Shown: positions 1 to 64,000 of the stretch, piece by piece
How positions within the stretch are numbered: the stretch's first letter is position 1
How the letters are laid out: the number at the start of each line of letters is the position of its first letter
Source of the DNA: Eledone cirrhosa
Lineage: Eukaryota
Direction: 5' to 3'
Length of the DNA: 64,000 bases
Assembly: GCA_964016885.1 (NCBI GenBank)
Contig: OZ024755.1
Span: 15,500,001 to 15,564,000, forward strand
Notes under the pieces: model-generated
Seen by the model: the letters and a program-made list of their open reading frames with translations, nothing else
Database searches by the model: none
What the model was told of the DNA's origin: nothing
Made by a program: the position numbers and the translations under genes

Positions 1-8
1 TATATATG

Positions 9-52
<44 letters not shown>

Positions 53-55
<3 letters not shown>

Positions 56-110
56 TACTGCGTGACGCCAGAAGTCACACGACCGTGACTTCTGGCGTCA
101 CGCAGTAATA
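53..110. repeat. Perfect 26-bp inverted repeat (hairpin) with 6-nt loop
   Basis: tattactgcgtgacgccagaagtcac (53-78), loop acgacc, then gtgacttctggcgtcacgcagtaata (85-110), its exact reverse complement. Confidence 0.95.
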
Positions 111-174
111 CAGGGTACCCGACCTCCTGTGGGTACATGCTGAAGCATATAAACAATATGCCCCCCCCCCCCCA

Positions 175-434
175 CCGCAAGGTGGTCGTGGAGGTGCCAC
201 GGCAAAAAAGCACCCAGCCCACACTGTAAAGTGGACGTGTAGGCGCCACGAAAAAGCACCCAGTACTCACTGTAAATGAGGTTGGTGTTAGGAAGGGCAT
301 CCAGCTGTAGAAATCAAGCCAGATCAGTTCCTGTATGAGCAAGGCATGGTCAGCCGACCAGACACTGCCCACAACAGGACAACCCGTCTAACCCATGCTA
401 GCGTGGAAGAACGGACGTAAAACGGTGATGATGA
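175..434 (+). mobile_element. 3' part of a SINE with RTE-LINE-like tail (octopod-type)
   Basis: Duplicated ggYgccacg..aaaagcacccag..cactgtaaa unit, then ggttggtgttaggaagggcatccagctgtagaaa. Ends aacccatgctagcgtggaagaacggacgtaaaa + (gat)n. This tail matches the 3' end of the RTE LINE at 19521-19563. Confidence 0.75.
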
Positions 435-519
435 TATATATATATACATATATATATATATACACATATATATATATATATATATATAAATATATATATA
501 CATATATATATATATATAA

Positions 520-550
<31 letters not shown>

Positions 551-667
551 AATATATATATACATATATATTTATATATAAATAAATATATATATACATA
601 TATATATATATATAAATAAATATATATATACATATATATATATATATGAATATATATATATTGATAC

Positions 668-780
668 AAAATGAAAACGAAATTTCATTTCTCACTCTTA
701 GTATGGCACTTACTTAAATGTAAGTATGCATGCATACGTACATACATATATGTATACAGACGTACAGTAGCATGCACATA
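668..780 (+). repeat. Unclassified dispersed repeat, copy 1
   Basis: aaatgaaaacgaaatttcatttctcactcttagtatggc...gacgtacagtag is homologous to the reverse complement of 26665-26778. Confidence 0.8.
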
Positions 781-822
781 TATATATATATATACATATA
801 TACATACATATGCATACAGGTA

Positions 823-1022
823 NNNNNNNNNNNNNNNNNNNNNNNNNNNNNNNNNNNNNNNNNNNNNNNNNNNNNNNNNNNNNNNNNNNNNNNNNNNNNN
901 NNNNNNNNNNNNNNNNNNNNNNNNNNNNNNNNNNNNNNNNNNNNNNNNNNNNNNNNNNNNNNNNNNNNNNNNNNNNNNNNNNNNNNNNNNNNNNNNNNNN
1001 NNNNNNNNNNNNNNNNNNNNNN
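823..1022. other. Assembly gap (200 N)
   Basis: Run of exactly 200 N, typical of a fixed-size scaffolding gap. Confidence 0.99.
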
Positions 1023-1030
1023 TATTTGGT

Positions 1031-1070
1031 TCCTTTTACGGGTTTCGCAGTTCTTCTGCTTTTCAAAAGG
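1031..1070 (-). ncRNA. Variant minimal hammerhead-ribozyme-like motif (probable Penelope pLTR fragment)
   Basis: Minus strand reads cctt-TTGAAAA-gcag(aagaa)ctgc-GAAAC-cc-GTA-aaagg: stem I, non-canonical core, 4-bp stem II, GAAA, UH site. Stem I register is off by one base. Confidence 0.45.
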
Positions 1071-1097
1071 TGAGTTGAGATGGAGGGTCTGTGGTTT

Positions 1098-3490
<2,393 letters not shown>

Positions 3491-3492
<2 letters not shown>

Positions 3493-4553
3493 AACTTTGA
3501 ATAACTTTGAAATGTTTTGGCCAGTATTGGCCCAGGCCATGTCTAACTTAATAGCACCACCTGGCGAAGTCTTTCAATTCAGGATTTGGGCACCATGGCC
3601 CATTCGAGAAGAGAATTACTGTTTGCGGAGACATATCCGGGTGTGGGTGGTTTGTCCGGGATTACTTGCAGGTATTTGTCCAAAGACTTCTTGAATTTTG
3701 TGTGGTCAGTTTCTGTTTTGACGTGTCCTGGTGTGATGTTGAAGAGAGCCAGGCCGATTGAGGCGAAATAATTGTGCTGTATTGTTGTTATGAGTTGCGA
3801 TTTAGATTTTTGAATGGGACGGATAGCACGGGGCCCAAGCCTTGGGTGTATCTTGAAGGCGATGCCAACATCATTTGGGCAGTGATGATGGAACATTTTC
3901 CACATCATGCAGATAATATAACGCTCACGGCGACGTTGGAGTGAGTAAAGTTTCAGGTTTTCTAATCGACCCCAGTAGTCAAGGTCTGACATGCCATCTA
4001 TCTTTTTCGTGATTGCCCTTTGAGGAGCTTCAATTTTCATGATACTTTGTTTCGTGTGGGGAGACCACAGTGGACAACAGTATTCAAGGTGTGGTCGGGC
4101 AAAAGTAGAGAAGAGAAGGATAATGGTGCGGGAATCTCTCGACTGGAAGGTTCTGAGGATCCAGGAACACATTCTGCGGGCCATGTCAACTTTGCTGCTT
4201 ATATGCGTGGTCCAGCTTATGTTGCTGTCCACGGTTACTCCCAAGTCTCTGATGTTGTTAGATGCCACGAGAGTTTCCCCGGAGGGAAGGGAGTACGGGA
4301 GTTTCAGAGCATCCTCTTTTCTAAAGTGGATCAGTTCGAATTTGTCTTCGTTCAGTAACATGTTGGTCTTTTCTGCCCATTGGGTAACAGCCAGTAGGTC
4401 TGACTGAAGGCTTATCCGGTCATCCACGCCATTGATGACCTTTTGGAGCTTGGAATCATCAGCGAAAATTTTAATGTTGCTGTGTTTGATGATGTCAGTG
4501 ATGTCATTAATATAGATGATGAAGAGAAGTGGGCCCAACACAGTGCCTTGTGG
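3491..4553 (-). mobile_element. 5'-truncated CR1/L2-group non-LTR retrotransposon (RT C-terminus, 3'UTR, tandem tail)
   Basis: ORF 3579-4541 (-) gives [61 protein letters not shown]. The 3' end has a small hairpin and a 2x ttcaaagtta tail. Flanked by (TA)n on both sides. Confidence 0.92.
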
Positions 4554-4592
<39 letters not shown>

Positions 4593-4786
4593 GATGTATA
4601 TATATATATATATAGATGTATATATATATATATATATATGTGTATATATATATATGTGTAATATATATATATGTGTATATATATATGTATGTATATATAT
4701 ATCATATGGGTATATATATATTATATATGTATATTTGTATATATATATGATATATATGTATATAATATATGTATATATATATATAG

Positions 4787-4850
<64 letters not shown>

Positions 4851-5020
4851 GTATGTGTATATATATATATATGTATATATATATATGTGTATATATATAT
4901 ATATGTGTATATATATATATATATGTAATATATATATATATGTCTATATATGTGTATATATATATATATATGTCTATATATATGTCTATATATATATATA
5001 TATGTCTATATATATATGTG

Positions 5021-5054
<34 letters not shown>

Positions 5055-5255
5055 TGTATATATATGTATATATGTATATATATATAGATGTATATATGTA
5101 TATATATGTATATATATATGTATATATATAGATGTGTATATATATATATAGATGTATATATATATATATGTATATATATGTATATATATATGTATATATA
5201 TAGATGTGTATATATATAGATATATATATATATACATATATATATATACATATGT

Positions 5256-5303
<48 letters not shown>

Positions 5304-5324
5304 GTATATATATATATGTATATA
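4554..5324. repeat. Imperfect (TA)n microsatellite
   Basis: Direct reading. Confidence 0.95.
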
Positions 5325-5565
5325 CTTTTGGTACGTCAAATTTATTTATAAAACTACTTATATATTGTATTTTATCTGAAGGAGGTATGCCATATTTTTA
5401 ATATGGTATCCCTGAAATATGTATAATGAAATAAATAAGGTTTTATAAATATAGTTTCCATTTGTTTAATATCGTATATCTACTCCAAAACTTGTTGAGT
5501 GCTTTATATCAGTTATAAAATATTTACTCGTTGTAACCCAACAATATTAAATAAAACTTTCGCAT
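5325..5565 (+). mobile_element. AT-rich pLTR-like island with degenerate hammerhead-like motif, copy 1
   Basis: tat-CTGAAGGA-ggtatgccatatt(ttt)aatatggtatcc-ct-GAAA-tatgta, followed by aataaa. 5411-5565 is duplicated at 5979-6137. Confidence 0.5.
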
Positions 5566-5573
5566 ATATAAAC

Positions 5574-5620
<47 letters not shown>

Positions 5621-5978
5621 AACACATATATATATATAAATATATATATATACATATATAAACATATATATACATATATATATATATAAACATATATATA
5701 TATAAACATATATATATATAAACATATATATATATATAACATATATATATATAAACATATATATATATAAACATATATATATATAAACATATATATATAT
5801 AAACATATATAAATATAAACATATATAAATATAAACATATATATATATAAACATATATATATATAAACATATATATATATAAACATATATAAATATAAAC
5901 ATATATAAATATAAACATATATATATATATAAACATATATAATAAACATATATATATATATAAACATATATATATATA

Positions 5979-6137
5979 CCCCGAAATATATATAATGAAA
6001 TAAATATGGTTTTATAAATATAGTTTTCCATTTATTTAATATTGTAAATATACTCCAAATATTTGTCGAGTGCTTTTATATCAGTTATAAATATTTACTA
6101 GTTGTAACCCAACAATTTTAAATATAACTTTACATGT
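5979..6137 (+). repeat. Diverged direct copy of 5411-5565, starting just before the GAAA motif
   Basis: ccgaaatatatataatgaaataaat.ggttttataaatatagtt..tactcca..gagtgcttt..tcagttataaa..gttgtaacccaacaat aligns with copy 1. Confidence 0.85.
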
Positions 6138-7120
<983 letters not shown>

Positions 7121-7792
7121 CTCAAATATTACATATTTTCTTGCATAAGTAGCGGGGGGATTTGGTACAGAAGTTAAAACCTCACATAAGACGCTTCGGT
7201 ATTTGTACCGGCTATCTGTGTTCTGAGTTCAAATCCCTTCTCCTATAACTGGAAGCACGGCTGCCCTTCTCTCAAGGAGATGCAACAAGTAGGAAATAAA
7301 AGCAATAGAAAGTGCACGCAGAATCAAATATATCCTAGTTTCGTTGCTGCAACCTGTAGATCGATTCATTTCCTTCTCATATAACTATCTACTATTTCTT
7401 GTTATTTTGATATTATATGTGCAAACATAATCTACAATTACATCACCGGTTGCAAGGAGCTAAATTACTATTAACAGTGAGCAGGCAGGAGCAATCCTAA
7501 ACAAAATGTATATATGCATCATTTCATGACAATCTGACGAGCAGGGATATGCATATATACATAGATCTATATGCATGTGTGTGTATATATATATATATAT
7601 ATTGTTATATTAATATAAAGAAAAACTGCAGCCAGTATGAATAATAAAATCTTTCCCGTGTTGTTGTTTTTTTTTGGGGGGGGGGGGGCGTTTCTAAGAG
7701 GTTTCTGCAGTATTAAAGCAGATCTGTTGAAAAGTGTAATCTTATACATCTGTGTATCGGGCATGCGAATATATCTTCCAATGCACGACTCA

Positions 7793-7831
<39 letters not shown>

Positions 7832-8545
7832 CTCAGAATCAGATTGTGACCTTCGAAATTTCCTCTTCCATAAATTGCTTCCAACTGTGTTAAACCAAGG
7901 GTCGAAGATGTCAAGAAACAGTCATGGCACTGACTCCTTTTGTCAGATAGTCTTTGTCAGACATAATAGCTTCTGACAGTTTTGTAGCCAAATCGGTAAT
8001 TTGCTTAATGATTTCCCGCCAAAATATTATATTCCCATGCTCGATGCGTTCTTTGTTTAATATATATATATATATATATTTGTATCATATCAGTTAGGTT
8101 TTCGGAGGCGATATGTCAGGTGGCAAGCACACGACCATACAGCACGTTAACTGTTTATCAGAATAAATGCATCTAATTCGATTACATTTCTTTGATTCTG
8201 TAAGTTCGTCTATCGGGGTTGTTTGCTTACGTATGTAAATTGTCAATTTTCCCATTTCTGTAGATTAGTCATCGGAGATATATATATATTATATACGAAA
8301 TTCAAAAATGCCATGGATATTATATGTGTGCGTCTGCGTATGTGCATATATATCTGTGTGTATATGTGCATATAGAGAGAGAGAGTATGTATGCATACGT
8401 ACATACATAATTACATACATACATGCTCAACTACGCCATTATATATATATAGTGGTGGAACACTGGAAGGTAATATCCGTAGTGGTAGAGCACTCAGTCC
8501 ATGGGACGAGTTAGGTAGAAGTGGTTACACAACAGTTAGTTCACC

Positions 8546-8603
8546 ATAACGAGAACAATTGTTTCACCTTAGCGGATCCTCAGCTCGGAATGGGAATGGT
8601 TAT
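8546..8603 (-). ncRNA. Type I hammerhead ribozyme in Penelope pLTR
   Basis: Minus strand reads ataa..cgag-CTGAGGA-tcc(gctaa)ggt-GAAA-caattg-TT-ctcg-ttat: intact core, palindromic stem III (acaattgt), stem I cgag/ctcg extended by ataa/ttat past an internal loop. Confidence 0.78.
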
Positions 8604-8629
8604 AGGAACAAGAAGGACAACCGTACGAA

Positions 8630-8641
8630 CGCGCATGCGCA
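8630..8641. promoter_or_regulatory. NRF1/Ewg-type palindrome in pLTR (candidate element promoter)
   Basis: cgcgcatgcgca matches YGCGCAYGCGCR and lies just upstream of the hammerhead on the minus strand. Confidence 0.4.
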
Positions 8642-8750
8642 GAAAATCGGCCACTTCACACAGGCAACACTAGACTGCCTGCGAGAGGTGTAAGGGAGAT
8701 AACTGCGAAAGTCCGAAAAGTTTTTAGGTTGAAAATCAAATTACGAAGAA

Positions 8751-9510
8751 TCAGTCCGGAGCCTTGCAGTTATGCAATAGGTGTTTGGCGACGTGTGGAC
8801 AACGTGTGAAAAATTCATTTCTCGTGTTTAGGCAATCACTATTGCGTAATCTCTTTAGAATAGTTATTCGTTTGTCAATACATAAGCCACACGTCGGATT
8901 TCCCCTTGCGTATGGCTTGGACTTAGTGATGGCTTTCCATTGAATGGAGTAGTCTATACTTGAGTCCTTGAGGGACCATAGGTGGCTCGCGAGTTTCGTG
9001 GATGAACGTCTGTTCGGGTACCTGAAGGTAGACTGGTGGCTCAGGAAACGTTCCTTAAATCGGTCCTCCGCCATGTCCACATAGGATTTGACCTCCTGTG
9101 GTTTGTTTGGTCGGTTGGAAGTGACCACAGCTTCATAAATTGCAGCTGGTGTGTTGTATTGCTGTTGAAGGGGGCAAGCTTCAGGCTTACGGCAAGAGCA
9201 CCCTGGTGGGGTGTTGCTCCTAGGGCTGCTGGTGATGTAGGTCTTCATGTTCTTAGCGCAGGAGTATCCTAGTTTTAATTTGTGTCGGTTAAAGATGGAG
9301 CGGTATTTATGACCTATGGGAAAGTGTCTATCTAAGAGGGCTAGAGATTTTTTTCCTACATTGGTTTTAACGTTGAGTGAAAAGGGAGGAGAGAATCAGA
9401 TAGTTTGTCTATTGTTGCGTATACTTTTCTTAATGTTGCTAGTGGGAGAATAAGTGATAGGTTGTGAGAAGCCGCTGTTAGCCGTGTTATAGTAGGGTGC
9501 CGCCGTGTAT
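8751..9510 (-). pseudogene. Penelope-like RT-thumb/linker/GIY-YIG remnant
   Basis: ORF 8751-9248 plus upstream in-frame sequence interrupted by a TGA at 9396-9398, a position I expect to be Trp. Confidence 0.85.
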
Positions 9511-9753
9511 TAGAGGAGAGGTTTGAGATTCTAGTACTGATATTCTTAACGTAGTTTCTAACTGTTGTGTAACCACTTCTATATAGATATATATAGATAT
9601 ATATATATATATATAATATATAATATTATATATATATATACTGTGTATGTATGTATGCATGTATGTGTCTATGTATATATGTATGTTTATATGTGTGTGT
9701 GTGCGTGTGTATGTTAAAATGTATGTATGGATATATGTATATATACATATTGG

Positions 9754-9815
<62 letters not shown>

Positions 9816-10458
9816 TATATAGATATATATATATATCGCTACAGAAGCAGCAGCCAATCTTATGTTAATGTAAAACAACTGATATACAATATATATGAAG
9901 ACACTGCAGCAATGACACCAGACCAACGATAGATAATCTCAGTCATTCTGGCAATTCTATTCACACTCGATTTAACAATAAATAAGATTTTGTTATTAAT
10001 TTAGTTACCTTTATGACAGTTACCAATGCTGTAACACATTTTATTAAATAAATATCTAATTCCTAGAAGAGATGTAGTGTTCATTACCCTAGCAAGAATG
10101 TCTAGACATTTAACAGGCCATACAAGTTGATGTTCAGAATGGATGTTTACAGACAGATGCTTAGAAAATGATAACACGCCGATGTATATATACTACATAG
10201 AATATAAACTGTATGATTCGAGGAAAACGTATAATCGTTTTTCTCCACTATTAATCACCTACTGCAAGCCTTGCTTATCAAATTTACACCTCTGCTTCTA
10301 ATTTTGCCAGCATCTTATTAATAATCAACTAGTTATTTTCGTGTCTCTGGGTTTTGCCCACACCCTTCGTCGAGTTTCTATAAAAATATAAATGCCAACG
10401 CTCATATCGGTTATCTGCTCTTTTTGACCACTGACTAAAGAGGTGTCATTTTGTGCTA

Positions 10459-10536
10459 TACAGTGGAACCTCGGTTCACAAGTTTAATTCTTTCCTGAAG
10501 GCCGTTCGTCAACCGAAATGTTCGTAATCCGAACCA
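10459..10536 (+). mobile_element. Solo pogo/Tigger-like DNA transposon terminus
   Basis: TA|cagtggaacctcggtt..ttaatt..ttcc..gttcg..aaccgaaatgttcg resembles Tigger TIR and subterminal repeats; no partner TIR found. Confidence 0.6.
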
Positions 10537-11188
10537 GTGTGTGTATGTATTTTTATGTGTATGTGTACATACATACATTATATACTAAATGTATTTTCTT
10601 CGTCACATATTATTCCACTTAAAAATGAAACAATATGTGACGAAGTAGGTTAGATTTTTGGAGACAAAAACAAACATGTATTCTTGCATTTCAAAGGCTG
10701 AATGCTTCCACAAGAGACGGTACAATTTCTTTTTCTTTACCAGGAAGGTAACCAGCCAAAAATAAACTCAAAATTAAGAGAGAGATCATAATACACACAT
10801 ACATAAATAAATACGCATGTGTGTGTGAGATATGAAAGAAAAGGTATGGGATATGAAATATGTTCATAGACATGTACATTTTTCTGCTATCGAACATTTT
10901 TCTATTATTCTTATGTTGTTAATATGCCTGAGAGATGTCATTTTCTTTCTTTCTACATTCCAAGTTTTATAGCAACACATGGTGTAATGTTTATGAGCTC
11001 CGTTATTGCTTTTATGCTTCGTATTGTTATATTATCTATTATCAGATCTATGTCTGAGTGACACTATTTACCTCCCATAATGTTACTGCTGCCTGCATGT
11101 TCTTTAGTTTATGATAAATATGACGACTACGGCCATGATGAAAATCACTAACAATATATAGAAAGAGGCTAAGGCTCTCTCTCTTCCT

Positions 11189-13570
<2,382 letters not shown>

Positions 13571-14721
13571 CATATGAACATAGATTCACTGATATGTAAA
13601 TGTACGCATATATGTAGAGAGTGTGAGTGGAAGATCTAGCTAGATTATATATATTATATATATGTGTATCTATATATACATAATTGTGTCTGTGTGTACA
13701 TCTGTGCCATTAATGTATATTTGTACACGAATACTTTCATCCCGATGTAGACACATGCAACCATCATACCAGATTCCAAGACATACACCAATACAATATT
13801 TACAAATATAATGATTAAACTATAATATTTGATATGTATAAATAAACTGCTTTATTTCATGATAAATTGTTCGTTTAATCTATTCAAATGTACTTTGTCT
13901 TTCTCGAAATAAATCTTAGATCCGTGGGGAATCGACTATAAACATATAGCTATACGAATGTCTTCGTAAGCTCGTCAGGGATTTAATTCTATAGATGCTA
14001 CTATAACTTATCTTTTCAATAAATCAAACTTAAATCTTGCCGAGCCTGTCAAATAATATAAGTGGCTTTGTTACTTTTGAAAAAAATTTTCATTTTCAGA
14101 AAAAAATGTCGACTTGAAATGAAAATTAAATGTTAAATGCCTACAGTTATGTTTTTAATTAACTCACTTTATGAGAAACAATAAACTTAGCTTGTGCCGT
14201 GTAAGAAATATAAACCATGAAATCTTAGAATGTAATTTATTTCTAGTTTTAATTATTTTTAATGAAAATTCAGCAATTTTGATTTCTTTCAGTTGTAAAC
14301 TAGAAGATTGGAATTTTTTTATTATACGTTCTTGCTATTTTAACTTTTGTTTTTACATAAATTAGATATAGTCGGATCTAATTCTGATAACATCATCATA
14401 TACAAAAACAGCATATACAAGAATGAAATATAATTATAATACAAGAACAACAACAATATCGTGCTCACAGACCACACACACAAAACAGACAAGGGAGTGG
14501 GGGGGGGGGGATAACAGGAAACAGATGGTCATAAAAATGCAATATTTCTCAATTGTAACATAATATTTTATGCAGTGCCTTAATTATCTTGTATTGTTAT
14601 GTAGCTATTATTTCAGGTTGTGTTTTTTTATGTCTCTCTCGTTCTATGTGTATGATAGTTTTATGTTTCGAGTTCCTAGATTTCTCATAGTTTAAAACCC
14701 GTCTCACTCTCCCTGTGATTG

Positions 14722-14723
<2 letters not shown>

Positions 14724-14777
<54 letters not shown>

Positions 14778-15396
14778 ATGTATATATATATATATATGCA
14801 TACATATATATGTATATATGTATACATATATATATACATACATATATATGTATATATGTATACATATATATATACATACATATATATGTATATATGTATA
14901 CATATATATATACATACATATATATATGTATGTATATATATATGTATATATATATATGTGTATATATATATATGTAAATATATATACATATATATATATT
15001 ACATACATATATATATGTATGTATATATATATGTATATATATATATATACATATATATATGTATATATATATATATATATGTCTGTATATATATATATGT
15101 ATATATATATACATATATATATGTATATATATATATGTCTGTATATATATATATGTATATATATATACATATATATGTATGTATGTATATATATATATAT
15201 GTATATATATATACATATATATGTATGTATGTATATATATATATATATATGTATATAATATATATATATATATATATACTATATATGTATGTATGTATAT
15301 ATATATATGTATATATATATACATATATATGTATGTATGTATATATATATATATGTATATATATATATGTATATAATATATACATATATATATGTC

Positions 15397-15450
<54 letters not shown>

Positions 15451-15464
15451 CATATATATATGTC

Positions 15465-15495
<31 letters not shown>

Positions 15496-15496
15496 G

Positions 15497-15573
<77 letters not shown>

Positions 15574-15646
15574 GTTTGAATATATATATATATACATATA
15601 TATATATGTCTTTATATATATATATGTATACATATATATATGTTTG

Positions 15647-15677
<31 letters not shown>

Positions 15678-15682
15678 GTCTT

Positions 15683-15727
<45 letters not shown>

Positions 15728-15732
15728 GTCTT

Positions 15733-15764
<32 letters not shown>

Positions 15765-15770
15765 TGTCTT

Positions 15771-15822
<52 letters not shown>

Positions 15823-15841
15823 CATATATATATATATATAT

Positions 15842-15917
<76 letters not shown>

Positions 15918-16130
15918 AAATATTATGTGTGTGAGTTATATATCAAATATATATGTATATGTACGTATATATATGTCTGTCGATATATATGTATATATAT
16001 ATATTTATATGTATGTATTTATACATATATATGTGGGCGGGGGGGTGGTATATATATTCGTGTATATATATTTGTGTATATATATATATTAGTTTAAATA
16101 GAGCATCTACTGCATATATATATATATATA
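14724..16130. repeat. Imperfect (TA)n array (tgtct/tgtttgaa interruptions)
   Basis: Direct reading. Confidence 0.95.
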
Positions 16131-16796
16131 GCGAGTGAGAGAGAGGTGAGTGTATGTATGTATGTATGTACATACTCTTGCTGAGTCATTTGACTAAACT
16201 ATATTATTGTTGATCATATTCTGTCTTCTGGAGATACAACCTTGGTACAGTGTTGATGACTAAACCCCGTTAAGATTTACATATTACAGTTCCCTATGTA
16301 ATGTCATGCTTCTGTAACTATCAATATGTTGGATTATGGTTATTTCTATTTACAGAACCAATCGAACAGCTATCATTACACAGATCTCTCTACGATTAAA
16401 AACATTCCCTCACTGACAATCTCGTCTTTTAAATTCCTAGGCTAAATACAAATAGGGACACATTATGAAACATATCCTTTTTTTCAAAGCGATGGGCGTG
16501 TGATTGCTGCTACTTACAGCATGTCAAGCGGTCGCAAATTATATCTTTTTTGGTAACACGAATTATTGTTATATTAACCATATCGTTACCATATGTCAAA
16601 TGACATACACTGCCTATTTCTTTCAATTAACTGAGAAAATAATCCAGTATTTTTAGTACTATAAGAAAGATTTAGTAATTAGTCTGGTGTTCGGTACATA
16701 ACTTAGCAAATGTTCTTATATAAATTAATGCTGGAAGGTTTTTTGATAAATATGAACGCTTTAAATCAAGCAAGTTTATATAATAATGATCGCTTC

Positions 16797-16961
16797 GACG
16801 AGCTTACATGCAGTTTCCGTCAACCACATTTCAATAACAATGCATCGCTTAACCTGAGTATGTGATAGAAGACAATTGTCTAAGATGCCAGACTACGTGA
16901 ACAAATTCGAAATCACCTCAGAAGCAAATTTCTTAATCATATATCCATACCTGTGCCCTAC
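16797..16961 (-). mobile_element. Old tRNA/CORE-like SINE (family 2)
   Basis: cgacg.gctt..cagtttccgtc.acca..tagaagaca.ttg.c.aag.tgcca..agcaa..ttctta..ca. Similar copies at about 41598-41719 and 62200-62355. Confidence 0.6.
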
Positions 16962-17844
16962 AGCCATGTATGTAAAGTAGTTAAAATAATTGATGTGACA
17001 TATGCTATGAGCAAAAGATTTGCGTCAACGAGTGTGGAAAGATAAGACAGACTATAATTAGGTTTAAATGTGATGAAGAAATATTTTCACTAAATGTATT
17101 CAAGATAAAATCGGTTATTGATTTTCCCTTATTATACAGTAGTCAAAGTAATTGATTCTTGTTTCTAAATGTTTCGCATCTATTTTTATTGTTCATTAAA
17201 AAAACAACCTAAATGAAAAAACTCCTACATTTTCTATACGTAAAGAATTTTTAAAGAATTATTTCTAACCATTATTGCTATCAGAAATCCTCCCCGAAGG
17301 CGTTGTTTCTGCTAGCTATATAATGTTCGACGTTTTAAGCGTAGATATGGTTTCGACAACTAAGAACAACGGATGAAATTCGGATCTGTACCACTTTTCG
17401 AGTAAATTATATTTTAGTAATTCAAAAAAAAAAAAAAATGAACACAAAATCTATTAAATTAACTTTATATTTATCATTTATTTCTTGGTACCAAGATTTC
17501 TGTCAAACAGTTTGCTACCCGTTTCCTGAGAGAATTCCACTGTAACTCACACATGGATTTTTTATCGTCTCACGGATACTCCGTAGCCTCGATTCTAAGA
17601 CACAGCTTTGTAGCAAATCGCTAATATTCAAACGGTGTAAACCGTATGCGTAATGTGCAAACGATACGAACTCGCACAATTGTATTTAATTAGAATTGTA
17701 TTCAATGATCGCATAATTCCTTATGGAAGGGTAGGTACATTGTGGTAGGTATTTTGAACTTGGCTGCGTCTATCTCTCTCTAAGTTCACACACCGTCGAA
17801 TTCTTCAAGAGAAATAACGAGAGAGTGAGAACTCTAATATGGGG

Positions 17845-17988
17845 TTGCTTCTTTTTTTTTATGAAAGCCCGACAGAATAGAAGGCAAAGTTGGCCACGTC
17901 AGGATTTAATCTCACAGCTGAGATAGTCTAAATGAATGCTGCAAAATATTTTATCAGACACTTGAATATCTTTGTCAATTTGGCGCCT
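17845..17988 (-). mobile_element. Degenerate family-1 SINE
   Basis: gaaggcaaagttg.cc..g.caggattt.a.ctca resembles the family-1 core and B box, reversed. Confidence 0.5.
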
Positions 17989-32897: not shown

Positions 32898-34840
32898 GTA
32901 TACATACTTGTCTATATACACATATATACATATACACATACATACATATATATACATATATATACATATATATATACATATATAATATACATATACACAT
33001 ACATATGTATATACATACATGTACATATACACATACATATGTATATACATACATGTACATATACACATAGATATATATATACATACATGTACATATACAC
33101 ATACATATGTATATACATACATGTACATATACACATAGATATATATACATACATGTACATATACATATACACATACATACATCTACAATTACACATACAT
33201 ATATATATGTACATACATATATATGTACATACATACATATATGTACATACATACATATATATACATACATACATATATATATGTACATACATATATATAT
33301 ATATATGTACATACATACATATATATATGTACATACATATATATATATACACATACATACATGTATACATACACATACATACATGTATACCTACACATAC
33401 ATACATGTATACATACATGTATATATACACATACACACATGTATATATACACATACATACATACATGTATATATACACATATATATATATATATATACAC
33501 ATACATACATATATGCACATATATATATATACACATACATACATATACACATATACATATATGCACATACATATATATATATACACATACATATATATAT
33601 ATACACATACATACATATACACATATATATATATATACACATACATACATATACATATATGCACATACATATATATATATATATACACACATACATACAT
33701 ATACACATATACATATATGCACATATATATATATATATATACACATACATACATATATATACATACATATATATGCATACATACATATATATGCATGCAT
33801 ACATATATATGCATGCATACATATATATGCATGCATACATATATATGCATGCATACATATATATGCATGCATACATATATATGCATGCATACATATATAT
33901 GCATGCATACATATATATGCATGCATACATATATATGCATGCATACATATATATGCATGCATACATATATATGCATGCATACATATATATGCATACATAC
34001 ATATATATGCATACATACATATATATGCATACATACATATGCATACATACATATGCATACATACATATGCATACATACATATATATGCATACATACATAT
34101 GCATACATACATGTATATGCATACATACATATGCATACATACATATATATGCATACATACATATATATGCATACATACATATATATGCATACATACATAT
34201 ATATGCATGCATACATATATATGCATGCATACATATATATGCATGCATACATATATATGCATACATACATATATATGCATGCATACATATATATGCATGC
34301 ATACATATATATGCATGCATACATATATATGCATGCATACATATATATGCATGCATACATATATATGCATACATATATATGCATACATACATATATATGC
34401 ATACATATATATATATGCATACATATATATATATACATACATACATATGCATACATACATACATATGCATACATACATATGCATACATACATATGCATAC
34501 ATACATATGCATACATACATATATATGCATGCATACATATATATGCATACATACATATATATGCATACATACATATATATGCATACATATATATGCATGC
34601 ATACATATATATGCATACATACATATATATGCATACATACATATATATGCATGCATACATATATATGCATGCATACATATATATGCATGCATACATATAT
34701 ATGCATACATACATATGCATACATACATATATATGCATACATGCATAGATATATACATACATAGATATATACATACATAGATATATACATACATAGATAT
34801 ATACATACATATACACATACGTACATATATACATATATAT
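32236..34840. repeat. Compound satellite: 12-bp TG-rich units, then TACA arrays and 18-bp atgcatgcatacatatat units
   Basis: Direct reading. Confidence 0.93.
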
Positions 34841-34859
34841 GCAGAAACAATGGAGCATT

Positions 34860-35866
34860 GGGCAAAATACAATGGGATATTTAAACCGTGTTTTTTTACG
34901 TTCTAAATTGCAAACCTATCGAGCTTAGCCTTGACTGTATTCCTTTCTAGGTAGACATAGACAAAGTTAAATACTAGTGAACTACTCGGGTCCATATGAT
35001 TGACCCCCCCCCCCTTCACAAATTGTTGCATCTGTCTAAATTAGAAATAATGATTTTCATTGTTAATGCCAGTGCACCCTTTATGATCTGATTTCAAATA
35101 CTGCCGAGGTTAACTTTATTTTATCGACCCCGTCAGGATGAAAGGCAAAGCACCAGTAACGTACTGGGGTGGGTTTAATCGACTTTCCCCTTCCCCAAAA
35201 TTGCTGGCCTTGTACTTATATAAGAAACAATTATTAATTGTTTCTACTATTGGCACAAGGCCAGAAAATTACCCAGTACATTACTGGTACTTTATTTTAT
35301 CGACCCCGTAAGGATGAAAGGCAAAGTTAACCTCGGCGGGATTTGAACTCAGAATGGCAAGGGCCGTAACTCTATGCGTCAAAGCATGGCGTCCGAACCT
35401 CTACCGATACTGCCAATCCACCGCCAATCCACAAACCATTATTAATGCCGGTGGATTAATAGTATCAGTAGAGCATCGGACACCATGCTTTGCAGCATAG
35501 AGTTACGGTCCGAGTTCAAATCCCACCGAGGTTAACTTTGCCTTTCATCCTTACGGGGCCGATAAAATAAAGTACCAGTCACACGCACTGGGGTCGATTT
35601 AATCGACTTTCCCCTCCCCCAAATTACTGGCCTTGTGCCTATACTAGAAATCATTATTAAGGGCGATGGATTGGCAGTATCTGTAGAGGGTCGGACGCCA
35701 TGCTTTGCAGAGTTACGGCCCTTTATTGTCCGAGTTCAAATCCCGCCGAGGTTAACTTTGCCTTTCATCCTTACGGGGTCGATAAAATAAAGTACCAGTA
35801 ATACACTGGTATAATTGCTGGCCTTGTGCCAATAGTAGAAACAATTATTAAGGGTGATGGATTGAC
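34860..35866. mobile_element. Cluster of about 5 family-1 tRNA-derived SINEs (+,+,-,+,+) plus the start of another
   Basis: A box tggcagtatcgg, B box gagttcaaatcc, core gttaactttgcctttcatccttacggggtcgataaaataaagtaccagt, tail ggccttgtgcc..agaaac.attatta. Minus copy about 35233-35425; plus copies about 35447-35658 and 35661-35850. Confidence 0.9.
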
Positions 35867-35989
35867 AATCTTAGCTTAATGTAAACACACGTACCTAAGA
35901 CGCTATGGAGTAGGACTGAACCTAAGGTCTATTACTACACAAACGTTCAACTCAGGAGACGAGAGCAACAGAGAACGTGACACTGCTTC

Positions 35990-36280
35990 AGTACTACTTT
36001 TACTACTACTACTACTACTACTACTATCAAGTAGTGGTGATGGAGTGGGTGTTTTTCGTGGTGGTGGTGGTTCCGGGCAGAACGTTGCTGTTGTTGCTGT
36101 TTATTGTTTTTCATGATGATGATGGTGATAGTAATGGTGGTGGTGAGGGTGGTTTTGAGGGCGTTGTTATTGCTGGTAGTGATGGTGAAGGTGGTTTTCG
36201 TGGTTGAGTTGTTAACGATCGTGGTGGTAGTGTTGACGGTGGTGGTGGTGGAGTTGTTGGTGCTGTTGACGGTGGTGGAA
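35990..36280. repeat. Trinucleotide low-complexity tract (tac/ggt/gtt/gat)
   Basis: Direct reading. Confidence 0.8.
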
Positions 36281-39200
36281 GGGGCTGTAGCAACAGTAAA
36301 TCGATTAGTAGATATATCTGCTATGTCCCTGACTACACCTACCGATATGGAATAGTTGTAACGCAGTAACTTGTGTCCAATCCATCTGTACAAATAACCA
36401 TAGCCCGTACAAATAATTAACTGTTGCTAACAGCAATGCTTTCTCGCTAATGTTTGAAAACAATTAATCTGCAGCATTGAATGCAAGATTAAACGGCAAT
36501 TATGTCCGTATATCTATAACGCAAACGCCTACCCTAACTAATATTATATGAGGATCACACTATTTACCCTTTCGACATATTCCCATCAGATAAACGCAAT
36601 CATCTCTCTCTCTCCACACATTACATATATATATATATAGTAATGATAATTATTACAGAGACCAAAATCTAGAGAGTACTCGATTTTGCGTCCACAGATT
36701 GATATTTCGCTGATTCAGTTCATCCCGGGTTCAATCGGGGGTAACCACAACATGTAAGGTACTCAATACATAGAGTATATATATACATATATATATGTAA
36801 AAAAGGTAAACAGAAATAACAACACAATCGGTACAGTATATGGAAGGGATATATTAGGTTAACGCTTGATATAGCAGTAAGAGGGTCACACACATATATA
36901 TATACGAGTAATAGTCGACTTCTCATTTTTTTGTTAAACATTTAGAATTCACTACAGACCACGTACAAAAGTCGATCATAGAATTTGGCGGATAACAAGT
37001 TAAGATGTATGGGTCAAGCTGTACGTAATAGTAACACTGTTAAAACGGCGTCATACATATAAGGGAAATTTATATTATTGCAAATACATGTCTGAAACTA
37101 AAATCTTACCCAAACATGTGTCTATCTTATTGTAGCTTGCTCTATAGCTGGAATGATCGGTTTTATAGCAATATGCTCGGCGCTTATAATAAAACACCAT
37201 AAAGCCGTTGATGGGTGCCACATCACCATTACTAAAATGTATTAGAGTAATTAGGAGATATATATTGATTGTACTAAGCTAGTCTGTTACGTTTGATGGA
37301 TACGAGTGAAAAAGTGTAAATAATCATAAAATCTACGTGACTTTGTTTATAGATTTTGTTATCAGTAACCAACTACACACGTGTGTTCCTCAGGAAAAAA
37401 CATTCAGTTTACTTTCTTTTCTTGCACTCATCTCTCTATTTCATCTTTCTATCTCTAGATAGAACACTAACGTCTAAAACTTTAAGACTATCTTCCCCTT
37501 ATACTAAGTGTTAAACTAATATCTTCACTGTTTTGGATTGTTCTACCGTGTTCGTTTTGAATTGTTCAGTTTTCTCGTGTGTGTTAGTGTGAATGAATGT
37601 TTGTATGTTTATGCGTATGTGTTTGTGTGTGAATGTAACTGTGTGTGAATGTAACCGTGTGTATGTACGAGTGTGTATATCTGTGTTTATACAATTTGTA
37701 TTTGCGTGTGTGTATAAGTGTGTGTGTATGCATATTTGAGTTTGTGTGTGTTTGTGTGAGTGTGTGTGTGTATTTATGCATATTTGTATTTGTGTATGCT
37801 TGTGAGCTTGTGTGTGTGTGGGGGGGGTGTAATTATGTGCGCGCACGCGCGTGTAACTATTAGCAGCATTTAGCTAACTACTTCCCCTTTTTGTAATTAG
37901 TTTCGCTTTCAAGGGTCACAAAAAGTTAATCAGGCCGTTTTATATTCACGGTCAACATCAAGTCATTTTCCTAACGGGCCCTAAAAAGTTCCATTAATTG
38001 ACCCTCAACAACATTCACCTCAATATCAAATACGTCAATGACAAATATTAAACAGAGTCACTACTGATATTTCCGCTATCAATCATTCAGCGTTTGATTT
38101 TTGTTTTGTTTTCTGTTTCTTTTTTGTTACTATTATATTATAATTTTTTTTTTATTTTCATATTTCCACAGTTGCACGATCCGGCCGTACTTTTGTAAAT
38201 AATAGATCGATTTAAAAGCAATTAGATGTTATGGGCCTAATTGTTTGCGAACATTTTGCAGTTGAAGCTGGTGGTCAAGAAATTGTCCATTAAATATAAT
38301 TCACCGCCCACTTCTATCTGGCAATCGGCAAAAGCAAAATGGCGTTTATCTCAAGAGGAAACAAACTATTAGTTATTTTTACTGGGAAGTTTTGATTTCA
38401 ACAGCATGGCTGCTTTTTTTATTATTTTGTTCCTATCCCATTCTGCACTGATATCTCTGCTAACCTAACATAAACCCGGATACACTATCAATGAAACACA
38501 CGCATTCGAACATCTGATCTTATAATTCATATAGAGAATAATTTCTCCCTCGATACCCAAGAGGCTGGCTACCTAGATTATGATGTGCATATGTATATAT
38601 ATAAAAAGAGACACACGCCCACATACATATTATATATATATATATATATATATATAACATACATACATATAACTATATTTATGTACGTGTGTCTATGTAG
38701 AGAGAGAGAGAGGGCGTTTATATGAATATATATATAGATATATTATAAGTGGTACTTGCCAGTACCTAATGAGAATATCAGACAGCGCTGTTTTAAGATT
38801 GGTTCATCTTACATCAGTGACACTCAACTCGTACTGCTATGGAAATATGCTAGAGACAATATAGAATTTTCATATACACGTATATTATGTTTAAACTTTG
38901 TCTTAATGCTACTGCCAATTAAGTTCGCACTATAAGTTATAATACAATGGGAATTCATTCATACCAAGTAAACATTTATGAATGCATTTGACTGATTTAT
39001 CATTAAATTGGGAGAATGAAATTCCTCTCTTACAGTTATCGAAGGAATCGTGTTCTGGACATTTTTAAAATAAGCAATACCCACTTCTATAAATACCTCC
39101 CTATATACACACATTGATGGAAATAGTAGCTGTTCTCGTGTTTGTCTTTAGATGTTTTTGCAAATACCTTCTCCATATTCACCTCTTGAAATATAACGTT

Positions 39201-40005
39201 ATTTTTTCCTTCTTATTTCTTTGATACTGTGTTTCCAACCAGCAAATAACACTATTAATCAGTGCCATGATGGAAGTATATTTAAAACTACGTGATGTTC
39301 ATAAAAAAGGCAAATTTAACAAGGAGGGATTGGTAGTAGTCTGGCCACCTTGTCCCATCTCTCTAGTCACAAGGAGAATAAAGAACGTGCTTAACTCTAT
39401 GGCAGATTACAGGAGAATATGGAAAATATATTAATTAAACTGAATAAATATTGAACCAAGCGAGTAAACTATGACTAACATTAAATACATGCAACTTAGA
39501 AATAAAATTAAAATGCAATTTGAAGCATAGACTCAACTTCGGCAATACGAGTGTGTTGTTAACAATATATATAATAAATATAAATATAAACATAAATATA
39601 TTAATTAGAAAACATAATATTTGTGATCTGAGAAATTGTATTAGAAAGAATATGCGAACGTCGGTGTTCTTTTATGAATAGCTGTTTTAATTTATATATT
39701 CATTTAATTATATTTCCTTTTATTTTTTTCAGTTTGTTTTTATAGTTTTAATTTTCAGGCATGTAGCCAGTAAAACTGGTAACACTGGAACCAAAAGGTT
39801 ACGTTGTTATACTTGGCCAAAAAGTAAAAAAAGCCTGAAAGCTTTTGGCACAAATGTGAAGCAATCTCTGAAGAGTTAACTCACGTTAAATTATTGGTTT
39901 CTTTATTTACTAGTAAGGATCAAAATTAATGCTCGTGTCAATTTGACATTCAAAGTATCCTACGCCTTATCAATATTGATTAAAGGTCTTTCTTTTACTT
40001 ACAGG

Positions 40006-40778
40006 TACGAAGTCTGTCGAAAATATATCCGACCTTATGTTGGGACAACAATTACGTTTTTGGTGGAGCTCAAGTGCTAATTCCCTTCAACATAAGCTCC
40101 TTTGGCCTGCACACATTTAGCTCAGCGATCATTACACTTTTCGAAGTACGTGTGAAATATTTCTTCCTGGTATGGCTCTCAGTTGTGCCGTCTCAGTTCA
40201 CATGATATCCTCACTGAGGATATCAAGGCGGACATATTTCAGTGGTATCTTCATTTTGGGGAACAACCGAAAGTCAGAAAGATCCTCATCTGGAGAGTAG
40301 AAAGCTGAGCTAATGAGCTAAGTGTGCTAGGTTGTATCACGAAGACGTCAGAAAACTTCCCGGTAGTACTGCTTTGTAACTGTGTTTCTGGTAAATAACC
40401 GTGATGTACAACGCTGCAGTAGTCGAAGAAAACAATCAACATCAACTAGATTTTGCTGCGCTCTTGAAGTACGTTTTCTATGATTGGCAAGCTGAGTGTC
40501 CCAACTTTGATGGTTAAGAGTTAGTTTCCGGATCATACCTACACAACTACGTCTCATGTCTAGTTAACGGAATTCTCAGGATCCTTGATAGCAGTATCAG
40601 GTGAAATGAAAATATGACGAATAAATTGTATAGCACCTTACTAGAAATCGACTGACGCATCCAGCAAGCTTGCCTAAAAGCACGCGGGTCCACTTTTGCG
40701 TACATTTGTATTTTTAACTCCATTACGTTCCGCGGGAAAGAATAAATATTTGGGGATACTTTTCCGAAAAACCTCATA
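40006..40778 (-). mobile_element. Internally deleted mariner (Tc1/mariner) remnant with both TIRs
   Basis: TA|cgaagtctgtcgaaaatatatcc at the left end and ggatacttttccgaaaaacctca|TA at the right. Minus strand gives ET*LCRYDPET (cf. ETWVYGYDPET), MLIVFFDYCSVVHH.YLP and TVTKQYYREV. Confidence 0.85.
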
Positions 40779-41907
40779 TGTATATTGGAAATCAAAAGTA
40801 ATAATCGATACTTCTGAATGATTATCTTCCAATCTGATAAACTTTGTAATCATACTGATATGAATTATTAGCAGTAACGTATGTTCCAATCTCTTCCATA
40901 TTTTTAAGTATGGCACATAAAATATATGCTTTAAAAGTGCATAAACTCAAATTCGACTTAATGATCTGATACAATATTTAATAGAATCCATATCTGGAGC
41001 CTATCTAGTCTAAAAGAAACACTAAAATCCATGTTCCAAAAGAGCTTCTATAAATAACTTTGCATAATGAACACAAATGATCTTTATCATTTTGGCATAT
41101 TGCTATTCTAGGTTGGAAATTAGTTGTATAAAATAATGAATATATTTTTTGAGAAGTATTTTCATTACAGAAAATGGAGTGACTTAAAACTGGAGAAATA
41201 GTGCCACATATTACATCTCAACATCCGAATCTTTCAGGGGATCGTTAGCCATATTCTTTGAAGTTTTCAAGCCATTTTTTGACCCCTTTGGATGGGAAAT
41301 TGGTAGAAATCGAAAGACTGGAGTCGTGGAATCATCAATCTTAACAATATGATCTAAGGGATTGTTTAAGTATCAATAATTTTACTTTTATACGAAGTAA
41401 AGAAAATAGAATTTTTCTGACATTATATTTAGTGTAACGTTAAAATTAACGTCCTCTTTTATATCAAAATAACATTTTACGACAGGTACACGCGGGGAGA
41501 ATGCATAGTTATTTCGTAAAATTACTCGTTAACAAATACATATGTTAGAGATCTCTATTGTGAAGGAGATAAAAAACAATTTGAAATCTGTTCTTTTATA
41601 GTTTCCGTGTAACTAATTTCACTCACAAGCCATTGATCACCCCGAAGCTATAGTAGGTAAACCCGAAACAACATTGCTGTGAAGCAATTTCCTTAACTAT
41701 ACGGCTCTGTCTACGCCTAATATCCAATTTTCTTTATTTTCAATTCTTATTTGGGGTTTTAACACTCCATCAGGAGCTGAAGAAATACTTTCCATCTTGG
41801 AAACTGTCAAATGATTATACTCAGGACTATAATATCGTTTAAAAAATAAATAAGTCATTTTACTATCTAATTACATGAAGCGATAAAAATTAAGAAAGCT
41901 ATTCCAA

Positions 41908-41940
<33 letters not shown>

Positions 41941-41979
41941 TACACATCATATGCGAAAATCTATATCAAGACTGAGGTG

Positions 41980-42094
41980 TAAGAAGAAAAAGAAGAAAAA
42001 GAAAAAAGAAAAATAAGAAAAAGAAAAAGAAAAAGAAGAAAAGGAAGAAAAAAAGAAAAAGAAGAAAAAGAAAAAGAAGAAAAAGAAGAAGAAG
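41980..42094. repeat. (GAA/GAAAAA)n purine tract
   Basis: Direct reading. Confidence 0.9.
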
Positions 42095-42867
42095 TAGATA
42101 CTTTATTTTCAATTTAAAATGTTTAGAAGAAGTACCGGAAGGTTATTAATTCTGGATTTTGAAGAGAAAATATTTTTGGGAGATGCATTACTATTAGATT
42201 TTCTGGTCACATAATTAACATGTTTAAATACGTGGAAAATATAGAATTTATATAATTGTGTTCTTGGAGATTAGTTCACAACTGGGTTGCACTATTCGCT
42301 CTCTTAAATTTTAGGTACAATGCTATGATACAATTCAATTATACAACCCTGAATTGCTCAAGGTGCCGTAGGGACGCCGTTTTTATATAGGGCGTTTCTC
42401 GGACATATACACGTGTTGGCGTCCATCCCTCCGCGTTTGAACGGAAGCCATGTCTTCCAGAGAAATAGAGAGAAAATGTGAGGACGAGAGATAAGCCAAG
42501 AATCGACCCCGGTACTTCTTCGAGCTCGAAAGTATGAACAACAAAATTAATCTGGTCGTATTTCACTTCAGAGTGACGAAGGCAGAAACGAATAGCGTAA
42601 AGCGTTCTATCTGACGTTTAAAATGTGTGGCCAATTCGTTTGGATTTTCACATCGATATTGAAAGTTCATTTCAAAATCATAAGGTACCGGGTTTGATCA
42701 CATTGCATTAAGAACAAGCGTCTTTTACCATAACCTCGGTCTGGGTTAAGCCTTGTGAGGTATGTTGGGTATAAATAAAATATTTTAAAGCTCACAAGAA
42801 GTTTTGCAACTACTCTGAATAGGTTTACCAATTTTATGGGAAGAGGAGTAAAGTTGATTAAACAGTG

Positions 42868-42990
42868 CATTACTGGTACTTTATTTTATGAACCCCTTAA
42901 GGATGAAAGGCAAAGGTAACCTGAGAGGGATTTGAACTCGGAATGCATTTATTTTCCGACGCTCTATCCATTCGGCCAAGTCATCGTCCT
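42868..42990 (-). mobile_element. Family-1 SINE, partial
   Basis: cattactggtactttatttt..aggatgaaaggcaaagg.aacct..gggatttgaactc. Confidence 0.8.
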
Positions 42991-43525
42991 TCTGTTTTAA
43001 AACAATAACAGCTATTCAACATTCCCTAATATTCATTTTATCATAAACTAATAAGATGTTCTAAAATTATTCTTCACCGTGTTATATGGACGCCATTAGT
43101 AAACAATTAGATGTTAATAGTCTACTGACATTTCTGTGTATGGTTCAATGACACCCCTTAATATGCTAACTGAGATGCAAAGAGATCCGGCCTCCCTGTA
43201 GTCTGTTTACATTAGAGAGGTAATCGTGCAATAAATGCTAGCAGTAGTCCTAATGGAAGAATTTGATAGAGAGGATATTAATTATGCTCTTGTACACATT
43301 TGGTATTATCACAGAATTTGTGCCTAGGCTAATTGTCATATTAATACGATGCTATATGGTATAGTTATTAATAAATGAGCAATCATTTGTGATTTTCTTT
43401 GTGCAGCTGATATCAATTGTTGTCTCTGATCAATTACATAGCCTTTATATGACCCTACGGCCACCGTCACTAACAACAACAATAATAAAACCACTACTAC
43501 TACTATATCCAATCATATTTTGCTG

Positions 43526-43617
43526 ACATTGCCTTTCATCCTTACGGGGTCGATAACATAAAGTACCAGTAATGCACTGGGTAATTGCTGGCCTTGTGCC
43601 AATAGTAGAAACAATTA
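43526..43617 (+). mobile_element. Family-1 SINE, 5'-truncated
   Basis: ttgcctttcatccttacggggtcgata..aagtaccagt..ggccttgtgccaatagtagaaacaatta. Confidence 0.88.
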
Positions 43618-46027
43618 ATTTCTAACTCAATCGTGTATTTCTACATTGTTCTGTGAATTGTGTCACCTAAACAATTCAAGTTAAATTTAAATATCTCTTA
43701 AATAGTTATGTTTTTCAAATAATTATTTCTACCATAAGCTTCGTTCAGAGAAAGAGAAATTATATTTAATTGCGAGCTTTTATATATACCTGGTTTCCTG
43801 AAAAGATTTAAGGAGATGTTGGTTAAAAGTAGTTTCAGCATGCCCAGTCATATTGCGAATCCAAGATTTTTTGAAGGGATTAAAACACAGTTCCGTAAAT
43901 AGGTGCATTTAATTTTCATTAGATGACAGCATGTAACTACGATTTACATATGAAACATTTCTCATAAGAGTGGCTGATATCATCCCTGAAGCTGCCATCT
44001 TGGTTATCTTTGAAACCTGTGAGCAATACTACAGCAGAATACATTCAAAATGCGATAGGTGAGATGATATCGTCTGATATTACTCCATCTTTTTCTAGGA
44101 GGTTTTCAAAGAAAGAGCCATTACAATTAGCCCATGATTTCATATATTCATTTAAATAACGCAGAAGAGCAACACATTTATCAGGATAATCCAATCTTAG
44201 TAAATTCATTCACAACATCTCCTTGTTGGGTAGGTTTAATACTTTATAGAGATCAATGCATCAGTGATGCAGTGTCATATTGTGTTCTGTACACTCATTT
44301 TGAAGGTGTCAGATACTAAATATCTATCCAATGTTACTTTTTTTATGCGGAGGTTCCACTGGAATTGCGGTAGGGTTGTTACGTCTGTGTATCAATTAAT
44401 CACTTCAGACTATTTCAAGAGATTGTCCCCCGACAATGAGAAATTTTTTGAAATTCAAATCCCGTAGCAAGCACATAAATTATAGTTATCGTCATTATTT
44501 AATTAATTACATCTCCAACGAATAAACATTATACAATTACGAGTGGCTATTTCAGTTAAGATCTCTACTTTGGTATTGAAATAAACAGCGTTTGACTATC
44601 AATACCTCTGTGGACAGAAACACGAGAGCGCTTGACTTCTACTGAACAGCAGTTTAGCCTGGAAACATGTAGAGGCAATCTTTAAAGATTTTGAGTGAAG
44701 ACAAAGTAGCAGAATGTTTTATGGTGTTTTTTAAATGTTCACATATAGATTGATATATCTAATATAGGTACAACTACAATTTATCTTATCTTTTATAATA
44801 TTTCATTAATCACTTCACTAATACAGGGGACAACTCCGAATATATTTTATTAGATCTTAGGTGGGTGGTAGATTGGAAGACTCGTTCGAACGTCAGGTAA
44901 AAGGCTTTGCAGCCTTTGAGCAGAGTCAACTTTGTCTTTCAATCTTAAAGAATCGCTAAAATAAACTACCAGTAAAGTACTGTAGTTGCTTTAATCGATT
45001 TCCAATCCATCAGCCTATTGAAATTTTGATTAAATTGTGAACTAGTATTACTAGATTACAGCAAACTAGAGCCGAATATATTACTAACATTGGGCGAATT
45101 ACGAGTGGGCGGCTAAAATTAGCATATTTCGAAAAGTAAAATACTGGACATTATTACTCAAAAGGTGCCAAATCGTTTCCTGGGTTTCACAACACCAACT
45201 TACATTTGACTTTCTTTAACAGAATCTATTCAGATTAAATATTCAAAAGACGAAAACTACACTTCGAGGATTACAAGTGATTTGTGGTTTATCCCGTTTT
45301 TGTCTCACATCATTTATGCGAACCTGTGATAAGATCATGAGTGCTCTTCTTACAACTTTTGTGAAGACTTACACATAAAGAAATAAAAACGCCAATTGGC
45401 AATAATTTGTTCCGAAATTCTCAAGAAAATGTCAATAAAGGCACCACACATAAATAAAGTTGCCATGTGATATATATAGTCTGGCATTATGTCTGACTAA
45501 AAAGGTCTTACTTAATGTGCAACATATTACTTCTTTGAAAATAAACTACATATTTATATGACTTCTGTCCTAATAAATCAATGATGAAATATTTTTTCTA
45601 CTTCTGGAAGACTGCTTTAGTTTTATATAAAACAGAAATATTCCCAGAAATCGTTCACGTTTCTGATTTGCAAAAGACAAAGTAGGACAAGAGAGGTTTC
45701 TTATGTAGTCTTTACAGCTTACAAAAATAAAGGAAAAAGTTTGCTCCAACCACACCTTACCAACTTAAAGAGAGAAGGAAACATACGTTCAAGAAAATAT
45801 AGTGCTTAGTACATTATTCATTAACAAAGATTGTATGATTACAGTTGGACTCTCTTTAAACATACGTCTTCTCAATTAGGATTTACTAGAGATTAAACAA
45901 CTGAAAATAACACAATTCTGCCAAAATATCGGCAGATGCTTTACTCTAGAACAGAGACCATTTAACATTTTTTTTTAACTCTAAACAAACCACTAGCTGC
46001 TGATCGAATCGTAGGTCAATTTAAAAC

Positions 46028-46265
46028 TGGCGGATTCCATCCCTTCTGCATGTCTGAACCCAGCCGATTTCTTCCAAACAAGAAGCGAGAAAGTGAGAAA
46101 ATGGAAATGGGAAAGAGTTATAGAAGAAGAATCGACACTGATACAGCGCTGGTGCATTTATATCGACCTCAAAAGTATGAATGACAAAGTTGACTTCGGC
46201 GAAATTCTCAGTTACAACAAAAAGCCGAAGCGATTACCGCAAAGCATTCCACCAGACATTCTAAA
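46028..46265 (-). mobile_element. Old family-1-related SINE with longer 3' tail
   Basis: atcgacc.c.aaagtatgaa.g.caaagttgact.cggcg. The tail segment ggcg..ccatccct.c.gc.t.tgaac is shared with about 42418-42640. Confidence 0.5.
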
Positions 46266-47126
46266 GACTTGCTATTTATTATGTTAAAAGCCATCAAATT
46301 TCCTAATATATATTATATTTGTTCGTTTAATTCATTTATTGCGATGCTTTAGGTTATTCTATATAGTTAATTATAAGAAGTGGAGGAATAAACACAAATA
46401 TGTGATATTGGATCTAGATAGAGTAGTGTGTATGTTATTTTTTCTTAGTGCTAATTTTGACGCCTCCTCTGTGAACCTCTTGACTATATAATGACAGGTG
46501 GGGGGGGGGGGGGCTCATTTTATATCTAGTAATGTAATTACGTTAATTAAGTAAATAAATTAGAAAGCTACATTACGGAATCCGTTCAGCTTCATGTATG
46601 TTAGAATGTTAAAGTTATTTTATGGATCAAATATTACAATTTATGCTTATATCTCATTTATACTTTAATGTTTAAACAAGTTTTTATATTTTCTTAGGCA
46701 ATTTAACAAAAGGTTAATCTATTGGGTTGATTTTTCTGGGTTTAATGTTGTGGGGGAGAAATATATTGCAATGCATTGTCTATTAACAAGAAAACACGTT
46801 CCGTCATTAGTGACAGCAATGAGGTTGAATGTTTTTAATTTATTGAAGTCTAAGATTAAAATGACATATATATGAGGATTATCAGATATATAAAGATTAA
46901 TGCAAATTAGAAATTTGCATTTTGATAAATGAAGTAATACATCTATGTATATATGTGTGTGAAAATGTCAGACATTACCGTTTCTGAGTAAGTTAACGTT
47001 AGGGAAGATGAATAACAACCTAGAAATACTAATATTTGGGGTTCTCATACGGCACACAAAATAGCAGTGACTTAAGCTTAGAAGATTCATACTAAGACTT
47101 ATTTATGTTTATTATACATAGAAATT

Positions 47127-47318
47127 GGGCGGTGGATTGGCAGTATCGGTAGAGGCTCGGACGCCATGCTTTGACGCATAGAGTTCCGGCCCTTGACATT
47201 CTGAGTTCAAATCCCGCCGAGGTTAACTTTGCCTTTCATTCTTACGGGGTCGATAAAATAAAGTACCAGTAAAGTACTGGGGTAATTGCTGGCCTTGTGC
47301 CAAAAGTAGAAACAATTA
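47127..47318 (+). mobile_element. Full-length young family-1 tRNA-derived SINE
   Basis: gggcggtggattggcagtatcggtagag..gagttcaaatcccgccgagg + core + tail; closely similar to other copies. Confidence 0.93.
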
Positions 47319-47376
47319 TATATAAAAATTGTAAATGCTTTCATATACGCAATTTTAGTGCTTGTTAAACACACAT

Positions 47377-47409
<33 letters not shown>

Positions 47410-47410
47410 C

Positions 47411-47601
47411 GAAAAGAGTTAGGAACCCGACGGCTGAGCTCCGGCCGTTTCGACAGCTAGATCCGAACTAGCTGTCGAAACGACCGGAGCTCAGCCGTCG
47501 GCGACCTGTTTCTTTTCCTATTACCCACTCTACTACCCTAAGTATCGACTACTCTGGTGCGTTATGGTCCACATGGTCCTTACCACACTTTCTTTGTTAT
47601 A
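47411..47601 (+). mobile_element. Palindrome-headed approx. 190-bp element, copy 1
   Basis: Arms 47427-47460 and 47468-47501 (33/34 match, weaker extension outward). Unique tail cctattacccactctac..ctaagtat.ga.tact.tggtgcgttatg.tccac.tggt.ccttaccaca..tt.gttata is shared with 55214-55410. Confidence 0.85.
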
Positions 47602-48785
47602 AATATATATATATATGGTGTGTGTGTGTGTCTATTTATCTCATTTCCTCTAAATAAATATACACACGTATCTATCTACACACACACACACACACTCGTG
47701 TGTGTGTGCACGCGCGCGCGATTGTATGTGTATCTATCTATATATCTAAGTATCTATGCGCGCGGGATTGACAGAGAGGGATAAAGGTGAGGTGTTAGTA
47801 CCAGAGCCGAGGAAAATGGGGAGAAATTCATCTATAACGCTGAACAATCATTGCATACATGAAATATAATTACTATGTAGTGTTCCATCTAATTATCTCC
47901 TGGACCCCCATTTCCACATAACGGATTCCTATATCCTGAGATACATACATATACACAGAAATAACCGTACACATATATCCAAATATACGCATACATATAT
48001 ACACGTATGAATGTCTATATGTATGTCTATATGTATGTCCATATGTATGCCTATATGTATGCCTATATGTCTGTCTCTCTCTATCTGTATATATATATAT
48101 ATATATATATACATAATATATGTATGCGTATGTATATATATATATATATATACATAATATATGTATGCGTATATATATATATATATATGTTTGAATGTCT
48201 ATAGGTATATGTATGTATATTTGTATCGCTTACTCAGTAAGAAATATGTGTATGTGATTGTTTATGGACTCAAGTTATATGTGTATAATAAATATATATA
48301 TATATATATATACACATATATATAGATGTGCGTGCGCGTGTGTATGTGTTCGGTCTTCCTATCAAACCTGAGTCTTGCGTTTCTACAGAATTCTAAATAT
48401 ACAGTTTTACGTAGCTCATTACATACAGGATGTAATGGCTGATTTGTCAGAGTATGAGAATTTTCACTTCCTTAATTATAATCTAAAATTTACAAGCGCA
48501 AACTTTGTCTCTCGAACACCATCATGTGGCTTCTCTCTACACCACACAGACTGACAGAGCATGCGCAACATCACATATAGAGATGTATCTCAGAATTTGT
48601 GAAAGCTATGCACTAACCTACACACACATTTCTTCTAAATAAATACTAACTTGTACATCCTTTCATACTTCCACACAATAGGATTCTACATGATGTAATT
48701 TGAACAACAACACAAATCTGAATCATGCGTGTCAATGTAATGATACAACTAATAATAATTATATTAATAATATTAATAATAATAG

Positions 48786-48979
48786 TAGGCACAAGGCCAG
48801 TAATTTGGGGTGCAGGGGAAAGTCGAATAAATTGACCCCAGTACGTGACTGCTACTTTATTTTATGGACCCCGTAAAGATGAAAGGCAAAGTTAACCTCG
48901 GCGGGATTTGAATGCAGGATTTGAACACAGGTCGTAAAAGGTTATCCGACGCTTTACCGATACTACCAATCTGCCGGCC
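48786..48979 (-). mobile_element. Family-1 SINE within a (TAA)n tract
   Basis: ggcacaaggccag..gatgaaaggcaaagttaacctcggcgggatttgaa..ccgatacta.caatc. Confidence 0.88.
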
Positions 48980-48989
48980 TAATAATAAT

Positions 48990-49963
48990 AATATAGCAAA
49001 GAAACTCCAAACCGAGGAACTAAACCGTGAATGGAAGGCAAAACCACTACATGGTAGATTCCCAAAACGACTTTCTGACAATGATATCGATCAGCATGGC
49101 TCACTATCCTGGCTGAGAAGTGCTGGTTTGAAAGCAAAGATTCAAAGACTCTTAGTTGCTGCACAAGACCAATCTCTAACACTCGGACCTATAGACACAG
49201 AATAACAATAGGTGGGACTAGCCCTCTATGCAGAATATGCTACAAATACGAAGAAACTGTCGATCATGTTATATCCGGATATCATACAGAAAGATACAAC
49301 CGCATTGCCAAATATGTGCACTGGATGCTCTACCGCTTTTATGCCTTCCAAATCTCTGAAATTGTATGAACATCAACCAAAAACCGTCATAGAAAATGAC
49401 AACATATCCATCTTGTGGGATATGCATATGATAACTGACCGAGAAATCGCTGCCTACAGACCAGATATAAAAAATAAAACAGATCGGATATGTAGCCTTA
49501 TAGATATTTCTGTAACAGCTGAAAAGAATGCACCTGTAAAAACAATGGGAAAACTGTCAAAGCACAAAGACCTGGAAATAGATATCAACCGCATATGGTA
49601 ATAGGATCACTAGGATTAATACCCAAATCATCAGGCCCTCACTTTAGCGTCCTTCCCAGCAAGATCAGCAAATATGAGCTACAGAAGATCGGGCTACAAG
49701 GAACAATTTGATCAGAGCCCCACCAAAGCTAAGTTCACTACCTAAACTCACTGATGTTCCACAGGATGTGGAGGTTATAGTGTCTATACATGGTGATGAT
49801 CGTGTACACCTGTGTTTCCCCAACCACCAAACTCTTGGTCACACTTGCCAACCTATTTTTTAGCACCTTAGCCAAAATCTTAAGGTCTGTTCGCTCCCAC
49901 TCGTCTACTTTAGAGGTTCAGATCGATTAGGGTAGCTGTAAACCTAACAAGATATTAATAATA
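48990..49963 (+). mobile_element. 5'-truncated R4/Dong-type RLE non-LTR retrotransposon
   Basis: WKAKPLHGRF..SLSWLRSAGLK..LLVAAQDQ.L; CRIC..EETVDHVISG (zinc knuckle); YEHQPKTVIEND..ILWD..TDREI..RPDI..LIDISV..K..KHKDL (PD..D..K RLE nuclease); IGSLG. Starts and ends in TAA runs; the 3' boundary is uncertain. Confidence 0.85.
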
Positions 49964-51942
49964 AGTATTTAATTTTTCCTGGAATATTTACCAAAAATAA
50001 CCTGTCAGAGGTATACCATTTTGCTCTCATATTTAACTGTCCAGATTATTTCTTAGATAACTAAGTTAATTTAAAAAGAAATTCGTGGATTACATTATTT
50101 TGTAGTGAAATATACATCCGTTTTGTGTATTTCCACTTAACATTTGTTTGGCTTCCATTAACATAATATCTATATAAGAAACTAAACTAAATAAAACAAT
50201 GGAATCTTATTTAAAATATTTCCTAGATTCAATAAAAGAAAATATATGGTGATAGAGTATAGTTTTATCGTTTCACTGACATTTTTAAAGTAATTATTTT
50301 TCCAAGAAGCATTGTGCTTCGCTTTTTCTTCATTGTATTTTAATGCTGCAATATTTCAATTTATTTTTAAGTTTACACATATGTATTGTTTTCTATTTCA
50401 TTTCAATTTTCCTCCTTTGTTTTATATAATATTGTTTGTTCGAATAAAATATGTGTGTGGGGGGGGGGTCTTTTCTGTCTGTTTTTCTCTATATATCTTC
50501 TTCCAAAATTCGCCTTGGTTTTGTTAATGATACTTTGTATACCGTTTGTCAGAGGAGGAATAATAGTTAATTTTAACTGTAACTTGATATCCACGGTATC
50601 ACTGCTTTCTTGTAGATTTCTTGATTCTTCTATATGTCTTTCAGAAAACCATAAAAGATATTTTGTACGACACGCCATGATTTGTTGAGAGTATAAGTCA
50701 GATTTTACGACTGCCAGCAAGTTTCATCCGATCTGACCAGCACGGTTAATAGAGAAATTGAATTTTGTCTGAGATCGCCTGACTGAAAAAGTAAATTAAC
50801 GAAAAGAAATATTGTCTCCCTCTCAATGTTGAAGGCTTATATTTTCTTATAGGTAATCTGATCTTGTTTACTGCGGTTTGAACCAGTATTTCTCGTATTA
50901 TTTATAGCTGTTGAACATGTACGTAGCATTGATGAACAATCATCTTCCAGTTCCACAAATTGACGACTGGAAACGAAGAAAATAATAAGCACAAGAAGAA
51001 AAATAACAAAAGCGAGCAGGTCGTTCTGGCATTTAATCAATGTAATACACTTAGACTGAGAACTGGGTGGTGTGTGCAAAGGATATATTTTAAGGCTTCT
51101 TAAATGATAGCTTTATCAGGCTAAAGTAACTATAGTGAGACCGCAATAATAACAGATATGTCATTAAGTATCATTTAATCATTTTAGCTGAACTGTTTAT
51201 AATGACAGTGGAGATTGTGTCCTCAGTTAACGTATAACTGTAATATGTTATGCTTCTTCGCGAGGACACTTGATGAAATAACTTAGGAAAATGGTGCAGA
51301 CTTTACAACCATTTGGTGCTAGAATCATTATTCTGTGTCATATGAATTGAATTAATATGTGAAAGGTGCAGCTGGTCAAAGCGTGTTCATTGGAATCCTG
51401 GTCGACGGGTCATCTCTTTCCATTCTTTTACCGATACAGTATCTCCTTTAAAAAGCGACAACAAAATACGATCTGTCCATGGCCGTTTAATTTGACATAG
51501 GCGATATATAGATGTATGAATTACATGACTGAGATTTGTGAGAACGCTGTATAACTAATTAATGTTTCTTTAGTTTTTATTACTGAGAGTGATGGCTTAG
51601 TCGCTAGAACAATATTTCTGTTCCGTACCTTCCGAGTTCAAATCACGATCAAGGCAAATCTGATGTTCATCCTTCCGGGATTATTAAAGGAAAATATTAA
51701 ATTAAGTACTGTGTGGATTTAATGAGCTGGCAATTTTCTAAGCGTGGGCCCATATTAGAATCTAGTATCTAAACTCTTTCAGGGACTAAAACGTATGATT
51801 AAGTGAGCTAGTAATTCTGCGTAGCTTAGAGCTTCAGAAATTAGGATAAGCGGCTCTAAATAATATATTTCACCAAGCATTTCTCCGACTCTTTAACGAC
51901 ACTGACAATACACCTTTCTTTTACTATTCATAATGGCTTCGG

Positions 51943-52103
51943 ATTTAGGCACAAGGCCAACACTTTTGGAGGAGGGGATAGTCGATTAAATCAACCCCAG
52001 TGCGTTACTGGTACATTATTTTATGCTCCTGTAAGGATGAAGGCAAAACTAACTTCGGTGAGATTTGAACTCAGAACGTAACTATACTGCCAGTTCACCA
52101 CCC
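51943..52103 (-). mobile_element. Family-1 SINE, degenerate
   Basis: ggcacaaggcca..gtcgattaaatc.accccagt..actggtac..aggatgaaggcaaa..gatttgaactcagaacg. Further degenerate copies near 7150, 44860, 51590, 52525, 52845 and 62900. Confidence 0.8.
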
Positions 52104-54344
52104 TCATGTTATTGATTTTTCATAGCAAATGTATCTCAATCACCTTTTTACTATTTAATATTTCATTTTATTCTTCTTATAGGAAGGTTTTTTTTTTCTG
52201 GTTTCATTCTCAACAGATGTTTTATGTCCTACAACCAAACTAATGGTAAGAGATTTATTGCTGCTACTCAGCACTGTCGAATATCAAGGGAAATAAATAG
52301 GGGGTTTAGAAACCTTACAAAAGGCATGGATAAAGTGTGACATGTCCAGACAAACAATTTTAAGATTTATTAGAAGAAATAAAACCAATTATCATTTAAA
52401 CCATTCGTTACCATAATTCTAACAAAAAAACTTGCATGTGATTTTCAAACCATTTTGAAAATACACAAACATTTAAATGCATTGAGTGATATAACTAAAT
52501 TTCTCATTATCTATCTAGTATTTGAGGGCCGTAGATTGGTAGTATCGTTAGTGCATCGGGCAATATACTTCACAACATAGAGTTACGGCCCTTTACACCA
52601 GTGTGCCTAAATCAGAAACCATTATTAATTTAATAATTGGGACATAATATTCGTACATATCATTATTATGGAAGTTATTATTATTATTATTAGACAAATA
52701 AAAATATTCTATAATAAACACTTTTGTATCATAGGACGAGTGCTGGTGTCATATGGTTTCTTAGAGTTAAAGCATCGAGGATGTGTCATACACTTGCAAA
52801 AAATTATGTTACTTACTTTTAGTTTCTTTTTAGGAATTGATCCCAGGACTGGTTTGGTACTTTATTTATCAACCTCGAAAAGGTAATAAGCAGAGTTGAG
52901 CTTGGTGGGATTTCAATTAAGAGTGCAATGCACAGAAAAAATACCGATGCATTTCTTTAATTCGCCGCTGTAACGAACTGCCAATTCGCCGCATATTATG
53001 ATTACTAAATAGCAGAAGACATATTTACACTATGACTCTATTTGTCATATTTAGCTGGCAAAAATGAGATGGATTATGTATCAATGGAACTTCCCAGGAG
53101 GGAGTTCTACTCTATCCGACAACACGTTAAGAAAACGAAATACAAAATCTGAAGTTAGTATAAGTTCGGTATAACAATAGAGGTGAATTGGAAGAAAAAT
53201 GTGAAGAAAAATCAAACTGCAATATTTTGACCGCTGTAGATATTTAATAAATGTATGACTCACACTATATTTTCTTTTGAGGAGTGAATGTTGAATATAG
53301 AAGTGTGTTTCTATTAGATATAGTTGAGGACAGCTGAAACCAACTGTTCTTTGTGTAGCACAAAACTATTTCCTAAACAATAGTGAGCTAGCAAGAAAGA
53401 AAAATCGTTTATACAAATACCAGAAAGAAATAAAAACAAAATGGCTTGCAAAGCAGGTGAAAAATAAAATTGTTTGTAATGGAATGGACACCAAAGTATG
53501 ATAAAAAATATATATATACAGTGGATGGGGGACTGAACGAAAAGAAAAGAAATATTTTGATCTGAACTAATAGATAATTAATAATATGAACCGAAATCCG
53601 ATCAATGAATGAGAAATTACTGCCGTGCAATATTAATGTTTCGAACCTTTGTTGATAATGAGTGAATCAATGGCGAACAGTGGCTCTTTTAATAGGGTCG
53701 TTATTATAACATTCGGAGTAAGAATTTAACAATTTATGTAAATGCACACAAGCTTCATAGAAAAATATAAGATTTCGTTTTGTTGCTGGCTCGTGTTATT
53801 TTCTATTTTCGTCATTGTAAATTTGTTTTCTCACTTTTTGGTTAGATCTTTTATTATTATATTTCTCGCTTCAAAGTAGATTTATTGAACATGTTACTAT
53901 TCTCTATCAAAGCACGCACGGAAGAGTTATGGTGACTGCAACATAAGGTTTTCATTCCGTTTTAAAATTTAACTCCGCTTGTTTTGGAAACAAAATATGT
54001 ATTTCAAACAAAGCTCATTGTTCATACATCAATCTGTTTGCTATTTTTTATTTTATTTAGTTGTACTTTGTTTTAACTACCACTCTCCCTATACACTTCT
54101 TTGTGTGGCTTCTTAAAAACATAGCCTTTTTAGTAACGTTTTTTTTCATAACTTGGTACAAACATGAAACAATTCTCCTCAATTACTCCTCGAACCTATA
54201 GAGAAATATCAACTATCTGACAGGGGGGTTCCTTGCTCTAGCGTGTTCGACTCACAGCTACATTAGATATCTGTCAGAGTGGATACAAATGCCTTTCATT
54301 TGTAATAAATCAAAAATAAACTGGTCTCATTGTCTTCCACATAG

Positions 54345-54565
54345 AGGTGGGGGATTGACACTATTGGTAGAGCGTCGGACAACATGCTTTGTGACATATA
54401 ATTACGTCCCTTTATGTTCTGAATTTAAATCCCGCAGAGGCTAACTTTGCCTTTTATCCTTATGGGTTCGATACAATAAAGTACCTGTAATGTACTCGGA
54501 TCGCTTTAATCTACTTTCCTCTCTCCAACAATGTTTGGCCTTGTGCCCAAATCAGAAACCATTAT
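54345..54565 (+). mobile_element. Family-1 SINE, full length, diverged
   Basis: ggattg.ca.tat.ggtagagcgtcggac..aaatcccgcagagg.taactttgccttt..ggccttgtgcc. Confidence 0.87.
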
Positions 54566-55162
54566 CCTCTACATAGGAACGAATAGGCGTTGTAGAAATA
54601 AAAATATCATCAACAAAATTAAAACTCGAAAGTCGACAAATACTTTCCTAATACCAACTACAACACTTACAATGTCTGAATTGCTAACTGTTATAAACAT
54701 ATTAGAAGCAGGTGTAACACATCGACTACATTCCAAACAACACAATCTACATGATCCAGTAACAACAACAAGACAAAAATATCTAAAACATCAAACACAA
54801 TGCAGCGATAGTAGGAAATATAACAAAAGTTGTCGTTCCCAAACACGTTCTCAGGGAATGAATTTGTAATCTGAAAATAGTTGACATTCTAACATGAAAA
54901 CATTGGTTGTCTTCAATTGTTTGAATATTGTATTGTCGACTTCTTTGAAGTTCAATTACATTCGCTGTTCTGGCGTGGCATCTATGACAGAATAATCAAT
55001 CAAATGCCTGGATCGATTACAAACAAAAGAATCGATACTAGAAATAACAACGTTCCGTTTTAATTTGTTTGAACGTTTTAACGAGTCATTACCATATGGT
55101 CTTGCACATCTATTTAATATATGCGTTATTTTTGTGTAGTTGTATACAGGTATATATGTACA

Positions 55163-55213
<51 letters not shown>

Positions 55214-55218
<5 letters not shown>

Positions 55219-55406
55219 AACGAGTAGGACCCCGACGGCTGAGCTCAAGCCGTTTCGACGGCTAATTCGCTAATGAATTAGCCGTAGAAACGGCTTGAAC
55301 TCAGCCATCGGGGTCCTACTCGTTCCTATTACCCACTCTACGACGCTAAGTATTGAGTACTTTGGTGCGTTATGCTCCACCTGGTTCCTTACCACATTTC
55401 CTTCGT

Positions 55407-55410
<4 letters not shown>
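55214..55410 (+). mobile_element. Palindrome-headed approx. 190-bp element, copy 2
   Basis: Arms 55214-55268 and 55275-55329 (52/55 match), loop gctaat; same tail as copy 1. Confidence 0.88.
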
Positions 55411-55440
<30 letters not shown>

Positions 55441-55479
55441 AAGAGAGAGAAATAGAGAGAGAGAGAGAGATATAGAAAG

Positions 55480-55625
55480 GATAAAAAGGACGATTGATTA
55501 TTCCTTCATTGCATTTATTGATAGGTGACGCGCGTTTCGCCACTGATCAGCTCAAGGTTCTATCTATATCGATCCTACCCGACTCAATAATCGGCAGCTC
55601 GACGGACCCTCTTAAAATGCTATTT
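55480..55625 (-). mobile_element. pLTR-like island with partial hammerhead motif
   Basis: Minus strand reads ctgatca-gtggc-GAAAC-gcgc-GTC-acctatc-AATAAA: palindromic stem III and GUC site, non-canonical 5' core. Confidence 0.4.
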
Positions 55626-55947
55626 TAAAATATATATATACATACTATATATACATACTATATATATATATACATACTATATATACAACATATATATATA
55701 TACACATACTATATACACATACTATATATATACATACTATATATACATACACATACTATCTATATATATATACATACTATATATATATACTATATATATA
55801 TATATACACATACTATATACACATACTATATATATACATACTATATATACATACACATACTATCTATATATATATACATACTATATATATATACTATATA
55901 TATATATATATATCCAGGGTGTGTAACTAGGAGTTACTGCAGGTTCC

Positions 55948-55992
55948 AGTCACTAAAGAGGTCACAGAATGTGTGACGAAAGAACTTTGACA
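55948..55992 (+). ncRNA. Hammerhead motif, copy 2 of the 26086 family (core mutated)
   Basis: gtca-CTAAAGA-g-gtcaca(gaatg)tgtgac-GAAA-g(aa)c-TT-tgac; G-to-A change in the CUGA core. Confidence 0.7.
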
Positions 55993-56044
55993 ATATATAA
56001 ACAACAATCTGGTTGTGGAACCAACCAACCAACCAGAAATTTAT

Positions 56045-56173
56045 AATAGTGTATATATATATAGTGTATATATATATATATATATATATATAGTGTATAT
56101 ATATATATATATATATATAGTGTATATATATATATATATATATATCGTGTATATATATATATATATATATATA

Positions 56174-56217
<44 letters not shown>

Positions 56218-56975
56218 TATATATATATATATATATAGTGTATATATATATATATATATAGTGTATATATATATATATATATAGTGTATATATATATATA
56301 TATATAGTGTATATATATATATATATATATATAGTGTATATATATATATATATAGTGTATATATATATATATATATATAGTGTATATATATATATATAGT
56401 GTGTATATATATATAGTTTATATATATATAGTGTGTATATATATATATAGTGTATATATATATATATAGTGTATATATATATAGTGTGTATATATATAGT
56501 GTGTATATATAGATATAGTGTGTATATATAGATATAGTGTATATATATATATATATATATAGTGTATATATATATATATATAGTGTATATATATATATAT
56601 ATATATAGTGTATATATATATATAGTGTATATATATATATATATAGTGTATATATATATATATATATATAGTGTATATATATATATATAGTGTATATATA
56701 TATATATAGTGTATATATATATATATATATAGTGTATATATATATATATATATATAGTATATATATATATATATATATAGTATATATATATATATATATA
56801 TAGTATATATATATATATATATATAGTATATATATATAGTGTGTATATATATATATATATATATATAGTATATATATATAGTGTGTATATATATATATAT
56901 ATATATATAGTATATATATATATGTATGTATGTATGTATATATATATATATGTATAGTATACATATGTATGTATG
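56045..56975. repeat. (TA)n array with tagtg interruptions
   Basis: Direct reading. Confidence 0.95.
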
Positions 56976-57772
56976 TGTCATTGTGGGCTATTTTATTATT
57001 TGTGTATACAAGTATACACGAGTTTCTCAGTATGTGTGTCTTTATAAATGCGTGTTTACGTTTTTGATACATTTTATATTAGCACATCGACCACCAAGTG
57101 TTTGCTCTGTTTAACCTGATAACACCACCTGATGTGTGAGTAAATGAAGATAATTTTCCTAATACATTCAAGCAAGCAATTGTTGATTTGAAAAATATAT
57201 GCAAGCAAAGCTGTTTCGATTGAAACCTTTCAAGGATAATTTAGTATCTGATGGTATTTCTTAATTGTTTAATATAACGAAAAAAAATGTATAAATAAAA
57301 TGTTTTAACTGACGCAAAATAATTCTGGCAGACAGTGTTTGTTTGATAGAGGTGGTATTTTACCAGAACACTACAAAATTTATGTAACAAGGTCATAATC
57401 ATGAAAGGAATTTAAAGTTAATATGAGAATAATTTACGTAGCATTTTTTAGAGATTTACACATTGCCAAAATGATATATCATCTACCCATATCAGATCGA
57501 AAAGTAATATATATTATTAACTTATAAGCAACCTCAGCCGTTAAATTCAACAACACCAATATTTTTTGTCAATGATTTTGCAGGACTTCAAATTTGATTA
57601 TATCTTATTTCATAAGTAAATTTCAGCATTGGAGAAATGTGATAATTTCAGCATATATTAATCACAGGGGGCCGTAGAGCAAATAACGCCGAGCTGTAGT
57701 ATATATCAGAAACTTCTAATCAAGATATATATTTTTATACGAAATAGTTTCCAATTCTTCGATGTAGACAAA

Positions 57773-57963
57773 ATAATTGTTTCTATTTTAGGCACAAGCC
57801 CAGCAATTACCCAGTGCATTACTGGGACTTTATTTTTATCGACCCTGTAAGGATGAAAGGCAAAGTCAACCTCGGCGGGATTTGAACTCAGATCGTAAAG
57901 GGACGTAACTATGCTGGAAAGCATGGCGTCCGACCCTCTGCCGATACTGCCAATCCACCGCCC
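57773..57963 (-). mobile_element. Full-length family-1 SINE
   Basis: Reverse complement closely matches 47127-47318. Confidence 0.92.
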
Positions 57964-58026
57964 TAGACGCGAGACAAAATAATGTAGACAAAATAATAAA
58001 TAGAAATAAACATATATACATGTATG

Positions 58027-58062
<36 letters not shown>

Positions 58063-58235
58063 CGTGTGTATAATGTTATATATATATATGTGTGTGTGTA
58101 TACATATATATATATATATAAATGTGCATATATACATAGGTATATGCATAAATATGTGTATATATATTTATGCATATACCTATGTATATACATACAAAGA
58201 TGTGTATATACATACATCTATATATATATATGTAT

Positions 58236-58278
<43 letters not shown>

Positions 58279-58293
58279 TATATAAAATTATTT

Positions 58294-58324
<31 letters not shown>

Positions 58325-58454
58325 CATACACACATATATATATATATATAAAATGATATACACACACACATATATATATATATATACATACACACATATA
58401 TATATATATAAAATCATATAGACACACACATATATATATATATATACATACACA

Positions 58455-58491
<37 letters not shown>

Positions 58492-58723
58492 CATACACAC
58501 ACACACACACACACACACATAGGTATATATGCCTAGATACACATATATGCATGAGAGGAAGAAGAAAACGTACAATTGCAACACGAAGGACAGCAATATC
58601 ACTCGTCAGCCAACAAAGTGGTACAAATGTCTTTGATTTCATACTCTCTCCCTCTCACTGGGTATATACATGGTGTGTGTATGTATGGGTGTGTGTATGT
58701 ATGGGTATATATATATATATACG

Positions 58724-58759
<36 letters not shown>

Positions 58760-59209
58760 GTGTGTGTATGGGTGTATATATATATTTGTGTAGTGTGTGC
58801 GGTGTGTTTGTGTGTGTGCGCGTGTGTAATTATGTATATTTATGTATATATATATATATAACTTTTTTATACATAAGTATATAGGTAGATGGTGGATGAA
58901 TCCATAATAGTTTCTAATTCTACCATACAACATTCTTTGGCGGCCTCAGTTTTTCTTTATCTTAAAATTGGAGGGATGTTTATCTTTCACCTGATGCCAA
59001 TTTGTTCAGATGACTGGATTAAGATAATATAAGCTGAATGATTGTTGAAGTTGCTCGGGGGTGGATTACTCCGCGTTCATATATCAACAATATTTAATAA
59101 TTTGTTAGCCATACGTCACTAGAAGATACAGCAAATGGTGAACTATATGTGTTATATTGTGAATATTAGGATCTTCTTCATCTACTTATTCCTGAAAGGG
59201 TTGTAGGAA

Positions 59210-59300
59210 AAGAGTCCTCATATACTCCTTCCAGCGGGAACTGTCAGAAGCAACCGTCTCCCATTTATCAGGCTGGATCCCTAAGTGAGAGCAGCCGAAC
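59210..59300 (-). mobile_element. Small RTE-type ORF C-terminal fragment
   Basis: LGIQPDKWETVASDSSRWK resembles the I..D.WE..A.DR..WR motif at the end of RTE ORFs. Confidence 0.5.
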
Positions 59301-59397
59301 TCATGTGTTATCCAACCATTTTGTTCGGGGTCCAAACCTGATTTCAAAAACAATTTTGAAAAAACAGTAGGGCGAAGCTCTGAGCTTATCATTGATA

Positions 59398-59610
59398 AGA
59401 AATATTAACATGCAAGTAGTTGAGCATTCAATACTGTTGTGTACATTTTAACGTAGACTCAGCGTGACAAATTGTGTGACAAATCTATGAATTACAGATG
59501 AAAAGTGGATTGGAGAAACCTGATATAAAGTACCTTGCTCAAGGGCACAACCTGCCTCCAGGAAACGGACTCATGACCTTACGATCTGAACCAACAACCC
59601 TAGCCACTAA
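59398..59610 (-). mobile_element. Old SINE (family 3), internally deleted
   Basis: aagt.ccttgctcaagg.cacaac..actca.gaccttacgatc..accctagccacta (reversed tRNA-like head). Body attaacat..ag..gttga.catt..ttaa.gtag..cag.gt..tgtgtgacaa is shared with about 62080-62185. Confidence 0.55.
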
Positions 59611-60094
59611 TATATGAATATACATATGCCTACTCATAGAAAGACATATATATATAATCTAAACGTTCATAATTTGCGCTGTAGTAAATGAAAGTATATA
59701 AATGTAGATATTACATTAGCATCAGATTATATATGTATTCGTGTGTATATGAAGGTAATTGTAGGCATGTACATATATACATATATGAACGAGCTGCATA
59801 TAGTAATTAAACATATATCGCTAAAACTGTCCAGATGCCCAAAATGGCCGACCAAAGACTTTTGTTCAGCTGCATGTTTTAGTCTATAACTATCGTGTGT
59901 ATTGCAACTAATTTCAAATGTTGATGCCCATAAAAACACATTATTTTATTTTATTACTGATTCAGTCTATATTCTCGTTTACAGAATGACATATACGAAT
60001 AAACACATGCTATATATATATATATATATATATATGAATGTATATGTTTGTTTGTTTGTTTCACATATATAACATATACATATATATATATATT

Positions 60095-60127
<33 letters not shown>

Positions 60128-64000: not shown

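Follow-up and report, generated by a model that had tools for sequence, protein, structure and literature searches.

Penelope-like elements (PLEs) are the closest retroelement kin of telomerase, and their inverted ends, their one-sided tails and the role of their hammerheads are named as open questions by Craig et al. (2021, PMC8557442) and Frangieh et al. (2024, PMC11167929). Copies that are inverted and 5'-truncated, with a tail on one side, are already in the literature (PMC3846280, PMC8557442). In the Hydra clade, which includes Hydra-1_Obim and Penelope-13_HM, such copies occur together with a (TA)n target, a reverse transcriptase (RT) bearing DKT, and, at the C-terminus, a GIY-YIG endonuclease (EN) without CCHH but with CxCX5C, CxxC and CxH; units are generally under 3 kb, tails measure 30-40 nt and the hammerhead is canonical, with CTGANGA as the core and 3-10 nt in loop II throughout the Hydra ribozymes of File S2 of that study (Craig et al. 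2021, PMC8557442). A purified PLE, PAc of Anolis, which is a Poseidon element, cuts both strands, extends both of them and has two internal RT starts that bound the tail (Frangieh et al. 2024, PMC11167929). The minimal hammerheads of PLEs, including that of Schistosoma Cercyon, a published variant with a U3-A8 core, combine type I order and a short helix I with a long bulged helix II, a G10.1-C11.1 pair and a palindromic loop III (Cervera and De la Pena 2014, PMC4209133). Animal non-LTR retrozymes are short, protein-less, PLE-related, hammerhead-bearing repeats, arranged as head-to-tail tandems of whole ribozymes (bioRxiv 10.64898/2026.07.22.740005), and in a plant retrozyme the start lies upstream of the cleaving ribozyme (PMC12029980). 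The main text of a recent octopus repeat annotation mentions neither palindromes nor Hydra (PMC13282606).

Here we analyse two palindromes in a 64,000-nt stretch of the Eledone cirrhosa genome (assembly GCA_964016885.1, contig OZ024755.1, forward-strand positions 15,500,001 to 15,564,000; hereafter the window). Judged by sequence comparison, both are stubs of a Hydra-clade PLE, long copies of which are present in the same genome. Parent positions are counted from the A at the stub 5' edge (+1), which places the short end at +61, the long end at +140 and the first ATG at about +233. We consider it probable that the element consists of head-to-head short copies of the parent 5' end, produced by target-primed reverse transcription from both sides of a (TA)n break and joined at the end of the RNA template. 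What is new is the parent of the stub family and the inferred start inside its ribozyme; the inverted-plus-tail layout was known before. A search of the open-licence literature turned up neither a count of one-short-one-long pairs nor a PLE that starts inside hammerhead loop II.

The parent shares with the Hydra clade the protein motifs just named, the target and the inverted truncated copy with its one-sided tail, but its unit is 3.5-3.6 kb, its tail about 80 nt, and its ribozyme has a TTGANAA core and a loop II of 35-40 nt; furthermore, longer ends are fewer than stubs, which are cut at a single fixed 5' boundary (PMC8557442). The RT stretch printed for Hydra-1_Obim differs from that of the parent, which is thus another family. 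All the features listed above for PLE minimal hammerheads recur in the parent, U3-A8 core included, whereas the very long loop II with the inferred RNA 5' end inside sets it apart (PMC4209133). As in the process that we propose, uncut RNA is the template of PAc and a dimer is predicted; in contrast to the Eledone stubs, 98% of which have one of each end, the in vitro account of PAc gives no strand difference in start and no pairing rule, and PAc starts lie inside the ORF while those of the stub family lie upstream of the first ATG (PMC11167929). The stubs resemble animal retrozymes in the traits named above (bioRxiv 10.64898/2026.07.22.740005), yet they stand head-to-head and carry half a ribozyme, unlike non-LTR retrozymes, and they give no sign of propagation of their own.

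Two Palindromes in the Window

An earlier reading of the letters alone (the sequence-only reading) had claimed two diverged copies of one element, at 47411-47601 (copy A) and 55214-55410 (copy B), each preceded by (TA)n, followed by a microsatellite and headed by a long inverted repeat. All of this was confirmed. In a within-window comparison the copies align over about 200 bp at 79% identity (E 8e-42), and the 64-kb window contains no third copy; (TA)n lies directly left and a microsatellite right of both. The arms pair at 52 of 55 positions in copy B (55214-55268 with 55275-55329) and at 33 of 34 in the inner arms of copy A (47427-47460 with 47468-47501). Of the hammerhead motif claimed for the arm, GAAA, a UC site and a helix III of 4-5 bp whose loop is palindromic are there. 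The right arm of copy B is mutated at two motif positions, 55286 (C to A, before GAAA) and 55307 (G to A), so that the motif as read is the family majority and not the sequence of that arm. Each stub holds only the GAAA half of a hammerhead, the second core box being missing, and an Rfam scan of 46500-56500 gave no hammerhead call in the arms, only generic hairpin models below thresholds.

Copy B is flanked on the left by its (TA)n target microsatellite (55151-55216), in keeping with the TA runs around all 30 top copies of the family. Its short half (55214-55268, minus strand) equals parent +7 to +61, is identical at 55 of 55 positions to one parent end (L269) and would be the cDNA from a proximal start. 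The junction (55269-55274) consists of six inserted bases that repeat part of the left arm; centres vary among copies. The long half (55275-55410, plus strand), presumably the cDNA from a distal start, equals parent +7 to +141, that is, the arm and the 80-nt tail, at 95% identity to L269, and the parent sequence continues from there into the ORF. It contains the 3' half of the parent hammerhead (55279-55314, plus), which is part of an intact predicted ribozyme in parent ends and here has the two mutated positions: helix II 3' strand at 55279-55286, GAAA at 55287-55290, helix III at 55291-55308, the predicted cut after 55309 and the helix I 3' strand at 55310-55314. The first of two similar parent stem-loop motifs follows (55335-55363, plus; parent +67), whereas the stub stops short of the second, at +145. 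To the right, a short TA remnant leads into an (AG)n microsatellite (55410-55470).

Copy A belongs to an older subfamily, AGTTCG, with matching parent ends at L211, L063 and L056. Its short half (47411-47469, minus) reaches parent +1 by parent comparison and has a loose contig end of the same type; its long half (47468-47601, plus) starts at about +10, extends to the end of the tail, has 2 nt in common with the short half and is 84-85% identical to parent copies, with GAAA at 47477-47480 and the predicted cut after 47499. Directly left of copy A lies a repeat (about 47130-47310) which we take to be tRNA-derived and SINE-like.

Several other elements were noticed. The relic of a separate minimal hammerhead, of type I, with a helix III that is palindromic and with AATAAA behind it, lies 100 bp right of copy B (55517-55556, minus); it matches Rfam Hammerhead_1 weakly and is not common to other copies of the palindrome element. 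A Neptune-like PLE RT/EN relic (24488-26142, minus) has 61,914 first-look candidates in the genome, many with long open frames; this family was dismissed as driver of the palindromes, its ends being without palindrome sequence. Adjoining it in opposite orientation is the hammerhead-bearing end of another PLE family (26091-26270, plus), which ends in (TA)n. A Hydra-like C-terminal endonuclease relic (8751-9395, minus) is followed by a hammerhead-like motif at about 8540-8590 (minus), and LINE RT relics occupy 3579-4943 and 19584-20036 (both minus). Outside the window, locus L110 (minus, 5-935) holds four 310-bp units in tandem, each of them bearing a canonical type I hammerhead, and so resembles a non-LTR retrozyme.

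A Genome-Wide Stub Family

The host genome measures 3.0 Gb and is rich in microsatellites. A DNA search returned 3,675 candidates, and nearly all of the 40 that were scored are full-length; in the best 30, both outer ends are identical in position and all 30 lie within TA runs. A pattern over the centre and the tail start has 11,564 exact matches genome-wide, which excludes chance. We analysed the centres of 98 copies read from the first 100 matches listed (the script mis-parsed row L169, and L170 is long+long although scored otherwise). There are 72 distinct centres, 15 of the 98 copies being perfect zero-loop palindromes, and the joints comprise 47 with inserted bases, 27 blunt and 24 overlapping. 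Either half can extend inward to one common word, often followed by A's on its own strand, so that an A-run or T-run may stand at both sides. Thus every copy has a newly formed centre between outer ends that stay in place. The sequence-only reading had expected the reverse, variable arm lengths around one loop. Outward, halves end at +61 (short) or +140 (long), and 72 of the 81 scored short ends are followed by TATA; inward they end near +1.

The two kinds of half are combined according to a strict rule. Matched patterns give 10,387 short+long insertions genome-wide, against 99 short+short and 100 long+long, so that 98% pair one of each; independent choice would predict 5,293, 2,646 and 2,647, respectively. 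Symmetric patterns hit each locus on both strands, of which one was counted, and exact patterns undercount insertions, but not fifty-fold between classes. Kilobase-long insertions behave alike: in a set drawn from the first 30 parent-type ends, 21 ends resolved into 13 insertions (9 were left unplaced), and 12 of these 13 are short+long. A stub half is partnered with a kilobase-long half in just one of the 13 (L270).

At least five subfamilies are present. Both arms belong to the same one in 59 of 64 classifiable copies (20.2 expected), with 5 discordant and 34 of the 98 copies dropped as unclassifiable; about 8 of 50 long+long copies are discordant by eye. The variants previously noted in both arms of a copy are thus real but mark subfamilies, not single copies. 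All but one of the stub subfamilies have a matching parent end among the loci read.

The Parent Penelope-Like Element

An extension behind the tail was sought through a non-T next base, and none is shared among the first 100 of 426 matches; the search missed the parent because its sequence continues with T. The parent was approached from the other side by way of a second family, Y (L085, L049, L075, L019, L056, L023, L008, L043), which has the same lopsided stubs with a whole canonical hammerhead and a helix I that covaries between subfamilies. Its longer copies carry a CCAAT box as well as a TATA box, the latter 30 nt ahead of the stub 5' edge, which lies at helix I. For that reason a TATA word was searched for upstream of the 5' edge of our stubs; it matched 202 times, and in the 100 matches listed certain upstream sequences recur. 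In L199, L224, L229 and L265 the stub tail continues into an ORF.

The unit has a single ORF with RT and C-terminal GIY-YIG (L244, L245, L246, L247), broken by a frameshift or stop in every copy seen, with no unbroken ORF among the copies fetched. The Penelope-type origin suggested by the sequence-only reading is thus borne out. Pfam and PDB searches with the parent protein returned no match, and the assignment is by motifs. DKG is changed to DKT (HSDKTG in all RT fragments read), RWR stands at the place of the Hydra-clade RWK motif near the N-terminus, and the EN fragment of L231, which is C-terminal and lacks CCHH, shows by eye the CxCX5C linker and, surrounding E and N, CxxC and CxH. By eye, too, the protein is clearly like the printed Hydra proteins, although it is not Hydra-1_Obim itself. 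The target is (TA)n, as in the clade, while the size, the variant core and the long loop II depart from its general description. Partial tandems (pLTR) with an inverted 5'-truncated copy and a one-sided tail are found in L244, L246/L229 and L264-266. The repeat before the ORF carries TATATAAA in L244, L246 and L236, and other repeats of the same insertion carry TATTTAAA; this difference within one insertion indicates read-through of a source locus whose two repeats were not alike.

The stem-loop motifs at +67 and +145 each start 5-6 nt behind an insertion end. That at +145 is a minimum-energy fold; that at +67 is not the minimum in L265. Short motifs of the palindrome element are absent from the supplement of Craig et al. 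(2021), and the tail word of the stub family also occurs in family Y, in the coral element Hydra-2_Amil and in a further family, X (L087-L106). The latter is a Hydra-like PLE with a canonical hammerhead, an optional 90-nt tail and a Hydra-like ORF, whose inversion joints fall on a native 14-bp palindrome.

A Predicted Hammerhead across the 5' Edge

The arm had been read as a 3' hammerhead half and the palindrome axis as its loop II, and the parent agrees with both claims. Upstream of +1 it has a helix I 5' strand, a TTGANAA core (UUGANAA in RNA) and the 5' strand of helix II, for which the arm start is the pairing partner; the two helix II strands flank +1 across a loop of 35-40 nt. The parent end thus has the predicted layout of a type I hammerhead, with helices I-III, core boxes, 3-8 pair and NUH site, and the whole layout has 6,185 matches genome-wide. 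Among 44 distinct ends, the core is TTGANAA (U3-A8) in 34 and has a C3/A8 mismatch in 10. Helix II is CGGCTA/TAGCCG in 41 of the 44 and CAGCTA/TAGCTG in the AGTTCG subfamily of copy A, a compensated change that counts as one event. With the core held unpaired, the three-way fold of 10 ends is the free minimum in five, lies within 2.5 kcal of it in three and fails in two. The loose contig ends listed show no pile-up at the predicted cut.

A copy with a CTGANGA core beside a Penelope ORF, which the sequence-only reading had proposed to look for, was not found. A pattern with this core at most 30 nt from GAAA gave 21 hits, and the 20 read are accidents of the centre or junctions to other DNA, two of the latter (L037, L039) linking a stub half to family X; a second pattern gave six, all mutated left arms. 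Such searches missed the parent ribozyme because its core is UUGANAA and its loop II is long.

The Nature of the 5' Edge

We think it quite likely that +1 is the transcription start of the parent RNA, a view resting on patterns in the DNA. All 196 halves of the 98 copies end between +10 and -6, in an analysis that could not see much beyond -20. In two subfamilies, loose contig ends depart from the consensus 2-3 bases beyond +1, and contig depth summed over a parent end, a rough figure throughout, rises about tenfold at +1 and falls some hundredfold after +140; both come from three DNA contig sets of one sample, which are not independent of the genome as they possibly derive from its source sample. 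In the subfamily whose parent predicts G after +1, five of six halves have C, an untemplated base such as a copied cap would give. The other subfamilies have A in 30 halves, C in 5, T in 2 and G in 1; up to three A's are templatable by the parent TTT in most of them, so that the cap signal comes from 10 of 44 halves.

In four loci (L279, L280, L281, L282), head-to-tail units restart at or near +1 after unit ends at +232, +254 (twice), +291 or +1754, with the restart at +1 in L279, L281 and L282. This would be expected of an RT that reaches a genuine end of its template and switches to the 3' end of an RNA. L279 (G000:C1:27009200-27014700, 248-974) has head-to-tail units with the same 3' end, +254, twice. 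Units of this type would be repeated template jumps on one short RNA, or a circle, and are a possible record of how PLE partial tandems originate.

The surrounding sequence allows two readings. All subfamilies seen have YYAGT at +1, a word that is initiator-like in the sense of the general initiator consensus, and most have a TATA-like word at -29, in differing forms (TATTTAAA, TATTTATT, TATTCAWA), which the AGTTCG subfamily lacks. The same boundary also resembles a splice acceptor, with YAG after a T-rich stretch and, in two subfamilies, CTAAT upstream. Thus +1 might be a processing or stop site on a longer read-through RNA, be it a splice acceptor, a nuclease cut in loop II or an RT stop. 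The inconstant TATA-like word suits this view, as do other PLEs with a 5' UTR intron ending at the ribozyme (PMC4209133). We nevertheless hold it to be unlikely: the halves retain the AG and extend at most six bases into genomic upstream sequence, without a common exon beyond; the C behind +1 is untemplated; and thousands of ends read through +1 without interruption.

Origin of the Palindromes

Taking +1 as a transcription start, we propose the following course of events. A capped transcript would begin at +1 from a promoter in the terminal repeat; carrying only the back half of the ribozyme, it would not cut itself at its 5' end, while the downstream repeat copy would be whole. An enzyme dimer would then engage a single RNA at two starts close to its 5' end, each serving one target strand, the distal enzyme would displace the proximal cDNA, and end-joining would unite the two cDNA ends with few bases lost or gained. 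The stubs would be dead by-products, as they are without the upstream promoter part and the second stem-loop. In L1 twin priming, too, a single RNA is primed by both target strands and an inversion results, but there two non-overlapping RNA segments are copied; in the stubs both cDNAs would copy the same segment from fixed sites, hence the palindrome.

The sequence-only reading had favoured a snap-back, in which one cDNA begun at the tail stops in loop II, folds back on the stem II hairpin and copies itself out to +61. It would account for arm concordance and the one-short-one-long rule with no extra assumptions, and self-priming has been proposed for rotifer PLE palindromes (PMC3846280). The copies themselves speak against it. 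Arm ends are fixed at +61 and +140, and 15 of the 98 centres have no loop, with A-runs on both sides. Short halves reach far beyond the 5' end of their long partner in L256 (long +140 to +98, short +61 to -60), L268/269 and L278; contig joints show full short halves joined to mid-tail; in L280 and L281 short halves run on through template jumps; and short+short and long+long copies exist. For the cases listed the snap-back is largely refuted, and as an explanation of the family it is highly unlikely. Two cDNAs, one per target strand, fit the long short-halves, the mid-tail joints and the template jumps, and they agree with the in vitro behaviour of PAc (PMC11167929). These might still be copied from two RNAs, each enzyme subunit having its own and the complex itself setting one proximal and one distal start. 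Indeed, a stub half is joined head-to-head to an end of the Hydra-like element X in L037 (stub long, X short) and L039 (short+short), and together with the five discordant arm pairs among 64 these chimeras indicate that two-RNA events do occur, the discordant long+long copies pointing the same way. Yet 59 of 64 arm pairs are concordant despite the number of subfamilies, and if 5' and 3' sites paired freely between different RNAs, a stub half would often be joined to a kilobase-long one, whereas L270 alone shows this among the 13 resolved insertions. We therefore favour one RNA per event and regard the two-RNA process as rather unlikely, although arm concordance could also stem from one active source at a time or from later conversion.

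A fixed 197-bp unit moving as a MITE-like DNA element or as a hairpin-RNA family, its tip remodelled after insertion, was the other suggestion made from the sequence alone. High copy number and the fixed outer ends of 30 out of 30 top copies would agree with it, but both halves are pieces of an RT-coding parent, the subfamilies with one exception have matching parent ends among the loci read, the two ends are unlike each other and thus not terminal inverted repeats, there are 72 centres in 98 copies, and centres vary even in young subfamilies with near-identical arms; such an origin is extremely improbable. The flip/flop loop of a rolling-hairpin replicon, a Helitron, a DIRS element and a CRESS nick site were dropped, as the centres are variable overlaps of one template end.

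Implications

For annotation, these palindromes are a warning: they resemble MITEs or microRNA hairpins, and searches based on CUGANGA overlook the parent ribozyme. For the biology of PLEs we tentatively put forward, at somewhat less than an even chance, a broader picture. A promoter inside loop II would leave the messenger 5' end uncuttable while the downstream repeat cuts, and each insertion would involve one dimer, one RNA and two stem-loop-marked starts, one per strand; the 10,000 stubs would then be the PLE equivalent of strong-stop DNA, recording the starts and the RNA 5' end. More than 10,000 natural events give a near-absolute pairing rule, with short and long halves combined in 98%, and the stub family fixes three coordinates on the RNA: +1, +61 and +140. 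It also suggests, if true, a simple logic for the ribozyme, which would be switched off by where transcription starts.
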